Source: a phage
DNA length: 38,682 nucleotides
Sequence record: PQ400058.1
Direction: 5' to 3' (one strand)
This document shows, piece after piece, positions 1 through 38,682 of the stretch. How positions within the stretch are numbered: position 1 is the first letter of the stretch; the number at the start of each line of letters is the position of its first letter. Both the position numbers and the translations under genes were made by a program. The notes below the pieces were generated by a model. It saw only the letters and a program-made list of their open reading frames with translations, did no database searches and was not told the origin of the DNA.

Positions 1-1967
1 TGAATGGTATCTTCCAGCACTTGTTGGCGGAAGCCGAACTCTTTGGACCCGTAAGCCAGCGTCATGACTGAACGCTTAGTCACGCTGCGAGTAACACCAT
101 AAGCCAGCCACTGACCAGCCAGCGTCTTGGTGCCCAGTTTGACTTTCTCAGAGATTTCACCAGTGTTCTCATCGGTCACGGTAACTACTTCGTTGTCGGT
201 CCCGTTGATTACATCTTCTTGCAGAATCACGTTGACTTTCTTAGCGACAATCCCGTAGATGTCCTGAACTGTTTCGCTAGGCAGCAGGTTAACAGCGCGA
301 CCACCTATCTCATCAAGGAGCATCGCGGAGAAGTGTTGAATACCAGAGCAAGACCCATCGAACGCCAGCGGAAGAGAGCAGTTGTAGCTTAAGCCGTGGT
401 GCTGTACCCCAGCGTACTCAAAGCAGAACGCAAGGAAGCAGAACGGAGAATCTTGCTCAGCCCACCAAGTGTTCTCCAGTGGAGACTTAGCGCAAGCCAT
501 GATGTTCTCGTGGTTGTCCTCAATGAACTTTATGCGCTCAGGGAACGGAACCTTATCGACACCCGCACAGTTTGCACCGTGGATTTTCAGCCAGTAGTAA
601 CCTTCCTTGCCGATTGGTTTACCTTTCGCCAGAGTCAGCAGGCCCTTGGTCATATCGTTACCTTGCGGGTTGAACATTGACACAGCGTAAACACGACCGC
701 GCCAGTCCATGTTGTAAGGGAACCAGATGGCCTTATGGTTAGCGAACTTATTGGCTTGCTCAAGCATGAACTCAAGGCTGATACGGCGAGACTTGCGAGC
801 CTTGTCCTTGCGGTACACAGCGGCAGCGGCACGTTTCCATGCGGTGAGAGCCTCAGGATTCGTGTCGATGTCTTCCGGTTTCATCGGGAGTTCTTCACGC
901 TCAATCGCTGGGATGTCCTCGACCGGGCAGTGCTTCCACTTGGTGATGACGTTGGCGACCGCTAGGACTTTCTTGTTGATTTTCCATGCGGTGTTTTGCG
1001 CAATGTTAATCGCCTTGTACACCTCAGGCATGTAAACGTCTTCGTAGCGCATCAGTGCCTTCTTACTGTGAGTGCGCACCAGCGCCAGAGGACGACGACC
1101 GTTAGCCCAATAGCCGCCACCAGTAATACCAGTCCAAGGCTTAGGAGGAACCACGCAAGGTTGGAACATCGGAGAGATACCAGCCAGCGCACCTGCACGG
1201 GTTGCGATAGCCTCAGCGTATTCCGGTGCGAGTTCGATAGTCTCAGAGTCCTGACCAACTACGCCAGCATTTTGACGATGTAAGCTAACCATTCCGGTTG
1301 ACTCAATGAGCATCTCAATGCAGCGAACACCTACATGAATGGAGTCTTCCTTGTGCCATGAAGACCACGCCTCGCCACCTAGTAGACCCTTAGAGAGCAT
1401 ATCCGCTTCGACAACCTGCATGAATGCTTTCTTGTAGACGTGACCTACTCGCTTGTTGAGTTGTTCCTCAACGTTTTTCTTGAAGTGCTTAGCTTCAAGG
1501 TCACGGATTCGACCAAAGCGCGCCTCGTCCTCAATAGCTCGACCGATTGCACTTGCTACAGCCTGAACGGTTGTATTGTCTACGCTCGTGAGGCAAGCCA
1601 GAGTGGTCTTAATGGTGATGTACGCTACAGCTTCCGGCTTGATTTCTTGCAGGAACTGGAAGGCTGTCGGGCGTTTGCCGCGCTTAGCTTTCACTTCCTC
1701 GAACCAATCGTTGATGCGTGCAATCATCTTAGGGAGCAGGGTAGTAATGAGAGGCTTAGCGGCAGCGTTATCCGCAACCTCACCAGCTTTAAGTTGACGC
1801 TCAAACATCTTGCGGAAGCGTGCTTCGCCCATCTCGTAAGACTCATGCTCAAGGGCCAACTGTTCGCGAGCTAAACGCTCACCGTAATGGTCAGCCAGAG
1901 TATTGAACGGAATAGCAGCCAGTTCGATGTCAGAGAAGTCGTTCTTAGCGATGTTAATCGTGTTCAT
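1..1967 (-). CDS. 1: T7-type single-subunit RNA polymerase (gene 1), N-terminal ~656 codons; truncated by window start, continues at window end
   Basis: ATG at 1967 with GAGG RBS; own translation MNTINIAKNDFSDIELAAIPFNTLADHYGERLAREQ...; frame open to position 1 (...SVMTLAYGSKEFGFRQQVLEDTIQ). Not in ORF track because no stop in window. Confidence 0.93.
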   Translation of the reverse strand, partial: MNTINIAKNDFSDIELAAIPFNTLADHYGERLAREQLALEHESYEMGEARFRKMFERQLKAGEVADNAAAKPLITTLLPKMIARINDWFEEVKAKRGKRPTAFQFLQEIKPEAVAYITIKTTLACLTSVDNTTVQAVASAIGRAIEDEARFGRIRDLEAKHFKKNVEEQLNKRVGHVYKKAFMQVVEADMLSKGLLGGEAWSSWHKEDSIHVGVRCIEMLIESTGMVSLHRQNAGVVGQDSETIELAPEYAEAIATRAGALAGISPMFQPCVVPPKPWTGITGGGYWANGRRPLALVRTHSKKALMRYEDVYMPEVYKAINIAQNTAWKINKKVLAVANVITKWKHCPVEDIPAIEREELPMKPEDIDTNPEALTAWKRAAAAVYRKDKARKSRRISLEFMLEQANKFANHKAIWFPYNMDWRGRVYAVSMFNPQGNDMTKGLLTLAKGKPIGKEGYYWLKIHGANCAGVDKVPFPERIKFIEDNHENIMACAKSPLENTWWAEQDSPFCFLAFCFEYAGVQHHGLSYNCSLPLAFDGSCSGIQHFSAMLLDEIGGRAVNLLPSETVQDIYGIVAKKVNVILQEDVINGTDNEVVTVTDENTGEISEKVKLGTKTLAGQWLAYGVTRSVTKRSVMTLAYGSKEFGFRQQVLEDTI

Positions 1968-2037
1968 TTAGTGCCTCTTCCGGTTAGTAAATCGTACCTA
2001 TTCAGGCCACCCGCAGATGACCTGTAAGATAAGACTA

Positions 2038-3117
2038 TCAGCCCATTAGCATTGCGTCAAGTTTCTTGTCAATGTTAAGCGGAAGACCGTTAGCGATAGC
2101 CATCCGGTCAGCTTGGAACCAGTGCGCTGCGATTCGTTCCTCAAGCGCCTTAAAGTCCTTAGCTAACATGTTAACCCAGAGCATAGCGTTATCGGTCCTT
2201 CCTAGTACATCTACAGCTACCTCATGGTTACGTCGCTCTTGACGTTCAGCCATTCGCCACGCAGCAACCATTCGCTTGTGCTTCGCTTGGTGTGCTTTAC
2301 GCGCCTTGCGGTTACGGCGCTTTACTTTGCGTGCCTCCAATCGGCCAACATGGCGTACTTTACGGTCCTTAGCGCGGTCTATTGCCTTCTGGCGTGCGGC
2401 TTCCTCGACTTCCTTGATGAGTTCCTCAGGGTCAATGCTGAACGAGCCGCCATCTTTCTTCTGCGAGAATGACACGGGGTCGGTAATGAATGGCGTACCA
2501 TCGTCACTGAACATGATGTTACCGCTGTGCATGTCGAATGAAGCGATGCCCTCAAAGAACTTGCGGATTAGCTTGCAAGTCTCGACGAACTCGCCATCCC
2601 ATCCAGTTAACATATCGTGCGCATCTGATTTGCAGTCAATGATGTCGCTTGCAATCTCAGCGTATTTATAGTGCTCATCGTTATCGTAACGCTCGCAATC
2701 ATTCAGCGCATCGAGAACAACCGTGTAGCACCCAGCGTGACGCTGTACATCGTAGACGTTAGGGATACCAGCACGGCCCTGATACATGCGGCAGAATGCG
2801 GTATACGCAGCGCCTGAGTCCTCTTTCTTAAAGCCCACCTTAATCACTCTGTTGGGCAGCAGTGGATGACTATAAGCAGCCGAGAAGTGACCATTGCCAA
2901 GCATCTTGAAACCAGCGTCAGCAGTGAGACACTTCAAGGTAGTCCACCAATCTTGATGCTCAAGTGCCTGATTCAGTTCGGTTATCTCGCCATCGCATGT
3001 CTCGCTGTTTACCATCTCAACCAGTAAGTCGATAAGCATACTCTGACGCTTGTCAATTTCACAGATTGGCAGCGCTTTGATTGCGTCGATAGCGTTCATG
3101 ATGTCGGTAATGTTCAC
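2038..3117 (-). CDS. 0.7: gp0.7-like serine/threonine protein kinase (host transcription shutoff)
   Basis: Track ORF 2038..3174; likely start is GTG at 3117 ([14 protein letters not shown]...), giving 359 aa as in T7; ATG at 3099 is an alternative. Confidence 0.85.
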
Positions 3118-3136
3118 TTTGTGTGCTCTCCAAAAG

Positions 3137-3289
3137 TTAGATTTTGTTAATCTTGCGGTTGATGCGCAGTTCACGCTTAAGGCGTTCGATTCGCTGTTTC
3201 ATTGCGAAACCATCAGGTGTGCATACAGTTGCCCCGTTGGACGTGTGGATAGGCATAACGTAGTGTTTCATACCATAGTGTTTCAGCAT
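3137..3289 (-). CDS. gp0.6-like small early protein ([50 protein letters not shown])
   Basis: In-frame ATGs at 3289 and 3271, stop TAA 3137-3139; GGGAG about 10 nt upstream of 3289; sits between 0.5 and 0.7 as in T7. Confidence 0.55.
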
Positions 3290-3411
3290 TTGCGCAGTGC
3301 TCCCGTGACGATACAAGCTACCAAGTAAGCGCCTATAGCTACACCCAAAGACTCCCCAAAGGATGCGCCTACAGCTAGACCTAGAGCGGTGAGTAGACCG
3401 ATAGTAAGCAT
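3283..3411 (-). CDS. gp0.5-like small hydrophobic protein ([42 protein letters not shown], 42 aa)
   Basis: ATG at 3411 with GGGAG 8 nt upstream (alternative ATG 3417), stop TGA 3283-3285; below track size cutoff, translated by hand. Confidence 0.6.
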   Translation of the reverse strand: MLTIGLLTALGLAVGASFGESLGVAIGAYLVACIVTGALRKC

Positions 3412-3431
3412 ATTCATTACTCCCGTAAGTA

Positions 3432-3475
3432 AAGTGATAATCATAAAGGCCACTCGCTAGGAGCGACCTTGAGCC
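3432..3475 (-). promoter_or_regulatory. RNase III-type processing site (R0.5-like)
   Basis: Contains the recurrent CTCAAGGTCGCTCCTAGCGAGTGGCCTTTATGAT element (minus-strand reading); position matches T7 R0.5. Confidence 0.5.
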
Positions 3476-3477
3476 TA

Positions 3478-3633
3478 TCACTCAGCAGATTCCAAAGCTA
3501 TTGCCTTGTTGTTTTCGTACAGTTCCTTGAGTTGTACCATTGCGAGCGACCAATTGAAGCCACAGCGCACCATGTCACTATAAAACAGTACAGTTTGAGC
3601 GGTCAGACCGTATTGCGTGGTGTTGTTAGTCAT
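3478..3633 (-). CDS. 0.4: gp0.4 (FtsZ-binding cell division inhibitor in T7), 51 aa
   Basis: Hand translation [51 protein letters not shown]; ATG 3633 overlaps the TAA of 0.3 (TAATG); stop TGA 3478-3480. Confidence 0.8.
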   Translation of the reverse strand: MTNNTTQYGLTAQTVLFYSDMVRCGFNWSLAMVQLKELYENNKAIALESAE

Positions 3634-3983
3634 TACTCTTCATCCTCCTCTTCTGCGACTTCCTCAAGGTACTCGTTCAGTAAGTCCTCAGCGTCTTCCC
3701 AGAGGTCAATCGTGAGTTGCTCATAGATGCGAGCTTGCAGGATGCGAATCACGTCCTTGGTGTCCGGCATAAGACCAGAGTCCTCGAACTCAAGATCAAT
3801 GCCCTCGCTTGCCATTACGCTGAAAATGTCGCTGTAGTAGTGCGGAACGGCGCTATCGGCAGCCATGTGAACAGCATCATGCAGGTCATCAGTGTCGCGG
3901 ATGTCATCATAACGGATGTTTTCTTTCAGCATTTCGTAAGCGTGGTCGAAAACGTTGTTGTAAGTCATGTTAGACATAGCCAT
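3633..3983 (-). CDS. ocr: Ocr (gp0.3) DNA-mimic anti-restriction protein
   Basis: Track ORF 116 aa [36 protein letters not shown]...EEDEE, acidic C-terminus; first gene after the early promoters. Confidence 0.95.
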
Positions 3984-4004
3984 CTTGTGTTACCTCGTGC
4001 AGTT

Positions 4005-4060
4005 GTTAGTGAATATCATAAAGGGCACCTTGCGATACCCTTGAGTTATCCGCTATTCAT
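4005..4060 (-). promoter_or_regulatory. RNase III-type site upstream of gene 0.3 (R0.3-like)
   Basis: ATCATAAAGGGCACCTTGCGATACCCTTGAG element resembling the other putative RNase III sites. Confidence 0.4.
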
Positions 4061-4168
4061 GCACTCAAGAGCTATTTACCAGATTGTTAAAGAGCGTCTT
4101 TGGTCAGGTTTCGTTAGACCGCATCACCTTTCAGTGTGGTGACTCACTGTTCCGTCATTTCGTGGTAC

Positions 4169-4197
4169 ATCGTACCGTGTTTACTTCATGTTGTCAA
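4169..4197 (-). promoter_or_regulatory. Host sigma70-type early promoter A3-like
   Basis: Minus strand TTGACA (4197..4192), 17-nt spacer, TACGAT (4174..4169). Confidence 0.65.
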
Positions 4198-4301
4198 CCG
4201 TTTTGTTTCACCTTATGTGCCGTGGTGCGCTTAAGTCACCTAGAAGACACCGTGCGTCCGGTTGACGCTGCTAGTGTTGCTAGTGTTACCTAGCGATTTG
4301 T

Positions 4302-4331
4302 ATCTTACTGCATGTTACTTCGTGTTGTCAA
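4302..4331 (-). promoter_or_regulatory. Host sigma70-type early promoter A2-like
   Basis: Minus strand TTGACA (4331..4326), 18-nt spacer, TAAGAT (4307..4302). Confidence 0.65.
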
Positions 4332-4429
4332 TGCCTGTTTTTCGTATGACTTATCAGGCTGTCTACTTATCCGGTTGACCCCGGTATCTCAGGGAGTGGA
4401 TTTAGTCCGTTGTCCCGTTGACGAGATGA

Positions 4430-4458
4430 ATAGTAATCCCTAGGACTCTTTAAGTCAA
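4430..4458 (-). promoter_or_regulatory. Host sigma70-type early promoter A1-like
   Basis: Minus strand TTGACT (4458..4453), 17-nt spacer, TACTAT (4435..4430). Confidence 0.65.
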
Positions 4459-4511
4459 TACTCTTTTTAATAAATTCTCAAATTAATCTCTTTAAGGGTC
4501 TTTAAGTGGTA

Positions 4512-4534
4512 TCTCCTTATAGTGAGTCGTATTA
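4512..4534 (-). promoter_or_regulatory. T7 RNAP promoter phiOL-like
   Basis: Minus strand TAATACGACTCACTATAAGGAGA, a 23-bp T7 promoter consensus variant. Confidence 0.85.
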
Positions 4535-4581
4535 ATAAAGACAATGATTGAAGACTATCTCTCTATAGATAACAACAAGGC

Positions 4582-4665
4582 GTCTTTAGGATGGTCTTTA
4601 GGATGGTCTTTAGGATGGTCTTTAGGATGGTCTTTAGGATGGTCTTTAGGATTATCTTTAAGATA
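4582..4665. repeat. Tandem array of 12-bp unit GTCTTTAGGATG (5 perfect, 2 degenerate copies)
   Basis: Direct reading: units at 4582, 4594, 4606, 4618, 4630, then degenerate copies to 4665. Confidence 0.9.
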
Positions 4666-4714
4666 GGGATTGACTGAATGGGTCTTTAAGTGTATTCTTT
4701 AGGCTGTAGACGGT

Positions 4715-4746
4715 AGGAGGTGACTTTAGGAGGTGACTTTAGGAGG
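4715..4746. repeat. Direct repeat AGGAGGTGACTTT x2 plus partial third copy
   Basis: Copies at 4715-4727 and 4728-4740, then AGGAGGCTGA. Confidence 0.8.
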
Positions 4747-4756
4747 CTGAACAGAT

Positions 4757-4902
4757 AGGGACAAGAAGAGACACCAAAAGGTAAACCCAAGGGTCAACCC
4801 CAACCCTTAGGGACCCTCAAAGTCAACTGAAAGTTGACTCAAGGTGATTGGCTGGACTTTAGGGACCCCTATGGGGGAACTTTAGGTCCGTAAACTGTGA
4901 GA
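4757..4902 (-). repeat. Genome terminal repeat, single collapsed copy at the concatemer or circular-assembly junction (boundaries approximate)
   Basis: Minus strand from 4902 reads TCTCACAGTTTACGGACCTAAAGTTCCCCCATAGGGG..., matching the recalled T7 left terminus; right-end unique sequence abuts at 4903. Confidence 0.6.
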
Positions 4903-5142
4903 TAGTCACTCAGATTTTTATGGTATATTTTAAAGGACCCTCTAGGAACTCCCTATGCCCTCTCTAAGACCCTCTTTAGGTTCCACTGATAGGAGGGCCT
5001 ATCTTTAGGTATAGACCTTACGGATAGACCATTAGAGGCTCTTTATGGGTATACCTTAAGACTTGACTCTATAGGGATGAAGTGGTGTGATGCAATCATA
5101 CCGCTGAATCCCTCGGTGAGCCATCAGTCGGTCAGGAAGACC

Positions 5143-5292
5143 CTAATCGCTACAAGTGAGTAGAGAGCAAACTGTAGACTCCAGTGAACTGAGGTCTCCA
5201 GTAAGAGATGCGTACCCAAGGGCAGCACAAAGTACCACAAGAAATCGGTAGGTGACTCTATGCCGCAACAAGGTCAACAATAAGCGGAACAT
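5143..5292 (-). CDS. 19.5: gp19.5-like small protein, 49 aa
   Basis: Hand translation MFRLLLTLLRHRVTYRFLVVLCAALGYASLTGDLSSLESTVCSLLTCSD; ATG 5292 with AAGGAGGG RBS; downstream of phiOR. Confidence 0.75.
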   Translation of the reverse strand: MFRLLLTLLRHRVTYRFLVVLCAALGYASLTGDLSSLESTVCSLLTCSD

Positions 5293-5446
5293 GAGTCTCC
5301 CTCCTTTATGTTGGTCTTTAAGTTAAGGTGATATTAATACAATATAATCACCATTCTTGGAGGTCACTTTAGGTACACCATTATGCATACTTTATGCACT
5401 CTATAAGTATTCATTCAGTATCTATATAGTAACCTTTCGTCCCTCC

Positions 5447-5469
5447 TCTCCCTATAGTGAGTCGTATTA
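5447..5469 (-). promoter_or_regulatory. T7 RNAP promoter phiOR-like
   Basis: Minus strand TAATACGACTCACTATAGGGAGA (exact consensus). Confidence 0.9.
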
Positions 5470-5550
5470 ATTTATCGTGTCTTTTCAGTAACTTAAAGAA
5501 CTGACCATCCGTGGTCTATAGTGCATCCCTATGCAGTCTCAGTGAATAAA

Positions 5551-7311
5551 TCACCACTCAATGAAAGACGTACCGTAACCCTCATCGTCCTCAGAGTATA
5601 CATCAACTCCTCCCACAGACATCTCAATGATGTGCGTAGCAGCGACCGTAGGGCGCATCATGTGCTCCTCAAGGAAGTCAGCAAGCACTTCACCTTCTAC
5701 CTTAACGGAATCCAACTGCATGGACTCGCGGAGATACTCAATGCCTAACGCAAGGGCATCCAATCGGTCATCATGTGCCAGAGCGCCTTTCTCACGAGTG
5801 ATACGGGTCATCTGGTAGAACAGTGAATACTTAACGTCATGCTTACCGTCTACGTCACGAGCGGACTGGTAGTCGGCCCTAATGACCTCATCACGAATGA
5901 CAAGGCGGTGAGTCTGCATGACTGGCTCAAGGGTATCACAAATACGCATCTCCTTCATACCACGAGCACGAATCTCCTCCATTGCACAGTTGTGGTGTTT
6001 AAGAAGGATAGGACTGAACACCTTACCAAACATGCCGTCACCGAAGTTACTCTCATAGACGACCGTCTGGACTCCCCATTGCTTAGCTTTCCTAGCGAGC
6101 AACTCAAGGGTCTTATCGGAGTAACCATCGCGGAAACCTCCAGCTTCCATTAGGTAGATGTAACCGTTCAGGGTGAACAGCACAGCGTAACCTGTTTCGT
6201 CCTTACCGCGACCACTAGGGTCAATGACCAGAATCTTCTGTTGGTACTGACCAGAGTTGTTGGAGCAATCATGGTAAGTATGCAGGTCATCACCCTTAAG
6301 GCCAACGTTAGGAAGGTCCTCAATGATGTTCTGACGGTTCGGAAGCCATTGGTAATGCATTGGAGCCTTCTCTAAGTCTAAGGCCGCTACGATAGCGTCA
6401 CGGAGCCTCAGAGGGTACTTCTCGGCATCACTCAGGTTCGGGTTAAGCATGAACTGTAGTGTGAAGCCAGCCTTACCGTATTCCAACTCACGCTCACGGA
6501 GGTCCTCTCGGTCGAAGCGCACAGGGTCCGTAGGAGTCCCGGCGAGGGCCTCAGGGTTCTCATCGTACTCAGCACGTAGCATAGGGGCAAGTCGCTGTGC
6601 GTAATAGAGGTTCTCTTCGCGAGTCCTTGGGTACAGAGCAGGCCAGATGATAGTGGTATACCCACGGTTATCCTCAAGTTCCTTATAGAGAGTCATCTCG
6701 GTCTGAGGTGTGCCAAGGTAGATAACACGAGAGGAAGGCAGCGGTTTAAGCAACGCAGCGAACTCCTGAACTAGAGTCCATAGCTTCTCACGGGCACCCA
6801 TAGTCGCACTGTTAGACGGAATCTCAACATCATCCGCAATGATAATGTCAGCACGGCTACCAGTTAACTGACCAGTGATACCTACCGATTTTACACTAGG
6901 AGAGTGGTCAGGGTTAGCTGGACCTACATCAAAGCTAATTACAGAATCACGCTGTCCGGGTCTTGGCTTCAATTCAGCAAGGAAAGGCAGCAGGTCAATG
7001 ATGTTCTTAATGAAGATGGAGTTAGCGTCTGCACGTTCCTTAGAGGCTGATACGATGAGTATCTTCAACTGAGGGTCTCTCCATAAGGACCACACAACGA
7101 ACGCACATGTGATGAACGACTTACCTATACCACGGAAAGCCTGTAGGATGAACTTCTTGTTGTCCCCATTCGCCAGTACCTTAGCCATGTCAATCTGACA
7201 CTTAGTGGGCACCGGAAGGTTTAACGCCTTCCACAATACGAACAGGAAGGCCACGAAGTCTCCTTTCAGTTGCGCCACTACGAGCGCATTACGATTGGAT
7301 TGAGTAGACAC
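5551..7311 (-). CDS. 19: Terminase large subunit (gp19)
   Basis: Track ORF 586 aa [22 protein letters not shown]...; GTG start at 7311 after TAAGGAGGT; same length as T7 gp19. Confidence 0.93.
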
Positions 7312-7320
7312 ATTACCTCC

Positions 7321-7764
7321 TTACTTGGTTTCCTGCTTACGTTGCAGTTCACGAATAGTATCCTGTAACGCACGAATCCATGCGTCACCCTTCTGGGTCA
7401 CTGCGAGAATACGCTTAGCATCTCGGTCGTCAAGTTCGGCTCGACCATCAGGCTCGAATCCACACTGACCATCGGAGGCTCCGGTAGTTTTGACTCTGAC
7501 GCGCAGCCGCTTATTGTCGCTACGCAAATCAGAAATAATCCTATCAGTGCTCCCTTCCAGCGCGGCAAGGTCTTCTTGATACTTAGCCGATATTTCATTG
7601 AGCGCTCTTTGAGTGCTCGCCGTAGCCTCAACTCTCTTAACGTACTCATTGAGTACCTCCTGTTTCCATTTAGCGTCCATTGAGTCTGACCCTAGATGCC
7701 ATCCTAATCCGAATAGCATCCCAGCGAGAACCCAAGGGATTAGCTTACGTAAAAATTCCAGCAT
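7321..7764 (-). CDS. 18.5: Rz-like i-spanin (gp18.5)
   Basis: Track ORF trimmed to ATG 7764 (MLEFLRKLIPWVLAGMLFGLGWHLG...), GGGAGG RBS 5 nt upstream. Confidence 0.85.
   Translation of the reverse strand: MLEFLRKLIPWVLAGMLFGLGWHLGSDSMDAKWKQEVLNEYVKRVEATASTQRALNEISAKYQEDLAALEGSTDRIISDLRSDNKRLRVRVKTTGASDGQCGFEPDGRAELDDRDAKRILAVTQKGDAWIRALQDTIRELQRKQETK
7398..7649 (-). CDS. 18.7: Rz1-like o-spanin lipoprotein (gp18.7), nested in the +1 frame of 18.5
   Basis: Track ORF 83 aa MSTLRELRLRRALKERS...LICVATISGCASES (lipobox-like); lies entirely within 18.5. Confidence 0.8.
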   Translation of the reverse strand: MSTLRELRLRRALKERSMKYRLSIKKTLPRWKGALIGLFLICVATISGCASESKLPEPPMVSVDSSLMVEPNLTTEMLSVFSQ

Positions 7765-7799
7765 AATGCCTCCCGTTAACTTGCAGATTTCACGTGGGA

Positions 7800-7858
7800 T
7801 CATCTCGTGTAGACAATGACATCCATAAAGACCACTATAGGTAGTGGCCTTGAGTATA
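7800..7858 (-). promoter_or_regulatory. RNase III-type site (R18.5-like)
   Basis: CCATAAAGACCACTATAGGTAGTGGCCTTGAG element between gene 18 and 18.5. Confidence 0.4.
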
Positions 7859-8128
7859 TCACTGTAATGTGTAAATATCGTCATCTGTAAGACCGTTATC
7901 ACCGACTTTCTCTTTGTACTCTTCAAGAGCACCAGCAAGTCCACCCAAGATGTGAACATCCGGCTGCAACTTACCAATCTGGAACTTGTGTCGGTCTAAC
8001 AGTTTATTGATGGCGTTATAGAGTTGTGGAGAACGACGCTCAGGGTCCGAAAGGTCCGCAAGCATACGCTGAGCCATCGCAGTGTCCAACATCTCTAAGA
8101 ACGTAATTAGGCTCTTATCCTTTTCCAT
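7859..8128 (-). CDS. 18: Terminase small subunit / DNA maturation protein (gp18)
   Basis: ATG 8128 (MEKDKSLITFLEMLDTAMAQRM...), AGGAG 8 nt upstream; 89 aa. Confidence 0.88.
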   Translation of the reverse strand: MEKDKSLITFLEMLDTAMAQRMLADLSDPERRSPQLYNAINKLLDRHKFQIGKLQPDVHILGGLAGALEEYKEKVGDNGLTDDDIYTLQ

Positions 8129-8133
8129 ATACA

Positions 8134-8337
8134 TCACTCCTTATTGGCTTTCTTCCAGTCAATCATCTTATCGACTACCTTGGCACCAATCTGAACCACT
8201 GTGTAGGCGATAGCGGCAATATAGAACCACTCATTAAGACTCAGCCCGAAGAAAAGCCTCGCAGCACCATCAGCCACACCTGTTCCAACAATAGGTGCAG
8301 CCTTGACTAACTCGTTGTTAAAATCCAAAGACAGCAT
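8134..8337 (-). CDS. 17.5: Holin (gp17.5)
   Basis: Track ORF 67 aa MLSLDFNNELVKAAPIVGTGVADGAARLFFGLSLNEWFYIAAIAYTVVQIGAKVV... with hydrophobic segments. Confidence 0.88.
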   Translation of the reverse strand: MLSLDFNNELVKAAPIVGTGVADGAARLFFGLSLNEWFYIAAIAYTVVQIGAKVVDKMIDWKKANKE

Positions 8338-8390
8338 GTATCCTCCTTATAAGGTCCATCCGTGGACTGAATGGCTTTCCTAGGTTGTAA

Positions 8391-8915
8391 TTATTCCTCA
8401 GGCTTCTCAGGCCAGTCATAGAAAGGCAGTACACTCAGGTCTACTTTGTATACAGCAAGACGGTAAATTCGCCACGCGTTTAGGAGACCTTCTAATCCAT
8501 CCTCCCCAAGTGCCATGAAGTCAGCATACTGCTCAATCTTCTTGGAGGCCATAGAGACTAGACTAGCCTTCTGGTTCTCAAAGTATCGCGGATACCAAGT
8601 TAGCTTCTCACCATCCCACCACCACTGCATCATATTGTAACGAGAGTATTCAGCTGGGATTTCCTCAAGTTCAACAACACCAGCAGAACCCTGAACGGCT
8701 AACTCCTGAACATCCTGTTCACACTGAATTACCGAACCGTCTTTGGCATAGACAAGTTTCCATGTATCCTCACGGAATGTCTTACGTAGTTCATACCAGT
8801 CATTCCCATTCTCGTCCTTTGAGAAGCCAACTCCGTGGTCCAGAAGGTCTGCATTCTCTTTGGTGCGCTCTGGAATATAGTTTACGAAGTTCTTATAGTG
8901 GCGTAAAGTCTTCAT
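8391..8915 (-). CDS. Tail fibre assembly (Tfa-like) chaperone, 174 aa; not present in T7
   Basis: ATG 8915 with GGGGGAGGG RBS 16 nt after the gp17 stop; C-terminus ...LLNAWRIYRLAVYKVDLSVLPFYDWPEKPEE resembles the lambda Tfa C-terminus (...[29 protein letters not shown]) as recalled. Confidence 0.7.
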   Translation of the reverse strand: MKTLRHYKNFVNYIPERTKENADLLDHGVGFSKDENGNDWYELRKTFREDTWKLVYAKDGSVIQCEQDVQELAVQGSAGVVELEEIPAEYSRYNMMQWWWDGEKLTWYPRYFENQKASLVSMASKKIEQYADFMALGEDGLEGLLNAWRIYRLAVYKVDLSVLPFYDWPEKPEE

Positions 8916-8931
8916 GTTGTACCCTCCCCCT

Positions 8932-10608
8932 TTAGTAAATATTAAAGCGTTGACCATCGTTGCGTACATACTGCATAACACGCCACTGGCAACCATCTAC
9001 CGCACCATCAGCGTTACCGTTTGTGATTCCTGTGATCACCTTACCGCCACCATCTTCTATGCCGTAAGCATTCCACAGTTGCGACCAGTTAACTCCACCC
9101 ATCGCAATGTGGTTAACGGTATTTGCAACAAGCCAGCCAGCTAGATGACCATGACCACCCCATACAGAGCCTGCAATGTTTCCGTCAGTGGACATTGCGG
9201 CACCACCTGCCTTAATCGTAGTTGGGAATTGAACCTCGCCATTTGGGTTTAGCCAAATGTCATAAGATGTCGCTTGAGATGCTTCCGGTTTCCACCGGAT
9301 TAGGCCGTTGCCGTTCGTAGAACCACCTCGAACCCATCCAATTTCTAACCCTGCATCGTAGAAACTCCAACGAGTGTTACAGACCCATCCACCTTGGGTC
9401 AAATCACCCGGACCATATGCCACCGTCTTAACGGCAGTATTGGCCTGATTAGTAACACCTAGCGGTTTGTTGAATCCTTCTACCTGCAAACCATTGTAGC
9501 AATGCATGAAGTCCCCGAAGTGCATCTCCCACGTAGCCGAATCATTAGCTTTACTTTGAACCTGAAATGGAACATGCCAGTCCCCTCTATGTGGGTGCTT
9601 AATGGCCCAAAACGTATTTGATACATATTGTCCCTCAGCAGGGTTATACTCATGTACCATCTGCCCCATAGAGCCAGCTTCGGCAGTTGCCCTCAGGGTT
9701 GAAGCACGATTAGCAATAAGTTCACCGTTAAACTTAGCAGTAGCCGCCCACGAAACAACGTGGTCTTGGCTTACTTCCTCAATGGCACCTGCAAGTGCAT
9801 TCCAGTTACCAAGTTTGTCTGCCTCCAACTTAGCGCGGTCTGCTTGCTGTTCTGCCGAATGGGCAGAGTTAGCGGATGCCGTGGCATAGTTCTCAGCGTT
9901 TACCTCAGATTGATGCGCAGCAGTAGCAGAGTTACCAGCAGATGTAGCGTATTGACCAGCCGTATTCTTGAACTGCTCGGCTTCGTCTCTGAAACCCTTG
10001 GTCTCATCACGCCACTGCTTCGTATTCGTAGCGTTAGTGCTGGACTCGTTCTTAAAGCCCTCCGCTTGATTTCTGAAAGTCTCAGCCTCATTGCGGAACT
10101 GTAGGGCCTCATTACGCGCCTGCCATGAGTTCTGGTTCATGGTCTTAAGTTGACCAAACGGAACAGCGTCACGGTCATCCACGGCGTTCGCTAGGTTCAC
10201 AATTCGACGACCACGGGCATCCAAGTGACCATCATTATTGACACCGATAGTATCCGCAGTGAGGTCACGGGCCTCTTCTGCTACGTGCATCGTTTGAATC
10301 TGAGCGACGTTAAGGTCATATGCACGGAGGATTGAACCATCCGTAAAGTCAACCAATCGGTCTGTCGTGGAGGTTACTCGACGTAACTCAATGGTCGTGT
10401 AGCCATCAGCTGTACCCCAAGCCTTGGTCAGTGAGATGGTAGTGCGAGTAGCAAAGCGGTAGTCTGTATTAATAGTAAGGACCTTTCGGTCTACGCCAAT
10501 AAGGGTTACTACTACGAACTTACGGGCTAGATACTCAAACGGGATATTAAAATCACGAGTGGAGCCGTCTAACTGGTAAGTCAAAACGGTTTTAATTACG
10601 TTAGCCAT
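8932..10608 (-). CDS. 17: Tail fibre protein gp17, 558 aa: T7-like N-terminal attachment and coiled-coil region, non-T7 distal receptor-binding region
   Basis: Track ORF MANVIKTVLTYQLDGSTRDFNIPFEYLARKF...; matches recalled T7 gp17 to about residue 265 then diverges (…HPHRGDWH…GGHGHLAGW…QRFNIY). Confidence 0.9.
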   Translation of the reverse strand: MANVIKTVLTYQLDGSTRDFNIPFEYLARKFVVVTLIGVDRKVLTINTDYRFATRTTISLTKAWGTADGYTTIELRRVTSTTDRLVDFTDGSILRAYDLNVAQIQTMHVAEEARDLTADTIGVNNDGHLDARGRRIVNLANAVDDRDAVPFGQLKTMNQNSWQARNEALQFRNEAETFRNQAEGFKNESSTNATNTKQWRDETKGFRDEAEQFKNTAGQYATSAGNSATAAHQSEVNAENYATASANSAHSAEQQADRAKLEADKLGNWNALAGAIEEVSQDHVVSWAATAKFNGELIANRASTLRATAEAGSMGQMVHEYNPAEGQYVSNTFWAIKHPHRGDWHVPFQVQSKANDSATWEMHFGDFMHCYNGLQVEGFNKPLGVTNQANTAVKTVAYGPGDLTQGGWVCNTRWSFYDAGLEIGWVRGGSTNGNGLIRWKPEASQATSYDIWLNPNGEVQFPTTIKAGGAAMSTDGNIAGSVWGGHGHLAGWLVANTVNHIAMGGVNWSQLWNAYGIEDGGGKVITGITNGNADGAVDGCQWRVMQYVRNDGQRFNIY

Positions 10609-10660
10609 TTGACCTCCTTAAAGTAAATCTAATAGACTACAGGGAGAAGATTCTTTCGTC

Positions 10661-10683
10661 TCTCCCTATAGTGAGTCGTATTA
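10661..10683 (-). promoter_or_regulatory. T7 RNAP promoter phi17
   Basis: Minus strand TAATACGACTCACTATAGGGAGA; its TAA is the stop codon of gene 16. Confidence 0.9.
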
Positions 10684-13600
10684 TTTCCTAGGTGTCTCCT
10701 TGATGTGGATACCGTTGGCCTCATAAATTTTCATAATTAGTTGCTGCGTGATAGGGTCGTTCGGAACAATCTCACGCATGGTATTAAACATCCCTGTACG
10801 AAACTCCATCTCGGTAGCCTTGTTAGGCGCTTTCAGTAGCGATACAGCATTAAGTGCCGTACCACCGACCTGCCCTGCGAACCCCAAAGCAGGAATCTGA
10901 TCACCTAGAGCACCACTAATCATACCAGTCACTTGACGACCTGTTACCGCTTTTGTGCGATCGCGTTCTTCTGGTTGCTTCGGTAGTACCGTGGAGCGTG
11001 TGTACTTATAGGTATCATCACCAAACACACCAGCGATCATATCGTAGATGCTAAGTGGCGAACCTAAGTGTGAGCTACGGGAGATAGACGCATGAGCAAT
11101 CATCTTCGGGTCTAGTGCCATCTTAAGGTACTCCTTACGTTTGTCCTCAGGTAAGGCAGCGGCCTTTAGGTGCGCCTGTCCAACGAAGTAGCCACCAGCA
11201 AGCCCACAGGAAACAATGTGAGTTAACGCTTGGTCTAACGCACGGTTGTTCTTTGTGGCCTCATAGAAGCTACGGACAAATCGAGCATTAAGCGACTTGA
11301 TAACGAAGTTCTTAAATTGCATCACCATCTTTACGCCAGCACCATACGCAACGGAATCTTGAGAGGAAATCTTATGTGGTCGCATGATTGTCTCTCCAGC
11401 CACTTTGTCAGCAAGCCTCCACAAATCCATTGTGCGTGGGTCGTAGGTGAACGCCCTTTTGTCCTTGATTGTGAACTTACCGTTAGCATCACGAGTGGTG
11501 TGGTCCCGAAATAATTGCTTGATACCATTCCACTGCTCAGGACTGATTGAGGCAGACTTAAGATAATTTGCCTTACCAAACTTGGCACCAGTCCCTGATA
11601 GCACAGCACTTGCAATATCCCCTAGCACACCCTGACGGGCTGCGTCGATAATGTAGTTTGTTGTTCCATTAAGCATTACCGTCCATGGGGAGCGGGCTGC
11701 TAACTCCTGCGTCCCGAAACGAAGAGTACCAACCACATTAGCCAACACAGCGTTGGTGTCTGTAGACTCCCTAAGTCTGCGAATGTGATCTTCACGACTC
11801 GGACGGATTAGCTGGTCTAGTTCCTTCCCGAATACCATACTGTGGAGTTCTTTAATCTCAGAGGCTCGCATTGGTTTCCTACGGTTAACCCAGTCGTTAA
11901 TCATAGGGATTCCATGAGTCACCGCAGAGACATTACCTTTGATCAACATAGCACCTATCTCCGTGAAGTTCTGGAGAGGCATATAGAAGTTCTTAGCGAA
12001 GAACGTCAGGTCATTCAGAGAGCGTAAAGCTGTCCCTAAAGCACCTTCTGGGCTACGACGGGCGCGACCAGTTAGAATCTTCACTGTATCCTTAAGAGCT
12101 TCTACTTCGCCCTTCAACTTCCCGTTGCCTTCGGCCTGCTTACTCAGTGCCATAATTTCATCCTTGAGTTCCTTGGTAGTTTTACCAGAGCTACCCATGA
12201 TAGCAATATCGCCATTTACACGACGGTCATATGCTGGCATAAGGATGCGCTGGCTGAACACTCGAATGTCATCTACTGAGAACATAGAGCCATCTGGTAA
12301 CGTGATTGGTACATCGGTGTCAAAGAGGTTACGTGCTTCCAGAAAGTTATTGTTCTCGATACCAACAAGCCCCGTGATATTCTCATCAACAATAGAAGAC
12401 GCCGAGAACTGGTCTGTATGGGAGATACCATATGCCTTGTCCATAGCATACTTCCGGACCATTTCGTGTGTTACGTCTTTAGTTGACTTAAGCCCGTTGA
12501 CTTCCATCAGGTGCTCGTCGATACGTGCCTTAACTGGTGGACGCAGATAGTATGACGCAAGGGAGCTTTCAGCGATAGCCCTCTGGAAAGCCTCTCGACT
12601 CCCCAAACGTTGAATATGAAAATTCTTCAATTGGGTGTCATACACTCGCGGAATGTATGTACCTTTGTTGCGACTGTCGGGGAAGATACTAACCGCCTTT
12701 GAATTACCAAACACAGCAGGGTTTTCCATAAGTTCACGCTTGAGGTCATAGTGACCTTTAACGTGGCGCATCAGGTCTAGCTCTTTGGGAGACAAGTTGA
12801 CCTGCATTTCAGGATGTTCGATAGCAAGAGCAATTTTACGGTCGATGAACTCAACGGCCTCTGCTTTGCTCATCTTAGGCGCACCTACTGTGAACTCAGG
12901 GTCTTTCATGACTTCCTTCATCTTATCATAGTATAGGTTCCAATCGCGGTTATCGTTGGATGATAGCCTACTATGGATATCATCAGCGGTCGAGCCGAAC
13001 TTACCGTTAGACCCTGATTCCATACCAGTTGGAGAGCGCACTAGGTCACGCGCAATGGAGCGAACTCCCGTGTTCTCAGAGCGTAGTGTCTTAAGGCCAA
13101 TCTCAGTGAACCCACCTAAGGAGATACCTCTGGCTGAACGCTCAGGATTTATCGCCTCAAACTCACTTAGTGTCTGTGGGTTCAGTGGGTTAGTGTCACT
13201 GAGGATTTGACCTTGAGGGAGGACGACTGCACCTGGCTCGGTGTCCAATGGTGCGTAGTTAACCCCACTGTACTCTCGGTCGAATTTGGTACTGTCTGTG
13301 TTCATCTTAGACATGTCCACAGAGTTGGCGTTAAAGGCAGTCTCACGGGCTTCCATACGCATCAACGGTCCGACGAACTCGTTGTTAAACTCAGCCTCAG
13401 GTTTGCTACGCCTCAATCCAGCGGCTATAGTGTCACTGATTGCAGACATTCCTGCCCCAAACACAAGGCCACCTAGTACCGCACCAGTATAATTAGCGTC
13501 TCCACCAACTATAGACGTTCGCAACCCTTCTGAGGCCATGTTAATAGCTGCACTCTCAGCACCGACAACAAGAGCCTTATTGATTAACTTAAATCCCTTA

Positions 13601-14655
13601 CCTGTTACACCAACCAACGGAACATACGATAGAGGGTCGAATGCCGCACCAATAACGCCAGCGGAAAGCTGTGCCCCGATACCTGCATCAGCTTTCTTTA
13701 GGTCATTCTCGTAGTTACGCTTAGCTAGATTGATAAGGTCATCCCAGTTCTCACCGTCACCACCAGTAACCACAGAGTAATAACTAGGAGGCAACCCACT
13801 GTTACGTAGTTTGTCCAAGTCTTCCTTGGTAGGCTGGTAGGAGTTCCAACGCGTAGGCGTGATAACATCCTTAAACACATCAAAACCATTATCGAGGCGA
13901 CCAGCACGGAAGGCCATGCCGAGGACTGAGTTGTCAATTTCTGCACTTGCAGCGTCTTTGAATCCGAAGAATATTGAGCGGTCGTCATACTCAGATAGTT
14001 CCTGTTTATGGTGGTCCCAAAAGTCAGTAGCGAATGATTTCGCTGGGGCCTCCTGCTCGATACCTTTAATGTCCAATCCAGTTGACTCAGGGATAGCATC
14101 CGTTACTTTGCGCTTCCCTTCTACCTGAATGTCTCCTAAACCAACATCAGAAGGGATACCTTTACCCTTTGGGGTGATTCCACCGAACGCTTCCAACTGA
14201 CCACTCATTGGCGACCTAGCTACATCCATGAGGTTACGTATGTAGTTACGACCCTCCTCGGAGATAGCTGAGAAGTCGCCCTTTGTGTATGCTTCAAGTT
14301 GTGGACTCCCTAAGCGTCCCTCACCTTGATTGTACGCAAGGGCAGCTTTGAGTTCATCCCCATCGAATTTACTCACCAGTCCAGCAAGGTGCTTGGCAGC
14401 AGCATCAATAGCCAACTCAGGGTTCAGTCGGTCGTCGTCTGGACCATCGGTGACTCGCAACCCCATAGCCTTAGCTGTAGCCTTGGTGAATTGCATCATG
14501 CCTAACGGTCCAGTCTTAGATTTAGCTGTTGGTTGAAACCGTGATTCTGTCCAAGCGACTTTACGTAAAAGGTCATAAGAGACCCCTGTGGCATCAGCCG
14601 CCTTCTGGAACAGACCATCATACTCACTTGGTACGTTCTTATCGTACTTATCCAT
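10681..14655 (-). CDS. 16: Internal virion (core) protein gp16 with N-terminal lytic transglycosylase domain
   Basis: Track ORF 1324 aa MDKYDKNVPSEYDGLFQKAADATGVSYDLLRKVAWTESRF...GPLGMMQFTKATAKAMG. Confidence 0.93.
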   Translation of the reverse strand: MDKYDKNVPSEYDGLFQKAADATGVSYDLLRKVAWTESRFQPTAKSKTGPLGMMQFTKATAKAMGLRVTDGPDDDRLNPELAIDAAAKHLAGLVSKFDGDELKAALAYNQGEGRLGSPQLEAYTKGDFSAISEEGRNYIRNLMDVARSPMSGQLEAFGGITPKGKGIPSDVGLGDIQVEGKRKVTDAIPESTGLDIKGIEQEAPAKSFATDFWDHHKQELSEYDDRSIFFGFKDAASAEIDNSVLGMAFRAGRLDNGFDVFKDVITPTRWNSYQPTKEDLDKLRNSGLPPSYYSVVTGGDGENWDDLINLAKRNYENDLKKADAGIGAQLSAGVIGAAFDPLSYVPLVGVTGKGFKLINKALVVGAESAAINMASEGLRTSIVGGDANYTGAVLGGLVFGAGMSAISDTIAAGLRRSKPEAEFNNEFVGPLMRMEARETAFNANSVDMSKMNTDSTKFDREYSGVNYAPLDTEPGAVVLPQGQILSDTNPLNPQTLSEFEAINPERSARGISLGGFTEIGLKTLRSENTGVRSIARDLVRSPTGMESGSNGKFGSTADDIHSRLSSNDNRDWNLYYDKMKEVMKDPEFTVGAPKMSKAEAVEFIDRKIALAIEHPEMQVNLSPKELDLMRHVKGHYDLKRELMENPAVFGNSKAVSIFPDSRNKGTYIPRVYDTQLKNFHIQRLGSREAFQRAIAESSLASYYLRPPVKARIDEHLMEVNGLKSTKDVTHEMVRKYAMDKAYGISHTDQFSASSIVDENITGLVGIENNNFLEARNLFDTDVPITLPDGSMFSVDDIRVFSQRILMPAYDRRVNGDIAIMGSSGKTTKELKDEIMALSKQAEGNGKLKGEVEALKDTVKILTGRARRSPEGALGTALRSLNDLTFFAKNFYMPLQNFTEIGAMLIKGNVSAVTHGIPMINDWVNRRKPMRASEIKELHSMVFGKELDQLIRPSREDHIRRLRESTDTNAVLANVVGTLRFGTQELAARSPWTVMLNGTTNYIIDAARQGVLGDIASAVLSGTGAKFGKANYLKSASISPEQWNGIKQLFRDHTTRDANGKFTIKDKRAFTYDPRTMDLWRLADKVAGETIMRPHKISSQDSVAYGAGVKMVMQFKNFVIKSLNARFVRSFYEATKNNRALDQALTHIVSCGLAGGYFVGQAHLKAAALPEDKRKEYLKMALDPKMIAHASISRSSHLGSPLSIYDMIAGVFGDDTYKYTRSTVLPKQPEERDRTKAVTGRQVTGMISGALGDQIPALGFAGQVGGTALNAVSLLKAPNKATEMEFRTGMFNTMREIVPNDPITQQLIMKIYEANGIHIKETPRK

Positions 14656-14681
14656 TTAGGGCCTCCTTATGTAGCCTTTAG

Positions 14682-16943
14682 TTACTCCTTACGCCCATAG
14701 ATGAACTTCGGAGTCTGTTTACGTTTCTCTCGGACTCGTTTAGCAGCAGCTTCACGAGCTTTCTTAGCGGCAACTATAGGTGCTCGCTTGGTGGCATCAT
14801 TAATAGCCTCATCACGGGCCTTCTCAACGGCTTCCGTTGCGAGACGCTCTTGTGTTTCCTTCCAGACCTTGGACAACATCTCCTTGTCGTAACGAACCCG
14901 TGGGCCAGTCCCTGTAGTTGGCATGATGTAGATAGACTTCCCGATTACCGAGACGGTCATCTTATCAGAGGCCATACTTGGGTTAGCCGCTATGATTCCT
15001 TTAAGAGCAGCGTCAATAATATCCTTACCTTGCTTCCAAGATTTAGGGTCATCGTTTACCTGTAGATAGTTCCTCGGAATTACCCCAATGACTCCCTCAC
15101 TGTCTGAGCTATCGTCATTAAAGGTCGTAGTGGACTCCTTGAGGAACTTCTGCATCTCAGTCATAGCCATATCGACATTATTGGTACGATACTTAACCGA
15201 GTCATAAATCTTACGAGCAAGTCCCCTTAGTTCTGTCGGCATATTAGCTATCTCCGGAACTTTAGAGTCATTAAGTGCTTGCTCAAAGGCTCTATCATCT
15301 TCGAATCGTTGCTCCTTGGAACGTGTGGCCATCTGACGGTCAGCATCAATCAACTCCTGCACATCAACACCCTGTCTGTCAGCTAAGTCCATGGTCAAGA
15401 ATAGCTCAGCTTGCTCAGGGTACAGTGACGCTATTAGGTATGGGTCTGCGTTGCGGATTCTGCGTAAGGCATCCATCGCTGGAGTCTTATCTGCTAACTT
15501 ACCATTCATCACAGAAGAAGACCACTCCTGAGCCGCATCCTGAACCATCGTTCCTATTGCAGTCCTGAAAGGCCCGTCCTTAGAGTCTGATTGCAGGTAC
15601 TGTAGTTTGAGTCTATCTTTGGCTCCATCTGGGATGTCCATAGCGTCTATGTCAGCCAGCTTCTTGTTAGCGTAGTTTACAATGTCGCTATGCTTGAACT
15701 CCCCAGTGTTATCGTTTGTAGGCATATCCTTAAAGTCCGTAGAGACCCACTCTCCATTGATTCGCTTCTGATACTGAGCGTCAATAACCCTAAACTTATT
15801 ATCGGCCTTCTGAGCCTTATCGAGTGCTTTGGCCTCGTTCTTGGCCCACTCCACCATCTTGGCTCGGAGTTGCTTCTGTGCCTCTATAAGCGTGGCGCGT
15901 TGAGGGGTCATCTGCTCTCCGGGCTGGTGTTTATCTAACTCAGCCTTTATTCCTTGGAGCTTCTCCCAACCAACACGAGGGTCGTCTACGAACAACGCAG
16001 AGTTGACATCAAGTTGAAACTTCTCATTCAGTTTCGCATCGTTGTCATATTGTGCTCTCTGGGCGGTCACCATAAGAGCGTTCCACTGCTCTTCACCCAT
16101 AAGTTCCTTATAGGTCGTAGTGGCTCCGTTGAGTGTTACCTTCTTATCACCAACTCGCATCAGGAAGTCAGCACCACCAGCACGGCTAGAAGCATCACTG
16201 AATGCTTGGCTTATAAGCTGGGTAGCTTGGGCATCGGAAGGGATGGCACCAGTCACTAGACCATTGGAGATATAATTCTCAAAGAAGTCAGCAGAGTCTG
16301 GGCGACGAAGCATATCAGGGTCTTGAAGGACACCGTTGAGTTCCACTCGGCTGTTAATCACTGCGCCCTTCTGAGCCTGTTGACTCAAGAAGCTATCGTG
16401 TGCCCCATACAGTGAGATGTTACGCTCAGTGATGTCCCCATTGAAACCACGCTGATAATCAACATCCTCAGGGTCAATCCCGAACTGCTCAGCGTATGCC
16501 TTAGCGCCCTCTTGAAGACGACTATGGCGATACTGTTCCATCTCTTCACGAGTACGGAAGACACCCTCTTTGACCTTCTGCATAACGTCATCGTCCACAA
16601 GGTACGCAGCGTTACGCCCAGTCTTGACTCGGAGTGCTTCCATAGCGTATGGGTCATCCTGATACAGAAGGGTCCCGTTGTTGAGAGCTTCTCGGCGTTG
16701 CTCAGGGGTCAACTTACGAATAATCTCGTTAGAGCGTTCGTCAGCTAGGTCACGTGCTCGTTGTTCCTTAGCGGTATACATATCGGCACCAGCCTTAGCG
16801 AACCGACCAATGGCGTCCAATAGGCTTGACCTTGGCTGTTCGGCCTGAGTGGTTGCTGCACGATAGCCCATACCACCAGCGCCACCACGTAGCCGAGAGA
16901 GTCCCGGTTGTGCCGCTTGAAGGGCAGATTCAATTTTACTCAT
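14682..16943 (-). CDS. 15: Internal virion (core) protein gp15
   Basis: Track ORF 753 aa; position and size as T7 gp15. Confidence 0.9.
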   Translation of the reverse strand: MSKIESALQAAQPGLSRLRGGAGGMGYRAATTQAEQPRSSLLDAIGRFAKAGADMYTAKEQRARDLADERSNEIIRKLTPEQRREALNNGTLLYQDDPYAMEALRVKTGRNAAYLVDDDVMQKVKEGVFRTREEMEQYRHSRLQEGAKAYAEQFGIDPEDVDYQRGFNGDITERNISLYGAHDSFLSQQAQKGAVINSRVELNGVLQDPDMLRRPDSADFFENYISNGLVTGAIPSDAQATQLISQAFSDASSRAGGADFLMRVGDKKVTLNGATTTYKELMGEEQWNALMVTAQRAQYDNDAKLNEKFQLDVNSALFVDDPRVGWEKLQGIKAELDKHQPGEQMTPQRATLIEAQKQLRAKMVEWAKNEAKALDKAQKADNKFRVIDAQYQKRINGEWVSTDFKDMPTNDNTGEFKHSDIVNYANKKLADIDAMDIPDGAKDRLKLQYLQSDSKDGPFRTAIGTMVQDAAQEWSSSVMNGKLADKTPAMDALRRIRNADPYLIASLYPEQAELFLTMDLADRQGVDVQELIDADRQMATRSKEQRFEDDRAFEQALNDSKVPEIANMPTELRGLARKIYDSVKYRTNNVDMAMTEMQKFLKESTTTFNDDSSDSEGVIGVIPRNYLQVNDDPKSWKQGKDIIDAALKGIIAANPSMASDKMTVSVIGKSIYIMPTTGTGPRVRYDKEMLSKVWKETQERLATEAVEKARDEAINDATKRAPIVAAKKAREAAAKRVREKRKQTPKFIYGRKE

Positions 16944-16949
16944 AGTTCA

Positions 16950-17540
16950 TTACCTCCCCGTCTTGGTTCCTTTAGCGGCAACAATAGGTGCCTTAGTGGT
17001 TGGCTTAGAGTCGAACGCCCCAGACGCATAAGCACTAGCAGCAGATGACCCCATGATAGCCAGTGGGTCAAGAACCATCTGTAGCTTACTCTTCTGTTTC
17101 TGTTCGCCCTTGTAGATTTCGTCAATCTGACTTGCAGCACTTTGAGTACCACCAAGTTGCTGTGCGAAGATTGCTTGGTAGTCTCTACGGTAGTTCTCCG
17201 TGACCATGTTGGCCTCCCGAATGAACTGACCTTCTGAGACTCGCTTAATGCGGTCCATTGAGGAACCTTCAAGCATACTTTCTCCGATAGCCGCTCGGAT
17301 AGACCCCATAGCTTGGACCTTCTGCATGTTCTGTGAGGTCAACTCAGCGGACGCTTCCTCAAGTTTACTTCGAGCTTGCAACGATAGGTCAGCATTCTGG
17401 ATGTTCGTCTGCTTCATAAGTTCTACTGCTTGACGACGACCAGCGGCGGTCTGTGAAGCTATCATTTTAGCTTGAGCGTTCTGGCTACCGATAGCCTGAG
17501 CACCAGCTAGTGCGATTGGTATTGCAGCAGGCCAACACAT
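16950..17540 (-). CDS. 14: Internal virion (core) protein gp14
   Basis: Track ORF 196 aa MCWPAAIPIALAGAQAIGSQNAQAK... Confidence 0.9.
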   Translation of the reverse strand: MCWPAAIPIALAGAQAIGSQNAQAKMIASQTAAGRRQAVELMKQTNIQNADLSLQARSKLEEASAELTSQNMQKVQAMGSIRAAIGESMLEGSSMDRIKRVSEGQFIREANMVTENYRRDYQAIFAQQLGGTQSAASQIDEIYKGEQKQKSKLQMVLDPLAIMGSSAASAYASGAFDSKPTTKAPIVAAKGTKTGR

Positions 17541-17544
17541 ATAA

Positions 17545-17961
17545 TCACCCTCCTTTCGTTATTGTGAATAATTGAAATTGACCATCGCGTGTGTACTCTT
17601 CATGGAATACCGCACCGATAGTCTTGAGGAAACGAATGTGAGACGTATTGCCTACCCACACGTAATTCCAAAGAGTATCATACTTCTCAAGCATCTTATC
17701 GCGATACTCCATGATTAACTTACGGAACTCTCGCTTAGCTTTTCCACTAAGTCGCCACACTTGGTCGCTCGTAACGAACCAGCACTGGTCCCCACAGTTA
17801 CCACCGATGGCTAGAGGGAACCCATAGAGGCTCAACGTGACACACTCGGAAGCATCAGGGAAACTCGGCTCAATACCAGCAGCCTTAGCTTCAAGAATGT
17901 CATGGTGAGCCGGAGTGAATACCTCAAAGTCTGTACTTTTAGTAGGTCTTATAATCATCAT
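17545..17961 (-). CDS. 13: Internal virion protein gp13
   Basis: Track ORF trimmed to ATG 17961 (MMIIRPTKSTDFEVFTPAHHDILEAK...), 138 aa; downstream of phi13. Confidence 0.88.
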   Translation of the reverse strand: MMIIRPTKSTDFEVFTPAHHDILEAKAAGIEPSFPDASECVTLSLYGFPLAIGGNCGDQCWFVTSDQVWRLSGKAKREFRKLIMEYRDKMLEKYDTLWNYVWVGNTSHIRFLKTIGAVFHEEYTRDGQFQLFTITKGG

Positions 17962-17987
17962 AAGAAACCCTCCCGTAGTCGTATTGT

Positions 17988-18010
17988 TCTCCCTATAGTG
18001 AGTCGTATTA
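17988..18010 (-). promoter_or_regulatory. T7 RNAP promoter phi13
   Basis: Minus strand TAATACGACTCACTATAGGGAGA. Confidence 0.9.
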
Positions 18011-18040
18011 ATTTCGAGCCACCACAGGGAGAACATTTAA

Positions 18041-20431
18041 TTAAATACCGGAACTTCTCCGTAAGTAGTTACCTTCCCAGCCACACCCAATGATGTTCAG
18101 AGGGGTAGTCTCATCTGACAAGATGTATACTGTATTGAACTTGGCGTTGCCCACCACAGGGAATCGGTATTGTCCGGTCCCTAAGTTCAATCTCCCAGCC
18201 CTCAGAGCGTTAGAGCCTAATCGCGCGCCAGCCATTGTGTACTTCCAGTTGGACGATTGGTTCTCAACATAAATGTCAAATGTGCCAGACTCCTCATAGT
18301 TAACCCACGCTCGGCGTAACTGTAAACGACCAATGTCTTCCGTGGAGGTAGACCCATCGTCGGCAGTTTGCTTAATGAGGAACTTAGAGAACTCATAGAC
18401 GAAGTGTATGTTGAACCCAATGAACACTTCACGTCCCTCTAAGTTACCACTGAGTCTCAGCCAAGGGTCACTATTCCACCCACCAGTTGGTTGCTCACAT
18501 ACGGTTATCTTACCATCAGGCTCCAATACTGTGATTGTGTCCCTCCCGAAGTTTGCACCACCATAAATGGTTGGAATATGGATAGAGGTAGTGAACGTGT
18601 CATCGTTGTATGTTCCACTCGGAATCGTGTAGCGAATCTTCATGTCCATAAAGGCACGGTAAGGTTCACCTTGTAAATCAATGGCGTTCTTAGTGAAAGA
18701 GATTTTAGCTAGGAACGTATTGAATTCATTACGAAGAATAACGTACATATCTGAGTTGATGCTCTGGCACGCTAGAACCTGCACGTTTGCCCCAAAGTCC
18801 CAATGGGACCACGACTGTTGTCTTAACTCTTCGTTCAGGTACAGGAATTTGTACATGAAGATTTTACTTGGGTCCCCTTGAGATAGTACCGAACAGAAGT
18901 TTTCCGTACCACTGCCGCAAATACTAAACACACCATTTGGGATATAGTTAGGAACATGTGCTGTAATGTCCTCAGCGTTCTTAACGGAACTGACATCCTG
19001 CACAGCGTAGTACCTGTGGATGGACGTGTAGCTGGACCTCGGACTAGCAAAGTAGACATTACGCCCAATCCCATAAGGTCTCGCTCGGTCCTGTACATCA
19101 AACTGGGTCGTTAGGTTCAACTCAACTGACTTCGACGTGAGAGTACCGGAAGCAGTCAGGACGAACTGAGCTTCGTCTGACCAAATGAGCAACTCCTCAG
19201 AGAACGGAACGGCATACTTAAGGATTGCGATTCGGTTGGTACTCACAGCCACATCAATAGGGTCATCGTCACTCAAGTTAGCGATTGACGCTGGGTAGAA
19301 GTTGAAGTACTTAGCGGTTCTACTCAGGATGATATTCTCACCACTAAGGAAACCCAAACGGTTACGGAAGAAGAACACATCGTTGATTGTGGAGTCCATG
19401 AAGGAAGGCCATGGGTTTGTATCGTCATCACCGCAGGTTTTAGGGTTCCACTCAAGCCATCTGAACTCAAAGTTGCCATCAGAAGCCCTAACGAGTGCAT
19501 GTGGCATCGTTTCATATAGAAGCTGATTGTTAACGTTCCATCCCAGTGTCTCCACCCATACTTTGCGAGTAGCATCATATCTGACGTAATATTGATCAGC
19601 AGACTTTGACGCATCCCCTACGATTTTCACCATGTATCCATCAGGAGCGTTAGGTGGCAGCTTAGAGAACGACTGAGCGTAGTGAGTAACAGGATTAATC
19701 AACTGGTCCGCATAACCATCCTTAGTCACTAGGGAGTTAATCTCACCAGCAGCGTCAGCAATAATGTGAATGAAACCCTGTCCAACGTTAAAGGTCCATC
19801 CGGGAGTATTTGCCCGAAGTTGTCGCGCAAGTTCCTCAGCGAGCCATTGAGCATCCGTGTTATTAACATGTGCTGGCTGTGAGCCATCAGGAATCTGGTA
19901 GCTTGCTTGGGTTCCACCGTTTATCTGAATCTGTAGTGTTCTACCATATTGACCACCACGAACGTTGATTAGCGCATCCTTCTTAGGGTTAAACCCAGGA
20001 AGGTTTACCGAGTTGGGATTGCGTGCTACCCTTACGTTTCTGTTAACGATGAACGTATAATCAGCCACAGTGACCATCCTCAAGTCATTCCTTGGGTTTG
20101 CAGTGTTTATATACGAGGAACCATCTGTAGGGTATCGCACCTGTTTTTCGTTACCAGCAAGGTCAAACACACGGATTCCTGTCCCAGTGAACACAGCGTA
20201 ATACTGTTCGTTTTCGTCACGGTTAATCAGATGGATGTAAGGTGCTTGTCCTAAATCACCGCTTCCTCCTAGGGTCTTAAGGAAAACCATAGGTGGACGC
20301 TTTTGGAGGCCCTCGGTCTCCGAAGACCAACCGTTAACCTGACGTGACCCTTGGTCTGGATAACGAAGGATGTCAGGCTGTTGACTGATACCACCCTTCA
20401 AGTTCTTAATTGATTGGCTAATGAGTGCCAT
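18041..20431 (-). CDS. 12: Tail tubular protein B (gp12)
   Basis: Track ORF 796 aa MALISQSIKNLKGGISQQPDILRYPDQG... Confidence 0.93.
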   Translation of the reverse strand: MALISQSIKNLKGGISQQPDILRYPDQGSRQVNGWSSETEGLQKRPPMVFLKTLGGSGDLGQAPYIHLINRDENEQYYAVFTGTGIRVFDLAGNEKQVRYPTDGSSYINTANPRNDLRMVTVADYTFIVNRNVRVARNPNSVNLPGFNPKKDALINVRGGQYGRTLQIQINGGTQASYQIPDGSQPAHVNNTDAQWLAEELARQLRANTPGWTFNVGQGFIHIIADAAGEINSLVTKDGYADQLINPVTHYAQSFSKLPPNAPDGYMVKIVGDASKSADQYYVRYDATRKVWVETLGWNVNNQLLYETMPHALVRASDGNFEFRWLEWNPKTCGDDDTNPWPSFMDSTINDVFFFRNRLGFLSGENIILSRTAKYFNFYPASIANLSDDDPIDVAVSTNRIAILKYAVPFSEELLIWSDEAQFVLTASGTLTSKSVELNLTTQFDVQDRARPYGIGRNVYFASPRSSYTSIHRYYAVQDVSSVKNAEDITAHVPNYIPNGVFSICGSGTENFCSVLSQGDPSKIFMYKFLYLNEELRQQSWSHWDFGANVQVLACQSINSDMYVILRNEFNTFLAKISFTKNAIDLQGEPYRAFMDMKIRYTIPSGTYNDDTFTTSIHIPTIYGGANFGRDTITVLEPDGKITVCEQPTGGWNSDPWLRLSGNLEGREVFIGFNIHFVYEFSKFLIKQTADDGSTSTEDIGRLQLRRAWVNYEESGTFDIYVENQSSNWKYTMAGARLGSNALRAGRLNLGTGQYRFPVVGNAKFNTVYILSDETTPLNIIGCGWEGNYLRRSSGI

Positions 20432-20451
20432 TAGAGCCTCCTTATTTACTA

Positions 20452-21042
20452 TTAGCGAGTCAGTAGACCAGAAGTGAACGCATCGCCATCCAGCATATTG
20501 TACCCACCGTAGTCCACTTCGTACTCCATACAGAGACGTCTAGCCTCATCTTCCTCTTCTTGGAGTACACCCTCTACTTCCGGTGCCCCAAAGAATCGGT
20601 TGTTGAACTGACGGGAAGCCTTGGTGACAATCCAATAACGGAAACATTCAGGCATCTCGTCGTAGTCACGAAGGCGAATAATGTTAACGGTAATACCAGA
20701 GTCAAATCGGTCTGTCTGGCTCGTTCGGTCATACACATAGCCACCTCGGTTCACGTAGATTGATTGACCGGAAGTAGCCATTAGGGACAAATAGTCGTCA
20801 CTGTATACAATCAGGTTGGAGTAAACATCAGGTAATAGCGTTATGCCTTCCTCAATGTTGAACGTCCATCCACGAGACTGAATCTGACGGTTAATCTTGT
20901 TGAGAATACGCCGAGCGTTCGCTACGTCTGCGTTAGAGTCACCTTCCAGCGTCGATACCGGAGGTTCTCCGATAGATGCCAGAATGTCGTTCACAGCGGA
21001 TAACTCAGCGGCAGTCTCAACGTTCATATCGTATGAGCGCAT
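20452..21042 (-). CDS. 11: Tail tubular protein A (gp11)
   Basis: Track ORF 196 aa [28 protein letters not shown]... Confidence 0.93.
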
Positions 21043-21059
21043 ATAGTTCCTCCTTTAAG

Positions 21060-21107
21060 CAAAAAACCCCTCAAGACCCGTTTAGAGGCCCCAAGGGGTT
21101 ATGCTAG
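21060..21107 (-). terminator. Tphi T7-RNAP terminator hairpin
   Basis: Minus strand CTAGCATAACCCCTTGGGGCCTCTAAACGGGTCTTGAGGGGTTTTTTG, a GC stem followed by a U run, immediately after the 10B stop. Confidence 0.92.
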
Positions 21108-22303
21108 TTATTGCTCAGCAGTGGCAGCAGCCAACTCAGCTTCCTTTCGGGCTTTGTTAGCAGCGCGGGTGCGTGCGGCCTTCTGTGCTGGCGTTAAGGT
21201 TTCTTCTGTTGAAGTAACACTCACCTCTTCGGGACTAGCAGCGACCGTTGAGGTCACTCCCAGCATTACTCCCCCGTGAAAACCACTGCACCAGCAGCTT
21301 CTGGGCGCAGACCACCGTGGCCCATTGCGTACTTAGCGATAATCTGGTCCGCTTGGAAGTTAGCACGGCGAGCGCGCTCCAGAGCCAAGTCACGCAGCTT
21401 AACAGTACCTACCGCAGAGCGGTGCATGAACAGGCCGATAACGTTGTCCTTAGCAACCTTGGCATTACCATCACCTTTATTGGCAGGGAAGACGTGCTTC
21501 TGACCAGTAGTGCCCTCGCGAGTGGTACCAGCGCCACCAGCGGTGAGGTGCGGAACTTCTACAACCTCAAAGCCCATAACGTTGCGGATAGAACCCTTCT
21601 CAGGGTCAATCAGAGCAGCGTAGTTTGCTGCGTTCGGCATAAGTGCTGCCAGAATCGCAGAGTAGCTATCTGGGTCACAGTAGAACACACGGTCAGCAGC
21701 CGGAACGTAGTTCTTGGTCAGAGCCGCACGAGCCTTAGTCAGAGCCGCAATAATCTCCTTACCAAGCGCAACTTGGTCGGTAAGTGCAGACTTGTTCTGA
21801 GTGGTCTCAATTACGGTAGCAGTACCTAAGCCCTCGATGTTCTCATTATATTGGCTTTCCACGTTACACAGACCAGCAATCTCTGCCAGAACCGCACCGT
21901 CCGCAGCCATCGCCAGAGATTCACCTAACTGAGAGGTGTACTCGGAGCGAACATCATAATGGTTCATCGCGTCCTCAATATCGTAAATCAGAACGTCAGC
22001 CGTCAGGAGACCATCAATGGTGATTACCTTCTCGGTGTGTTTGATGTCCTTACGTTTATCGTCGAGGTTCTCACCCGGAGCCAGATACGCTGCCTGAGTG
22101 CGACCCAGAACAGGGAACTGAGCGGATTTACCGCTGGAGATGGAACGGACCATGTGGCGAGAAGTGGTCACAGAGGTACGAGCGAATGCGGTCAGAACTT
22201 CACCGCCAAATACCTTCAAGAACAACGCCAGTTTATCGGCACCAGCACTTACGCCTTTACCTTGGTTAGTACCAATTTGCTGTCCACCAGTCATGTTAGC
22301 CAT
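21108..22303 (-). CDS. 10B: Minor capsid protein 10B, made by -1 ribosomal frameshift near the end of 10A
   Basis: -1 frame after GGTTTTC (about 21278..21284) reads ...GVMLGVTSTVAASPEEVSVTSTEETLTPAQKAARTRAANKARKEAELAAATAEQ, stop TAA 21108-21110. Confidence 0.75.
21266..22303 (-). CDS. 10A: Major capsid protein 10A
   Basis: Track ORF 345 aa MANMTGGQQIGTNQGKGVSAGADKLALFLKVFGGEV...; preceded by phi10 and the GGGAGACCACAACGGTTTCCC leader. Confidence 0.95.
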   Translation of the reverse strand: MANMTGGQQIGTNQGKGVSAGADKLALFLKVFGGEVLTAFARTSVTTSRHMVRSISSGKSAQFPVLGRTQAAYLAPGENLDDKRKDIKHTEKVITIDGLLTADVLIYDIEDAMNHYDVRSEYTSQLGESLAMAADGAVLAEIAGLCNVESQYNENIEGLGTATVIETTQNKSALTDQVALGKEIIAALTKARAALTKNYVPAADRVFYCDPDSYSAILAALMPNAANYAALIDPEKGSIRNVMGFEVVEVPHLTAGGAGTTREGTTGQKHVFPANKGDGNAKVAKDNVIGLFMHRSAVGTVKLRDLALERARRANFQADQIIAKYAMGHGGLRPEAAGAVVFTGE

Positions 22304-22365
22304 ATGTATGTCTCCTTCTTAAGAAAGTTAAACAAAGAATAATTTCTAGAGGGAAACCGTTGTGG

Positions 22366-22388
22366 TCTCCCTATAGTGAGTCGTATTA
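22366..22388 (-). promoter_or_regulatory. T7 RNAP promoter phi10
   Basis: Minus strand TAATACGACTCACTATAGGGAGA followed by the leader hairpin and AAGGAG RBS. Confidence 0.92.
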
Positions 22389-22401
22389 ATTTCAGAGTCT
22401 A

Positions 22402-23325
22402 TCAGAAGTTCGAATCGATTACTTTCTGTTCGACTTGACGACGATAGTTGGCATCTGTGCGATACCGAGGGTCACTCATAGCTTTAATCATCTCGCTACG
22501 GTCCGCAAAGCCTTCACGCTTGGTAGCCTGAGGTTTAGCCGGAATAGCACGATTAGTTACACTACGAGTTGGCTTACGACCAAATGCCTTAGCGCGAGAC
22601 TCACCAGCCAAGTTGATGATAGCCTTAACGGTCGCTAAGTCACGATTGGTCAGAGCATTGTCCAGCGACTGTGCAGCCTCAGGGTTGTGCGTCTCAAGGT
22701 GATTATACAGTGCGTCAAAGCGTTCACGACCACCAGCGTACTCAATGACACTGTTTACGTACTGCTCCACCAGAGCTTCTTGACCACGAATGTATGAGTC
22801 AATGAAAGCCTTCGTGTAGCCAATTTCAGCCAGCTTAGCGTAGGACTCAGCGGACAACTCTTCGTTCTCCTCGTACTCACGCTGGATAGCCTCAATGGTC
22901 TCGACACTCATTCCACGCTCGGCAGCAATGTTAATCATCTCTTGGAAGCCTTCTTCGTGCTCGCCAAGTTGCTCAGAGGCAGCTACCAGTTCTTCTGGGG
23001 TCTCACCCAGTGGGGTAAACTCTTCGGAACCTTCGGTGCCCTCAACGCCTTCTTCTCCAGTGTCCACATCGGTCGGCTCTGAACCATCACCAATACGAAC
23101 CTGAATGCGCCCCTCATCGTCCTCTTGACCGAACGGGTCAGAGTTGTCATACAGGTCACGTTCTGTTTCCACTTCGTCGGACGCTAACTCGATTGCATCA
23201 TCGCCATCACGGGCAGCAACATCAAGAGCCAGCATGTTCTGCTCATGTTCCTCAACGGAACCACCAGACATCACAGCGGAGTTCACGCCAAAAGATGCAT
23301 ATACGTCTGCATTAGATTCAGCCAT
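22402..23325 (-). CDS. 9: Capsid assembly (scaffolding) protein gp9
   Basis: Track ORF 307 aa, highly acidic, MAESNADVYASFGVNSAVMSGGSVEEHEQN... Confidence 0.9.
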   Translation of the reverse strand: MAESNADVYASFGVNSAVMSGGSVEEHEQNMLALDVAARDGDDAIELASDEVETERDLYDNSDPFGQEDDEGRIQVRIGDGSEPTDVDTGEEGVEGTEGSEEFTPLGETPEELVAASEQLGEHEEGFQEMINIAAERGMSVETIEAIQREYEENEELSAESYAKLAEIGYTKAFIDSYIRGQEALVEQYVNSVIEYAGGRERFDALYNHLETHNPEAAQSLDNALTNRDLATVKAIINLAGESRAKAFGRKPTRSVTNRAIPAKPQATKREGFADRSEMIKAMSDPRYRTDANYRRQVEQKVIDSNF

Positions 23326-23404
23326 TATTATTGTCTCCTTAAAGTTGAACTACAGGAAGACCGAGTACTCCAACCTCTTGTCATCGCTCATTTCAAAGAT
23401 GAGG

Positions 23405-23427
23405 TCTCCCTATAGTGAGTCGTATTA
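23405..23427 (-). promoter_or_regulatory. T7 RNAP promoter phi9
   Basis: Minus strand TAATACGACTCACTATAGGGAGA; overlaps the gene 8 stop. Confidence 0.9.
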
Positions 23428-25035
23428 AATGCCCGGCTGTAGACCTACGGAATCAGCAGCAGCAGCCATAGCCTCAGGTGAAGCTGTAGCCTGTGCAGCC
23501 ATACCTTGAGCCAGCGCAGCAGCACCATTATCCATACCCATTTGCATAGACTGTTGGGCCATCTTCTGTTGCTTCTGTTCTTCGGTGAGAAGGATACCAG
23601 AAGTGTCAATACCGATAGCGTTCGCAATGCGCAACTTAATCATCGCAAGGTTGATGTCAGGGTCATCGCGCATAGGAGCTAGGGCAGCCCACGCAGTGAC
23701 ACAACGCTCCAACTTATCAAGGTCTTGACCTCGACCAATTGCTTCCAGACCTGTACTAATAGTTGGCTCTACGGCTTCCTTAGGTAACTCAGGAATCTGT
23801 TGCGTGGCTTGTAGTTGCTTCAAGAGCACTCGTACCAGAGGCAATTGTAATTCTTGAGAAAGGATAGAGTAGACACCGCCCAGAGTATCTTCAAGTTCAG
23901 AAGCTACATACCGAATCTCTTCGGCGGTCACACGTTCGCCTGTACGCTGAACCGCAGAGTTCAACATGAAGGCAAACGAAAGGCGAGCCTCGATAGCGTC
24001 ACTTACGGCTTTAGCTACAGTAAAGTCTGCTTGCTTCTCCAGTTGGAGGAACGAGATGTCTTCTGGACGACCTGTAACGAAGTCACCAGTCTGAGCTTTG
24101 GTAAGTCGGCGTGGCTGGGTGATACCAGCAGGATTCACTAAGCCGATAACCTTAGAGCTAATCATGGACATCTTGACGATAGCCTCTTGGAGATTCTCAA
24201 GGGACCGTAAGTCACCTAAGTATTCCTCAATGTACGAACGACCGTAGGATTCACCATCCAGACGAACCATTCGAATCGGGATGTATGGGCAAGCCTCTTT
24301 AGGGTAAGACCCATCGGAGCCTTGTATCTCCATACCTTCAACCTCTTCGTAGCGGAGATATTCGTCTGACTCTTCGTCCAAGTAAATGTGAGTGTACACA
24401 TCAATGGTCTCATCAGGTTTCTTCTCGCCGCCTTGACCTTCTACAGCCTTACGGATGTCCTCAGGGAGAGCACCAAAAGCTATCTGGTCACGAGTCACCA
24501 TTTGCAGAACGTTGCCGAATGCGTCTCGTTGGACCACATAAGAAGACAATCGGTACAGCTTCATGGGATTATAGTTTGACCCTTCTGGTTCCGGTAGGTA
24601 CAGCAGGACGTTACCAGCTACGACTAACTGCTTGAGAGCCTCAAAGAGAGTCACTCGGTAACTGTTAGACTCAATGTAGTTCATGATGATACGCTCTACC
24701 ATCGAGAGACCCTCATCGACCTTAGCGAGTCCATCGGGGTCGTCCAGTAACTGTTTAGCCTCATACTCAGAGATGGTCAGCTTCATCCACGTTTGCATCG
24801 GGAAGAGAGCCAGCATGAGCTTAGAGGCCAAGTTATTGAGACCGCGAGCACCCACAGCTTGCCACGGAGTCGTGTAGTCTGTTGATGCGTTATCGGAATC
24901 CTTAGGGAAGAGGGACGGAATGGTGTACTGAGCGCAGTTTTGAGCACGAGTCTCATACGGAGCGCGGTCGTTCTTCAATCGCTCATAGACCGACTTTGCG
25001 CCTTCCTCGGCTAGACCTGTACGCTTCTCAGCCAT
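23425..25035 (-). CDS. 8: Portal (head-tail connector) protein gp8
   Basis: Track ORF 536 aa MAEKRTGLAEEGAKSVYERLKNDRAPYETRAQN... Confidence 0.93.
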   Translation of the reverse strand: MAEKRTGLAEEGAKSVYERLKNDRAPYETRAQNCAQYTIPSLFPKDSDNASTDYTTPWQAVGARGLNNLASKLMLALFPMQTWMKLTISEYEAKQLLDDPDGLAKVDEGLSMVERIIMNYIESNSYRVTLFEALKQLVVAGNVLLYLPEPEGSNYNPMKLYRLSSYVVQRDAFGNVLQMVTRDQIAFGALPEDIRKAVEGQGGEKKPDETIDVYTHIYLDEESDEYLRYEEVEGMEIQGSDGSYPKEACPYIPIRMVRLDGESYGRSYIEEYLGDLRSLENLQEAIVKMSMISSKVIGLVNPAGITQPRRLTKAQTGDFVTGRPEDISFLQLEKQADFTVAKAVSDAIEARLSFAFMLNSAVQRTGERVTAEEIRYVASELEDTLGGVYSILSQELQLPLVRVLLKQLQATQQIPELPKEAVEPTISTGLEAIGRGQDLDKLERCVTAWAALAPMRDDPDINLAMIKLRIANAIGIDTSGILLTEEQKQQKMAQQSMQMGMDNGAAALAQGMAAQATASPEAMAAAADSVGLQPGI

Positions 25036-25049
25036 GTGTCACCTCCTGA

Positions 25050-25352
25050 TTAAATATTGATGCCGCCACCGGAGCTACGAGCCACACTCAAGGATTTCTT
25101 ACCACCAGCACGGGCTTTCTTACGTCCGCTTTCGGTCTGTGCTTCGTCCTCAGTGGAGACCTCTTTCTCAGGTACGTCAACAATCTGTGCAGCAGGAGTT
25201 GCAGCAGCCTGTGGCACTTCCACTACCTGCGCTTCACCAGCGCCACCAGCCAGACCACTGGCAACCTGTTTAACCGGACGAGCCACTTCCTTAACGACTT
25301 TCTTAACGGACTTAGTGACTTTCTTCACGGCCTTCTTGACTTTCTTACCCAT
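25050..25352 (-). CDS. 7.3: gp7.3 virion (tail-associated) protein
   Basis: Track ORF 100 aa MGKKVKKAVKKVTKSVKKVVKE..., lysine-rich. Confidence 0.85.
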   Translation of the reverse strand: MGKKVKKAVKKVTKSVKKVVKEVARPVKQVASGLAGGAGEAQVVEVPQAAATPAAQIVDVPEKEVSTEDEAQTESGRKKARAGGKKSLSVARSSGGGINI

Positions 25353-25355
25353 AAC

Positions 25356-25757
25356 TTATACCTCCTTAAAGTATACACGCATTGTCTCGCCTTCATGTTT
25401 ACAGCGGGACACCCAATTGCAATCGTGGAGTTCTGCAAGGTTCTTAAAGCGTTTCGCTATGAATCGCTGTAAGCCCTTAGAGTCTGCCTCAGGATTAATA
25501 ACAACGGACGTTATATCCAGAATGTCTCCTTTGTGGTGAATGTCACAGCTTACGCACCACGCGAAGTACGCTACATGTTTTCCGGTAGAGTCCAGAATGT
25601 ACTCTTCACGACAACCGGACATGTCCATTACTTCGTCTACGTAGAGGCTGTAGCCCACAAAGTGTCCTTCGAATCCTTTAGGCAACCCAAGGTGCTCTAC
25701 AGTCCACCGGATTGCACGGAAGCGACTCTTGGCCTCCACACATGTGAACGCAGACAT
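25356..25757 (-). CDS. 7: gp7 virion protein
   Basis: ATG 25757 (MSAFTCVEAKSRFRAIRWTVEHLG...), overlaps the 6.7 stop (TGATG); 133 aa. Confidence 0.85.
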   Translation of the reverse strand: MSAFTCVEAKSRFRAIRWTVEHLGLPKGFEGHFVGYSLYVDEVMDMSGCREEYILDSTGKHVAYFAWCVSCDIHHKGDILDITSVVINPEADSKGLQRFIAKRFKNLAELHDCNWVSRCKHEGETMRVYFKEV

Positions 25758-26023
25758 CACTTCTTGCCTCCAAATGCGGACTTACGGATTGAAGATTTCA
25801 TACGAGCGGAGCCATTGCCGCTGGCTTTAGACTTCGCTACGGAATCATCGCGTTCGACCTTGAGGTCTTTGCGTCCAGACACTTCGGTGCCTTCGGTATC
25901 CGTCTCATCAGAAGACCCACCGAACTCTACGCCAGACACTTCTTGGGTCAGTGGCGCTGGCTCAACGGCTCGAATCTGATTGGTATCCATCTTCGGAACT
26001 TTAACTTTCGGTGAGAAACACAT
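25757..26023 (-). CDS. 6.7: gp6.7 virion protein
   Basis: ATG 26023 (MCFSPKVKVPKMDTNQIRAVEPAPLTQEV...), 88 aa. Confidence 0.85.
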   Translation of the reverse strand: MCFSPKVKVPKMDTNQIRAVEPAPLTQEVSGVEFGGSSDETDTEGTEVSGRKDLKVERDDSVAKSKASGNGSARMKSSIRKSAFGGKK

Positions 26024-26027
26024 AAGG

Positions 26028-26282
26028 TCAATCCTCCCCATCATCTCTTAGTTGTTCCTTGCGTAACTCAATCTCGTCAATGACGTTAGAGGCATACTGT
26101 AGGCCCTGAATGAAACCCAAGATGTGGGCTTCACTGCAACCATTGGCACGCATAAGTCCTATATGACCAGACGCTTCGAGGTACGCATAGTTGAATCGAA
26201 CCTGTAGATACTCAGCGGTTGCACGAGGTACATCTGGAATATCGTTAGGGTTCTTAAGTAAATGGTTAATAGGTGTTAGCAT
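26028..26282 (-). CDS. 6.5: gp6.5
   Basis: Track ORF 84 aa [40 protein letters not shown]... Confidence 0.88.
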
Positions 26283-26289
26283 AATAAAG

Positions 26290-26336
26290 ATTCCTCTTAG
26301 AGTTAAATCTTAAAGTAATAATCATAAAGGCCCCTA
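26290..26336 (-). promoter_or_regulatory. RNase III-type site (R6.5-like)
   Basis: ATCATAAAGGCCCC element immediately downstream of phi6.5. Confidence 0.45.
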
Positions 26337-26359
26337 TCTCCCTATAGTGAGTCGTATTA
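26337..26359 (-). promoter_or_regulatory. T7 RNAP promoter phi6.5
   Basis: Minus strand TAATACGACTCACTATAGGGAGA. Confidence 0.9.
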
Positions 26360-26379
26360 ATTTAGGGACCTTGAGTTTA

Positions 26380-26493
26380 TCACTTAGTGTCGTGTAACGA
26401 CTTGATTATTCGGGCTAAGTCCCAAAGGCCCCACGCAATGAGGCACACTCCGAGACCACAAAGACCAAGACCAATATACGCTACGGTCTCCAC
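26380..26493 (-). CDS. 6.3: gp6.3-like small hydrophobic protein, 37 aa
   Basis: GTG 26493 with AAGGAG 7 nt upstream, overlaps end of gene 6; (M)ETVAYIGLGLCGLGVCLIAWGLWDLARIIKSLHDTK; no in-frame ATG available. Confidence 0.55.
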   Translation of the reverse strand: METVAYIGLGLCGLGVCLIAWGLWDLARIIKSLHDTK

Positions 26494-27383
26494 AGGTAAA
26501 TCTCCTTGTCAATAAAGTTGTACTCGTTGAACCGGAGGATGCGAGCCATCTGGCCCTGCTTGATAATATCCTCTTCAGTCATACCAGCCTTAGCACCAAT
26601 GGACTTAATGCAGTCCCAAAGCGTCTCATGAGGCTCAGGGTCGCGTTTAACCCATTTAGTGACCTCTTGGCCTTTGTTCTTGCCAGACTTAAGCACAGAC
26701 GTTTTAGGCTCGGTTATGAACGGGTTATTCAAGAAGTCCTCGGCAGTGTCTCCCCACCCAGCAATCCCTGAGTAACCATCGGTGATGTCACCTTTGATTG
26801 TCTGGAAGAGGTGCCACCAGTCAGCGGACTCTTCTGTCTGAGTAAGGATGTTACCAGTGGTACACCACAGGAAGTCACAGTTAGGTATGGTCTTAAAGTC
26901 CTTATCGCACGAGATGATTACAGCCTTACGAGCACCGAATGCAGACGGATTGGAGGCAATAACTCCCATAACGTCATCACCCTCAAGCATAGGCTCACGG
27001 ATGCAATAGAACTCTTCGCGCTCAAAGAGAGCCTCAAGGAACTCAAAGTAACCTACAGGTTTCTTAGTTGCCTTACGGTTGGCCTTGTAGTTAGGGTCCA
27101 CGAGTTCCTTACGCCAGTTCACACTATCGGTGAACGCAAGGACAATCGGAGCGCCTACCCAAGCCTTCTTGCGGGTCTCGTAGGACTTGATGGAATCCTC
27201 AAGAATCTGACGGGCCTTAGCGTGGTCACAGCAGCGGTGCCAAATCTCTTCCTCCCATGAGGCATCAAACTCAGCAGCACTCATTGCTTGGAAGACCAGC
27301 CAGTCACCGTCCATCACGAGGATACCCTTGTCATCACAGCCTTCGCGTAACTCATAAAATTGTTTAAGGTCAAGAAGTGCCAT
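26481..27383 (-). CDS. 6: 5'-3' exonuclease gp6
   Basis: Track ORF 300 aa MALLDLKQFYELREGCDDKGILVMDGDWLVFQ... Confidence 0.93.
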   Translation of the reverse strand: MALLDLKQFYELREGCDDKGILVMDGDWLVFQAMSAAEFDASWEEEIWHRCCDHAKARQILEDSIKSYETRKKAWVGAPIVLAFTDSVNWRKELVDPNYKANRKATKKPVGYFEFLEALFEREEFYCIREPMLEGDDVMGVIASNPSAFGARKAVIISCDKDFKTIPNCDFLWCTTGNILTQTEESADWWHLFQTIKGDITDGYSGIAGWGDTAEDFLNNPFITEPKTSVLKSGKNKGQEVTKWVKRDPEPHETLWDCIKSIGAKAGMTEEDIIKQGQMARILRFNEYNFIDKEIYLWRP

Positions 27384-27528
27384 TAAGTTTCTCCTCTAGC
27401 TCAGCCACGTATTCGTCAGCCTCCATCAGTTGATTCTTAAGGCTATCGTTCTCACGTTCCAGAGAGTCGATGTAGCCCTGCATATCGTTCCACGCATCGC
27501 GAGGAATTGTTACAGTGTCACGCACCAT
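27370..27528 (-). CDS. 5.9: gp5.9 RecBCD inhibitor
   Basis: ATG 27528 with GGGAGGG RBS; MVRDTVTIPRDAWNDMQGYIDSLERENDSLKNQLMEADEYVAELEEKLNGTS, 52 aa. Confidence 0.85.
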   Translation of the reverse strand: MVRDTVTIPRDAWNDMQGYIDSLERENDSLKNQLMEADEYVAELEEKLNGTS

Positions 27529-27737
27529 CAGACACACCCTCCCATACGTTTCAGAAAGCGAGTACCAGAAGCCGTGATTTCCCAAGCGCCACCATTACGT
27601 CCACTCGTAGTCAGACACGAGATGTGACCACGGGATGCGGCCTCAGCTACGAGGCTCGCGTTGTTACGTACATAGTTTGACTGGAAAGTCTTAGGGCAAC
27701 TTTTGATTGCTTGCAGCACTTTCAGGTAGTCAGACAT
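27528..27737 (-). CDS. 5.7: gp5.7
   Basis: Track ORF 69 aa MSDYLKVLQAIKSCPKTFQSNYVRNNASLVAEAASRGH... Confidence 0.88.
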   Translation of the reverse strand: MSDYLKVLQAIKSCPKTFQSNYVRNNASLVAEAASRGHISCLTTSGRNGGAWEITASGTRFLKRMGGCV

Positions 27738-28036
27738 CAGAACACCTCCCGTACTGTTGCAGGAGATAGCTTGAAGGAGTCCTTATCTGAATACTCTTCG
27801 TGCATGTCCTTGATTGCCTCACGGAATGCTGTACGTACTACGAATGTCATCAAGCCTTCCATACCGTATGTCAGGAACTGGACAATCATTTCCTTCTGTT
27901 TACCATTGGGGACAATTGCACCAGAGCCTACCTGCTTACACAGGTGCAGCATGTCTTTCTCTAAGATTGCCTGAACGTCAGACGACATCTTGGCGGTAAC
28001 GTCGAAGGACACTTTAAATTTCTTTGTCATAGCCAT
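27737..28036 (-). CDS. 5.5: gp5.5 (H-NS-binding protein in T7)
   Basis: ATG 28036 with AGGAG 8 nt upstream; MAMTKKFKVSFDVTAKMSSDVQAILEKDML..., 99 aa. Confidence 0.88.
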   Translation of the reverse strand: MAMTKKFKVSFDVTAKMSSDVQAILEKDMLHLCKQVGSGAIVPNGKQKEMIVQFLTYGMEGLMTFVVRTAFREAIKDMHEEYSDKDSFKLSPATVREVF

Positions 28037-28055
28037 AATAATTTCTCCTATAGAA

Positions 28056-30170
28056 TTAGTGACATACAGCCCAATTAGGACCCATCTTACCTTCGGTATC
28101 CAGAAGGCAACGGAAGTTCCAGTGGTCTCCAACCCAGCGCATTGCTTCTTGTGCTGTCTCAATGACAACCTGAGCAATCTCTTCGGTACGGCAACCTACT
28201 TGTATTTCGTCATGTACCCATGCCATGTACGCAAAGTCCCCATCCCAGCCGTGCTTCAAGCCTTTCGCTACGAGCATCTCTTCGGTCTTGATAATCCAAA
28301 GTTTGCAGATGAGAGCACCAGCAGATTGCAGTAGGGTATTCAGGGCAGCGTGAGGACTACGAACGTGTACCTTACGACCATCCAGACCTTTAATCCAGCG
28401 GCGTTTCCACTTGACTTGTTGCTCACCAGCTACCCACTGAGAGGACTCGACAAGTGTCTGTTGGATAGACTCGCGGAGTGCTGCAATCGCAGGGGTGTTC
28501 TCAAGGAATTTCTTCTTGAGTTCCTTACCGCGCTCTTTACCAGCACCAACAATCTGTCCAATCTTCTCATCACCAGCACCATAAAGGAACCCATAGATGA
28601 ACGTCTTGGCGTTATCGCGGGTAGGCAATTCGGCAGCCATCTGGTTCTTAGTATGGATGTCACCGTTAAGAATCTCGTGGGCGTACTCACCGTTATCAAA
28701 GCGAGCCATAAAGTGGGCTAAGCAGCGTAGCTCCAGACCGGATGCGTCGATGCCAGCCTGAACCCAAGGCTTACCAGTTAATCCATCCAAATGATGCTCA
28801 GCGCCAAAAGCAGCACGACACTGCTCCCCATAAGGAGAACGGACACCGGGTACCTGTGCTAGGTTAGGGAAAGCGTGAGTAGCGCGCCCAGTAACAGCGC
28901 CGTTGGGATTAACAGAACCATGAATCTTACCGTCCTCAGCAACGTAACGAAGCCATGCCTTGTCTCCCTCAGCAGCCTGTCCTATTCGCTTCTGAATCAT
29001 CAAGTATTCTTTAATGAGGTCGATGGCAGCTTGCTTCTCAGGGTCATCTACACGTACTCCTTCGAGTACCTCATCGTCCACCACAGGTGCACCCTTATCG
29101 GTGTGCTTGGTCGGGACCCATCCAGCCTCTTGGAGTTTCTTCTGAATGTGGTCACGAGACGATGGGTTAAACACCACGTGCTCAACTGGGGTGTAAGGAG
29201 CACCAGCAACGTACTCTCGGGTATCCAGTTCGCAAGGCTCACGGCCTTCTCGCTGTGCCTTGTTCTTAGGCTTCTTAAAGATACCACCAACTTTAGGTGT
29301 CTTAATGCGAGGGTATTTAGGCAGTGGCTTGCCGGTCCTCGGATGGCAGAACATTTCGGTGCCACCTTTAGGTTGATACCATGAGCCGAACGTTTCTGTC
29401 AGCTTACGGAGCAACTCAGAGCGACGGGCAGCTAACTCTACGTACAACTCCTCGATTGCCTTAGCGTCAAATGGGAAACCATTACGCTCCTGTTTAGCCA
29501 ACAACCAAGCTGCTCTATGTTCAACATCAACAGCTTCGATAGAGTCTTTCCAAAAGATTATAGCATCATAATTAACGTGCTCTAAACCTAAAGGGAAATA
29601 GTGTTTGTCAGAGAGTAGCTTCTCAAGGAGAGCCTTAGTGACCACAACGTCCTGAACGTTATAGGCCATCATCTCTTCGTTGAAGTTCCACCACTCCATT
29701 CCGTCAACGTATTCTTCACCCTGCTCTTCAAGCATACGCTTAAAGTCATCCTTGTATTCACCTTTCATTTCACCTAAGCGATAACCCCACGCCTCCAGAG
29801 CGTGAGACCCAAAGCGTTTCCCCGGCAACTTACCTGAACGCAGAAGACCCATATCGGTGTCTTTCAGGTTGGAATGAATCAAGCGTGACAGCACAAGGGT
29901 GTCAATACAGTTCTCACGAGGAAGGTGGAACTCTCGGTTCAATTGTAACTTTGCCAGTTTGGTCAATGCAGGAACGTCATACTTGTGACCGTTGTGGAAC
30001 ACAATAAGACCGCCTCGTGCAACCTCGGCTTCCAGCGCATCCAGATACGCACCGAAGTCACTCGGACGGTAGCTTACGTACTCAGCGGTGGAGTAGTCGT
30101 AGATAACCCCGCAGTGGAACTTAGTGACGCTCTCTAAGAGGGCGTTAGCTTCGATGTCAGAAACGATCAT
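28056..30170 (-). CDS. 5: DNA polymerase gp5
   Basis: Track ORF 704 aa MIVSDIEANALLESVTKFHCGVIYDYSTAEYVSYRPSDF... Confidence 0.95.
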   Translation of the reverse strand: MIVSDIEANALLESVTKFHCGVIYDYSTAEYVSYRPSDFGAYLDALEAEVARGGLIVFHNGHKYDVPALTKLAKLQLNREFHLPRENCIDTLVLSRLIHSNLKDTDMGLLRSGKLPGKRFGSHALEAWGYRLGEMKGEYKDDFKRMLEEQGEEYVDGMEWWNFNEEMMAYNVQDVVVTKALLEKLLSDKHYFPLGLEHVNYDAIIFWKDSIEAVDVEHRAAWLLAKQERNGFPFDAKAIEELYVELAARRSELLRKLTETFGSWYQPKGGTEMFCHPRTGKPLPKYPRIKTPKVGGIFKKPKNKAQREGREPCELDTREYVAGAPYTPVEHVVFNPSSRDHIQKKLQEAGWVPTKHTDKGAPVVDDEVLEGVRVDDPEKQAAIDLIKEYLMIQKRIGQAAEGDKAWLRYVAEDGKIHGSVNPNGAVTGRATHAFPNLAQVPGVRSPYGEQCRAAFGAEHHLDGLTGKPWVQAGIDASGLELRCLAHFMARFDNGEYAHEILNGDIHTKNQMAAELPTRDNAKTFIYGFLYGAGDEKIGQIVGAGKERGKELKKKFLENTPAIAALRESIQQTLVESSQWVAGEQQVKWKRRWIKGLDGRKVHVRSPHAALNTLLQSAGALICKLWIIKTEEMLVAKGLKHGWDGDFAYMAWVHDEIQVGCRTEEIAQVVIETAQEAMRWVGDHWNFRCLLDTEGKMGPNWAVCH

Positions 30171-30188
30171 ATTGATTTCTCCTGTTGA

Positions 30189-30596
30189 TTATTGTAACTT
30201 AACAATCTCTGCATATGAGACAACTGTCAAGAAACCTGTGTGAATCATATCGGTCTTATAGGCAACGATTGCACCTTGCGGGTTAACACCGTTGATGTAT
30301 GACACTTGTGCAAATTTGCCACTCACTGAGCGTACATAGCCATAGCCACCACAGACTCCAGTGTCAACCTTGACCCAATCTCCAGCCTTGATGTGGGTCA
30401 TAGTGTCCTTATCGAACACCTTATGACTCAGCTTGGTAACTTCTGGTTTCTTCCAGCCAGTCTGTCTTGTCCAAGTCCAGCCTAAGTTCTTCAAGATATG
30501 AACAGCGGAGCGAGTCTTAGCTTCATGGTACTTAACGTCCTCAAGTTCAGCTTCCAGCTTAGCGATTTCTGCTTGGATAACTTTAGGGTCACGCAT
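30189..30596 (-). CDS. 4.7: gp4.7
   Basis: ATG 30596 just downstream of phi4.7; MRDPKVIQAEIAKLEAELEDVKYHEAK..., 135 aa. Confidence 0.85.
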   Translation of the reverse strand: MRDPKVIQAEIAKLEAELEDVKYHEAKTRSAVHILKNLGWTWTRQTGWKKPEVTKLSHKVFDKDTMTHIKAGDWVKVDTGVCGGYGYVRSVSGKFAQVSYINGVNPQGAIVAYKTDMIHTGFLTVVSYAEIVKLQ

Positions 30597-30602
30597 GATA
30601 AT

Positions 30603-30625
30603 ATCTCCTATAGTGAGTCGAATAG
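30603..30625 (-). promoter_or_regulatory. T7 RNAP promoter phi4.7
   Basis: Minus strand CTATTCGACTCACTATAGGAGAT. Confidence 0.85.
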
Positions 30626-30669
30626 TATTCATGAAGGCCACCACTTTGGCGACCTTGGGTATACCACTC
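30626..30669 (-). promoter_or_regulatory. RNase III-type site (R4.7-like)
   Basis: TCATGAAGGCCACCACTTTGGCGACCTTGGG element between gene 4.5 and phi4.7. Confidence 0.4.
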
Positions 30670-30939
30670 TTAGCTATCAATCTTGTCGAGGATAACCATA
30701 GCTTCATCTACGCGACCAGCTTCATGGATTGCTGTCACGGCAGCTTTGGTAAGCGCATTGACCAGACGCAGTGCTTGCTCATCTGTCAACGTCATACGCT
30801 GAGTGTGATTCTTAGAGGACTTAGAGTCCTTCCAGCGGTAAACCATAGTCGCCTTACCGTTGCGAACGTTGATGTGGACTCGACGGTTCCACTGGTCAGC
30901 GGTATCGGATAGACGGATAGTTTCAGCTACGTTTGACAT
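30670..30939 (-). CDS. 4.5: gp4.5
   Basis: Track ORF 89 aa MSNVAETIRLSDTADQWNRRVHINVRNGK... Confidence 0.88.
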   Translation of the reverse strand: MSNVAETIRLSDTADQWNRRVHINVRNGKATMVYRWKDSKSSKNHTQRMTLTDEQALRLVNALTKAAVTAIHEAGRVDEAMVILDKIDS

Positions 30940-30959
30940 AATGGGTTTCTCCTGTTTGA

Positions 30960-31172
30960 TTACTCAAATAATTTGGAAAGCTGTTGAGCTTGGTTTGCTA
31001 CGCGGGCAGCTTCTGTAACTTTATTGGATGCACTGTCAGCCAGTTCGTTGGAGCGAATCGCTAGTGCGCGTGACTGTGTGGCCTCTTTACGAGCCTCATC
31101 GTTCAGCCGCTTGGCTTCCACGTTATACATACGAACCAGTAGTTGGCCTAATTTCTTAATCAGTTTGAACAT
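30960..31172 (-). CDS. 4.3: gp4.3
   Basis: Track ORF 70 aa MFKLIKKLGQLLVRMYNVEAKRLNDEARKE... Confidence 0.88.
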   Translation of the reverse strand: MFKLIKKLGQLLVRMYNVEAKRLNDEARKEATQSRALAIRSNELADSASNKVTEAARVANQAQQLSKLFE

Positions 31173-31176
31173 GGGT

Positions 31177-31199
31177 GTCTCCTTTAGTGAGTCGTATTG
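31177..31199 (-). promoter_or_regulatory. T7 RNAP promoter phi4.3
   Basis: Minus strand CAATACGACTCACTAAAGGAGAC. Confidence 0.85.
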
Positions 31200-31217
31200 A
31201 AATCGTCAAGAATCCTG

Positions 31218-32924
<1,707 letters not shown>

Positions 32925-32986
32925 TCAAGTTAGACATGGCCTCTATAGCTTCCTCCTTGTGTTGAAAGAAAGGGAAACCGTTGTGG

Positions 32987-33009
32987 TCTCCCTTTAGTGA
33001 GTTCAATTA
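32987..33009 (-). promoter_or_regulatory. T7 RNAP promoter phi3.8-like, here driving gene 4 directly
   Basis: Minus strand TAATTGAACTCACTAAAGGGAGA followed by the CCACAACGGTTTCCC leader hairpin. Confidence 0.85.
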
Positions 33010-33010
33010 A

Positions 33011-33466
33011 TTATCCACGGTCAGAAGTGACCAGTTCGTTCTTCTCCCACCAACGCTTAAGGTCGAACGATGGGCAAGCCTTAGGTGCCACATCGTGATG
33101 TGCGCGAAGAACAGCGCCTTCGTACTTAGCCAGAAGTGTGACAAGCAGTGAGCGGAGGGATTGCATTTGGGCTGGCGTAAAGTTAGCGTCGAACTTGCCT
33201 TTATCGTCGATACCGCCTACAAGGCAGACACCAATAGAGTTGTGGTTGTAACCCTTAGCGTGAGAGCCTACAGCCATCTCATCTCGGCCTTCCTCCACAG
33301 TACCATCGCGCTTGATGATAAAGTGATATCCCACATCGAGCCAACCTTGCTCTTTGTGCCACTGGCGAATCTCACGGACACCAACATTCTGACTCGGCTT
33401 GGTAGCAGAGCAGTGAACAAAGATTGCGTCGGTAGATTCACGTTGTTTAAACTGTACACGAGCCAT
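33011..33466 (-). CDS. 3.5: Lysozyme / N-acetylmuramoyl-L-alanine amidase gp3.5
   Basis: Track ORF 151 aa MARVQFKQRESTDAIFVHCSATKPSQNVGVREIRQWHK... Confidence 0.95.
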   Translation of the reverse strand: MARVQFKQRESTDAIFVHCSATKPSQNVGVREIRQWHKEQGWLDVGYHFIIKRDGTVEEGRDEMAVGSHAKGYNHNSIGVCLVGGIDDKGKFDANFTPAQMQSLRSLLVTLLAKYEGAVLRAHHDVAPKACPSFDLKRWWEKNELVTSDRG

Positions 33467-33921
33467 TATTTCTTTCCTCCCTTCGATTGTTTCAGCTTGT
33501 CAAATGGCACCTCCTTTTTGGGTTCTTTGAGCCATTCTACAGGAATTAATTTGTCAGCAAACAGAATACCATGCTTCTCACACCATTCACCGTAACTGGT
33601 CGGAGACCCTTTGTACAGCTTGGTGCGCGAGCTTGAGAACACCAGTCGGATGTCCAGTTCAGGAAACTGTTCGCGAATCAATAAGTGTTTCTTTCGGTCG
33701 TCACTCTCCCATAAACCTTTGGTTTCAATAAAGATTCCGTTAGGCAGCAGGAAGTCTGGAGTATACACATGGTTGCTCGCAGGGACAACGTAAGGGATTT
33801 TCCACAGTTCATAGTCGAACTTAATTCCCTTACCCTCTAGCTGCTTAGAGACCTTATCTTCTAGGCCGGAACGGAATGTCCCGACCTTTCTGATACCACG
33901 CGCAGCGTATGCGCCAGCCAC
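33466..33921 (-). CDS. 3: Endonuclease I gp3 (Holliday-junction resolvase)
   Basis: Track ORF 151 aa (M)AGAYAARGIRKVGTFRSGLEDKVSK...; GTG start directly after the gp2.5 stop (TAAGTG). Confidence 0.88.
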   Translation of the reverse strand: MAGAYAARGIRKVGTFRSGLEDKVSKQLEGKGIKFDYELWKIPYVVPASNHVYTPDFLLPNGIFIETKGLWESDDRKKHLLIREQFPELDIRLVFSSSRTKLYKGSPTSYGEWCEKHGILFADKLIPVEWLKEPKKEVPFDKLKQSKGGKK

Positions 33922-34620
33922 TTAGAAGTCTCCGTCTGAGTCTTCTTCGTAAGAGCCTTCGTCGTCTTCGTCCCAGCTTTCTTCGTCGCGTGGTTTGCTC
34001 GCTTTGGCAGAACCAGAGGCAACATAGCCGTTCTCTTCAACTTCGTCAGCCCAATCGTCTTCACCACCACCAAAGGTAGCCAGTTCGACCAGCATTACGG
34101 ATTCCAGTTGCAGCTTAACGCTCGCACCTACAGCAGTGTTCCACTTGTACGGAACCAGAGAGTATTTGACTTTCAGTTTAGAGCCACCACCGATAATCGG
34201 AACGTCTTCCATCTTCTTACCTTTGGAGTCAACCACAACAAGATTGATGTGCTTGGTCTCTTTGGTCTTCTTGTCTTGGAAAGACGCGTAGCATTTGAAC
34301 TTAAAGGTAGTCGTACCGTCACCGTTATCGAAGAACGGCATGTCACCTTCATACGGTTTCAGCGGTTTCTTACCACGAGCTACCGCAGGCGGGTTCGCTT
34401 CGTATTCCTCAACGGCAGCAGCATAAGCCTCTTCGTGACACTTCACGATTTCATCGACCATGCGTTGGCAGCGCGGGTCTTTGTTGGGAATAGTCAGGTC
34501 AACTTTGTAGACACCGCGAGGGTTCCCAAAGCCACGCTCTTCGTTACCGTAGTCAGGCTTAGAGATGTAAGCGTAAGGTTCAGCAGTGCCCAGCGCAGAG
34601 GTGAAAATCTTCTTAGCCAT
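33922..34620 (-). CDS. 2.5: Single-stranded DNA-binding protein gp2.5
   Basis: ATG 34620 (MAKKIFTSALGTAEPYAYISKPDYGNEERGF...), acidic C-terminal tail ...EEDSDGDF; 232 aa. Confidence 0.93.
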   Translation of the reverse strand: MAKKIFTSALGTAEPYAYISKPDYGNEERGFGNPRGVYKVDLTIPNKDPRCQRMVDEIVKCHEEAYAAAVEEYEANPPAVARGKKPLKPYEGDMPFFDNGDGTTTFKFKCYASFQDKKTKETKHINLVVVDSKGKKMEDVPIIGGGSKLKVKYSLVPYKWNTAVGASVKLQLESVMLVELATFGGGEDDWADEVEENGYVASGSAKASKPRDEESWDEDDEGSYEEDSDGDF

Positions 34621-34665
34621 AATATTAATCTCCTTTAGGTTTCGTTTGTTTCTCAAAGGGAGTCT

Positions 34666-34685
34666 TCTCCCAATAGTGAGTCGTA

Positions 34686-34688
<3 letters not shown>
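34666..34688 (-). promoter_or_regulatory. T7 RNAP promoter phi2.5
   Basis: Minus strand TAATACGACTCACTATTGGGAGA; overlaps the gene 2 stop. Confidence 0.85.
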
Positions 34689-34993
<305 letters not shown>

Positions 34994-35004
<11 letters not shown>

Positions 35005-35533
35005 AGCACTTATCCTTATGTTTCTCATACAGTTCACCATAGAATCCAGCTTTCGCCATGTCTTTCTCTAAGTAAGCCAGTTCTGACTTCTTACCAGCGC
35101 GTAGGCGGTACTTAAGGATGTTCCCTAAGCAATATCCTTTGAACTGCTCACGAGTCATTGAACGGGCAATCACTTCGATAGCCTCAATGTCGTCGAACAG
35201 CATGTAATGGGAAGGCTTAGTGACACCTTCAATTGACTCAGCGGAAGGCTGGTCATCTGTCGGAGTTACCTCAAGTTTATTCAGATGAGGCTTACGCGGG
35301 TCCATCGCTCGGATTTCACCTAAGGTTATCTTTTGATCATTGTTTGCGGGGCAGAGGTGGCAAGGGACATTTGAGCAGAGCATCCCGCAGCCATTCAAAT
35401 CATCCGGGCGACCATCGTTATTGTCTACCAACTTCATGATCATCTCTTGTTCACGTTCGGTCATACTGTTAGCTCCTTTATTACAGGTGTGTGGATAACG
35501 GTCGTCTTTCTCTAAGCAAGCTATGCATCCCAT
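34994..35533 (-). CDS. 1.7: gp1.7 nucleotide kinase
   Basis: Track ORF 179 aa [31 protein letters not shown]...; GGAGG RBS; the N-terminal extension I recall for T7 gp1.7 is not present. Confidence 0.85.
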
Positions 35534-35793
35534 CAGAACACCTCCTTGATACGTTTGAGTAACAGACGGACGAACGGGAAGCGGGTCACTGCCACACTAA
35601 GAACCGGACGTTTCTTGTCTATTGCTTTCTCAAAGTCACCACGGGTGATAATGATGTGGACGCTCGGTGCCAGAGGAACTGTGTTACCAATGAGAGGTAA
35701 CTTAGCTCGGCGCTCGCTCGCACATACGATTGAACGGTCAGCACGGCGAACCGTGAAATTCTCAAGACTTTTGTTGTAATGAAGTCGAAACAT
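35533..35793 (-). CDS. 1.6: gp1.6
   Basis: Track ORF 86 aa [36 protein letters not shown]... Confidence 0.88.
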
Positions 35794-35798
35794 ATGGT

Positions 35799-35821
35799 GT
35801 CTCCTTTAGTGAGTCGTATTA
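35799..35821 (-). promoter_or_regulatory. T7 RNAP promoter phi1.6
   Basis: Minus strand TAATACGACTCACTAAAGGAGAC; overlaps the gene 1.5 stop. Confidence 0.85.
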
Positions 35822-35908
35822 GGCGTGACCATCTGGCATATCGTCATCACTACAGTGGAGCGAAAGGCATCCTATGATGACAATGAGTAATGGCATTAAG
35901 TACATCAT
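35819..35908 (-). CDS. 1.5: gp1.5, 29 aa
   Basis: Hand translation MMYLMPLLIVIIGCLSLHCSDDDMPDGHA; ATG 35908 with AGGAGG 8 nt upstream. Confidence 0.7.
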   Translation of the reverse strand: MMYLMPLLIVIIGCLSLHCSDDDMPDGHA

Positions 35909-35915
35909 GATGTGT

Positions 35916-35938
35916 ACCTCCTTTAGTGAGTCGTATTA
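35916..35938 (-). promoter_or_regulatory. T7 RNAP promoter phi1.5
   Basis: Minus strand TAATACGACTCACTAAAGGAGGT. Confidence 0.85.
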
Positions 35939-35940
35939 AA

Positions 35941-35972
35941 CGCAGAAAAGCCCACCCTAAGGTGAGCCAGTG
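35941..35972 (-). terminator. Early terminator TE-like hairpin after the ligase gene
   Basis: Minus-strand RNA GGCUCACC-UUAG-GGUGGGCU followed by UUUCUG; position as T7 TE. Confidence 0.5.
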
Positions 35973-35975
35973 TGT

Positions 35976-36995
35976 TTACATCTTCTCTTGAGGGTTGTCC
36001 TCGGTGCCACGGAAGCAGGTGAAGGAGGGGTGTCTGAGACTCCCATCGTTAGTTACCTCCATAAATCCAATCTGGCAAGCCCAGCCATTATAGTAGTCCT
36101 CGCCATGTTCTTTAACGTTAGCTGTAAATTCATCCATTAAGGCGCGAGAGATGTTATTGGCATCGACAAGACGACCAGTCTCAAGAAGCACCTTGAATCC
36201 AATTACCTTACCTTCGTTAGCAAGTCCTTCTGTTCCCCAGTTTACACCATTAATGATTCCGTCAGCTTCCTCAAGAGGCTTAAGTTTCCACCAGCCGGAC
36301 TTCTTACCGCGCTTGTAGATGCACATCGGGTCTTTCACAATGAGACCCTCATGTCCTTCTTCACGCTTCTTCTCGTACAGTTGCTGTAGTTCTACCATAT
36401 CGTAGACCTCGTAAGACTCAGCCGCTTGCCATTCGATTTCAGGGAAGTATTCCTGTAGCAGAGGCAGCATGTTCTTAACGTGTTCCTGCATGAGCAACGT
36501 CATGACATCACAGTCTTCCCCAGACTCCACGATGTGCAGAGGGAGGATAGCGTACAGTCGGACACTCAGATGTTTGGTATCCAACGCGAACTCAACCTTG
36601 GACCCCTTGAGTGGTGGTACACCGCCAACGTCGAACTCAAAGTTATTCTTGTTGAGCCACTTGGTACGCAGTAGGCCGGACCCTGTGTTAAAGTCTACGC
36701 CCTTGACCATTAGTTCCCCATCGAGCATAAAGCCATCCTTGTAGAAACAACGGTCATCGTTAAGCAGACGCTTCCAGCGAACATCAAACCCGTTTAAGTG
36801 CTCCAGTGCCGGAATCGTTTTAGATACACGAGAGAGCCAGCAACTGTTAGCTGTATTGTCTACGCAGATGTTACCGCGCACACCATCGTACTTAATGTCA
36901 GCGATAAGATACCCAGCGTTATCCAGAGCTTTCTTAATGGCAGACTCTACGAAAGATACTGCCTTGTATGGTGAAGTCTTAAAGTTAATAATCAT
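35976..36995 (-). CDS. 1.3: ATP-dependent DNA ligase gp1.3
   Basis: Track ORF 339 aa MIINFKTSPYKAVSFVESAIKKALDNAGYLIADIKYDGVRGN... (KYDGVR ligase motif I). Confidence 0.93.
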   Translation of the reverse strand: MIINFKTSPYKAVSFVESAIKKALDNAGYLIADIKYDGVRGNICVDNTANSCWLSRVSKTIPALEHLNGFDVRWKRLLNDDRCFYKDGFMLDGELMVKGVDFNTGSGLLRTKWLNKNNFEFDVGGVPPLKGSKVEFALDTKHLSVRLYAILPLHIVESGEDCDVMTLLMQEHVKNMLPLLQEYFPEIEWQAAESYEVYDMVELQQLYEKKREEGHEGLIVKDPMCIYKRGKKSGWWKLKPLEEADGIINGVNWGTEGLANEGKVIGFKVLLETGRLVDANNISRALMDEFTANVKEHGEDYYNGWACQIGFMEVTNDGSLRHPSFTCFRGTEDNPQEKM

Positions 36996-37405
36996 ATGTA
37001 TTTCCTCAGTTTGCCATTTCGTATGTAGTGTATTGTTGAAGCAGCCACATTAAGTGCCCTTGCTAGCTCCCTGCCGGAGCGAGGGTCCGTCCGTATCATA
37101 TCGACCTGCTCATTAGTTATCTTTCTAGCACCACGGCCTTTGATAGCCATGTCTCTAAGGTTGTCTGCCTGTGTGCCCTTGGTTAGATGTGCAGGATTTA
37201 CACACCACCTATTGTCACAGGAGTGTAGGACTATATCGCTCTTATTCAACTCACCGTTGAACAGAATGTACGAAGCCCTATGGGCATATATAGGCTTACC
37301 ATGCAGGCGGAACCGTCCGTAACCATTGGGCTGGATACTACCAATCCAACGCAAACAGTCACCACATGGTTCGGTCTTATTGTTGAATCGTTCTATGTCG
37401 TTCAT
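36992..37405 (-). CDS. HNH-family (homing-type) endonuclease, 137 aa; not at this locus in T7
   Basis: Track ORF MNDIERFNNKTEPCGDCLRW...HGKPIYAHRASYILFNGELNKSDIVLHSCDNRWCVNPAHL...; HNH motif; ATG 5 nt after phi1.3; stop overlaps ligase ATG (ATGA). Confidence 0.85.
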   Translation of the reverse strand: MNDIERFNNKTEPCGDCLRWIGSIQPNGYGRFRLHGKPIYAHRASYILFNGELNKSDIVLHSCDNRWCVNPAHLTKGTQADNLRDMAIKGRGARKITNEQVDMIRTDPRSGRELARALNVAASTIHYIRNGKLRKYI

Positions 37406-37409
37406 TGGT

Positions 37410-37432
37410 TTACCCTATACTGAGTCGTATTA
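37410..37432 (-). promoter_or_regulatory. T7 RNAP promoter phi1.3
   Basis: Minus strand TAATACGACTCAGTATAGGGTAA; overlaps the gene 1.2 stop. Confidence 0.85.
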
Positions 37433-37702
37433 CTTCCAGTGCTTCATATCACTGTGAACCTTACGGAGCCATTCCGTCTGTGCATTACAGCGAACGTCTT
37501 CGTCTGACTGTTCGAAACACTTAGCGGTCAGCATTAAGCCATCCCGTAAGACCACTCTAAGTGTCTCTCCGGCGACCATCCGTCGCTGTGTAAAATCCTC
37601 ATAGCGATAAGCCTCAACTACCACATTTGCATCGTGGTCTTCTTTAAGTCGTTCGATAGCATCTTTGTATGCTGCTAGATTTCCGCTGTATAAACGTCCC
37701 AT
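37430..37702 (-). CDS. 1.2: gp1.2-like protein (host dGTPase inhibitor in T7), 90 aa
   Basis: ATG 37702 one nt after the 1.1 stop; MGRLYSGNLAAYKDAIERLKEDHD...KHWK; N-terminus and position as T7 gp1.2. Confidence 0.75.
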   Translation of the reverse strand: MGRLYSGNLAAYKDAIERLKEDHDANVVVEAYRYEDFTQRRMVAGETLRVVLRDGLMLTAKCFEQSDEDVRCNAQTEWLRKVHSDMKHWK

Positions 37703-37703
37703 C

Positions 37704-37832
37704 TTATTTACCCTCCCAGCAGCGTTTATGCACACGGGTGCGTAATGGTTTATTAAACTTGCGGCCCTTAGTTGCCTCGAAGTCATTAGCGTTACGGTTA
37801 GAACGTTTGGCAATCTTTTCGAAGTTACGCAT
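37704..37832 (-). CDS. 1.1: gp1.1, 42 aa basic protein
   Basis: Hand translation MRNFEKIAKRSNRNANDFEATKGRKFNKPLRTRVHKRCWEGK; ATG 37832 with GAGAGGA RBS. Confidence 0.8.
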   Translation of the reverse strand: MRNFEKIAKRSNRNANDFEATKGRKFNKPLRTRVHKRCWEGK

Positions 37833-37910
37833 ACTTAAAGTCCTCTCTTAGTAATTCTTTAATTTAAATCTCTAATTAACACTTAAGGGTCTTAAAGTTA
37901 AACCTTAAGG

Positions 37911-37933
37911 TTCTCCTATAGTGAGTCGTATTA
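37911..37933 (-). promoter_or_regulatory. T7 RNAP promoter phi1.1B
   Basis: Minus strand TAATACGACTCACTATAGGAGAA. Confidence 0.85.
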
Positions 37934-37985
37934 ACCGGAAGAAGGTCAATCATAAAGGCCACTCTTGCGAATGACCTTGAGTTTG
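37934..37985 (-). promoter_or_regulatory. RNase III-type site (R1.1-like) between phi1.1A and phi1.1B
   Basis: GGTCAATCATAAAGGCCACTCTTGCGAATGACCTTGAG element. Confidence 0.45.
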
Positions 37986-38008
37986 TCCCTCTATAGTGAG
38001 TCGTATTA
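37986..38008 (-). promoter_or_regulatory. T7 RNAP promoter phi1.1A
   Basis: Minus strand TAATACGACTCACTATAGAGGGA. Confidence 0.85.
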
Positions 38009-38016
38009 ATTTGACG

Positions 38017-38682
38017 TTACGCGAACGCGAAGTCTGACTTAAGGATGTCTTGGAGATTCAAGTTACCTTTAGCCGGAAGTGCTGGCATTTTGTCCAATTG
38101 AGACTCATGCAACTGGTCAGCGAACTGGTCATAGAAGTCAGCAAGTACATCACAAGACTCATAGGTGTCCACCATCGTTTCACGCACAGCTTTGAACAGG
38201 TTGGCAGCGTCAGCCGGAATGGTCCCGAAGGAGTCGTGAATCAGTGCAAACGATTCGATTCCATACTTCTCGTGTGCCCACACTACAGTCTTACGCAGAT
38301 GGCTACCGTCTTGGCTGTGTACAAAGTTAGGAGCGATGCCAGACTCCTGCTTGTGAGCGTCAATCTCGCTATCTTTGTTGGTGTTAATGGTCGGCTGTAA
38401 GCGGAACTGACCAAGGAACATCAGGTTCAAGCGAGTCTGAATTGGCTTCTTGTATTCCTGCCACACTGGGAACCCATCAGGAGTTACCCAATGCACAGCG
38501 CAACGCTTGCGAAGAATCTCGCCAGTCTTCTTATCTTTGACCTCAGCAGCCAGCAGCTTAGCGGCAGACTTGAGCCAGTTCATAGCCTCTACAGCGGCTA
38601 CTACAGTCACGCTCACAGCTTCCCAAATCAGTTTCGCCATGTAACCAGCAGCCTGATTCGGTTGAGTGAACATAATACCCTT
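38017..38682 (-). CDS. 1: T7-type RNA polymerase (gene 1), C-terminal 221 codons; 5' part runs off window end and resumes at window start
   Basis: Frame open from 38682 (KGIMFTQPNQAAGYMAKLIWE...) to stop TAA 38017-38019; ends ...LQDILKSDFAFA. Confidence 0.93.
   Translation of the reverse strand, partial: KGIMFTQPNQAAGYMAKLIWEAVSVTVVAAVEAMNWLKSAAKLLAAEVKDKKTGEILRKRCAVHWVTPDGFPVWQEYKKPIQTRLNLMFLGQFRLQPTINTNKDSEIDAHKQESGIAPNFVHSQDGSHLRKTVVWAHEKYGIESFALIHDSFGTIPADAANLFKAVRETMVDTYESCDVLADFYDQFADQLHESQLDKMPALPAKGNLNLQDILKSDFAFA

What the first reader, a model, noticed from the sequence alone, without database searches (positions are those of the whole stretch)
4582..4665. Clean 12-bp tandem array (GTCTTTAGGATG x5-7) next to the terminal repeat
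The left-end region of T7 as I recall it has irregular CCTAAAG-containing repeats. Here the same motif forms a near-perfect tandem array, which could be recent slippage expansion in the region involved in concatemer processing.
Basis: seen in the sequence. Interest (0 to 1): 0.4.

Follow-up and report, generated by a model that had tools for sequence, protein, structure and literature searches.

The report
T7-type left-end short-repeat array, expanded
The 12-base tandem array is real, but it is this phage's version of a repeat block that every T7-like phage carries between the terminal repeat and the first phage promoter; the block grows and shrinks by slippage, and on the opposite strand each unit matches the published rules for a T7 primase start site.

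Summary
Observation confirmed. Window 4582-4664 holds 6.9 head-to-tail copies of GTCTTTAGGATG (5 exact, 1 with one mismatch, 1 degenerate).

The window is a complete, circularly permuted, reverse-complemented T7-like genome with one collapsed terminal repeat (TR). Its nearest relatives are about 92% identical. On the phage strand the unit reads CATCCTAAAGAC. The array lies 93 bp inside the inferred TR, between a leftward A0-like host promoter and the phage promoter phiOL.

All 27 Teseptimavirus relatives with this interval available have a CCTAAAG array between the same flanks. T7 itself has 13-bp units (five 13-bp spacings). Unit length is 12 or 13 bp, and there are 4-7 motif copies; one group has homogenised the motif to CCTAACG. 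The window's array is the largest and cleanest of a continuous range. Two lab-evolved T7 clones have lost exactly one 13-bp unit from the neighbouring repeat block. Slippage expansion is therefore well supported, but the feature is ordinary for this genus.

Function is my inference. On the complementary strand each unit is TGGTC-TTTAGGAT-GG, meeting all three published criteria for active T7 primase templates. The homologous T7 units were among 26 templates reported to bind and prime well in vitro. A mirror cluster sits on the other strand just before the right TR. I propose that these clusters prime the last Okazaki fragment just inside the TR (about 40% likely).

The parts
4582..4664 (-). 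12-bp tandem array, 6.9 copies. On the phage (minus) strand the unit is CATCCTAAAGAC, that is heptamer CCTAAAG plus spacer ACCAT. It is the promoter-proximal block of the left-end short-repeat region.
   Evidence: TRF, sequence, pattern search. Homologous arrays lie between the same flanks in 27 relatives.
4592..4644 (+). Five TGGTC pentamers on the window plus strand (the phage bottom strand), starting at 4592, 4604, 4616, 4628 and 4640. Each is followed by TTTAGGAT and then GG (TA for the last one). They are candidate gp4 primase start sites on the lagging-strand template of the leftward replication fork.
   Evidence: The criteria of Zhang et al. 2026 (PMC12839067) applied. The same script recovers that paper's sites S1-S5 in T7.
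4680..4684 (+). A sixth criteria-passing primase-type site, GGGTC-TTTAAGTG-TA. It is homologous to T7 site S1 and lies within the spacer of the A0-like promoter.
4670..4698 (+). A0-like sigma-70 promoter, leftward in phage orientation: TTGACT, 17-bp spacer, TATTCT. It starts 5 bp beyond the end of the array.
   Evidence: Promoter scan. It is homologous to T7 A0 and to the annotated A0 of phage 13a.
4714..4746 (-). TR-proximal mini-array, 13 bp x2.5 (CCTCCTAAAGTCA). It is the second repeat block of the same region.
   Evidence: TRF. The block has 5 copies in phage Pila and 2-5 in the other relatives.
4750..4756 (-). ATCTGTT, the class II pause/termination motif for T7 RNA polymerase at the concatemer junction, directly after the TR.
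   Evidence: Sequence. The motif class is described in bioRxiv 10.64898/2026.02.12.705533. Phage 13a annotates a 'concatemeric junction' at the same place.
4757..4902 (-). Terminal repeat, present as a single collapsed copy of 146 bp. The boundaries are inferred by homology to T7 nt 1-160.
   Evidence: Alignment by eye. TR lengths of 144-174 bp in relatives.
4512..4534 (-). phiOL-type T7 RNA polymerase promoter, TAATACGACTCACTATAAGGAGA.
   Evidence: Sequence; T7 and 13a annotations.
4936..5031 (-). Right-end repeat region just before the TR. It carries primase-type pentamers on the phage top strand: GGGTC at 4936-4940, GGGTC at 4968-4972 and TGGTC at 5027-5031. This is the mirror image of the left-end cluster.
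   Evidence: The T7 homologues are sites S25 and S26 of PMC12839067.

Best explanation
WHAT IT IS (about 95% sure). The window is a complete T7-like (Teseptimavirus-type) genome, assembled as a circle and read on the reverse strand. The array is the promoter-proximal block of the short-repeat region that lies between the left terminal repeat and the phiOL promoter in T7-group phages. These are the CCTAAAG repeats known since the T7 genome sequence. It is non-coding.

HOW IT AROSE (about 85%). The block behaves like a minisatellite. Units of heptamer plus a 5-6 nt spacer are gained, lost and homogenised by replication slippage or unequal recombination between units. This genome carries an expanded, very homogeneous state: 7 heptamers, of which 6 lie in one 71-bp perfect run.

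WHAT IT DOES (about 40%; my inference). Read on the complementary strand, each unit is 5'-TGGTC-TTTAGGAT-GG-3'. That is a T7 gp4 primase recognition pentamer with the A/T-rich 3' flank and the '-10' dinucleotide that mark efficient templates. This strand is the lagging-strand template of the fork that runs from the primary origin to the left end. The array would then be a battery of primer start sites 100-160 bp inside the TR, making it likely that the last Okazaki fragment starts just inside the TR. The 3'-terminal TR would be left single-stranded, able to anneal with the complementary tail of another molecule to form concatemers (the Watson 1972 scheme), with only a short gap to fill. A mirror-image cluster on the other strand sits just before the right TR. 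Under this reading copy number is not critical, which is why it drifts.
For: Identity:
- T7-like order of gene 19, phiOR, gene 19.5, TR, ATCTGTT, repeats, phiOL, A1, ocr.
- The flanks ctatCTTAAAG and GCCTTGTTGTT are shared with T7.
- Phage 13a annotates TR, concatemeric junction, A0 and phiOL in the same order.

Non-coding:
- The only ORFs across the array are 28 and 40 aa repeat artefacts.
- Relatives have 13-bp units, which would break any reading frame.

Turnover:
- The interval between the flanks is 59-97 bp in the 25 genomes tabulated, with 4-7 motif copies, 12- or 13-bp periods and perfect runs of 1.6-5.9 units. The window is the maximum.
- Whole-array homogenisation to CCTAACG in WW2, Yep_9 and an EG1-like contig.
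- Exact loss of one 13-bp unit in the T7 clones T7_180L and T7_250L.

Primase reading:
- GACCA (TGGTC on the bottom strand) follows the heptamer in 70 of 135 units and occurs in all 26 phages tabulated. It is kept where the heptamer core changed.
- Strong pentamers in the left repeat region: bottom strand 92, top strand 1, over 25 phages. In the right repeat region: top 68, bottom 3, over 17 phages.
- In the window's right region, 4 sites are seen against 0.77 expected from dinucleotide shuffles (P=0.003), with G and C nearly equal.
- Zhang et al. 2026 (PMC12839067): 26 T7 templates were selected by three sequence criteria and reported to bind and prime well in vitro. Four (S1-S4) lie in the T7 left repeat region, three of them in the homologous 13-bp array. 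Two (S25, S26) lie just before the right TR.
- Applying those criteria to the window genome gives 6 sites on the bottom strand within 250 bp inside the TR, the genome-wide maximum for 250-bp windows. In T7 the maxima for the two strands fall at the two ends.
- The RNA polymerase gene, and by homology the primary origin downstream of it, lies to the right of the array, so the bottom strand is the lagging template here.
Against: - The counts in the left region are inflated because one unit has been duplicated in tandem. The top strand there is also G-poor (10% G, 31% C), so the asymmetry on the left is not independent evidence.
- Copy number ranges from 2 to 6 strong sites with no visible constraint.
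[quoted passage not shown] Extra copies may therefore add nothing.
- T3-like contigs show only weak strand asymmetry and no tandem array.
- The CCTAAAG heptamer keeps the same orientation at both genome ends, which the primase reading does not explain.
- This phage's primase zinc-binding domain is only 63% identical to T7's over the first 88 residues, although the four Cys, D31, H33 and K57 are kept. The zinc-binding-domain type does not co-vary with unit type.
- No priming, replication or packaging data exist for this phage.
- The older subscription literature on T7 packaging (Chung & Hinkle 1990; Dunn & Studier 1983) could not be read.
Confidence: 0.45

Rival explanations
1. The array is a neutral minisatellite. 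It is a tolerated, function-free by-product of slippage in a non-coding stretch, and the primase-type pentamers are an accident of the unit sequence.
For: The region is hypervariable in copy number, unit length and even core motif among close relatives. Viable T7 clones have lost a unit from the neighbouring block. The primase zinc-binding-domain type does not co-vary with unit type. T3-like phages lack such an array.
Against: An array is retained at this exact position in all 27 relatives with this interval available, with at least 2 strong bottom-strand sites in each of the 29 scored and almost none on the top strand. GACCA or GACAC is kept through unit changes. There is a mirrored, composition-independent enrichment at the right end. 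The T7 units are reported as good templates in vitro.
Confidence: 0.3
2. The array is an accessory site for packaging or maturation. The CCTAAAG heptamers would be binding or phasing sites for the terminase (gp18/gp19) or for the paused RNA polymerase-lysozyme complex that processes the concatemer junction. More copies would give a stronger site, in the manner of the repeated small-terminase boxes at pac or cos sites of other phages.
For: 14 of the 24 CCTAAAG copies lie within 800 bp around the junction, all in one orientation, on both sides of the TR and inside it. The array begins about 90 bp downstream of the ATCTGTT pause motif. A 2026 review says that end formation in T3/T7-like phages is still poorly understood (PMC13595956).
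Against: The left region is the variable side, while the right region is nearly invariant. That fits the essential signals lying to the left of the TR in the junction. The heptamer is replaced by CCTAACG throughout the array in three phages. Unit loss is tolerated in T7 clones. Spacing of 12-13 bp is out of phase with the DNA helix. I know of no sequence-specific binding of gp18 to CCTAAAG (my knowledge, not tested here).
Confidence: 0.18
3. The array is a regulatory spacer or upstream element for the divergent promoters that flank it: the A0-like host promoter, whose -35 hexamer lies 5 bp away, and phiOL about 47 bp away. It could also belong to the secondary replication origin associated with phiOL.
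For: The array occupies the region upstream of the -35 hexamer of the A0-like promoter and upstream of phiOL. It contains periodic T/A tracts.
Against: The length of the interval varies from 59 to 97 bp among relatives, so no fixed spacing or phasing is kept. The 12-13 bp period is not in helical phase. No function for A0 is known to me (my knowledge). Nothing here tests promoter activity.
Confidence: 0.05
4. The copy number is an assembly artefact (collapse or over-extension of a repeat), or the array encodes a repeat peptide.
For: No reads are available. The genome is a circularised assembly with one TR copy collapsed. Automatic annotation has called small ORFs over the homologous arrays in ESh3 and YpP-Y.
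Against: The array is 83 bp, shorter than common short reads, and has unique flanks. Comparable arrays occur in about 30 independent genomes and contigs. The ORFs are 28 and 40 aa repeat artefacts on the strand opposite to phage transcription, and the 13-bp units of relatives destroy any frame.
Confidence: 0.02

Closest known systems
Left-end short-repeat region of phage T7 (CCTAAAG repeats, T7 nt ~175-343; array at 282-340)
   Same: Same position between the TR/ATCTGTT motif and phiOL. Same flanks (ctatCTTAAAG ... CCTAAAGACGCCTTGTTGTT). Same heptamer and orientation. Same two-block layout with the A0 promoter between the blocks.
   Different: T7 units are 13 bp (ACCTAAAGACCAG) with five spacings, only 82% alike. 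Here they are 12 bp (ATCCTAAAGACC) with six spacings, with six heptamers in one perfect run. T7's TR-proximal block has more copies than the window's.
Arrays of Teseptimavirus PDP351P2 (OZ035763) and Yersinia phage WW2 (OP161219)
   Same: PDP351P2 has the identical unit ATCCTAAAGACC x5.8 and the same primase zinc-binding-domain type. WW2 has a 12-bp x5.3 array at 98% match.
   Different: PDP351P2 ends with a CCTATT-type unit, and its perfect run is 4.4 units against 5.9 here. WW2's core is CCTAACG. Both genomes are only about 85-90% identical to the window in this region.
T7 primase priming-site clusters I and VII (Zhang et al. 2026, Biomolecules 16:78, PMC12839067)
   Same: Sites S2-S4 are the T7 homologues of these units, and S1 is the homologue of the GGGTC at window 4680-4684. 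The window units meet all three published sequence criteria.
   Different: That paper treats the clusters as single priming sites. In the sections I read it does not link them to the CCTAAAG repeats, the TR or concatemer formation. It tested T7 sequences with T7 primase only.
Repeated small-terminase recognition boxes at pac/cos sites (SPP1 pacL/pacR, lambda cosB R sites)
   Same: Short direct repeats clustered beside the DNA cutting site of a packaging system (my knowledge).
   Different: Those repeats are conserved and required. Here the array is hypervariable, its core can change, and no binding is known.

Membership tests
T7-group left-end short-repeat region | Lies between the left terminal repeat / concatemer-junction pause motif and the phiOL promoter. 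| tested here: met
   TR 4757-4902, ATCTGTT 4750-4756, array 4582-4664, phiOL 4512-4534, all on the phage strand. The same order is annotated in T7 and 13a.
T7-group left-end short-repeat region | Repeated heptamer CCTAAAG in a single orientation, clustered at the genome ends. | tested here: met
   24 copies against 4.7 expected. 14 lie within 4584-5373, all on the minus strand.
T7-group left-end short-repeat region | Sequence homology of the flanks to T7 and its relatives. | tested here: met
   The anchors C[TCA]A[TC]CTTAAAG and GCC[TC][TC]GT[TC]GTT were found in the window and 24 relatives. Phages 13a and Yep_15 also have them, and one relative has a slightly diverged left flank. BLAST identity to relatives over 4500-4910 is 79-88%.
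T7-group left-end short-repeat region | Units spaced 12-13 bp apart. | tested here: met
   The window has six 12-bp spacings. Relatives have 11-13 bp spacings.
Active T7 gp4 primase template (criteria of PMC12839067) | Pentamer 5'-(G/T)(G/T)GTC-3' on the template strand. | tested here: met
   TGGTC starts at window 4592, 4604, 4616, 4628 and 4640 on the plus strand; GGGTC at 4680.
Active T7 gp4 primase template (criteria of PMC12839067) | More than 4 A/T in 3'-flank positions 1-8, and TA, TG, GA or GG at positions 9-10. | tested here: met
   The flank is TTTAGGAT (6 A/T) followed by GG (TA for the last unit). All six sites pass. Criteria quoted.
Active T7 gp4 primase template (criteria of PMC12839067) | Located on the lagging-strand template with respect to the replication origin. 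| tested here: met
   The sites are on the phage bottom strand, left of gene 1. The primary origin is placed downstream of gene 1 by homology to T7 only. The paper uses the same strand assignment.
Active T7 gp4 primase template (criteria of PMC12839067) | The phage's primase has T7-like template specificity. | tested here: inconclusive
   gp4 is 94% identical to T7 gp4A overall, but the first 88 residues (zinc-binding domain) are only 63% identical. The four Cys, D31, H33 and K57 are conserved.
Active T7 gp4 primase template (criteria of PMC12839067) | Primers are actually made at these sites in vitro or in vivo. | not testable with these tools
   In-vitro activity is reported only for the T7 homologues S1-S4. 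There is nothing for this phage.
Terminase recognition repeats (pac/cos type) | Conserved among relatives that share the terminase. | tested here: not met
   gp18 and gp19 are 99% identical to T7's, yet the array differs in unit length, copy number and, in three phages, core motif.
Terminase recognition repeats (pac/cos type) | Sequence-specific binding by the small terminase subunit, and a requirement for packaging. | not testable with these tools
   No binding or packaging data are available here. The Chung & Hinkle 1990 papers are not held in the library.
Protein-coding tandem repeat | An open frame kept across relatives (unit length a multiple of 3), on a transcribed strand, with a start signal. 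| tested here: not met
   Only 28 and 40 aa repeat ORFs on the anti-sense strand. T7, C5, SalC2, 13a and others have 13-bp units.

The most novel reading that the evidence does not exclude
The short-repeat regions that flank the terminal repeat of T7-like phages are not packaging signals. They are terminal primase-site batteries: dense clusters of high-quality gp4 start sites, on the bottom strand at the left end and on the top strand at the right end, that is, on the lagging-strand template of the fork running off each end. They would place the last Okazaki primer just inside the TR, so that the whole TR is left as a 3' single-stranded tail for concatemer annealing with a minimal gap to fill. 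The minisatellite behaviour of the left array, including this expanded 12-bp version, would be a cheap way to keep at least a few such sites. I found no paper making this link in the searchable library. The older subscription literature could not be checked.
Probability: 0.35. Interest if true: 0.55.

Novelty: new member of a known kind. Interest (0 to 1): 0.3.

Why it matters
As a sequence feature it matters little. It is one more copy-number state of a repeat block known in T7 since 1983 (my knowledge), in a phage about 92% identical to described Teseptimaviruses.

Two practical points follow:
- The block is a fast-evolving marker that can distinguish closely related T7-like isolates.
- It is a place where assemblers and gene callers make mistakes. 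Spurious 'hypothetical proteins' are annotated over it in ESh3 and YpP-Y.

The more interesting point is mechanistic. How T3/T7-type phages generate and duplicate their terminal repeats is still described as poorly understood (PMC13595956). The roughly 40-year-old CCTAAAG repeats have, to my knowledge, no accepted function. If they are terminal primase-site clusters, that would connect lagging-strand priming to concatemer formation. It is directly testable with existing T7 genetics and a recently published primase-site rule set.

Tried and rejected
1. Search for the same phage or the same array elsewhere, to compare copy number within a species.
- The 24-mer CATCCTAAAGACCATCCTAAAGAC gave no hits in viral, metagenome or genome contigs.
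- Exact-protein look-ups for Ocr and terminase found nothing. The gene 19.5 look-up gave one contig of a different, 93%-identical phage with 13-bp units.
- Intraspecific variation therefore could not be tested.

2. Coding. Rejected (and the 13-bp units of relatives).

3. Structured RNA. Rfam in E-value mode over 4000-5700 gave only a chance miRNA hit inside the repeat (19.8 bits against a gathering score of 80, E=0.71).

4. Co-variation between the primase zinc-binding-domain type and unit type, which would have been strong support for the primase reading. None was found: 13a and Yep_15 share the window's domain type but have 13-bp units.

5. Generality in T3-like phages. There is only weak asymmetry of primase pentamers and no tandem array.

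6. Collapsing the array to one unit for the shuffle test. My string replacement failed, so I do not claim a significance value for the left region independent of the tandem duplication.

7. Literature. No searchable paper discusses the function of the CCTAAAG repeats. The phiA1122 genome paper is not held. Statements about Dunn & Studier 1983, Chung & Hinkle 1990, Watson 1972 and the packaging direction rest on my memory.

8. Assembly artefact. Not testable without reads.

Full report
1. THE OBSERVATION

Tandem Repeats Finder reports window 4582-4664 with period 12, 6.9 copies, 95% matches and score 145. This is the strongest tandem repeat in the window. The sequence reads GTCTTTAGGATG five times exactly, then GTCTTTAGGATT, then the degenerate ATCTTTAAGATA. 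The longest perfect period-12 run is 71 bp, so chance is excluded.

2. CONTEXT

- The region matches T7-like phages (815 records; best about 91% identity). Over 24 kb the nearest genome is Cedecea phage Yanou at 92%, and T7 is at 90%.
- The phage strand is the window's minus strand. Gene 19 (terminase large subunit) is at 5551-7311.
- The RNA polymerase gene is split across the two ends of the window. The window is therefore a whole genome assembled as a circle, with a single collapsed terminal repeat (TR).
- Reading the minus strand against T7's two ends gives this order:
  - phiOR promoter
  - gene 19.5 (5143-5292)
  - right-end repeat region
  - TR (4902 down to 4757, 146 bp, by homology)
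  - the class II pause motif ATCTGTT (4756-4750)
  - a 13-bp x2.5 mini-array CCTCCTAAAGTCA (4746-4714)
  - a leftward A0-like sigma-70 promoter (plus strand 4670-4698)
  - the 12-bp array (4664-4582)
  - GCCTTGTTGTT
  - the phiOL promoter (4534-4512)
  - promoter A1
  - ocr
- Phage 13a's record annotates the same series: TR, concatemeric junction, A0, phiOL.
- The array is therefore 93 bp from the TR, not abutting it.
- CCTAAAG occurs 24 times in the window against 4.7 expected. Fourteen copies lie within 800 bp around the junction, all in one orientation.

3. COMPARISON WITH RELATIVES

I extracted the interval between the conserved flanks (ctatCTTAAAG and GCCTTGTTGTT) from 25 genomes and contigs including the window. 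Three more were examined afterwards. Every one has a tandem CCTAAAG array there.

- T7 has five 13-bp spacings (ACCTAAAGACCAG; TRF 282-340, 4.5 copies, 82% matches).
- In the 25 tabulated, the interval is 59-97 bp (median 75; window 96). It holds 4-7 motif copies (median 5; window 7), with periods of 12 or 13 bp.
- Spacers are accat, accag, accaga, accata, acacta or acacca. Perfect runs are 1.6-5.9 units. The window is the largest, followed by WW2 (4.8), then PDP351P2 and Yep_9 (4.4).
- PDP351P2 has the same unit, ATCCTAAAGACC, x5.8.
- In WW2, Yep_9 and an EG1-like contig every internal unit reads CCTAACG. This is concerted evolution of the whole array.
- In phage Pila the other block (CCTAAAGTCACCT) has expanded to five copies, while this block has only four motif copies.
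- Two lab-evolved T7 clones (T7_180L and T7_250L; MZ375267 and MZ375281) have lost exactly one 13-bp unit from the TR-proximal block.
- By contrast, the 190 bp before the TR at the right end are almost identical in 17 genomes (the window and 16 relatives).

Conclusion: this is a hypervariable minisatellite at a fixed place. The window carries a recently expanded, homogeneous state at the top of a continuous range. Slippage or unequal exchange is well supported. A strict role as a processing signal is not.

4. WHAT IT IS NOT

- Not coding. The only ORFs are (MVFR)n and (SLGW)n artefacts of 28 and 40 aa on the anti-sense strand. The 13-bp units in T7, C5, SalC2 and 13a preclude a conserved frame. 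The small CDSs annotated over the array in ESh3 and YpP-Y are therefore spurious.
- Not a known RNA.
- An assembly artefact cannot be excluded without reads. It is unlikely for an 83-bp array with unique flanks when about 30 independent assemblies show similar arrays.

5. A MECHANISTIC LEAD

Across the arrays the constant element is not only CCTAAAG. The next bases, GACCA, follow the heptamer in 70 of 135 units and occur in all 26 phages tabulated. Three units have GACAC. GACCA is retained where the heptamer became CCTAACG. On the complementary strand these read TGGTC and GTGTC, which are recognition pentamers of the T7 gp4 primase.

Pentamer counts:
- In the window genome the three strong pentamers (GGGTC, TGGTC, GTGTC) occur at about 4 per kb on each strand.
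- The region between the TR and phiOL has 6 on the bottom strand and 0 on top. The region before the TR has 4 on top and 0 on the bottom.
- Over relatives the left region gives bottom 92 against top 1 (25 phages). The right region gives top 68 against bottom 3 (17 phages).
- The right-end enrichment is not compositional: 4 observed against 0.77 expected in dinucleotide shuffles, P=0.003, with G 23% and C 22%.
- The left-end count is inflated by tandem duplication and by a G-poor top strand, so I give it no independent weight.

Published support:
- Zhang et al. 2026 (PMC12839067) defined three features of efficient T7 primase templates: the pentamer (G/T)2GTC, more than 4 A/T in 3'-flank positions 1-8, and TA, TG, GA or GG at positions 9-10.
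- They selected 26 T7 templates and reported that these bound and primed well in vitro.
- Their sites S1-S4 (nt 230-324, negative chain) lie in T7's left repeat region, and S2-S4 are units of the homologous 13-bp array.
- Their sites S25 and S26 (positive chain) are the two invariant pentamers just before the right TR.
- They call these clusters I and VII. They do not connect them with the repeats, the TR or concatemers.

My implementation of the criteria recovers S1-S5 in T7. In the window genome it gives six passing sites on the bottom strand within 250 bp inside the TR, five of them array units (TGGTC-TTTAGGAT-GG). That is the genome-wide maximum for any 250-bp window. In T7 the maxima for the bottom and top strands fall at the left and right ends respectively.

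The bottom strand is the lagging-strand template of the fork that runs from the primary origin (downstream of gene 1) to the left end. The top strand plays that role at the right end. This is the same assignment as in the paper.

6. PROPOSED MECHANISM (INFERRED)

The clusters make it likely that the last Okazaki fragment on each arm is primed within about 40-160 bp inside the TR. This leaves the TR itself as a 3' single-stranded tail. Complementary tails of two molecules anneal into a concatemer junction (the Watson 1972 scheme, from my knowledge), and the short gaps are filled from the annealed 3' ends. Several redundant sites are enough, so copy number is free to drift by slippage.

What is shown: the sequence match to the published criteria, the strand and position pattern, its conservation within Teseptimavirus, and the reported in-vitro activity of the T7 homologues.

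What is not shown: use of these sites in vivo, any effect of copy number, and the specificity of this phage's primase.

7. CAVEATS

- The primase zinc-binding domain here is a mosaic variant. It is 63% identical to T7's over the first 88 residues, against 94% for the whole protein. The four Cys, D31, H33 and K57 are conserved.
- This variant is shared with 13a, PDP351P2, Yep_15, Vi06 and others. It does not co-vary with unit length.
- T3-like contigs show only weak asymmetry.
- The Zhang paper cites evidence that the number of recognition sites does not change Okazaki fragment size.
- The heptamer keeps one orientation at both ends, which suggests that it has, or had, a separate role.

I therefore rate the primase function at about 0.4, a neutral minisatellite at about 0.3, a packaging-accessory role at about 0.2, and promoter or other roles at about 0.1 or less.

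8. KNOWN OR NEW

The feature belongs to a known kind, the T7-group left-end CCTAAAG repeats. This is a new copy-number and unit state in a new genome, so I class it as a new member of a known kind. The link between the repeats and terminal primase-site clusters was not found in the literature I could search. The older subscription papers could not be read, so novelty of that idea is possible but unverified.

9. VERDICT

Interest is low to moderate (0.3). The array itself is ordinary, and the primase reading is a testable hypothesis of moderate interest.

Noticed in passing
window 1-1967 and 38020-38682 (minus strand): The T7-type RNA polymerase gene is split across the two ends of the window. 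The window is therefore a whole, circularly permuted, reverse-complemented phage genome with only one copy of the terminal repeat. The virion DNA would be about 146 bp longer.
   Followed up: partly
window 31221-32912 (minus strand), first ~88 codons: The primase/helicase gp4 is 94% identical to T7 gp4A overall, but its N-terminal zinc-binding domain is only 63% identical. This is a mosaic variant shared at 91-98% identity with phages 13a, PDP351P2, Yep_15, HZP2, Vi06 and WX1/WX2. The Cys4 ligands, D31, H33 and K57 are kept.
   Followed up: partly
L039 and L040 (T7 clones T7_180L and T7_250L; MZ375267, MZ375281), nt 1-240: Besides losing one 13-bp repeat unit, these lab-evolved T7 clones carry an 18-bp deletion inside the terminal repeat, between GGG repeats in a hairpin-like segment. 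They also carry an A-to-C change in the concatemer-junction pause motif (ATCTGTT to CTCTGTT).
   Followed up: no
L015 (WW2) 568-631; L021 (Yep_9); L032 (EG1-like contig): In three Yersinia/Escherichia phages every internal unit of the homologous array reads CCTAACG instead of CCTAAAG, while the TR-proximal repeats stay CCTAAAG. This is a clear case of concerted evolution within the array.
   Followed up: partly
window 4903-5090 (minus strand) and homologous stretches of 16 relatives: The ~190 bp before the terminal repeat at the right end are nearly invariant across relatives, while the region after the repeat is hypervariable. This is consistent with the essential end-processing signals lying on the right-end side of the junction.
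   Followed up: partly
window 4786-4811 (minus strand), inside the terminal repeat: A terminator-like hairpin (CCTAAGGGTTGGGGTTGACCCTTGGG followed by a T-rich tail) lies within the terminal repeat. The 18-bp deletion in the lab T7 clones removes part of the homologous T7 segment.
   Followed up: no
L007 535-681 (ESh3); L017 535-657 (YpP-Y); L018 84-179 and 485-595 (Pila): The public records carry small 'hypothetical protein' CDSs. In ESh3 and YpP-Y they lie over the repeat arrays; in Pila they lie within and near the terminal repeat. The ESh3 and YpP-Y calls are almost certainly spurious, given the 12/13-bp unit variation; the Pila calls are suspect and were not checked.
   Followed up: partly
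window 25285-25347 and 31864-31894: Other short tandem repeats inside coding regions: 21 bp x2.8 (CTTAATGACTTTCTTAACGGA) and 12 bp x2.6 (TCCTCAACGGAC). Not examined.
   Followed up: no
L044 (Salmonella phage Vi06) nt ~140-175: Vi06 has a different tandem repeat (GTATCTCTTA x3-4) and irregularly spaced CCTAAAG copies after its junction motif. This shows that the repeat region has been remodelled further in more distant Teseptimaviruses.
   Followed up: no

Follow-up and report, generated by a model that had tools for sequence, protein, structure and literature searches.

A standard T7-type terminal repeat and concatemer junction inside the genome record of a previously undeposited T7 relative

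Layout of the window and its relation to T7

The window, that is, the whole stretch of phage DNA analyzed here (38,682 nucleotides, record PQ400058.1), matches T7-group phages along its full length in the nucleotide comparison, the phage genome being its minus strand, which is colinear with T7 at ~88–90% nucleotide identity. Read on that strand, the terminase genes and gene 19.5 at one end of the genome are followed, across a region of repeats, signals, and promoters, by gene 0.3 at the other, and gene 1 is divided between the two window edges (Table 1). Besides the two terminase subunits and the promoter phiOR, the phage RNA polymerase (gp1, about 98% identical to that of T7) and the lysozyme gp3.5 (98.7%) are present, as in the T7 group.

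Table 1 Features of the junction region and of the genome ends in the window
Feature	Position	Strand	Basis
Gene 1 (RNA polymerase), codons 1–655 and 2 nt, running off the window start	1..1967	-	tblastn, 98.6% identity
Gene 0.3 (Ocr), first gene of the genome	3633..3983	-	95.7% identity to T7 gp0.3
Three candidate sigma-70-like early promoters, counterparts of T7 A1/A2/A3	4169..4458	-	Consensus scan
Phage-polymerase promoter phiOL	4512..4534	-	One mismatch to T7 consensus; position as T7 phiOL
Left-end unique CCTAAAG array (SRL equivalent)	4582..4749	-	CCTAAAG counts, tandem-repeat finding, alignment
Candidate sigma-70-like promoter toward the terminal repeat, counterpart of T7 leftward A0	4670..4698	+	Consensus match only, TTGACT-17-TATTCT
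ATCTGTT, class II signal of the concatemer junction (CJ) for pausing/termination of phage RNA polymerase	4750..4756	-	Directly after the terminal repeat
Putative direct terminal repeat, 146 bp, single copy	4757..4902	-	Boundary motifs common to five reference phages
Right-end unique sequence adjoining the terminal repeat, with CCTAAAG-type heptamers (SRR equivalent)	4903..5040	-	Alignment with right ends of T7, 13a, Yanou, phiA1122
Gene 19.5 (49 aa), last gene of the genome	5143..5292	-	ORF; 94.6% identity to T7 gp19.5; Pfam DUF5465
Phage-polymerase promoter phiOR, transcription across the junction	5447..5469	-	Exact T7 consensus; position as T7 phiOR
Gene 19, terminase large subunit	5551..7311	-	99.1% identity to T7 gp19; Pfam Terminase-T7_RNaseH-like, 2.5e-39
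Gene 18, terminase small subunit	7859..8128	-	98.9% identity to T7 gp18; Pfam DNA_Packaging_2
Gene 1, codons 663–883 and stop, beginning at the window end	38017..38682	-	tblastn, 98.2% identity

When re-linearized at 4902, the genome is fully syntenic with T7 (37 kb aligned, mean identity 88%), and 49 of the 53 T7 proteins have counterparts in the window. The T7 gene order, together with close similarity throughout the genome, places the phage in the T7 group (Studiervirinae); it is a Teseptimavirus and a new species-level relative of T7. For comparison at the junction itself, a T7 construct was assembled from NC_001604 by joining its final 1.9 kb, right terminal repeat included, to the left end starting at nt 161. 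This construct, consisting of right end, one repeat, and left end, aligns colinearly and unbroken to window 6681..3141 (90.5% identity over 3580 nt, E = 0), and the alignment carries on as far as window position 1, taking in genes 0.7 and 1. The agreement with T7 goes well past what chance would give. Since the construct aligns in one block, the right-end and left-end sequences are contiguous in the window via a single copy of the repeat. Positions 4903..4924 are the reverse complement of ACCATAAAAATCTGAGTGACTA, and the minus strand read from 4902 begins TCTCACAGTTTACGGACCTAAAGTTCCCCC... (in a longer stretch, TCTCACAGTTTACGGACCTAAAGTTCCCCCATAGGGG...). The earlier note, which had described the window as a circular permutation with left-end sequence starting at 4902 on the minus strand and directly abutting right-end sequence at 4903..4924, is thus borne out in its permuted order by the colinear junction alignment and by the synteny after re-linearization, and is right to the base as to the abutment; its description of the locus as a concatemer junction, or a linear, terminally redundant genome, is supported by the same alignment, by the boundary motifs, and by the single repeat copy described below. 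Very probably, the window represents almost the entire genome of a lytic T7-like phage, given in rotated order and on the minus strand.

Elsewhere in the genome, the window also differs from T7 at several points. Gene 17 (tail fibre; 8932–10608, minus strand) is directly followed, with an overlap at its end, by an ORF of 201 aa (8391–8996, minus strand) encoding a tail-fibre assembly protein of the lambda gpK/Tfa type (Pfam Caudo_TAP, 1.9e-9; PHROG 136, 1e-38). T7 has no Tfa-type gene, and the gp17 of the window is not T7-like C-terminal of about residue 296, suggesting that the receptor-binding module has been swapped and has brought its own chaperone. An HNH homing-type endonuclease gene (36992–37363, minus strand; Pfam HNH_3) lies between genes 1.2 and 1.3 and is 38–39% identical to T7 gp2.8 and gp7.7; for T7 genes 2.8 and 7.7 this relocated gene is the sole match, and no counterpart is present at the positions that they occupy in T7. 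In the comparison with the T7 proteins, no counterpart of genes 1.4, 3.8, and 5.3 was detected in the window. Within the internal virion proteins (10681–16943, minus strand), gp16 and gp15 are 66% and 79.5% identical to those of T7, against 93–100% for nearly all other proteins, and these sequence identities indicate a probable mosaic origin of the ejection-protein module.

Boundaries and copy number of the terminal repeat

The reference set for the repeat boundaries comprised the records that carry the repeat at both ends (n = 5), the ends of which were compared exactly: T7, 13a, Cedecea phage Yanou, phiA1122, and T3, with repeats of 160, 170, 159, 148, and 231 bp, respectively. In all five, the repeat starts after ...ATCTGA(G/A)TG(ACTA/GGTA) with TCTCA(C/T)AG. 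The corresponding stretch of the window (4924..4894, minus strand), ...AAAAATCTGARTGNNTA and then the TCTCAYAG motif, is identical in T7, 13a, Yanou, and phiA1122, and related in T3. At the other end, the repeat closes with ...TGTCCCT (TGTCCCCT in phiA1122), and ATCTGTT follows in all five references; window 4763..4750 (minus strand) likewise reads TGTCCCT plus ATCTGTT, as in the T7 group. The left boundary in the window therefore reads ...GAGTGACTA followed by TCTCACAGT at 4903/4902, and the right boundary ...CTTGTCCCT followed by ATCTGTT at 4757/4756. Because both boundary motifs are intact, we infer a repeat of 146 bp at 4757..4902; by the T7 repeat boundaries, the left genome end would lie at 4902 and the right end at 4757, the same coordinates that had been proposed before, which coincide with the boundary motifs of all five references. 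The earlier proposal of a single terminal repeat also held, in that self-BLAST and a direct-repeat search found one copy only: the self-comparison returned the repeat itself and chance matches of 10–12 nucleotides, with no second copy and no long direct repeat in the window. The exact termini, and the duplication of the repeat in the virions of this phage, are predictions from homology.

The differences in repeat length among the phages are confined to one internal stretch, in which the window is without 24 nt, phiA1122 is without 25 nt, and 13a has an additional 12 nt, the end points being different in the window. Motif-defined repeats in T7-like contigs of IMG/VR measure 144–174 bp, so that a repeat of 146 bp is unremarkable. 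The best full-length match to the repeat is 91.9% identical, and none above 95% with determined ends was found in the phage collection. At repeat position 10 (window 4893), the window has T (TCTCACAGTTTACGG), as does T3, against G in each of the four Teseptimavirus references. The repeat further contains small palindromes, AGTCAACT/AGTTGACT at 4821–4839 and CCCCCATAGGGG, which are counterparts of T7 palindromes and were considered as candidate hairpins for processing.

The signals on either side of the repeat follow T7 as well. Over its full length, the transcribed strand of the window has a single ATCTGTT, which lies exactly at the repeat boundary and is kept at the same place in T7, 13a, Yanou, phiA1122, and T3. 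A class II pause/termination signal of T7 RNA polymerase has been described at the concatemer junction, and class II signals have been reported to be intolerant of base changes (bioRxiv 10.1101/2021.01.11.426313). CCTAAAG is found 24 times in the window, five-fold over the 4.7 occurrences expected, with 14 of the 24 lying within 4584–5373; two are in the right-end unique sequence, at 4974 and 5003. The left-hand array includes 6.9 tandem copies (4582–4664) of a 12-nt unit, GTCTTTAGGATG (phage strand: CATCCTAAAGAC), an expansion relative to T7, 13a, Yanou, and phiA1122. The position of the plus-strand sigma-70-like promoter matches that of T7 A0 at nt 224, and the A1–A3-like matches (4458–4430, 4331–4302, and 4197–4169) are in the same order as in T7 and 13a. 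ORFs within 4540–5140 were considered as genes and rejected; all are short, and one, a plus-strand ORF of 40 aa with SLGW repeats, is the 12-nt tandem repeat translated.

Compared directly with T7 (NC_001604), the window thus has the same order of elements: the left boundary (in T7, ...GAGTGACTA followed by TCTCACAG), the right boundary TGTCCCT/ATCTGTT, the CCTAAAG arrays, phiOR, gene 19.5, phiOL, A0–A3, and gene 0.3, at 90.5% identity over the 3.6-kb junction region. It differs from T7 in the length of the repeat (146 versus 160 bp), with 24 nt gone from the promoter-distal third and small indels elsewhere, in the G-to-T change at repeat position 10, in the 12-nt unit of the left array, and, owing to assembly, in holding one repeat copy. 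The Yersinia phage phiA1122 and Escherichia phage 13a have the same boundaries as the window.

Origin of the internal single-repeat junction

A junction of this kind is found in many other records. The 1-kb junction region is present as one internal piece in at least 33 GenBank phage records; when a single place covers at least 80% of the junction-spanning query, the junction must be internal. Permuted records with an internal single-repeat junction and an arbitrary record start include Yersinia phage Y (JQ957925), Shigella phage ESh3, Salmonella phage C2, and Escherichia phage CICC 80001. These are phages different from the present one, the best match to the 1-kb junction region being 92% identical. 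The annotation of Yersinia phage Y states "TR ... present only at 3' end", with the CJ terminator adjoining. Among 16 IMG/VR contigs that carry the right-hand boundary motif, the single-repeat junction is internal in seven, and the motif lies one repeat length from the contig end in nine. The IMG/VR copy of Escherichia phage CICC 80001 (L015) has ACCTGTT in place of ATCTGTT and GTGCCCCT in place of TGTCCCT at the repeat boundary; in view of the reported intolerance of class II signals to base changes, either the sequence is in error here or this phage does without the canonical CJ pause. Contig PUSW01000046.1 (20.6 kb) of the bacterial assembly GCA_003323205.1, referred to here as L012, is a T7-like lytic phage 93% identical to the window and has a 160-bp single-copy repeat junction inside the contig; its presence in that assembly is probably due to phage contamination, or to infection, of the culture that was sequenced. 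Exact searches of the viral, metagenome, and genome contig collections with 30- and 38-mers from the junction and the window end gave no match, nor did exact-protein look-ups of Ocr, gp17, and gp16, and that of gp19.5 gave a match only in a different, 93%-identical phage. The feature is the terminal repeat and concatemer junction usual for T7, in a relative of T7 that had not been deposited before.

T7-group phages replicate into head-to-tail concatemers, in which one copy of the repeat is common to neighbouring genomes; processing at fixed positions, in which staggered nicks serve as starting points for extension synthesis, then gives each end its repeat again (PMC5557969). Assemblers overlap the identical terminal copies and begin the contig at an arbitrary position, T7 being the example in the PhageTerm paper (PMC5557969). 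We consider, with a probability of about 90%, that the two terminal copies of the present phage have likewise been merged by assembly into one, and that the virion DNA is linear with an exact short direct terminal repeat. In the contig, one repeat (4902..4757) would then link the right-end unique sequence to the left-end unique sequence, and the contig ends would fall arbitrarily within gene 1 with 19 nt left unassembled. Ends lying side by side are a routine by-product of assembling such genomes and not a new biological feature. With terminal direct repeats of this type, sharp read termini are expected at both repeat boundaries, with twofold coverage between them (PMC5557969).

At the break in gene 1, T7 RNA polymerase residues 1–655 correspond to window 1967..3, with two more bases (CA) opening codon 656, and residues 663–883 correspond to 38682..38020, leaving 19 nt of T7 (nt 5138–5156, GCCAGCTATTGATTCCGGC in T7) that have no counterpart in the window. 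The gap is identical when measured against L012, a second, independent relative, so that the loss of "about 19 nt" stated in the earlier note can be given as exactly 19. As 19 is not a multiple of three, a real deletion would shift the frame of the polymerase gene at codon 656 of 883, which shows the window to be an unclosed contig and not a circle. Of the phrase "assembled as a circle", accordingly, the part that stands is that the collapsed repeat lies within one linear contig, which passes straight through it; the circle is not closed, as the contig ends are 19 nt apart in gene 1. With these 19 nt added, the computed unit length is 38,701 bp. It is very unlikely that the break marks something real in the sample, be it two co-existing RNA polymerase variants near codons 656–662 or a site resistant to sequencing, or else that the DNA sequenced was replicative and did not come from virions.

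Of the other accounts of the junction, the one that leaves the element itself untouched supposes that it was physically present in the sequenced material, with most reads derived from intracellular replicating concatemers in an infected culture or a metagenome. A true concatemer junction and a collapsed assembly are identical in sequence, and a bacterial genome assembly, a setting in which DNA from outside virions is plausible, includes a contig of a related phage laid out in the same way. The collapse of the repeat, however, happens with pure virion DNA too (PMC5557969), so that concatemeric reads are not needed, and this account, which we regard as unlikely, would alter only the origin of the reads, not what the element is. 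It is highly improbable that the terminal repeats are real but bounded elsewhere than at 4757 and 4902, whether through a difference in repeat length or a displaced cut site. Repeat length does vary, from 148 to 231 bp in the curated records and over the range given above for the IMG/VR contigs, and the window has the G-to-T change at repeat position 10 relative to the four Teseptimavirus references; yet all of the length variation is inside the repeat, both boundary motifs are kept in five references, one of which (T3) belongs to another genus, and are intact in the window, and the terminase shares 99% identity with its T7 counterpart.

We give hardly any credence to a truly circular genome, to headful packaging of a circularly permuted genome without fixed termini, or to the 19-nt gap as a real deletion in a circle, for which the permuted order of the window is the one argument. 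The large terminase is of the T7 and not of the headful (pac) type, having the T7-specific RNaseH-like domain and 99% identity to gp19; all T7 end-processing signals, including those for fixed ends, are conserved; and fixed ends are known for T7-group phages (PMC5557969, PMC4925675). Moreover, a frameshift at codon 656 would strike the very polymerase on which all phage-specific promoters depend.

Predicted maturation and meaning of the junction

The layout of the window does not differ from that of a real T7 concatemer junction, which serves as substrate for T7 maturation. In the T7 pathway, pausing of the polymerase–lysozyme complex at the concatemer junction starts maturation (PMC3276506). 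All of the end-processing components and signals occur in the window and are almost the same as in T7, so that the same mechanism is to be expected here. RNA polymerase starting from phiOR (5469..5447) would pause at ATCTGTT (4756..4750), just past the repeat, with the aid of the lysozyme, and the terminase gp18/gp19 would then be recruited and would cut at the two repeat boundaries. Repair synthesis would duplicate the repeat, yielding a packaged genome that starts with TCTCACAGT... and ends with ...CTTGTCCCT; this virion DNA, including the second repeat copy, has a predicted length of about 38,847 bp. For this phage, the cuts, the doubling of the repeat, and the physical ends are proposed by analogy with T7 and T3.

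The practical value of these results lies in the record, which should start at 4902 (minus strand), with the second repeat copy added and the 19 nt of gene 1 filled; the ORFs that run across the repeat arrays, such as 4544..4666 (plus strand) and 4686..4790 (minus strand), should stay unannotated. The junction raises no new biological question. The repeat of 146 bp is one further natural length variant of the T7 terminal repeat, and, as far as the sequence comparison goes, it suggests that ~24 nt in the promoter-distal third of the T7 repeat may be dispensable, whereas both boundary motifs are invariant.

Follow-up and report, generated by a model that had tools for sequence, protein, structure and literature searches.

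The stretch of phage DNA analysed here, 38,682 nucleotides long (sequence record PQ400058.1) and referred to below as the window, carries gene 19 on its minus strand directly downstream of gene 18.5, and the following features lie at the junction of the two genes.

5551..7311, minus strand: coding sequence of gene 19, 586 amino acids plus stop codon, 99% identical to T7 gp19 over residues 1-586
7309..7311, minus strand: GTG start codon of gene 19 (large terminase subunit), within TAAGGAGGTAATGTG
7315..7323, minus strand: Shine-Dalgarno sequence TAAGGAGGT of gene 19, a 9-nt uninterrupted complement of the 16S rRNA 3' end
7311..7313, minus strand: out-of-frame ATG sharing one base (G) with the gene 19 GTG, from sequence and translation
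7278..7313, minus strand: short out-of-frame open reading frame (ORF) of 11 codons plus TAG, from translation
7321..7764, minus strand: gene 18.5 (Rz-like spanin), the upstream neighbour, 94% identical to T7 gp18.5

Positions 7309-7320 read cacattacctcc on the plus strand and GGAGGTAATGTG on the minus strand, and the start stretch of gene 19, taken codon by codon, is TAA GGA GGT AAT GTG. The TAA (7323..7321) is the stop codon of gene 18.5, which ends 9 nt ahead of the GTG in the same reading frame, and its three bases are also the first three of the Shine-Dalgarno sequence of gene 19. The product of gene 19 was matched by the Pfam families Terminase-T7_RNaseH-like (2.5e-39) and Terminase_6N (9e-05), both above the curated cut-offs; judged by these domains together with full-length homology to gp19, gene 19 is the gene for a T7-type large terminase subunit. 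A separate observation is that only three codons (GGA GGT AAT; 7312-7323, minus strand) stand between the stop codon of gene 18.5 and gene 19 in the shared frame; hypothetical read-through at this TAA would join the spanin to the terminase.

The genome that carries the locus

The T7 record V01146.1 annotates 57 proteins, which we translated and, except for gp4B, which lies within gp4A, mapped onto the window. A match was found for 52 of these 56, all of the matched genes lie on the minus strand, and the T7 gene order is kept for nearly all of them, the exceptions being gp2.8 and gp7.7, which match only a displaced HNH ORF (36992-37405). Protein identity to T7 is mostly 85-100%, with a few proteins far lower, among them gp1.2 (38%) and gp16 (66%), and T7 genes 1.4, 3.8, 4.1 and 5.3 had no match in the window at E<=1e-3 in this protein mapping. 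Gene 1 (RNA polymerase) is split over the two ends of the window (1967..3 and 38682..38020, minus strand), and the window is therefore a circularly permuted assembly in which the terminal repeat has collapsed, rather than a natural linear genome; it is a reverse-complemented T7-like genome of the genus Teseptimavirus. Because the nearest deposited genomes are only ~93% identical in DNA, the phage is not T7 itself.

Two regions differ from T7 in content. The HNH ORF (36992-37405, minus strand) encodes a 137-amino-acid endonuclease and is placed between genes 1.2 and 1.3, a position without such an ORF in T7; it matches Pfam HNH_3 (8e-08), is 38-39% identical to T7 gp2.8 and gp7.7, and its TGA overlaps the ligase ATG (ATGA). 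In the tail fibre region (gp17; 8391-10608, minus strand), only the first 296 residues match T7 (91%), the C-terminal part being different; gp17 is followed by an extra ORF of 201 amino acids, carrying a tail-fibre assembly domain of the lambda gpK type (Caudo_TAP, 1.9e-09); this ORF is absent in T7 and present in Cedecea phage Yanou and phage PGX1. Together, the divergent C-terminal part and the extra ORF suggest a swapped receptor-binding module.

Codon 1 of gene 19 and its behaviour across relatives

The sequence-only reading that preceded this analysis held that gene 19 starts with GTG, and that an ATG two nucleotides upstream is out of frame and runs into a stop after 11 codons. Both statements hold in the window: an ORF of 586 codons runs from 7311 and aligns with gp19 from residue 1, and translation of 7313..7278 gives 11 residues and TAG. 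The GTG at 7311..7309 is the sole ATG, GTG or TTG between the in-frame TAA and codon 12, and in alignment it coincides with the GTG annotated for gene 19 in T7.

For comparison with relatives, up to 80 IMG/VR loci were fetched per gene for genes 19, 3, 0.7 and 6. At codon 1 of gene 19, GTG and ATG are exchanged between loci with identical flanks (L004 versus L011; L024 versus L025). An A/G exchange at a single codon with unchanged sequence downstream marks that codon as a start codon, since an internal codon would swap methionine and valine. Codons 2-11 are conserved at the protein level, with repeated synonymous changes among relatives, and codon 12 is ATC, ATA or ATT (isoleucine) in several of them. 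The exchange at codon 1 and the conservation of codons 2-11 as protein therefore fix the start of gene 19. The same kind of exchange, in the reverse direction, is seen at the holin gene 17.5 (8335-8337, minus strand), which starts with ATG in the window and GTG in T7.

Clades also differ in how the large terminase gene starts, as seen in the sampled loci (L002-L081), a redundant set with many contigs drawn from a single metagenome. The T7 clade has GTG, a large Klebsiella (Przondovirus-like) clade has TTG, and a third clade, which has a distinct start context (tctactcaagcaaac), has ATG and occasionally GTG. In all clades sampled the start codon follows a strong AAGGAGG-type site.

Genes 0.7, 3 and 6.3 and the doubtful gene 19.2

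Three further genes had been proposed to start with GTG, namely 0.7 (3117), 3 (33921) and 6.3 (26493), and alignments with T7 together with annotated relatives bear out all three. Another GTG, that of the doubtful gene 19.2 at 6665, was missing from that proposal, which also gave no strand.

2038..3117, minus strand: gene 0.7 (protein kinase, 359 amino acids), GTG at 3117..3115, GGAG at 3131..3128, aligned with T7 gp0.7 residues 1-359
33466..33921, minus strand: gene 3 (endonuclease I, 151 amino acids), GTG at 33921..33919, GGAG at 33933..33930
26380..26493, minus strand: gene 6.3 (37 amino acids), GTG at 26493..26491, AAGGAG at 26507..26502, the same GTG being annotated in T7
6432..6665, minus strand: counterpart of T7 'gene 19.2', with a GTG start, within gene 19 in another frame, a doubtful gene

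Residue 1 of T7 gp0.7 and of gp6.3 aligns with the GTG at 3117 and at 26493, respectively, and the BLAST alignment of gp3 begins at residue 2, so that residue 1 falls at 33921. No possible start precedes the GTG in the ORFs of genes 3 and 6.3. Gene 0.7 has an earlier in-frame GTG at 3174, which has no ribosome-binding site and lies within the end of gene 0.6. Codon 1 of gene 0.7 is ATG in T7, whose upstream region differs; among T7-clade relatives, either GTG or ATG stands ahead of AACATTACC, and the GTG is annotated in Pila, 3A_8767, AV103 and KKE5P.

The GTG of gene 3 directly abuts the TAA of gene 2.5 (33924..33922), and its product matches Pfam Phage_endo_I over residues 1-149 (6.7e-82). 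Relatives have either TAA-GTG or an overlapping TAATG at this point, followed by unchanged GCTGGCGCATACGCTGCG. The GTG of gene 6.3 is located within gene 6, 13 nt from its end, and it is kept in all T7-clade loci in which the gene could be located.

The 19.2 counterpart is 74% identical to its T7 homolog, which also starts with GTG, against 99% overall for the enclosing gene 19. Substitutions that leave the gene 19 protein as it is change 19.2, an argument against 19.2 being a real protein gene, and the comparison suggests that its frame is under no selection.

Frequency of GTG starts

GTG starts were found in 4 of the 43 mapped genes (9%). Among E. coli genes that are not highly expressed, 335 of 4225 starts are GUG (~8%; PMC11052298). 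The share in the window is on a par with this rate of the host and shows no enrichment of GTG starts (P(X>=4)=0.45).

Ribosome-binding sites, spacing and the overlapping ATG

Each of the four GTG starts (genes 19, 0.7, 3 and 6.3) is preceded by a Shine-Dalgarno sequence. Measured as the distance from the last G of the GGAGG register to the start codon, the gap is 4 nt at gene 19 (9-nt match), 9 nt at gene 0.7 (GGAG), 7 nt at gene 3 (GGAG) and 7 nt at gene 6.3 (AAGGAG). Gaps of 4-10 nt are found in 42 of the 43 mapped genes; the 4-nt gap of gene 19 lies at the short end of this range and recurs at genes 17, 17.5 and 18.5, and the one gene with an even shorter gap, gene 0.5, is seemingly functional. 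The 9-nt match of gene 19 ties for the longest in the window. RNA structure was sought in the start region of gene 19, where the fold was no stabler than that of shuffled sequence (z 0.25); in the centroid fold, both the GUG and the ribosome-binding site are unpaired.

The out-of-frame ATG lies only 2 nt from GGAGG, closer than the start codon in 42 of the 43 genes. With RBS Calculator-style spacing and start-codon terms, whose parameters do not represent a model fitted to this mRNA, the GUG is predicted to be favoured ~65-fold over the AUG at 7313, which would be used at ~1.5% of the GUG rate. Since gene 0.5 seemingly functions with a gap below 4 nt, the 2-nt gap of this AUG is disfavoured by the spacing comparison, not proven silent.

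The ATG is replaced (AAC GTG) in phiA1122-type loci (L005 and L016), in Cedecea phage Yanou and in Shigella phages ESh3 and ESh6, and the overlap is likewise gone in L011, which has AAT ATG. The 11-codon ORF shows no sign of conservation as a unit among these sequences, its start ATG being missing from the phiA1122-type, Yanou, ESh3 and ESh6 sequences. On the coding strand, 3.5% of GTGs directly follow an AT, which corresponds to a chance of 13-16% that at least one ATGTG occurs among 4-5 GTG starts. A role for the short ORF as a regulatory overlapping or upstream ORF was considered and rejected, because its start is not conserved in close relatives and the 2-nt spacing is too short. The out-of-frame ATG is most likely an inert, incidental by-product of the sequence.

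Start-site errors in deposited records

The concern that gene callers may mis-start these genes is well founded, as wrong starts are present in the deposited records KU927499.1 and OQ828305.1. In KU927499.1 (phage 64795_ec1), gene 19 is started at the codon-12 GTG despite taaggaggcaatGTG 33 nt upstream, and in OQ828305.1, gene 0.7 is started at an internal ATG, codon 7. A longest-ORF rule would err in the other direction at gene 0.7, placing the start at 3174, 19 codons too early. Other sampled records pick the GTGs correctly, and codon 1 of gene 19 is used by four of five sampled records as well as by the T7 reference. A labelling error of another kind occurs in the Shigella phage records ON528717.1 (1059-2819) and ON528719.1 (1807-3567; loci L089 and L090, respectively), in which the 586-amino-acid large terminase, with its start correct, is called 'terminase small subunit'.

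Discussion

The GTG starts of this genome are real, ordinary and already known. We infer the use of these start sites, and the low use of the AUG at gene 19, from coordinates, reading frames, homology, ribosome-binding sites, spacing and the behaviour of codons across relatives; in the searchable literature, neither N-terminal sequencing or proteomics nor ribosome profiling was found for these starts. On this evidence, the four genes would use ordinary Shine-Dalgarno-directed GUG starts in a T7-like phage, a reading to which we assign a probability of about 0.93. At gene 19, the small ribosomal subunit would pair with UAAGGAGGU, a perfect 9-nt complement of 16S rRNA that includes the stop codon of gene 18.5, and this pairing would put the GUG, 4 nt beyond the GGAGG core, in the P site, where the initiator tRNA would read it as formyl-methionine. 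The weaker GUG codon would be offset by the strong ribosome-binding site, and hand-over from ribosomes ending gene 18.5, 9 nt upstream, possibly adds to initiation. The AUG, 2 nt from the core, would be too close for positioning and would arise simply from the spacer AAU followed by GUG. Genes 0.7, 3 and 6.3 would be initiated alike, with GGAG or AAGGAG 8-10 nt upstream and the previous stop codon within ~25 nt.

Other accounts of the same arrangement were weighed against this one. The AUG at 7313 might be a working decoy, taking occasional starts, yielding an 11-residue peptide and thereby lowering or tuning terminase output. As a start codon AUG is inherently superior to GUG, T7 and several T7-clade relatives share the AAUGUG arrangement, and the start codons of gene 19 tend to be weak across the family, as would fit low or tuned expression; however, the relatives that have AAC GTG (L005, L016, Yanou, ESh3 and ESh6) have contexts otherwise nearly identical, L011 has lost the overlap by way of AAT ATG, the gap to GGAGG is shorter than in nearly every other gene, and the calculated chance of an ATGTG is not low, so that we regard a decoy as very improbable. 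Even further from credible is a true start of gene 19 downstream in frame, at the codon-12 GTG or at the first in-frame ATG (codon 42), with the GTG at 7311 unused. One public record (KU927499.1) does annotate codon 12, and callers that prefer ATG would pick the later methionine, but no Shine-Dalgarno sequence stands ahead of codon 12, whereas the perfect UAAGGAGGU precedes codon 1, and codon 1 is the choice of most sampled records and of the T7 reference. Both downstream codons were rejected as the start of gene 19 on the grounds of the conservation of codons 2-11 as protein, with its repeated synonymous changes, and of the loss of the codon-12 GTG to isoleucine codons in relatives.

A further proposal would refine ordinary Shine-Dalgarno-directed initiation rather than replace it: the GUGs may be used mainly by ribosomes that restart after translating the upstream gene, and weak codons would for this reason be tolerated. 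The positions invite this idea, with the stop codon of gene 18.5 inside the ribosome-binding site of gene 19, that of gene 2.5 abutting the GUG of gene 3 (TAAGTG), the GUG of gene 6.3 within the end of gene 6, and the stop codon of gene 0.6 lying 22 nt ahead of the GUG of gene 0.7. However, nearly all genes in this compact genome are equally near their upstream neighbour, so that the GTG genes are not set apart, each of the four GUGs has a ribosome-binding site of its own, and four cases are too few for a statistical test; we consider predominant restarting possible, if on balance doubtful. We can also speculate that weak terminase starts after near-perfect sites (GUG in the T7 clade, UUG in Klebsiella Przondovirus, scattered GUG elsewhere) reflect a dosing of terminase that has been selected recurrently across the T7 family, with the AUG of the T7 clade adding a second layer by drawing off initiations; this seems to us unlikely.

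Ordinary Shine-Dalgarno-directed GUG initiation, the preferred reading, carries no new biology, and the T7 reference annotation has listed GTG for genes 19 and 6.3 from the first sequencing of that genome onwards. The value of the present analysis is in annotation quality only: on the minus strand, the starts to annotate, all GTG, are 7311 for gene 19, 3117 for gene 0.7, 33921 for gene 3 and 26493 for gene 6.3. Choosing ATG only and choosing the longest ORF are both unsafe, and deposited relatives contain both kinds of error.

Comparison with T7, related phages and bacterial initiation

GTG starts are annotated in the T7 record V01146.1 for genes 2.8, 6.3, 7.7, 17.5, 19 and 19.2, and the comparison with curated T7 start sites that had been suggested for the window thus divides: genes 19 and 6.3 agree, whereas genes 0.7 and 3 start with ATG in T7 and with GTG in the window. 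The latter two GTGs therefore belong to the lineage of this phage and are not curated T7 starts. At gene 19, T7 has the same GTG (at 37370, in the context aaggaggcaatGTG), the same overlapping out-of-frame ATG (aaggaggcAATGTG) and the same placement of the 18.5 stop codon inside the ribosome-binding site. The spacer differs by one base, GGAGGTAAT in the window and GGAGGCAAT in T7, and the match to 16S rRNA is therefore 9 nt in the window versus 8 in T7.

Gene 3 of the hand-annotated phages 13a and phiA1122 is organized as in the window, with GTG directly after the TAA of gene 2.5 and the N-terminus VAGAYAARGIRK, of which phiA1122 differs at one residue. In T7, by contrast, gene 3 has its own GGGAGG and ATG, and the GTG that starts gene 3 in the window is taken by the HNH gene 2.8, which is located between gene 2.5 and gene 3. 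Around the start of gene 3 (33919-33933, minus strand), the window and T7 (L001, 9857-10259) match through GACGGAGACTTCTAAGTGG and then diverge, and T7 gene 3 resumes ~400 nt further on, with its GGGAGG and ATG at the end of gene 2.8. It looks as if, from this alignment, the insertion of gene 2.8 in T7 took the ancestral start site of gene 3 and brought a replacement. Gene 0.7 has a close parallel in the likewise hand-annotated Serratia phage Pila, which, like the window, has GTG ahead of the same conserved sequence (AACATTACC), with the GGAG annotated as the ribosome-binding site.

Beyond the T7 clade, Klebsiella Przondovirus phages such as pK3-24 resemble the window in having a weak terminase start after a strong site (AAGGAGGTG), and they differ from it in that the start is TTG rather than GTG and has no overlapping ATG; in the published table of pK3-24, the terminase is the only one of 45 ORFs that starts with TTG (PMC11533715). 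The efficiency of start codons ranks AUG > GUG > UUG (PMC11052298). As in canonical bacterial initiation at GUG and UUG, in which the initiator tRNA reads the codon and pairing with 16S rRNA places it, the GUG starts of the window would be read and placed in this way; they show no difference in kind from canonical bacterial non-AUG initiation, and the sole local detail is the one-base overlap with an out-of-frame AUG at gene 19.

Follow-up and report, generated by a model that had tools for sequence, protein, structure and literature searches.

A predicted Mu U-type tail fibre chaperone gene between gene 17 and the holin gene of a T7-like phage

Introduction

The chaperone Tfa of phage Mu has been described, in a passage of PMC9608196 that cites North et al. 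2019, as a protein with a variable N-terminal domain which binds the end of the fibre and a conserved C-terminal domain which mediates trimerisation. Closer to the locus considered here are T7-like phages such as Kvp1, the gene 17.2 of which has been annotated as encoding a tail-fibre assembly protein since 2008, an annotation shared by LL2, Yanou, the Leclercia phages, SPLA4, and Bas103. The 2025 BASEL paper (PMC11990801) reports that the fibre of the Teseptimavirus Bas103 is followed by a "Mu-like Tfa", presents in the legend to its S7 Fig an AlphaFold-Multimer prediction of a hexameric fibre-Tfa complex like that of Mu for the same phage, and assigns an intramolecular chaperone to the fibre of Bas102. 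The literature searched contains no experiment on the need for Tfa in fibre folding or trimerisation in any T7-like phage, and no paper in it mentions Kvp1 together with tail fibre assembly. The Kvp1 paper itself lists 17-17.2 only as a divergent region, giving neither a function nor virion detection for gp17.2, and PMC12804162, on the engineering of T3 and T7 fibres, has nothing on Tfa.

The window and its promoters

The stretch of DNA analysed, referred to throughout as the window, comprises 38,682 nucleotides of the phage record PQ400058.1 and holds a T7-like genome on the minus strand, with about 90-93% nucleotide identity to T7, 13a, Cedecea phage Yanou, and Bas102/104. The genome is near-complete and circularly permuted, the cut falling in gene 1: the RNA polymerase reading frame starts at 1967 (-) and leaves the start of the window after 655 aa (1..1967 (-)), and its last ~220 aa are found at the opposite end (38017..38682 (-)). 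About seven codons and the reading frame are missing at this junction, and the ends of the window are not exactly joinable; the missing codons presumably correspond to QPAIDSG in T7. Within the Rz-like spanin gene (7321..7977 (-)) an 83-aa ORF lies in another frame (7398..7649 (-)), a nesting which is the usual i-spanin/o-spanin (18.5/18.7) layout of T7-like phages and is annotated likewise in Yanou.

The consensus of the T7 class III promoters has 11 matches in the window, all on the minus strand and seven of them perfect 23-mers, with none expected by chance; the polymerase of this phage presumably has T7 promoter specificity.

5' ends 4534, 5469, 10683, 18010, 22388, and 23427 (-): class III promoter matches
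5' ends 26359, 34688, 37432, 37933, and 38008 (-): the remaining class III promoter matches
10661..10683 (-): phi17, a T7-type class III promoter upstream of gene 17, a perfect 23-mer (TAATACGACTCACTATAGGGAGA)

Between gene 17 and the tfa gene described below there is no T7-type promoter, and since the next one after phi17 is found only at 5469..5447, tfa would be co-transcribed with gene 17 and is most likely expressed late, on gene 17 transcripts from phi17. A scan of 8000..10800 for sigma-70 promoters and intrinsic terminators returned counts at or below those expected from shuffled sequence, from which nothing was concluded.

A real gene between gene 17 and the holin gene

In T7, a gap of 58 nt without any gene separates the end of gene 17 (36285) from the start of gene 17.5 (36344), in line with the short intergenic gap named in the original prediction. 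The corresponding region of the window is occupied as follows.

10608..8932 (-): gene 17, 558 aa, stop codon TAA at 8934..8932
8916..8931 (-): spacer between gene 17 and tfa, 16 nt (AGGGGGAGGGTACAAC), in which GGAGG (8927..8923) precedes the ATG (8915..8913) by 7 nt
8915..8391 (-): tfa, 174 aa, stop codon at 8393..8391, C-terminal end ...LLNAWRIYRLAVYKVDLSVLPFYDWPEKPEE
8338..8390 (-): spacer between tfa and the holin gene, with homology to the T7 17/17.5 intergenic region from 8381 downstream
8134..8337 (-): gene 17.5, type II holin (Pfam Phage_holin_2_2, E 9e-36; phrog_920)

The 174-aa ORF with a strong ribosome-binding site (RBS), 16 nt past the gene 17 stop, had been read correctly from the sequence; it lies on the minus strand, directly downstream of gene 17 and co-oriented with it, an order found likewise throughout the homologous loci, in Mu, and in the 70-kb Salmonella myovirus PCSE1. 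The spacer on its other side carries a short inverted repeat (GTCCAcggaTGGAC) immediately upstream of the holin RBS.

In the mechanical list of ORFs the frame at this place is longer, 8391..8996, and open throughout; its ATG, at 8996, falls within gene 17, and the true product could on that account be a protein of 201 aa, the first part of which would be read, in a different frame, from the last part of gene 17. However, all 12 homologues start, and are annotated, at the equivalent of 8915, with M(K/G/R)(T/A)LRHYKNF behind an RBS, which identifies 8915 as the start of tfa. The RBS in the window precedes 8915 as well, and nothing in Mu U or the Pfam and PHROG profiles corresponds to the 27 extra residues. 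The longer product is exceedingly improbable and was rejected on the start positions of the homologues.

That the ORF is a real gene and more than a chance reading frame is concluded from its dN/dS of 0.02-0.08 against nine homologues (synonymous divergence 0.37-0.74) together with its score above the Pfam gathering cut-off, given below. Against the homologues of Kvp1 and SPLA4 the synonymous sites are saturated, and the protein is still ~80% identical to the tfa product. As tfa sits in a horizontally exchanged cassette, it might be thought a functionless passenger or a decaying remnant brought in by recombination of the fibre tip, but a dN/dS this low at a synonymous divergence reaching 0.74 led to the rejection of pseudogene or passenger status, and a length that stays within 174-176 aa across 12 phages from three genera, the strong RBS, and an intact, confidently predicted fold leave such a status with hardly any probability.

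Family and fold of the Tfa protein

8595..8915 (-): tfa residues 1-107, beta-rich N-terminal domain, predicted to bind the fibre, its model superposing on 5yvq_B
8391..8594 (-): tfa residues 108-174 and stop, two helices and a W-P-x-x-P end, the C-terminal domain of Caudo_TAP

An HMM search against Pfam Caudo_TAP (PF02413), the family to which the original prediction pointed, was positive, with a score of 38.7 bits (cut-off 22.1; E 1.3e-9) and residues 44-173 aligned to profile positions 3-131 of 131. The PHROG profile of the tail fiber assembly protein (phrog_136) covers residues 5-173 (E 7e-39), three further profiles (phrog_21546, phrog_24494, and phrog_11571) match residues 6-106, and no model in NCBIfam matches Tfa. 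The only solved relative is the Mu chaperone U (PDB 5yvq_B), to which residues 5-173 align over the full length at E 3.7e-11, and a BLASTP comparison with a Mu U protein gives 33% identity (E 4e-19). A word-indexed protein search with Tfa returned three clusters, all from the T7-like clade; an exhaustive phmmer search of 1.84 billion representative proteins was used instead and recovered 244 Tfa-related clusters at E<=1e-3. In an alignment of 66 family members, W40 and P169 are invariant, and Y151, W168, and P172 are conserved in at least 90%.

AlphaFold reached a pLDDT of 44, which is unusable, from four close sequences and of 96.2 from 66 family members. The latter model is beta-rich over residues 1-107, followed by helices at 109-135 and 142-156, and Foldseek against the PDB finds 5yvq_B as its sole significant match (E 4.1e-7, prob 1.00), with a TM-score of 0.81 (target-normalised) and an rmsd of 2.7 A over 106 columns. 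These values refer to the N-terminal domain of Mu Tfa, which binds the fibre and is the only part ordered in the 5yvq_B chain. The protein has the conserved C-terminal helical domain ending in an aromatic/W-P-x-x-P motif that is typical of Caudo_TAP, and its N-terminal domain has the TfaMu fold of the Mu U-type in the two-domain model of North et al. 2019.

The original prediction had likened the C-terminus to that of lambda-type Tfa, which holds at the level of the family and fails at that of the subtype. Lambda Tfa aligns only to residues 49-172 (29%, E 1e-9), thus covering just the conserved C-terminal part, and a comparison of lambda Stf with gp17 of the window found no similarity (best E 2.2). 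A specifically lambda-type Tfa was rejected on these grounds. By homology, the protein is classed as a Caudo_TAP tail-fibre assembly chaperone of the Mu U / P1 U / P2 G subtype.

Mosaic structure of the gene 17 fibre

The fibre gene in front of tfa is composed of three parts.

9778..10608 (-): gene 17 residues 1-277, T7-type tail-attachment domain and coiled-coil shaft (Pfam Phage_T7_tail, E 3e-72)
9214..9777 (-): gene 17 residues ~278-465, variable middle domain, lacking nucleotide similarity to T7
8932..9213 (-): gene 17 residues 466-558 and stop, the motif DGNIAGSVWGG...L..WL followed by a Tfa-associated terminal domain

Residues 1 to about 280 of gp17 are ~98% identical to T7 gp17, and the underlying nucleotide similarity (91.5% identity to T7 34502-35453) stops at window 9779. 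Homology to T7 resumes at 8381, 10 nt past the tfa stop and inside the 17/17.5 spacer of T7, window 8381..8001 matching T7 36299-36680 at 86% (blastn). The replaced cassette is delimited by these two points to 9778..8382, 1,397 bp standing in place of 845 bp of T7 and thus of the distal half of its gene 17, tip included. The middle domain resembles only those of Yanou, Bas103, and Bas67 (62-84% aa identity), falling below 25% against the other tfa-bearing phages. The last ~65 codons of gene 17 together with tfa (~9135..8391) form a terminal unit common to every tfa-bearing T7 relative, and the similarity of the window to these phages runs on downstream into the holin gene, as it does with T7.

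The last 62 aa of gp17, ending in QWRVMQYVRNDGQRFNIY, belong to a domain of the Mu S-type, matching the Mu U-type of the chaperone. The similarity is short, residues 498-550 aligning to Mu S 427-479 over 53 aa at 40% (BLASTP, 3e-8; phmmer against the PDB, 8ju3_A, E 1.2e-5). A longer stretch, gp17 419-554, is 36% identical to the fibre of PCSE1 (1e-18), in which the gene after the homologous fibre is a Tfa homologue. A Peptidase_S74 or other intramolecular-chaperone Pfam domain was not found in gp17 of the window, which has the Mu S-like end instead. The motif that opens the third part occurs in T7 gp17 too, at residues 434-453 (ATDGNIQGTKWGGKWL), T7 being a phage without tfa, and DGNIxGxxWGG..WL looks like a recurrent recombination joint between types of fibre tip.

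Co-occurrence of tfa with one type of fibre end

Carriers of tfa amount to 15 GenBank records from three genera of Studiervirinae (Teseptimavirus, Teetrevirus, and Berlinvirus), in most of which the gene is annotated as such, among ~800-950 phage records with nucleotide similarity to the backbone of the window. The relatives concerned are PGX1, ESh2, ESh6, ESh10, LL2, two Leclercia phages, Seera, Kvp1, SPLA4, Yanou, and Bas103. The view first taken, that such a gene is unusual for a T7 relative, is borne out in that it is a minority trait, but the trait has been annotated since 2008. The tfa gene behind gene 17 of a T7-like phage is confirmed here, but it has already been annotated or described in about a dozen relatives, and the understanding of T7-like phages is not changed by an arrangement that was made explicit in 2025 after years of annotation.

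In all 12 tfa-bearing T7-like phages the 62-aa fibre end is present and 71-85% identical, the Tfa homologues themselves being 80-97% identical; with the metagenome contig L016 (Logan SRR27143255_226163, 14-1489) counted alongside these 12 distinct phages, each of the 13 loci has both the fibre end and tfa. In L016, Tfa (P0004) is 49% and the fibre end 55% identical to those of the window, and the gene stands directly after a T7-type fibre with the shaft end GNWNALAEAIDRV... and another unrelated middle domain; the divergence of this cassette indicates a T7-associated Tfa clade that extends beyond what sequenced isolates reveal. Tip and Tfa identities are correlated (Spearman 0.68), a value expected from physical linkage alone and not evidence of co-evolution.

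The counterpart is Bas67 (Escherichia phage ErnstBeyeler, Berlinvirus; L004 1589-3463), which has a middle domain of the window type (72-84% aa; nucleotide homology over window 9825..9224) but goes over into a T7-type tip past the junction motif ...DGNIDGSLWGGNLYGWL and lacks tfa. Because Bas67 and T7 share parts of the fibre with the window but lack tfa, the Mu S-like end is the only element of the fibre that its presence follows. The need of this tip for a dedicated chaperone, which the original prediction had proposed, is thereby supported through co-occurrence, by the 13 loci on one side and Bas67 on the other.

The hosts of the tfa-bearing phages span seven genera (E. coli, Shigella, Cedecea, Leclercia, Serratia, Kluyvera, and Salmonella). 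Since Tfa and the fibre end are conserved across these hosts and the middle domains are unrelated, the comparison argues that host specificity probably lies mainly in the middle domain of gp17. According to the BASEL paper (PMC11990801), the Studiervirinae of the earlier collection, for which O-antigen is a block, need the K-12 LPS core, and Bas103 depends on O16. Bas67 belongs to these earlier Studiervirinae, its LPS dependence being the paper's general statement on the group. Bas67 and Bas103 share the middle domain and have different tips, only the latter with tfa, so that the tip/Tfa unit may have a part in receptor choice.

This last comparison also bears on whether Tfa is mainly a structural subunit of the fibre tip, an adhesin or co-receptor-binding protein retained in the virion, instead of or besides being an assembly factor. 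The presumed dependence of Bas67 on the K-12 LPS core and that of Bas103 on O16 fit such a role, and according to PMC9608196 mature Ur-lambda and Mu phages contain their chaperones, Mu Tfa thereby aiding receptor recognition. The pattern of conservation points the other way, with Tfa at 80-97% and the fibre end at 71-85% across seven host genera and the middle domain below 25% between groups, and for gp17.2 of Kvp1, which the virion analysis of that phage does not mention, there is no virion mass-spectrometry evidence. A mainly structural Tfa is unlikely, if far from negligible.

Proposed mechanism and further roles

The reading that best explains the locus, and which is very probably correct, is that of a Tfa chaperone carried in a fibre-tip cassette, co-transcribed late with gene 17 and acting in a Mu-like 3:3 assembly of the fibre. 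Late transcripts from phi17 would span both gene 17 and tfa, and the strong RBS of tfa would serve its translation. The N-terminal domain of Tfa (1-107) would then bind the Mu S-like C-terminal domain of one nascent gp17 chain, and the C-terminal helices (108-174) of three Tfa molecules would associate, joining three Tfa-fibre pairs. Through this 3:3 complex, trimerisation and folding of gp17 would be nucleated at the C-terminus and proceed in register toward the shaft. We infer the interaction of Tfa with gp17, the 3:3 stoichiometry, and the requirement for the chaperone from Mu and from the model of Bas103, the Tfa of which is 93% identical to that of the window.

A quite different function would be that of a transient cap, with Tfa masking the fibre tips of progeny phages and blocking their re-adsorption to debris or lysed cells. 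The cap concept for Alteromonas phage chaperones reportedly comes from Gonzalez-Serrano et al. 2023. The BASEL paper considers this concept possibly widespread in glycan-targeting phages (PMC11990801), and Bas103, the nearest characterised relative of the window, is O-antigen-dependent. Nothing specific in the sequence speaks for a cap, which is drawn by analogy with the Alteromonas chaperones, and as an account of this Tfa it is improbable.

Returning to the assembly chaperone, it is conceivable, though we would advance it only tentatively, that the 62-residue fibre end and Tfa make up a portable, host-independent folding cassette that is not coupled to receptor specificity, Tfa perhaps staying on the podovirus fibre and serving also as an adsorption-modulating cap. 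The suggestion derives from the conservation of end and Tfa (71-97%) over seven host genera next to unrelated middle domains. If true, such a cassette would let unrelated middle, receptor-binding domains plug onto the T7 fibre shaft.

For the re-targeting of a T7 scaffold by tip swap, a tip of this type must travel with its downstream tfa, and the natural breakpoints lie where the coiled-coil shaft ends (about codon 277), at the DGNIxGxxWGG..WL motif, and 10 nt past the tfa stop. Bas67, the window, and Bas103 form a trio which amounts to a natural experiment on the tip-plus-Tfa unit versus the middle domain in receptor choice.

Comparison with known systems

Gene 17.2 of the Kluyvera phage Kvp1 and its homologues (LL2 gp45, Leclercia 10164-302 gp42, Yanou ORF48, EmilieLinder/Bas103 Gp60, and those of PGX1, ESh2/6/10, Seera, and SPLA4) share with tfa of the window the site between genes 17 and 17.5 and a length of 174-176 aa. 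These loci resemble the window further in a Tfa of 80-97% aa identity, in the 62-aa fibre end upstream of it, and in being annotated mostly as 'tail fiber assembly protein'. In contrast to them, the window joins a T7-identical proximal fibre (98%, ~280 aa) to a middle domain of the Yanou/Bas103 type; the closest Tfa, that of PGX1 (97%), stands behind a different middle domain. This exact mosaic is absent from the phage collection compared.

The S and U genes of Mu are like the window in having a Tfa downstream of the fibre gene, with full-length homology of 33% and an N-terminal domain superposing at a TM-score of 0.81 (PDB 5YVQ; also 8JU3), and in the homologous C-terminal domain shared by Mu S and gp17 (40%, 53 aa). 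Mu, however, is a myovirus with an invertible S/U-S'/U' segment which governs host range, whereas the window has one fixed copy behind a podovirus fibre with the T7 attachment domain. Identity between Mu U and Tfa of the window is only about one third, and a Mu-like binding, stoichiometry, and retention on the virion would hold for the window by analogy. Lambda Tfa (orf-194) has Caudo_TAP, the C-terminal helical region, and the W-P-x-x-P end in common with Tfa of the window, but the N-terminal ~50 residues do not align, so that the likeness is one at family level only.

Among phages of the same backbone, the tips of T7 and Bas67 have no separate chaperone gene, unlike that of the window. The T7 gp17 tip (4A0T) and fibres with intramolecular chaperones are alternative solutions to the trimerisation of the distal fibre, found in sister phages built on the backbone that here carries a fibre tip and its Tfa.

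Follow-up and report, generated by a model that had tools for sequence, protein, structure and literature searches.

The tail fibre protein (gp17) encoded in the phage DNA analysed here (PQ400058.1; the whole stretch of 38,682 nucleotides is called the window) is very probably a natural chimera, in which a T7-type N-terminal domain and shaft carry a swapped distal half that ends in a Mu-type knob, comes with a separately encoded tail fibre assembly protein (Tfa) and would set the receptor. The parts of the fibre are homologous to different phage fibres, the mosaic boundaries can be placed on the DNA, and the gene order differs from that of T7 by the insertion of the tfa gene behind gene 17. 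The original prediction, made from the sequence alone, had read the locus as a T7 chassis with an exchanged host-range module, a reading that is supported by a tip that is neither of T7 nor of T3 type, the accompanying Tfa gene, a perfect phi17 promoter and a Teseptimavirus backbone of about 92% identity. What stands is the swap itself; the exchanged part is not one unit, as the mid domain, the neck and the knob with Tfa are each distributed differently among phages.

Locus and genome setting

Gene 17 has the same position as in T7 and T3, between gene 16 and the holin gene 17.5 and behind the phi17 promoter, which is annotated at the same place in T7. The genes follow each other on the minus strand in the order gene 16, gene 17, tfa, holin 17.5 and small terminase subunit, with the following features at the locus:

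10661..10683, minus strand: T7 class III promoter phi17, TAATACGACTCACTATAGGGAGA, a perfect match read directly in the sequence
8932..10608, minus strand: gene 17, encoding the tail fibre gp17, an open reading frame of 558 aa
8916..8931, minus strand: 16-nt spacer with a Shine-Dalgarno sequence, AGGGGGAGGG, from the gp17 stop to the tfa ATG, read directly
8391..8915, minus strand: tfa, encoding a 174-aa tail fibre assembly protein that starts MKTLRHY (Pfam PF02413 Caudo_TAP)
8338..8390, minus strand: downstream junction, with T7 homology from 8381, about 10 nt past the tfa stop and upstream of holin 17.5
8134..8337, minus strand: holin gene 17.5 (phrog_920, E 7e-31)

The backbone is about 92-93% identical to the Teseptimavirus phages Bas104, Yanou and Bas102. 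As a whole, the window is a near-complete T7-like genome that is circularly permuted and cut within gene 1 (RNA polymerase), two pieces of which run off its ends: the N-terminal 655 aa at 1..1968 and the C-terminal 221 aa at 38017..38682, both on the minus strand. Wrapping the window into a circle does not restore the gene 1 reading frame because about seven codons are missing between the ends; we take these to correspond to QPAIDSG in T7. The left end of the window holds genes for a gene 0.7-type serine/threonine kinase (2038..3174, minus strand; phrog_2828, E 3e-169) and an Ocr-like anti-restriction protein (3633..3983, minus strand; phrog_2568, E 6e-57), consistent with the permuted genome order.

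The T7-type part of gp17 and the two junctions

Three features make up the proximal part of the fibre and its end:

10162..10608, minus strand: gp17 aa 1-149, tail-attachment domain (Pfam PF03906 Phage_T7_tail, E 2.9e-72)
9808..10161, minus strand: gp17 aa 150-267, T7-type coiled-coil proximal shaft (alignment)
9778..9825, minus strand: gp17 aa 262-277, upstream crossover zone, EADKLGNWNALAGAIE (ends of blastn matches and alignments)

The match to PF03906 spans gp17 aa 1-162 with 241.9 bits against a cutoff of 25.2, and the N-terminal domain (aa 1-149) is 98% identical to both T7 and T3. Over aa 150-277, identity is 91% with T7 and 88% with T3, and only 32-33% with Yanou and Bas103. BLASTP against T7 gp17 gave 90.6% identity across aa 1-297, beyond which the sole match pairs aa 468-526 with T7 435-485 at 36% identity and corresponds to the neck motif described below. 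At the DNA level, blastn homology to T7, T3 and Escherichia phage 64795_ec1 ends at 9779 (aa 277) and is back at 8381, 8371 and 8365, respectively, just beyond tfa, and homology to Yanou and Bas103 starts at 9825. In Studiervirinae fibres, the coiled coil ends in a conserved motif, EADKLGNxNxLAGAI, and this is where the crossover lies.

Between the two junctions, 1.4 kb (8382-9778) stands in place of about 0.85 kb of T7. The GC content is flat over the swapped segment (0.45-0.50), so base composition does not mark it as foreign. In DNA, the swapped part is 84-88% identical to the closest donors sampled, less than the 92% of the backbone. The junction segment immediately after the crossover (aa 278-297) is 85% identical to that of Bas67 and 58-63% identical to those of Yanou and Bas103. 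At the other end, the C-termini of T7 gp17 (...IMVENE) and T3 gp17 (...AVEDV) do not align with the end of gp17 in the window.

These comparisons bear out the prediction that the distal half is not T7-like, as BLASTP and DNA homology break off at aa 277-297 and only the neck matches T7 thereafter; the distal half gave no alignment with an ordinary T7 or T3 tip, and such an alignment was what the prediction had named as speaking against it. Its boundary at 9810 (aa 267), drawn from a T7 match to about aa 265, lies within about 10 codons of the junction, because T7 and T3 DNA homology ends at 9779 (aa 277). All of the strings it quoted are present, namely AEQQADRAKLEADKLG (aa 252-267), HPHRGDWH (aa 338), GGHGHLAGW (aa 484) and the C-terminal QRFNIY, and the T7 end that it cited, ...IMVENE, agrees with the alignment.

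In the record of 64795_ec1, gene 17 (1581..3453) is annotated as two overlapping coding sequences named ‘tail fibers protein’ (290 aa and 341 aa), which points to a frameshift or an error in the sequencing of this record. The distal part of this gene is not related to the one in the window.

Composition of the distal half

Past the junction follow the mid domain, the neck and the C-terminal knob of gp17, with two histidine-containing strings:

9199..9777, minus strand: gp17 aa 278-470, beta-rich mid domain that is not of T7 type (segment comparison)
9574..9597, minus strand: HPHRGDWH, aa 338-345, inside the mid domain
9127..9198, minus strand: gp17 aa 471-494, neck motif, (S)TDGNIAGSVWGG-HG-HLAGWLVA (alignment)
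9145..9159, minus strand: GGHGH, part of GGHGHLAGW at aa 484, inside the neck
8932..9126, minus strand: gp17 aa 495-558 (64 aa) and the stop codon, Mu S'-type C-terminal knob

Over aa 298-455, the mid domain is 91% identical to a metagenome protein (P0001), 78% to Bas67, 77% to Yanou and 74% to Bas103, and segment comparison finds it absent from T7, T3, PGX1, ESh2, Leclercia phage 10164-302 and Kvp1. It matches no Pfam family, an NCBIfam search gave no meaningful match for gp17 or Tfa, and the exact sequences of both proteins were not found in a collection of 15 billion proteins. When 1.84 billion representative proteins were scanned exhaustively with HMMER, only 34 relatives emerged; the word-indexed protein search gave only two matches with a single-sequence query, so that a profile query was required. 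Relatives matching most of the mid domain (P0003, P0006 and P0010) all have a T7-type N-terminus, and in two non-T7 fibres (P0008 and P0031) the match is confined to the neck, the knob and the final part of the mid domain. Structure prediction used an AlphaFold2 monomer model from an 89-sequence alignment, as the single-sequence run on the distal half (mean pLDDT 34) was unusable. It is against the chimeric reading that only a monomer was modelled and that the mid domain in it has low confidence (pLDDT 40-68).

In contrast to the mid domain, the neck is widespread. Its consensus is DGNIxGSxWGGxLxxWL, with DGNIxGxxWGGxLxxW nearly invariant in 89 homologues, and the motif, which lies within the segment aa 456-494, occurs in every fibre examined, including T7, PsP3 H (P2-like), Mu and about 90 prophage fibres. 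When the profile was compared with T7 gp17 (4A0T), the match was confined to the neck (chain residues 102-151, E 2e-6). The neck also serves as a recombination joint.

The string HPHRG(D/E)WH is conserved in the window, P0001, Bas67, Yanou and Bas103, with RGEWH in Bas67; it holds an HxH string and, in all but Bas67, an RGD string as well.

The knob is of the phage Mu type. It matches the Mu fibre (8JU3) with an E-value of 7.1e-5 as a single sequence and 8.8e-21 as a family profile; it is confidently modelled from the 89-sequence alignment (pLDDT 75-94), and by fold comparison it resembles the solved Mu fibre tip (PDB 8JU3/5YVQ). Its nearest relatives among the reference fibres are Mu S', the G(-) form (41.5% over 53 aa), and PsP3 H (35% over 109 aa). 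The Mu G(+) protein S gave no significant match to the knob, and knob and Tfa are nearer to the G(-) pair S'/U' than to the G(+) pair S/U. After the neck, homology to the T7/T3-type tip (gp17 465-553, PDB 4A0T) was not found, the BLASTP match stopping at T7 residue 485. The knob is 79-86% identical across all six Tfa-bearing T7-like fibres compared and, by segment comparison, absent from Bas67 and T7. In the profile search, the neck and knob were the only parts with a broad distribution among fibres of prophages and myoviruses, and many of these fibres came from Salmonella. A likeness to foreign fibres can be upheld for the last 100 or so residues and for Tfa, which resemble Mu and PsP3 fibres; it does not extend to the full mid domain, which on sequence comparison appears confined to T7-like fibres (Yanou, Bas103, Bas67 and one metagenome scaffold).

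The downstream tfa gene

That the gene behind gene 17 is Tfa-like, as predicted, was confirmed with Pfam (PF02413 Caudo_TAP, 38.7 bits with a cutoff of 22.1) and with phrog_136 (7e-39). The protein aligns over its full length (aa 5-173) with the Mu chaperone TfaMu (5YVQ_B, E 3.7e-11) and also matches Mu U' (E 6e-17), Mu U (E 1e-13), P2 G (E 1e-12) and lambda Tfa (E 3e-8). It is 81-97% identical among the Tfa-bearing T7-like phages compared. T7 and T3 have no tfa counterpart, and T7 has no gene between 17 and 17.5; T7 needs no Tfa, and its own tip folds without a helper.

A consensus scan showed no promoter or terminator within the 16-nt spacer between gp17 and tfa, and the counts from sigma-70 promoter and terminator scans were not above those in shuffled sequence. 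The spacer holds a strong Shine-Dalgarno sequence, and tfa is probably co-transcribed with gene 17 from the phi17 promoter. In Tfa proteins, the N-terminal domain binds the fibre and a conserved helical domain at the C-terminus promotes trimerisation (PMC9608196). If the solved Mu fibre-Tfa complex is a guide, the N-terminal domain of Tfa would bind the gp17 knob, and its C-terminal helices would bring the three gp17 C-termini into register, such that the trimer folds from the tip backwards. The gp17 fibre would then depend on Tfa as a chaperone, with which it may form a 3:3 complex.

Related fibres and known systems

The arrangement in the window is shared in full or in part by several T7-like phages. 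Cedecea phage Yanou (ON568193) and Escherichia phage EmilieLinder Bas103 (PQ850602) have the same neck, the same order of gene 16, gene 17, tfa and holin, and related distal parts (mid domain 77% and 74%, knob 84% and 79%, and Tfa 95% and 93% identical, respectively). They differ in a longer and unrelated coiled-coil shaft (32-33% identity) that makes their fibres 598 aa long compared with 558 aa, whereas the window keeps the T7 shaft, and their distal DNA is only 80-84% identical to that of the window. A hexameric, Mu-like complex of fibre and Tfa was predicted for Bas103 in the 2025 BASEL paper, in which Bas102-104 require the O16 O-antigen (PMC11990801). A further counterpart is a metagenome scaffold (ERZ28588614 HAYD20-1 scaffold_1323) with the same T7-type shaft, distal half, Tfa and holin, 88% identical in DNA and 91% identical in mid domain protein; it differs in being a fragment with an N-gap within gene 17. 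The gap splits gene 17 on this scaffold (1..1305), and the gene caller gave only a 243-aa fragment, P0001.

A second group consists of Kluyvera phage Kvp1 (genes 17 and 17.2), Leclercia phage 10164-302, PGX1, ESh2/6/10, LL2, Seera and SPLA4, in which gene 17 and the holin gene flank a gene for a Tfa that is 80-97% identical. A direct comparison of four of these phages (Kvp1, Leclercia 10164-302, PGX1 and ESh2) gave 81-85% identity for the knob, but the region from the coiled coil to the neck is unrelated to the mid domain in the window. Gene 17.2 of Kvp1 was labelled Tfa in the 2008 record, and the Kvp1 paper remarks on the divergent region of genes 17-17.2. Altogether, this Tfa is present in about a dozen T7-like phages (15 GenBank records).

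Escherichia phage ErnstBeyeler Bas67 resembles the window in the junction (85%), the mid domain (78%) and the neck, yet has another N-terminal domain and shaft, a T7-type tip after the neck (48% identical to T7 435-553) and no Tfa gene. With the same mid domain, a T7-type tip and no Tfa gene in this phage, the presence of Tfa tracks the type of knob. The Bas67 fibre (1035..2909) represents a natural swap of tip type, with the exchange placed precisely at the DGNIxGSxWGG neck. As one of the earlier BASEL isolates, Bas67 needs the K-12 LPS core (PMC11990801).

Outside the T7-like phages, Mu S/S' with the chaperones U/U' (PDB 5YVQ, 8JU3), P2 G and PsP3 H/G have a homologous knob and Tfa, with the chaperone gene directly downstream. 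Identity is only 29-41%, and these are myovirus baseplate fibres with other N-termini and shafts; Mu also has an invertible G segment, which the window lacks. T7 gp17 itself (PDB 4A0T, 7BOZ) shares the N-terminal domain, the coiled coil, the junction motif and the neck motif, and differs in the pyramid and tip domains that are replaced in the window.

Alternative explanations

If aa 265-558 were an ordinary, diverged T7/T3 distal shaft and tip with an incidental open reading frame downstream, the region past the neck should align to the T7 tip; nothing there does, the last 64 aa match Mu S', and the downstream frame passes the Pfam threshold for Tfa and matches 5YVQ_B. An hhalign comparison of the mid domain with T7/T3 268-447 gave a probability of 57%, a score that stems from the two shared junction motifs deliberately kept at its flanks. 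We regard this explanation as practically dismissed. Slightly less remote, yet still very improbable, is a needle of the T4 gp37 or lambda Stf type in which His-x-His motifs (HPH and GHGH) bind metal on the trimer axis. It would fit the conservation of HPH (aa 338-340) in Yanou, Bas103, Bas67 and P0001 and the weak match of the neck to Pfam gp37_trimer (PF20744, E 0.07), although at 13.6 bits this match is under the cutoff of 21.7 bits. The lambda orf-314 protein, with true GAHAHSFSIGSHGH boxes, gave no BLAST match at E <= 10, and the PDB profile search gave no T4 gp37 chain at E <= 1. Rather than repeated conserved HxH motifs, gp17 has a single HPH, whose conservation does not reach beyond close relatives (HPS takes its place in the distant homologue P0006), and GGHGH results from a 2-residue HG insertion into WGGxLxxWL that the alignments show only in the window. 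The His-rich, GxHxH-like segments in the original prediction hence did not prove to be a signature of such fibres, and a single axial metal site at HPH (His338/His340) is possible.

The remaining alternatives accept the swap and concern the roles of its parts. The Mu-type knob and Tfa could be a mere portable folding cassette, with receptor specificity residing in the variable mid domain (aa ~278-470); we consider this a genuine, though clearly less probable, possibility. The knob (79-86%) and Tfa (81-97%) are kept across phages of Kluyvera, Leclercia, Cedecea, Serratia, Salmonella, Shigella and E. coli while the region upstream of the neck is wholly different, and because of this conservation across seven host genera the knob is hard to reconcile with a host-specific determinant. 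In addition, this mid domain functions with tips of either kind, the T7 type in Bas67 and the Mu type in the window, Yanou and Bas103. On the other hand, binding is known to occur through the C-terminal fibre domain in T7, T3 and Mu (PDB 4A0T, 5YVQ), and the 14-21% variation of the knob could sit in surface loops. Bas67 and Bas103 use different surface structures, K-12 LPS core and O16 O-antigen, with mid domains about 75% alike, and the type of tip is the clearest difference between them (PMC11990801). With similar reserve, we suggest that the neck may be a universal splice point at which T7-like fibres switch between a self-folding T7-type tip, as in Bas67, and the Mu-type knob with Tfa, the latter pair acting as a host-independent folding cassette and the mid domain carrying specificity. 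If true, this class of fibre would have its host-range determinant upstream of the tip, unlike T7, T3 and Mu. Rather unlikely is the idea that Tfa stays on the mature fibre tip as an adhesin cap that aids adsorption, instead of acting as a transient chaperone. Mu Tfa was crystallised in complex with the fibre tip (5YVQ), and a paper on Alteromonas phages reports ‘transient chaperone caps’ on their fibres (PMC10579305); yet Tfa is near-invariant (91-97%) among phages with differing hosts.

We thus favor the chimera with a swapped distal half that sets the receptor, for which the co-occurrence of knob and Tfa at 79-97% identity in the T7-like phages compared is further evidence. The replacement is itself a mosaic of a beta-rich mid domain, a widespread neck, a small Mu S'-type knob and a separate Mu U/U'-type Tfa, and the new distal half would determine which surface structure is bound, most likely an LPS or O-antigen structure.

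Significance

The architecture is already known, as Kvp1 was annotated in 2008 and the Bas103 complex was modelled in 2025, so the finding is ordinary for the field and reveals no new kind of system. New is only the combination of a T7 shaft with a mid domain of the Yanou/Bas67 type, and one metagenome scaffold already has the same. The locus provides a natural example of the sites at which T7-type fibres are cut and rejoined, which lie beyond the coiled coil, at the neck and behind tfa. This is useful for engineering the host range of T7, where a graft of the distal half must bring tfa along. For the phage itself, the locus most likely decides which bacteria it can infect.

Follow-up and report, generated by a model that had tools for sequence, protein, structure and literature searches.

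At positions 10661–10683 of the window, by which we mean the whole stretch of phage DNA analysed here (sequence record PQ400058.1, 38,682 nt) and whose numbering is used throughout, lies the promoter phi17, an exact copy of the 23-bp T7 promoter consensus TAATACGACTCACTATAGGGAGA, which spans −17 to +6. The genes of the window are on the minus strand, as is phi17. The TAA that opens the promoter, at 10683–10681, is at the same time the stop codon of gene 16 (10681–14655, minus strand), whose product, an internal virion protein of 1324 aa, contains a transglycosylase domain. This protein is 66% identical to T7 gp16 over 1315 aa and matches phrog_342 at profile positions 4–1234 of 1235. The original prediction had placed such a dual-use triplet at this junction and at four others, and inspection of 10681–10683, read on the minus strand, bore it out for phi17 and gene 16.

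The window is a Teseptimavirus (T7-like) genome collinear with T7. With a query of 24.7 kb, 95% of which was covered, the nucleotide identity to T7 is 91%, a divergence of about 9%, and its closest phage records, Bas102 and Bas104, are at best 93–94% identical. A tblastn search with the T7 proteome found the T7 gene order kept, with nearly all T7 genes present on the minus strand; for genes 1.4, 3.8, 4.1, 5.3 and 7.7, the T7 proteins gave no orthologous match in the window at the T7 positions. The sequence breaks inside gene 1, the RNA polymerase gene, at 1–3 and 38680–38682. As gene 1 is thereby split over both window ends and the T7 order is retained, the window is a complete, circularly permuted T7-like genome. 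When the ends are joined, 19 nt are absent with respect to T7 (GCCAGCTATTGATTCCGGC, codons 656–662), a gap that looks like an assembly or trimming artefact rather than biology.

Over the parts that are present, the RNA polymerase is 98% identical to that of T7. Both its specificity loop (aa 739–770) and the region of the AT-rich recognition loop (residues 85–110) are identical to those of T7, so that the promoters of the window would be expected to be used as they are in T7. The T7-type promoter sites detected by a consensus scan number 17 and lie without exception on the minus strand. Compared side by side with T7, each has one of the 17 promoters of that phage as its ortholog; 14 of the window sites open with TAA. 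Among the T7-type promoter strings are TAATACGACTCAC, shared by the window and T7, and TAATACGACTC, that of an intact promoter. It is worth mentioning that the unfused promoter phi1.1A (window 38008, minus strand) opens with TAA here and with CAA in T7, and that its −17 position is T or C among relatives.

Walking upstream in frame from each promoter TAA (−17 to −15), combined with tblastn of T7 proteins, showed that exactly five of these triplets terminate real genes, all on the minus strand. Besides phi17, the promoter phi9 (23405–23427) is an exact match to the consensus, and its TAA at 23427–23425 ends gene 8 (23425–25035), which encodes the portal or head-tail connector protein (536 aa, phrog_449, 98% identity to T7 gp8). 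In phi2.5 (34666–34688, TAATACGACTCACTATTGGGAGA) the TAA at 34688–34686 is the stop of gene 2 (34686–34880), whose 64-aa product is the host RNA polymerase inhibitor (phrog_1307, 97% identity to T7 gp2). The stop of gene 1.5 (35819–35908; 29 aa, 29/29 of phrog_12128, 93% identity to T7 gp1.5) is the TAA at 35821–35819 of phi1.6 (35799–35821, TAATACGACTCACTAAAGGAGAC). Finally, phi1.3 (37410–37432, TAATACGACTCAGTATAGGGTAA) provides with its TAA at 37432–37430 the stop of gene 1.2 (37430–37702), coding for a 90-aa protein of the dGTPase inhibitor family (phrog_2949, 85/85); the gene starts with an ATG at 37702, preceded by a GGGAGGG Shine-Dalgarno sequence. The pairings phi17/16, phi9/8, phi2.5/2, phi1.3/1.2 and phi1.6/1.5 are thus all correct by in-frame walk and homology. 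Mismatches to the consensus number 0 in phi17 and phi9, 1 in phi2.5, 3 in phi1.3 and 5 in phi1.6. The window phi1.6 is identical to T7 phi1.6, phi1.3 differs from its T7 counterpart at +4/+5 only and phi2.5 only in the +1 to +5 region. Judging from this identity to mapped T7 promoters, the five predicted promoters presumably fire in the PQ400058.1 phage, with initiation at the +1 G.

The pairings would be mistaken if the stops were mis-assigned, that is, if the real genes ended earlier and the TAA merely closed a non-coding tail. Gene 1.2 could raise this suspicion, its product being just 38% identical to T7 gp1.2 and its mechanically called ORF (127 aa from a TTG) being longer than the real gene. 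Against this, each of the five proteins covers its PHROG family profile over practically the full length and aligns to its last residues, which argues that none of the five stops is mis-assigned. Moreover, gp1.2 ends in HWK followed by the stop as does its T3 counterpart (KHWK), the T7 and K11 genes likewise end in tggaag (W-K) before the stop, and the same stops are found in T7 record V01146. Mis-assignment can therefore be given almost no credence, and the profile C-termini, matched at all five junctions, answer the doubt that the original prediction had itself raised.

TAA triplets are common at the AT-rich edge of promoters, and some could lie in frame with upstream ORFs by accident. Short coincidental ORFs of this kind do occur: the TAA of phi3.8 closes an ORF of 45 codons from a TTG or 28 codons from an ATG, which is contained within gene 3.5, in a different frame, and probably does not represent a gene. 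For lack of homology support and because of this position, it was rejected as a sixth fusion. Yet two of the ORFs ended by the five promoter TAAs are 536 and 1324 codons long. In addition, 29 of the 763 coding-strand TAA triplets in the window end a gene, and finding 5 stops among the 14 promoter TAAs has a hypergeometric probability of 8.8e-5. Where a gene precedes one of the remaining promoters, a gap of 1, 8, 13, 20, 30, 37, 44, 81 or 83 nt separates its stop from −17. Taken together with the hypergeometric probability, these gaps indicate that exact fusion at five sites forms a distinct class rather than the tail of the spacer distribution.

The smallest of these gaps belongs to the gene 3.5/phi3.8 junction (32987–33013, minus strand), where the gene 3.5 stop TAA at 33013–33011 and the promoter at 32987–33009 are separated by 1 nt (TAAtTAATTGAAC), which makes it a near-fusion. 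At two further junctions the window departs from T7. In T7, the gene 4.2 stop is the −17 TAA of phi4.3, whereas the window phi4.3 (31177–31199, minus strand, CAATACGACTCACTAAAGGAGAC) carries C at −17. The gene 4.2 ORF (31184–31495, minus strand) crosses this region in another frame and its stop has moved to the TAA at −4 to −2 (31186–31184). The stretch that leads from the end of gene 4 to phi4.3 (window 31177–31245, minus strand) has a 40-nt deletion with respect to T7. The promoter phi1.5 (35916–35938, minus strand) has kept its TAA, which in T7 terminates gene 1.4; here it is no gene stop because gene 1.4 is absent. In this part of the window (35939–35978, minus strand), the early terminator hairpin stands after gene 1.3, with phi1.5 immediately behind it.

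In order to place the five junctions among relatives, we surveyed 184 related loci around genes 2.5, 8 and 17, obtained by three scans of viral contigs. For each ortholog the gene stop was located and the next promoter core was then searched downstream of it as CA[CG]TA with a G-rich start. A detector based on a CACTA[TA]AG core with at most 1 mismatch was discarded, since it missed phi2.5-type and T3 CACTAAC-type promoters and made false calls if started upstream of the stop. Two kinds of residual calls, a fusion at −15 after gene 1.5 at locus L011 and fusions at −16 after gene 19, are probably false and were left uncounted. Since the loci are interrelated and overlap in part with T7, T3 and K11, T7 itself being included, the counts below measure conservation and not independent events.

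Fusion was found at 74 of 76 loci for 1.2/phi1.3, with the stop at −17 in T7- and T3-type promoters and at −18, as TAA or TGA, in the K11 type. For 8/phi9 it was found at 85 of 89, mostly as TAA at −17 in the T7 and T3 types and as TAA at −18 in the K11 type. At 16/phi17, 25 of 29 loci were fused (T7 type, TAA at −17; T3 type at −15; K11 at −18). The 2/phi2.5 junction was fused at 63 of 85 loci, with another 18 showing a 1-nt gap, and the K11-type stop here is a TAG at −14. For 1.5/phi1.6, fusion with TAA at −17 was seen at 14 of the 15 T7-type loci in which phi1.6 was detected downstream of the stop; phi1.6 is absent in about 10 relatives, in which the gene 1.5 TAA is directly followed by a ribosome-binding site. 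By contrast, control junctions at the surveyed loci were essentially never fused: the gap is usually 7–11 nt after gene 1 (fused at 1 of 78 loci), 2–29 nt after gene 6.3, 20–37 nt after gene 12 and mostly about 80 nt after gene 19. Such conservation (74/76, 85/89 and 25/29 against practically none in the controls) refutes accidental framing as the origin of the fusions, which we now regard as extremely improbable. The fusions are kept at the same junctions across the T7-, T3- and K11-type promoter groups. The arrangement is ancestral to the sampled Studiervirinae and has survived changes in promoter specificity via small register shifts.

The tight packing read into these junctions by the original prediction is the right reading. 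Its further claim, that the fusions constrain how the junctions can evolve, is borne out by their conservation at the same junctions, by the −17 pattern and by an experiment in T7. Fused promoters of the T7 type invariably carry T at −17; in unfused ones this base is T at 14 and C at 5 loci after gene 1, and T at 30, C at 16 and A at 4 loci after gene 12. This contrast is partly circular, as the base at −17 is what defines fusion, and it is descriptive only, the loci being phylogenetically related; it fits a constraint and can be taken as suggestive. The experiment, a 2018 study, replaced T7 phi9 together with the gene 8 stop, which resulted in a 25-aa extension of the gene 8 product (PMC6068830). 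The additional loss of fitness came close to three times that caused by knocking out the promoter, and the evolved lines regained an earlier stop (PMC6068830).

A constraint is thus present, but it is not a rigid one. In the window and its relatives the stop is found in registers −18, −17, −15, −14 and −4, and it can be TAA, TGA or TAG; short spacers occasionally occur as well. The 3.5/phi3.8 junction, which reads TAAtTAATTGAAC (TAAtTAA) in both the window and T7, is fused as TAATTGAAC at locus L007, and loci L018 and L074 are also fused there at −17 with variant promoters; all three are T7-type relatives. The 9/phi10 spacer among relatives is 13, 12, 3, 2 or 0 nt long. At one locus gene 1.5 reads TAAtacttcTAATACGACTC, a 9-nt insertion leaving 6 nt from the stop to −17; at two loci, L007 being one of them, a TAG ends gene 1.2 prematurely, two codons ahead of the TAA, and one locus has TAG at −17 after gene 8. 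The consensus promoter contains stops in one frame only, the TAA at −17 and a TAG at −2 to +1. Owing to this second in-frame stop, the upstream protein would gain just 5 residues if the TAA of phi1.3, phi9 or phi17 were hit by a point mutation; the computed extensions are 11 residues at phi2.5 and 19 at phi1.6. With a backup TAG, register shifts and short spacers in relatives, the constraint on the TAA is soft.

Several regions of the window differ from T7 by local replacement or insertion. Gene 1.2 (37430–37702, minus strand) is far more divergent than its neighbours, its product sharing 38% identity with T7 gp1.2 and 54% with T3 gp1.2. Its flanks include a phi1.1B identical to that of T7 and a phi1.3 that is off at +4/+5 only. 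Sequence comparison presents gene 1.2 as locally mosaic, with the shared ...tggaagTAA joint as its boundary. The space separating phi1.3 from the ligase gene 1.3, occupied in T7 by a short leader only, holds an ORF of 137 aa (36992–37405, minus strand, phrog_59) for an HNH endonuclease 38–39% identical to T7 gp2.8 and gp7.7; it is probably a homing-endonuclease insertion. In the gene 17 region (8391–10608, minus strand), the match of the 558-aa product to T7 gp17 is limited to the first 296 residues, and gene 17 is followed by an overlapping gene for a 201-aa tail-fibre assembly protein (phrog_136) that is absent from T7. This region represents a swap of the receptor-binding module that brought its own chaperone.

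We are highly confident that the five fusions are dual-use triplets arising from genome compaction, in which the constraints on both roles are coupled; no observation contradicts this. At the DNA level, TAATA at −17 to −13 would serve the phage RNA polymerase as the AT-rich upstream part of its promoter. Transcription of T7-type genomes yields long polycistronic RNAs that overlap and run across internal promoters, and in a read-through RNA started farther upstream the same TAA would become the UAA at which the ribosomes of the upstream gene terminate. Because the two roles act on different molecules, one on DNA and the other on RNA, they do not interfere mechanistically. Coupling of stop and promoter is evolutionary only, in that loss of the T at −17 or replacement of the promoter also removes the stop. 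The arrangement is old, having been inherited at 1.2/phi1.3, 2/phi2.5, 8/phi9 and 16/phi17 throughout the sampled Studiervirinae despite the change in promoter specificity. We infer that the fusions arose through loss of the spacer between the gene's own TAA and that of the promoter. The stepwise spacer lengths seen among relatives at 9/phi10, and TAAtTAA against TAA at 3.5/phi3.8, count in favour of the compaction reading.

A functional device has also to be considered. Termination of ribosomes just before the promoter or the RNase III leader could insulate translation, or the fusion could act as a joint for module recombination that keeps both stop and promoter intact. In line with such a device, the fusion outlasts changes in promoter specificity, and the stops of the consensus promoter lie in one frame only, which is the frame used. 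A T7-type promoter located exactly at the T3 gene 16 stop may be read as a recombination footprint, and the ...tggaagTAA joint of the window is the place where a T3-leaning gene 1.2 and a T7-type phi1.3 meet. However, ribosomes work on RNA and the polymerase on DNA, so direct interplay is unexpected; the essential late promoters phi6.5, phi10 and phi13 are unfused in the window, with gaps of 13–30 nt; and relatives exist with spacers of 1–9 nt. We therefore consider such a device quite improbable. A dedicated regulatory role is unnecessary for explaining the data and is without support here.

Coming back to compaction, it should be noted that only 3 nt are saved per junction, which makes compaction alone a weak selective force. 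Fusion may persist mainly because no simple mutation undoes the junction. Perhaps the fused junctions are the end state of a one-way ratchet, in which a microhomology deletion between the two TAAs is hard to reverse, and have later become conserved crossover points for module exchange between phages with different polymerases. We put this forward tentatively and hold it to be rather unlikely. Hints in this direction come from the polymorphism at 3.5/phi3.8 (TAAtTAATTGAAC or TAATTGAAC) together with the series of spacer lengths at 9/phi10, from the gene 16 stop of T3 with its T7-type promoter, and from the divergent gene 1.2 of the window, nearer to that of T3 than to that of T7 and joined to a T7-type phi1.3.

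The value of the finding lies in annotation and engineering. Whenever phi1.3, phi1.6, phi2.5, phi9 or phi17 is deleted, replaced or recoded in the PQ400058.1 phage or a relative, the TAA has to be kept or the upstream protein will be extended, as happened accidentally at phi9/gene 8 in T7 with a large fitness cost (PMC6068830). The fusions also offer a small and clean case of one triplet under two selective constraints. The finding raises no new question.

Compact phage operons contain overlapping stop and start signals such as ATGA and TAATG. The promoter TAA can be likened to these overlaps, as in both one short sequence would provide two signals in consequence of tight packing. Both signals of ATGA and TAATG, however, are translational and can couple mechanistically, whereas those of the promoter TAA are one transcriptional, on DNA, and one translational, on RNA.

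The T3 (NC_003298) and K11 (NC_011043) records show promoters overlapping CDS ends by 2–6 nt at the same junctions. Both phages share with the window the fusions 1.2/phi1.3, 2/phi2.5, 8/phi9 and 16/phi17, but their promoter specificity differs (AATTAACCCTCAC in T3, AATTAGGGCACAC in K11), and the stop is placed at −18 (tAATTA...), at −17 or at −14 (TAA or TAG inside ATTAAC or ATTAGG). The junction 1.05/phi1.1 is fused in both T3 and K11, and 9/phi10 and 3.7/phi3.8 are fused in T3; all of these are unfused in the window. At 32757–32779 of T3 (L002), a T7-type promoter sequence lies at the gene 16 stop, and according to the record it is not used by the T3 polymerase. Its TAA is still the gene 16 stop, so that the function in translation is kept although the one in transcription is not.

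The closest comparison is with T7 itself. In the T7 record V01146 of 1983, with the annotation of Dunn and Studier, the CDS end coincides with promoter position −15 at seven junctions, after genes 1.2, 1.4, 1.5, 2, 4.2, 8 and 16. T7 shares the five fusions of the window in the same register and with the same TAATACGACTCAC promoters, and has two more, gene 1.4/phi1.5 and gene 4.2/phi4.3. The window departs from T7 in its divergent gene 1.2, in the HNH endonuclease gene that follows phi1.3 and in its tail-fibre tip. The stop-in-promoter feature, which the original prediction had not noted to be a documented one, is known already from T7 and the phages related to it; the window is another member, with fusions at 5 of the 7 T7 junctions.

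Follow-up and report, generated by a model that had tools for sequence, protein, structure and literature searches.

Gene 3 of the T7-like phage studied here, which encodes endonuclease I, is best explained as being translated from a GTG codon that abuts the TAA stop codon of gene 2.5, at a junction that represents an unoccupied site for HNH endonuclease genes and where initiation combines a weak Shine-Dalgarno (SD) sequence with coupling to the preceding gene; we assign this joint reading a probability of about 0.85. Neither the GTG start nor the missing gene 2.8 is an anomaly, since together they form the normal, already annotated layout of 13a-like phages, to which T7 is the exception. The discovery value is accordingly small, as this layout is standard for 13a-like Teseptimaviruses and already present in curated GenBank records. 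Nothing here points to a new kind of element, and what is added is an anatomical explanation of why T7 differs.

The window, i.e. the whole stretch of 38,682 nt that was analysed (PQ400058.1), is the complete genome of a T7-like phage in reverse-complemented and circularly permuted form. Gene 1 (RNA polymerase) is split over its two ends (1-1967 and 38017-38682, minus strand), where positions 1967-3 encode residues 1-655 and positions 38673-38017 the C-terminal part, so that the record does not begin at a physical genome end. The phage is a 13a-like Teseptimavirus, about 92% identical to its nearest records. The genes under study lie on the minus strand (Table 1), and all parts of the region were identified unambiguously by Pfam, PDB and BLAST comparisons. 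The phi2.5 promoter lies at the position annotated for it in 13a and T7, and gp2.5 is 97.8% identical to its T7 counterpart at the amino-acid level. The final codons of gene 2.5 read GAC GGA GAC TTC TAA, and plus-strand CACTTA at 33919-33924 corresponds to TAAGTG on the minus strand, with 0 nt between TAA and GTG. The statement in an earlier note on this DNA that the gene 3 GTG (33921-33919) directly follows the gp2.5 stop codon is thus correct for the minus strand.

Table 1. Features of the 2.5-3-3.5 region (window coordinates).
Feature	Position	Strand	Evidence or remark
T7-type promoter phi2.5 (TAATACGACTCACTATTGGGAGA)	34666..34688	-	1 mismatch to T7 promoter consensus; 0 chance matches expected
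Gene 2.5, single-stranded DNA-binding protein, 232 aa, ending ...DGDF-TAA	33922..34620	-	Pfam SBB_T7, 298.9 bits
Weak Shine-Dalgarno GGAG, 8 nt 5' of GTG, within Gly-Asp codons of the gp2.5 C-terminal tail	33930..33933	-	
TAA, gene 2.5 stop codon, adjoining the gene 3 start without a gap	33922..33924	-	Sequence
GTG, gene 3 start codon	33919..33921	-	Homologous to gene 3 ATG in T3-like phages and to gene 2.8 GTG in T7
Gene 3, endonuclease I (Holliday-junction resolvase), 151 aa	33466..33921	-	Pfam Phage_endo_I, 272.9 bits, full length
Gene 3.5, amidase/lysozyme, with strong SD (GGGAGG) and ATG overlapping the gene 3 stop (TAATG)	33011..33466	-	

Judged from its sequence, the gene 3 product is a full-length orthologue of T7 endonuclease I. 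Its residues 1-149 match positions 1-148 of the 149 in the Phage_endo_I profile (PF05367; 272.9 bits against a cut-off of 29.1), and the alignment with the solved structure of the T7 enzyme (PDB 2PFJ, E = 8e-87) extends from residue 4 to the C-terminus. The SGLEDKV, YTPDF and ETKG motifs are all kept in this alignment, and the acidic and lysine active-site residues are retained. We take the active-site residues of T7 endonuclease I to be Glu20, Asp55, Glu65 and Lys67, with the Glu of SGLEDKV presumably equivalent to the catalytic Glu20. The crystallised protein reads ETAG, with Ala, at the position of ETKG in the window, which we assume to reflect a Lys67Ala substitution in that protein.

An origin of gene 3 upstream of the GTG is impossible because an in-frame TAA directly precedes it and closes the reading frame on its 5' side. 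The claim that no in-frame ATG occurs for over 100 codons proved to be an understatement, as the open reading frame has no internal Met codon whatsoever, and the next in-frame NTG is that of Val52, past the conserved Glu of SGLEDKV. Initiation at some other codon, such as a non-canonical ATC at ATC-10 or the internal GTG of Val52, would be in keeping with an N-terminus known from sequence only and with the lack of a gene 3 annotation in some GenBank relatives (HZ2R8). This is nevertheless very improbable: gp3 of T7 and T3 is homologous from residues 1-4 onwards, GGAG lies at a workable distance from the GTG, and T3-like phages as well as the related L017 carry an ATG at the homologous codon, before an identical GCTGGCGCATACGCT. 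A start at Val52 would also remove the conserved N-terminal third of the product, including the Glu of SGLEDKV.

The junction TAAGTGGCTGGC recurs in identical form in 17 other genomes, namely 13a, Pila, HZ2R8 and 14 IMG/VR genomes, and the 2.5-3 region is 95-97% identical to that of dozens of GenBank Teseptimaviruses. A sequencing error at TAAGTG, which the earlier note had put forward as a possible refutation, is excluded by these 17 genomes. More generally, the probability that TAAGTG arose by a sequencing or assembly error that removed a gene or destroyed an ATG is negligible, since the same junction was sequenced independently in all of them and no supporting evidence for such an error was found. 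Phage 13a (EU734174 / NC_011045) resembles the window in having an identical junction (GACGGAGACTTCTAA, then GTGGCTGGCGCATA) and no gene 2.8; its curated record places gp2.5 at 7743-8441 and gp3 at 8442-8897, i.e. with the same abutting GTG. The same type of junction is found in Serratia phage Pila and in Escherichia phages C5, N30 and CICC 80001, among others, and in Pila the same gene 3 start is annotated, with GGAG marked as the ribosome binding site. Over the 2.5-3 region these 13a-type records are 97% identical to the window at the nucleotide level and differ by point changes only, compared to about 92% over the whole genome.

A wider survey covered 47 loci containing both gene 2.5 and gene 3, a sample that includes near-duplicates from one clade, so that the following counts do not represent independent events. 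No gene is present between 2.5 and 3 in 42 of the 47 loci. TAA and GTG abut in 15 loci and TAA and ATG in one; the stop and start codons overlap as TAATG in 17 loci from T3-like and Klebsiella phages; a 2-nt spacer occurs in four (2 with ATG, 2 with GTG); four have a spacer of 45-52 nt followed by an ATG with its own strong SD; five, including T7, have a gene of about 400 nt between 2.5 and 3; and one locus is ambiguous. The TAATG overlap is also found in T3 itself and, according to a table of T3-like coordinates, in AP5 (PMC4283147). An exact-pattern scan of IMG/VR for the junction returned no contigs beyond those recovered earlier. Among HNH-free genomes, TAATG, TAAATG and TAAGTG are single-base events apart, and GTG start codons are routine in this group of phages (T7 genes 2.8, 6.3, 7.7, 17.5, 19 and 19.2; genes 6.3 and 19 in the window). 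Within the 47-locus sample, unambiguous GTG starts of gene 3 (17 loci, three sequence groups) occur only 0-2 nt from the gp2.5 stop codon, and all nine loci with a spacer of at least 45 nt or an HNH gene have an ATG behind a strong SD.

The Teetrevirus phages T3, phiYeO3-12 and AP5 share with the window the absence of any gene between 2.5 and 3, a gene 3 product beginning MAGAYAAR (GCTGGCGCATACGCT), and an SD located within the codons for the gp2.5 tail (table in PMC4283147). They differ from it by the one-base overlap of stop and start codons (TAATG), by the ATG start, and in having genes 2.5 and 3 in different frames.

Absence of gene 2.8 was confirmed by tblastn with T7 gp2.8, which gave no match between genes 2.5 and 3; TAA and GTG being 0 bases apart, there is no HNH open reading frame at this locus of the window. 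The statement that T7 (NC_001604) has gene 2.8 between these genes, and a gene 3 starting with ATG, was right (2.8 at 9857-10276, ATG at 10257). Alignment with the T7 2.5-2.8-3 region, which had been named as a check, revealed that T7 likewise has the gp2.5 tail with its SD, followed by TAA-GTG, with 98-99% amino-acid identity for gp2.5 and gp3.5. In T7, however, this GTG opens gene 2.8, which encodes a 139-aa HNH_3 protein, and gene 3 starts at an ATG 400 nt later, behind GGGAGG, with a 20-nt overlap with 2.8 and one Ala codon fewer. Gene 3 of T7 shares only 74% of its nucleotides, and its product 86% of its amino acids, with that of the window.

GACGGAGACTTCTAAGTGG is common to T7 and the window, after which T7 has an insert of 400 nt, then a new ATG, and from there the coding sequence of gene 3 continues with codon 2. 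The end of the insert reads AAAGGGAGGCGAC-ATG-GCAGGT..., and this start of gene 3 lies exactly 400 nt after the shared GTG, which places the insert between the start codon and the second codon of gene 3. Gap placement by MAFFT was ambiguous because of repeated GACGAAGAC/xTGG sequence, and was settled by direct reading and a longer pairwise alignment. T7 gp2.8 matches HNH_3 and the zinc loop of His-Me homing endonucleases, and the last codons of its gene (...D I R K G R...) contain the strong SD (GGGAGG) for gene 3. The HNH_3 gene in T7 takes the pre-existing SD and GTG for its own start, and supplies a new strong SD and ATG for the displaced gene 3. Gene 2.8 has been deleted in T7 and treated as a dispensable homing endonuclease (bioRxiv 10.1101/2025.09.07.674715). 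A literature search on the GTG start of gene 3 and on the specificity of gp2.8 retrieved only gene 2.8 deletion constructs or mentions of dispensability, and the T3-like coordinates of AP5.

HNH_3 genes were found at the same site in T7, Klebsiella phage PMBT12 (76% identity to gp2.8), L040 (74%), L035 (42%), L025 (41%) and L036 (38%). With T7 counted in, five of the six exceed the HNH_3 cut-off and the remaining one falls just below it. They form four groups, between which identity does not exceed 42%. In every case the gene starts at the gp2.5 stop codon or overlaps it, ends inside the start of gene 3, and provides at its end a strong SD and ATG for gene 3, of the form AAG(A/G)G(A/G)GG...ATG. 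By sequence divergence, at least four HNH lineages have colonised the 2.5/3 position, so that the window carries the empty allele of what, on grounds of comparative anatomy, is taken to be a homing site. Presence or absence at one precise intergenic position beside an essential or conserved gene is also characteristic of the free-standing seg and mob homing endonucleases of T4; unlike those cases, the locus in the window is the empty allele, with nothing mobile in it, and the likeness again derives from comparative anatomy. The locus offers a textbook-style case of a free-standing homing-endonuclease gene inserted without harm to its neighbours, by takeover of a start codon and SD and provision of replacements, with the reference phage T7 as the atypical member.

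A second difference from T7 extends over gene 3 itself. Nucleotide identity between T7 and the window, as traced by a sliding comparison, is 95-100% over genes 2, 2.5 and 3.5 and 70-77% (about 74%) over gene 3. The drop spans 33466-33921 in the window and 10257-10706 in T7; its left edge coincides with the insertion point of gene 2.8, and its right edge lies some 20 nt short of the gene 3 stop codon, at the SD of gene 3.5. For gene 3 of the window, identity is 97% with 13a-like alleles, 87.5% with that of L017 and 80% with that of T3, and gene 3 of T7 reaches at most about 75% identity with every allele in the sample of relatives. T7 proper and vB_EcoP_SYGE1 carry 2.8 and 3 as one block, which is also present, at a roughly uniform 76-78% identity, in Salmonella phages SWJM-03 and JSS1 and in Erwinia phage FE44. 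The simplest reading of these sequence comparisons, suggested by the gap between about 74% identity in gene 3 and about 95% in its flanks, is that T7 gained gene 2.8 along with a foreign gene 3 allele as one cassette. This agrees with a published description in which nuclease genes of phages tend to be located where genetic exchange has its boundaries (Barth et al. 2023, PMC10448857), the likeness being a divergent block that begins at an endonuclease gene.

The opposite history, in which the lineage of the window once had gene 2.8 and lost it by precise deletion between xTGG repeats (GTGG...ATGG), the GTG being a scar of the 2.8 start, would account for the GTGG and ATGG that flank the 400-nt insert of T7, for the identity of the preceding 19 nt in T7 and the window, and for the otherwise minority status of GTG as a gene 3 start. 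We nonetheless consider it unlikely, since such a deletion is expected to leave GTGGCAGGTTACGGC (MAGYGAK) whereas the window has GTGGCTGGCGCATACGCT (MAGAYAAR), and since gene 3 of the window, only 74% identical to that of T7 between flanks of 95-96%, is nearer to the HNH-free alleles of L017 and T3. Moreover, the single-base events that separate the TAATG, TAAATG and TAAGTG junctions of HNH-free genomes speak against it. A simple deletion of gene 2.8 from T7 was rejected as the origin of the junction in view of codons 2-8, where it would yield GTGGCAGGTTAC (MAGY...) and GTGGCTGGCGCATAC (MAGAY...) is observed, and in view of the 74% identity in gene 3.

The arrangement of genes 2.5 and 3 also bears on how gene 3 is expressed. 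The nearest T7-type promoter upstream is phi2.5 (34688-34666), and scans of the 2.5/3 junction found no T7-type or sigma-70-type promoter and no terminator, so that genes 2.5, 3 and 3.5 are expected on a shared transcript. The layout of a coupled gene pair is therefore present: stop and start codons adjoin (0 nt) on one transcript, with no promoter or terminator intervening. GGAG is the only SD-like element before the GTG, and consists of the same four bases that are annotated as the ribosome binding site in phage Pila. Its predicted duplex with the anti-SD sequence (-6.6 kcal/mol) is weaker than those of the T7 gene 3 SD and of gene 3.5 (-11.3 kcal/mol for both). With a spacer of 8 nt, GGAG could allow independent initiation of gene 3. 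Folding of the RNA near this start is unremarkable (-19.3 kcal/mol, z = -0.6 relative to shuffles), so that nothing structural enforces coupling, and RNA structure as a regulatory element at the start of gene 3 was rejected. Gene 3 is probably translated at a low level, mainly by re-initiation of ribosomes that have completed gene 2.5, with help from the weak SD. In such a scheme, the transcript from phi2.5 would carry gene 2.5 together with gene 3, ribosomes that terminate on gene 2.5, itself heavily translated, would re-initiate at the adjacent GTG aided by the GGAG in the DGDF codons, and the output would be low and coupled, for a nuclease of which presumably little is required.

Genes 2.5 and 3 are in frame in the window, as in all 13a-like genomes, which raises the question of readthrough of the TAA to give a functional gp2.5-gp3 fusion. 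This was judged highly unlikely, as the frame relationship is not conserved (TAATG in T3-like and Klebsiella phages, a 2-nt spacer in others) and no structure that might promote readthrough could be seen. In E. coli, UAA followed by G terminates translation efficiently, and the protein interactions of gp2.5 require its free C-terminal Phe; both argue against a fusion.

It is tempting to speculate that the abutting TAA-GTG junction, together with a 13a-type 5' end of gene 3, is what HNH enzymes of the gp2.8 type naturally cleave and home to, and that the T7 gene 3 allele is a cleavage-immune companion. The sequence comparisons leave this a tentative proposal, with the odds somewhat against it. 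If it were true, mixed infection with T7 would lead to exclusion or conversion of the gene 3 region in 13a-like phages, the present one among them, and the endonuclease gene would also alter gene 3 dosage, a strong independent SD and ATG replacing a weak, coupled GTG.

The practical use of these findings lies in annotation, since gene 3 is sometimes missed or misnamed by automatic gene callers, plausibly owing to a GTG that abuts the gp2.5 stop codon. Among GenBank relatives that include HZ2R8 (L105, MG832642), HZP2, JB01, N30, PVN09 and WX1, the gene is unannotated in HZ2R8 and HZP2, and appears as "hypothetical protein", "lysin" or "antirepressor KilAC" in several close relatives.

A further HNH_3 endonuclease gene (137 aa, 36992-37405, minus strand) was detected in the window by a tblastn match to gp2.8 at 37357-37010. 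Its product is 39% identical to T7 gp2.8 and 38% to gp7.7. The gene lies between a phi1.3-like promoter (37432-37410), with a homologue of gene 1.2, and gene 1.3 for the ligase, with an overlap (ATGA) between the TGA of the HNH_3 gene and the ATG of 1.3; the annotations of T7 and 13a show no gene at this position. A genome without 2.8 at the 2.5/3 locus thus holds a paralogous mobile endonuclease elsewhere. Homologues of the endonuclease-like T7 genes 3.8, 5.3 and 7.7, and of genes 1.4 and 4.1, are absent from the window at the T7 positions, and the gap of about 98 nt between genes 3.5 and 4A (32913-33010) corresponds to the location of gene 3.8 in 13a. In the 13a-like genome L016 (IMGVR_UViG_638277131, 37,555 bp), a gp2.8-like HNH sequence (39% identity, 2483-2857) lies just 3' of gene 3 and occupies the expected place of gene 3.5, which could be another insertion site of the same endonuclease family.

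Most proteins of the window are 90-100% identical to those of T7. The exceptions are gp1.2 (37433-37702, minus strand; 38% identity), gp16 (10696-14655, minus strand; 66%) and the tail fibre protein gp17 (9718-10608, minus strand), which aligns with its T7 counterpart only over the N-terminal 296 residues. This partial alignment points to a receptor-binding domain, and a host range, that differ from those of T7.

Follow-up and report, generated by a model that had tools for sequence, protein, structure and literature searches.

In phage T7, genes 1.2 and 1.3 are separated by an interval of 80 nt, in which the promoter phi1.3 is the sole annotated feature. In the sequence analysed here (the window: the whole 38,682-nt stretch of record PQ400058.1, a complete T7-like genome) the same interval holds an open reading frame (ORF) for an HNH protein, which raises the question of what kind of gene this is and how it came to lie directly in front of the DNA ligase gene. 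The ORF, its neighbours and the associated signals are listed in Table 1. A sequence-only reading of the window had described an ORF of 137 aa whose stop codon overlaps the ligase start, and both points are correct: the ORF begins with ATG and lies on the minus strand (unmentioned in that reading), and the HNH TGA (36994..36992) and the ligase ATG (36995..36993) together read ATGA. The same reading had taken the T7 interval to contain phi1.3 and an RNase III site only. The T7 annotation includes phi1.3 alone, while the RNase III site, R1.3, is annotated in the corresponding interval of Yersinia phage R.

Table 1. Features at the gene 1.2/ligase junction of the window (positions are those of the whole stretch)
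Feature	Coordinates	Strand	Description or basis
Gene 1.3, ATP-dependent DNA ligase, 339 aa	35976..36995	-	Pfam DNA_ligase_A_M 5e-33, DNA_ligase_C 1e-35
First ~39 nt of ligase gene, co-varying with HNH allele A; right cassette border	36957..36995	-	Sequence comparison
ATGA, overlap of ligase start codon and HNH stop codon	36992..36995	-	Read from sequence
HNH ORF, 137 aa plus stop, ATG start	36992..37405	-	Probable free-standing HNH (His-Me finger) homing-endonuclease gene
C-terminal three-helix helix-turn-helix DNA-binding domain (predicted), residues 93-137	36995..37129	-	AF2 model
Ligase Shine-Dalgarno GAGGA, inside the final HNH codons, 7 nt before the ligase ATG	37003..37007	-	Read from sequence
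Nuclease domain, residues 1-92: N-terminal beta strands and beta-beta-alpha-metal core	37130..37405	-	
Leader GGGTAAACCA, 10 nt, +1 to HNH ATG	37406..37415	-	
phi1.3-type T7 RNA polymerase promoter TAATACGACTCAGTATAGGGTAA, 23 bp	37410..37432	-	Consensus match
Gene 1.2, dGTPase inhibitor, 90 aa, upstream neighbour	37430..37702	-	

Eleven matches to the T7 promoter consensus were found in the window, the phi1.3-type one included, against a chance expectation of 0. The promoter in front of the HNH gene is identical to T7 phi1.3 at every base from -17 to +3; position 37415 is its +1 G, and the stop codon of gene 1.2 is supplied by the first TAA in the promoter. The HNH gene lies directly downstream, within the early/class II transcription unit. 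Its adjacency to phi1.3 had been recognized earlier, with a spacing of 5 nt; the distance is 4 nt from the promoter end to the ATG, or 10 nt from +1. Since the leader is this short and the Shine-Dalgarno sequence of the HNH gene (GGGU) is weak, expression of the HNH gene from phi1.3 is uncertain. The R1.3 hairpin of phages with an empty site is missing from the window junction, and folding of positions 37330-37470 on the minus strand revealed no RNA hairpin that would occlude the HNH start or substitute for the RNase III site (z = 0.05).

Both gene 1.2 and the ligase gene are intact around the insertion. The ligase start in HNH-less phages already reads ATGATG, and the GAGGA of the window aligns with the AGGAGA ribosome-binding site of the empty sites. 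The HNH ORF ends on the ligase-start ATGA, and ligase expression is therefore preserved.

The assignment of the ORF to the HNH nucleases in the sequence-only reading agrees with the profile searches. Pfam PF13392 (HNH_3) was matched above its threshold (E = 8.1e-08, 32.2 bits, cut-off 24.8, residues 40-84), and no other HNH family of Pfam, the PF01844 type included, was matched; PF05551 (zf-His_Me_endon) scored slightly under its cut-off (24.4 bits, cut-off 27). Eight HNH families of PHROG were matched, among them PHROG 59 ‘HNH endonuclease’ at 2.2e-29. A search of NCBIfam matched no family, and a sequence search of the PDB gave spurious matches only (E of 0.07 or worse). The exact protein sequence is absent from the public collections searched, where the nearest sequence is 98% identical. 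A terminase-helper function, as for the HNH protein HK97 gp74, was considered and rejected, given the position in the early region beside the ligase gene and a domain of the HNH_3 type only.

The window protein has the beta-beta-alpha-metal fold of the HNH_3/His-Me finger nucleases. The invariant residues of its nuclease domain are C17, Y29, G30, H42, H61, C63, C68, H73, G77, N82 and D85. All of 64 homologues have H61 and N82, and at least 90% of them have N70; all three residues lie within the HNH_3 match. By homology only, H61, N70 and N82 are assigned as the putative catalytic H-N-N, and the Cys and His residues as putative zinc ligands; the Cys/His-rich loop HSCDNRWCVNPAHL (residues 61-74) is similar to the loop that binds zinc in I-PpoI-type enzymes (Pfam PF05551).

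The AlphaFold model of the protein resembles both I-HmuI and I-PpoI. For I-HmuI (PDB 1u3e), a nicking HNH homing endonuclease that Bacillus phage SPO1 encodes in an intron, Foldseek aligned 154 columns with a probability of 0.99, at a sequence identity of 17-22%. The I-HmuI architecture of an N-terminal beta DNA-binding region, an HNH core and a C-terminal helix-turn-helix (HTH) is present in the model, in which the C-terminal helices span residues 98-106, 111-118 and 122-129 and the C-terminal domain matches the HTH domains of Tc3/IS transposases, Hin/resolvase and sigma region 4. However, the I-HmuI gene lies within a group I intron, whereas the window gene is free-standing and occupies the space between genes 1.2 and 1.3 without splitting any gene.

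Many homing-endonuclease genes (HEGs) degenerate once they are fixed, and the weak start context of the HNH gene could point the same way, to a decaying or catalytically dead relic, or to a protein that now acts purely as a DNA-binding regulator via its HTH. This is very improbable, as the ORF is intact and full-length in all carriers checked, all residues invariant across the 64 homologues are kept, dN/dS among carriers is 0.15-0.25, far under 1, and the structure model is confident and compact.

The relationship to the HNH genes of T7 was then considered. The sequence-only reading had named 3.8, 5.3 and 7.7 as the HNH-like loci of T7 and had found them empty here; all three are indeed absent from the window, and T7 2.8 and 1.4 are missing too, but gp5.3 is a PD-(D/E)XK protein and not an HNH protein. 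The two closest T7 homologues of the window protein are gp7.7 (BLASTP, 38% identity, E = 1.6e-25, query residues 16-137) and gp2.8 (39% identity, E = 3.4e-22), the latter not listed in that reading. Both are full-length homologues with the same two-domain architecture, and both match HNH_3 and zf-His_Me_endon, as the window protein does. The gene for gp7.7 lies between 7.3 and 8 and that for gp2.8 between 2.5 and 3 in T7; both loci are empty in the window, the T7 intervals 9860-10278 and 19843-20240 being deleted, and the window gene is not orthologous by position to either. A relocated T7 gene was rejected as the origin of the ORF, because gp7.7 and gp2.8 are too divergent to be its source, gp3.8 is alike in motif only and gp5.3 belongs to another fold family; the alignments instead indicate a distant, paralogue-like homologue of gp7.7 and gp2.8.

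No second HNH gene was detected in the window, where a profile of the 64 homologues searched against the six-frame translation matched this ORF alone. In a synteny comparison with T7, the unexplained segments longer than 250 nt were the tail-fibre C-terminus and the Tfa gene only. T7 genes 3.8, 5.3 and 7.7 are dispensable (PMC12153263), and HNH genes whose presence varies among T3/T7 relatives have been described as parasitic homing nucleases (PMC11680406; PMC4925675). In the literature no report was found of cleavage, homing or a target site for the window protein or its close homologues, nor any functional study of the window gene or of T7 gp7.7 and gp2.8 as homing enzymes.

The suggestion that the endonuclease occupies a new locus fails, because the same arrangement is already present and annotated in Bas104 and further phages, in several of them as ‘HNH endonuclease’ or ‘endonuclease’. 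Bas104 is the closest relative, with an HNH protein 95.6% identical in amino acids and the same order of gene 1.2, promoter, HNH gene, ATGA and ligase gene. Carriers of the allele present in the window (allele A, 90-96% amino acid identity) are Bas104 (XPK40403.1), vB_YenP_WW2 (UYE95489.1) and ESh1 (URY10656.1), as well as ESh3, and carriers of a second allele (allele B, 57-66% amino acid identity) are Yanou (UTQ78047.1), 64795_ec1 (YP_009291484.1), Patroon (QBQ72876.1) and ECA2 (YP_009786132.1). More distant proteins occupy the junction in Przondovirus IME205 (YP_009785866.1; 41% amino acid identity for the Przondovirus clade) and Minipunavirus phiA020 (WVX92139.1). The locus is thus filled in four genera (Teseptimavirus, Teetrevirus, Przondovirus and Minipunavirus), by proteins of 137-142 aa. 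The promoter-ORF-ATGA-ligase layout was found at the junctions read in Bas104, WW2, ESh1, Yanou, 64795_ec1, Patroon and ECA2, and the ATGA overlap recurs in these phages and in IME205; in the Teetrevirus phages Patroon and ECA2 the HNH gene sits behind the T3-type promoter of that genus. A 2.6-kb Logan metagenome contig encodes a 98% identical relative in the same layout.

In IMG/VR the sole close relative is 64795_ec1, and 15 more distant homologues do not adjoin a ligase gene; homologues at 55% identity or less sit in unrelated genomic contexts, as predicted for a mobile family. A search of complete E. coli genomes gave no nucleotide match to the HNH gene, which argues against a prophage or host origin.

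An empty site with the R1.3 hairpin is found in Bas103, JeanTinguely, EG1, Yersinia phage R and T7. Filled sites (the window, Bas104, WW2, ESh1/3, Yanou and 64795_ec1) and empty sites therefore occur among phages that are 90-93% identical overall, with clean borders between insert and backbone. Among the 235 records that match the region, allele A is present in 4 and any allele at 57% identity or more in about 20; within Teseptimavirus the empty state with conserved R1.3 is the large majority and the HNH-filled state a minority. The sequence-only reading had stated that an ORF standard at this position in close T7 relatives would count against it, and the picture is divided: the closest relative has the ORF, which recurs in four genera, but only in a minority of Teseptimavirus. 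The window gene is a new sequence in a known, ordinary group, and the same insertion has already been annotated elsewhere.

Taken together, the ORF is probably a free-standing HEG of the HNH_3/His-Me finger type with a C-terminal HTH, carried in a cassette of ~460 bp that is predicted to home. The cassette extends from ~+4 of phi1.3 to ~nt 40 of the ligase gene and takes up the spacer in which most T7 relatives have the ligase ribosome-binding site and R1.3, the RNase III hairpin. In carriers of allele B the insert is flanked by AACCAAT at its left and by AATAGGAGAT at its right end, and since these strings are contiguous in T7, as CCAATAGGAGAT, the insertion site can be pinpointed. In the window, the AACCAAT(G) of the HNH leader matches the AACCAAT found in front of the ligase Shine-Dalgarno of phages without the HNH gene. 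Two features typical of HEGs are seen here: a presence/absence polymorphism at one locus in collinear relatives, with discrete borders, and an intergenic insertion that spares its neighbours, the ligase Shine-Dalgarno being kept in the 3' end of the HEG.

At the right border, the ligase N-terminus reads MIINFKTSPYKAV in allele A versus MMNIKTxPFKAV at empty sites. Nucleotides 1-60 of the ligase gene are 97-100% identical to other allele-A carriers and 75-80% identical to empty-site phages, while over nucleotides 61-120 the identity to Bas103 and JeanTinguely, which have an empty site, is 97%. On the other side, the allele type of gene 1.2 is unlinked to the HNH allele, and the linkage break lies at the promoter. 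The first ~39 nt of the ligase gene are thus a candidate for a tract of co-conversion, a patch for self-immunity, or both. For allele A, the pattern is suggestive of co-conversion of ~40 nt of the ligase gene, and in two genera allele-B carriers have the tract TCCTTTGTTGAGTC in common; ordinary mosaic recombination could also yield such tracts.

Mosaic recombination at promoters is also part of a different explanation, in which the ORF is a non-mobile, ancestral Studiervirinae gene of the 1.2/1.3 interval that was repeatedly lost or replaced by R1.3. The nucleotide identity of the HNH gene to other carriers is 92-98%, versus 90-93% for the backbone, and since the former is barely above the latter, part of the distribution could stem from vertical inheritance combined with losses or allele replacement instead of recent homing. 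Such fairly close tracking of the backbone would be expected of an ancestral gene, as would the use of one locus in four genera and the coincidence of the linkage break with a T7 promoter, a conserved 23-mer. We nevertheless regard this explanation as improbable: the R1.3 empty state prevails in Teseptimavirus, short tracts at the ligase 5' end change together with the HNH allele, in the way that gene conversion would leave them, the distant homologues lie in unrelated contexts, and the structural relatives of the protein are bona fide homing endonucleases.

For a homing cassette, we propose the following sequence of events. During co-infection of a carrier with an empty-allele relative, the enzyme would bind its target via the HTH and the N-terminal beta-sheet, and would then nick or cut in the vicinity of the 5' end of the ligase gene or of the 1.2/1.3 junction. 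Repair by recombination would transfer the cassette, along with a short stretch of flanking DNA, to the recipient phage. In the carrier itself, the insertion, the recoding of the first ~13 ligase codons, or both would shield the site from the enzyme. From established knowledge, the behavioural analogue is provided by the seg and mob HEGs of T4, which are likewise intergenic between conserved genes, overlap or are coupled with the downstream gene, and are present in some relatives and missing from others; their co-conversion of flanking markers would have its counterpart in the candidate ligase tract of the window. The T4 seg genes encode GIY-YIG enzymes and the mob genes HNH enzymes, yet the mob genes are unrelated in sequence to the window gene at the level tested.

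The nuclease could instead be kept because it benefits the phage, for example as a weapon of interference competition that cuts the genomes of cassette-less T7-like co-infectors or as an accessory nuclease for host DNA, with copying of the gene being secondary. The enzyme would be mechanistically identical to that of a homing cassette. Purifying selection on the gene is consistent with such a benefit, and so are its placement in the early/class II unit beside replication genes and its presence as the sole HNH-type gene in an otherwise HEG-free genome. However, most close relatives grow without the gene, host DNA breakdown in T7 is already served by gp3 and gp6, and in four genera the gene is tied to the ligase junction, as site-specific homing predicts; a gene retained chiefly for phage benefit is thus considered unlikely.

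The two alleles differ mainly in their C-terminal part. Between A and B the nuclease domains are 68-79% identical and the HTH domains 36-40% identical in amino acids, nucleotide similarity between the window HNH gene and allele B stops at nt 269, and the HTH of allele A is as diverged from that of allele B as from that of T7 gp7.7. Allele A also travels with the recoded first ~13 codons of the ligase gene. We tentatively raise the possibility, itself rather doubtful, that allele A is a re-targeted version of the ligase-junction HEG. If its HTH recognizes the common sequence that codes for MMNIKTxPFKAV in HEG-less ligase genes and the recoded patch confers immunity, this would be a natural case of specificity switching by domain replacement with linked immunity, and would let the window phage attack co-infecting T7 relatives.

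With regard to applications, the dispensable-looking 0.4-kb cassette marks a candidate insertion site for phage engineering, and the enzyme, if site-specific, could serve as a new rare-cutting or nicking reagent. Within the BASEL collection, the carrier Bas104 and the non-carriers Bas103 and JeanTinguely offer a ready pair for studies of homing and marker exclusion in T7-like phages. The importance of the finding beyond annotation is small, with cassette borders defined within a few bases; for the Studiervirinae, it identifies the gene 1.2/ligase junction as a place where one clade of probable HNH homing endonucleases has landed repeatedly, in four genera.

The sequence-only reading had placed an HNH endonuclease gene between promoter phi1.3 and the ligase gene, with its stop codon overlapping the ligase start, and direct reading of the sequence confirmed all three elements on the minus strand. 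The promoter matches T7 phi1.3 from -17 to +3 with no mismatch, and is among 11 sites of the window that fit the 23-bp T7 promoter consensus (0 expected by chance). The first TAA of its 23-mer doubles as the stop codon of gene 1.2, which a mechanically called 127-aa TTG ORF (37430-37813) over-extends into gene 1.1. Transcription from the +1 G at 37415 gives the HNH ATG (37405) a 10-nt leader, GGGUAAACCA, and folding detected no RNA structure near the HNH start (z = 0.05). At the other end, the HNH stop and the start of the downstream ORF, an ATP-dependent DNA ligase, share an ATGA (36995..36992, minus strand), and the ligase Shine-Dalgarno GAGGA lies inside the HNH coding sequence, 7 nt upstream of the ligase ATG. 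The 80-nt gap between genes 1.2 and 1.3 of T7 has phi1.3 as its sole annotation, and the same interval in Yersinia phage R is annotated with phi1.3 and the R1.3 RNase III site.

Features of the window and positions of T7 genes missing from it
Feature	Coordinates	Strand	Description
HNH ORF	36992..37405	-	ATG start, 137 aa; HSCDNRWCVNPAHL at residues 61-74
phi1.3-type promoter	37432..37410	-	TAATACGACTCAGTATAGGGTAA; directly upstream of the HNH ORF
Gene 1.2	37430..37702	-	90 aa; dGTPase inhibitor; Pfam T7-like_gp12 match
Gene 1.1	37704-37832	-	Pfam Phage_1_1
T7 gene 2.8, missing	33897-33918		clean, near-seamless deletion vs T7
T7 gene 3.8, missing	~32741-32966		as for 2.8
T7 gene 5.3, missing	28053-28055		as for 2.8
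T7 gene 7.7, missing	25035-25041		as for 2.8
T7 gene 1.4, missing	35937-35938		as for 2.8
Tail-fibre gene	8391-10608 (region including next ORF)	-	558 aa; T7-type N-terminal domain, non-T7 C-terminal region
Tail-fibre assembly ORF	within 8391-10608	-	201 aa; Caudo_TAP match; follows and overlaps tail-fibre gene; no T7 counterpart

The HNH motif claimed for the product was borne out by profile search: residues 40-84 match Pfam HNH_3 (32.2 bits, gathering threshold 24.8), and eight PHROG HNH endonuclease families match the ORF (best 2e-29); the score for the Pfam family 'zinc-binding loop of homing endonuclease' was just under threshold. HNH_3 is present in all 66 homologues found among 5.8 billion proteins, and two alignments, of 43 and 64 sequences, show no variation at C17, Y29, G30, H42, H61, C63, C68, H73, G77, N82 and D85. 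An AlphaFold2 model from the homologue alignment is confident (pLDDT 92.4, pTM 0.70), with residues ~93-137 forming a three-helix helix-turn-helix (HTH) that resembles Tc3/IS transposases, Hin/resolvase and sigma region 4 by structure comparison. The profile matches, invariant residues and fold identify the product as a His-Me-finger nuclease of two domains, the C-terminal one an HTH; H61/N70/N82 were assigned by homology as a putative H-N-N triad, and Cys/His residues as a putative structural zinc site. Sequence search of the PDB returned no relatives, NCBIfam holds no model for the protein, and 5,426 E. coli genomes yielded no match to the gene. Every carrier checked has an intact ORF, with pairwise Nei-Gojobori dN/dS of 0.15-0.24 for the more diverged pairs of the window-type allele (allele A) and 0.11-0.15 for pairs of a diverged type (allele B). 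That the gene is a dead relic is unlikely, because selection and the invariant residues count against it; it is a conserved, selected gene for a predicted His-Me/HNH nuclease with an HTH.

T7 loci 3.8, 5.3 and 7.7, listed in the sequence-only reading as HNH-like, are indeed empty in the window. Pfam places gp3.8 and gp7.7 in HNH_3, as listed, but gp5.3 in PD-(D/E)XK, so 5.3 was wrongly listed; gp2.8, which that list overlooked, is also HNH_3. All four T7 endonuclease-like accessory genes are gone, and the HNH gene at the ligase junction is the only such gene: it is the sole match of the T7 endonuclease-like proteins to the window by tblastn, and a family profile HMM found no second family copy in the six-frame translation. 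T7 genes 3.8, 5.3 and 7.7 are dispensable (PMC12153263). Similarity to gp7.7 (38% identity, E 1.6e-25) and to gp2.8 (39%, E 3.4e-22) extends along the entire HNH protein, which does not align with gp3.8. A relocated T7 gene was rejected, since identity of only 38-39% to gp7.7 and gp2.8 makes it a family member at another locus.

BLASTN against T7 (V01146) showed the window (1-38682) to hold an entire T7-like genome, circularly permuted and in minus-strand orientation, that is collinear with T7 (80-94% identity), the left and right T7 ends joining at ~4771-4902. The closest deposited phage is Escherichia phage AnnaIndermaur_Bas104 (92.8% identity, 98% of a 24.7-kb query covered), followed by Yanou, WW2, ESh1/3, EG1, 13a, 64795_ec1, JeanTinguely and Bas103; with only 92.8% identity to Bas104, the window phage is probably a distinct Teseptimavirus species. 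A tail-fibre arrangement comparable to that in the window is reported for Bas103 in the BASEL paper (PMC11990801), and the tail-fibre region hints at a different receptor, possibly O-antigen. The gp1.6 homologue (35533-35793, minus strand, 86 aa) matches Pfam BC10, 'Bladder cancer-related protein BC10' (3.6e-23), an odd family link between phage and eukaryote; its equivalents in ECA2 and IME205 are 'BC10 family protein' in RefSeq.

In a tblastn search of 50,697 phage records, other phages proved to have this gene at this junction too, its end always lying on the ligase start or overlapping it. Allele A is carried by Bas104 (95.6% amino acid identity), WW2 (92.0%) and ESh1/ESh3 (90.5%), and allele B (57-66%) by Teseptimavirus phages (Yanou, 64795_ec1, PDP351P2), Teetrevirus-like phages (Patroon, ECA2, E-2, E-4, Bumbleweed, mtp1/14/15, ESh12, CT02 and others) and Minipunavirus phiA020. 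Annotation tables list gene 1.2, HNH and ligase in this order for Bas104, WW2, ESh1, Yanou, 64795_ec1, Patroon and ECA2; for phiA020 the order is small hypothetical ORF - HNH - ligase. A 41%-identical clade has the same position, confirmed for Przondovirus IME205, with the same tblastn match in ~30 more Klebsiella phage records, and a protein 98% identical to that of the window is encoded, in this layout, on a Logan metagenome contig. In public records, several of these genes already bear the name 'HNH endonuclease'. The gene is missing from most Teseptimavirus records; 235 records match the junction region, at least 80% of which is spanned in only 5, and nucleotide similarity to the HNH ORF occurs in only 21 records of the whole phage collection. 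With annotated carriers in several genera and few of many records, the ligase junction is therefore a known, sporadically occupied site, and existing annotated genomes refute the suggestion that it is a new locus. None of the distant IMG/VR homologues adjoins a ligase. In Klebsiella phage Patroon, a second, unrelated small HNH endonuclease gene (3034-3333 of locus L007) lies just downstream of the ligase, so both ligase flanks are occupied by homing-endonuclease genes (HEGs).

Empty sites were read in T7, Bas103, JeanTinguely, EG1 and Yersinia phage R, where the promoter is followed by ACAATGCTTAAGGTCGC...GTGGCCTTAGTCATT (R1.3 hairpin), TAACCAAT/AGGAGAT (ligase ribosome-binding site) and ATGATG. 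Filled sites lack the hairpin, and have the promoter GGG, a few bases and then AACCAATG, the source of the HNH start. The ORF ends ...AAGAATAGGAGATTTGT ATGA in allele-B carriers, whose flanks AACCAAT (left) and AATAGGAGAT (right) are contiguous in T7 as CCAATAGGAGAT, which puts the site of the original insertion at ~T7 nt 6460, with the hairpin on one side and the ligase Shine-Dalgarno on the other. The HNH ORF runs through the native ligase ribosome-binding site and ends on a TGA already within the ATGATG of these empty alleles; as read from the gene layout, the arrangement preserves ligase expression. At the junctions examined, each genus has its own promoter upstream: Teseptimavirus a T7-type one, Patroon and ECA2 a T3-type one (TAACCCTCACTAACAGGAGA). 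The purine-rich +1 region of the promoter (GGGAGA, GGAGGA, AGGAGA) serves also as the HNH Shine-Dalgarno in most carriers, the window having a weaker GGGUAA. Just upstream of the empty phi1.3/R1.3 site of Escherichia phage EG1 (598-1136 of locus L011) are two tandem genes annotated dGTP triphosphohydrolase inhibitor, either a duplicated gene 1.2 or two adjoining alleles.

Compared segment by segment, allele-A carriers are 91-100% identical to one another across the HNH ORF and over ligase nt 1-60. These 60 nt of the window are only 75-80% identical to empty-site phages, whereas from nt 61 onward its ligase is 92-97% identical to empty-site Bas103 and JeanTinguely; the last allele-specific difference in the nucleotide alignment is at ~36957. 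The ligase N-terminal peptide is MIINFKTSPYKAV in carriers and MMNIKTxPFKAV in empty sites, and a TCCTTTGTTGAGTC tract in the ligase is common to allele-B carriers of two genera and absent from empty sites. Upstream, one HNH allele lies beside two very different gene 1.2 alleles, Bas103-type (window, Bas104) and T7-type (WW2, ESh1), with 51-64% identity between window and WW2 on this side, and its linkage therefore breaks at the promoter. This break and the end of the ligase tract would delimit a mobile unit of ~460 bp (roughly 37412 to 36957), and the short ligase tract looks like a candidate co-conversion tract and/or immunity patch. Vertical descent with repeated replacement could also account for the distribution, HNH identity (92-98%) being only modestly above backbone identity (90-93%). 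The window gene 1.2 is of the Bas103/JeanTinguely type, not T7 (3' half ~48% identical to T7); since the BASEL paper links sensitivity to PifA (F exclusion) with the allele of gp1.2 (PMC11990801), the window phage may escape PifA.

Alleles A and B are 68-79% identical in the nuclease domain and only 36-40% in the HTH domain (36995-37129, minus strand), where allele A is at least as far from allele B as from T7 gp7.7, and their nucleotide similarity stops abruptly at nt 269. This pattern suggests that the recognition domain was replaced as a module or diverged rapidly, and looks like a recognition-domain swap within one HEG lineage.

The gene sits in an intergenic cassette whose borders are discrete; close relatives differ in whether the site is filled, and it is occupied repeatedly in different genera. 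The original reading as an HNH gene and a mobile element is supported. In the standard model for free-standing HEGs, known from the T4 seg/mob genes and I-HmuI, the empty allele is cut and repaired from the carrier. The HNH gene would be transcribed with the early/class II genes, both from phi1.3 and by polymerases reading on from promoters further upstream, and its translation would be modest; in mixed infection, the enzyme would nick or cut empty-allele DNA close to the junction or to the 5' end of the ligase gene, and repair off the carrier genome would copy the cassette with a short flank. HNH genes varying among T3/T7 relatives have been described as parasitic homing nucleases (PMC11680406), and likewise termed so elsewhere (PMC4925675); our literature search turned up no work on the function of this gene or of its close homologues. 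The enzyme could instead owe its retention chiefly to a role as competition weapon or accessory nuclease, with the same biochemistry but a different selective account. As a mobile HNH element, the window gene is new as a sequence (at most 98% identical to known genes), but the kind of element and its site are already known.
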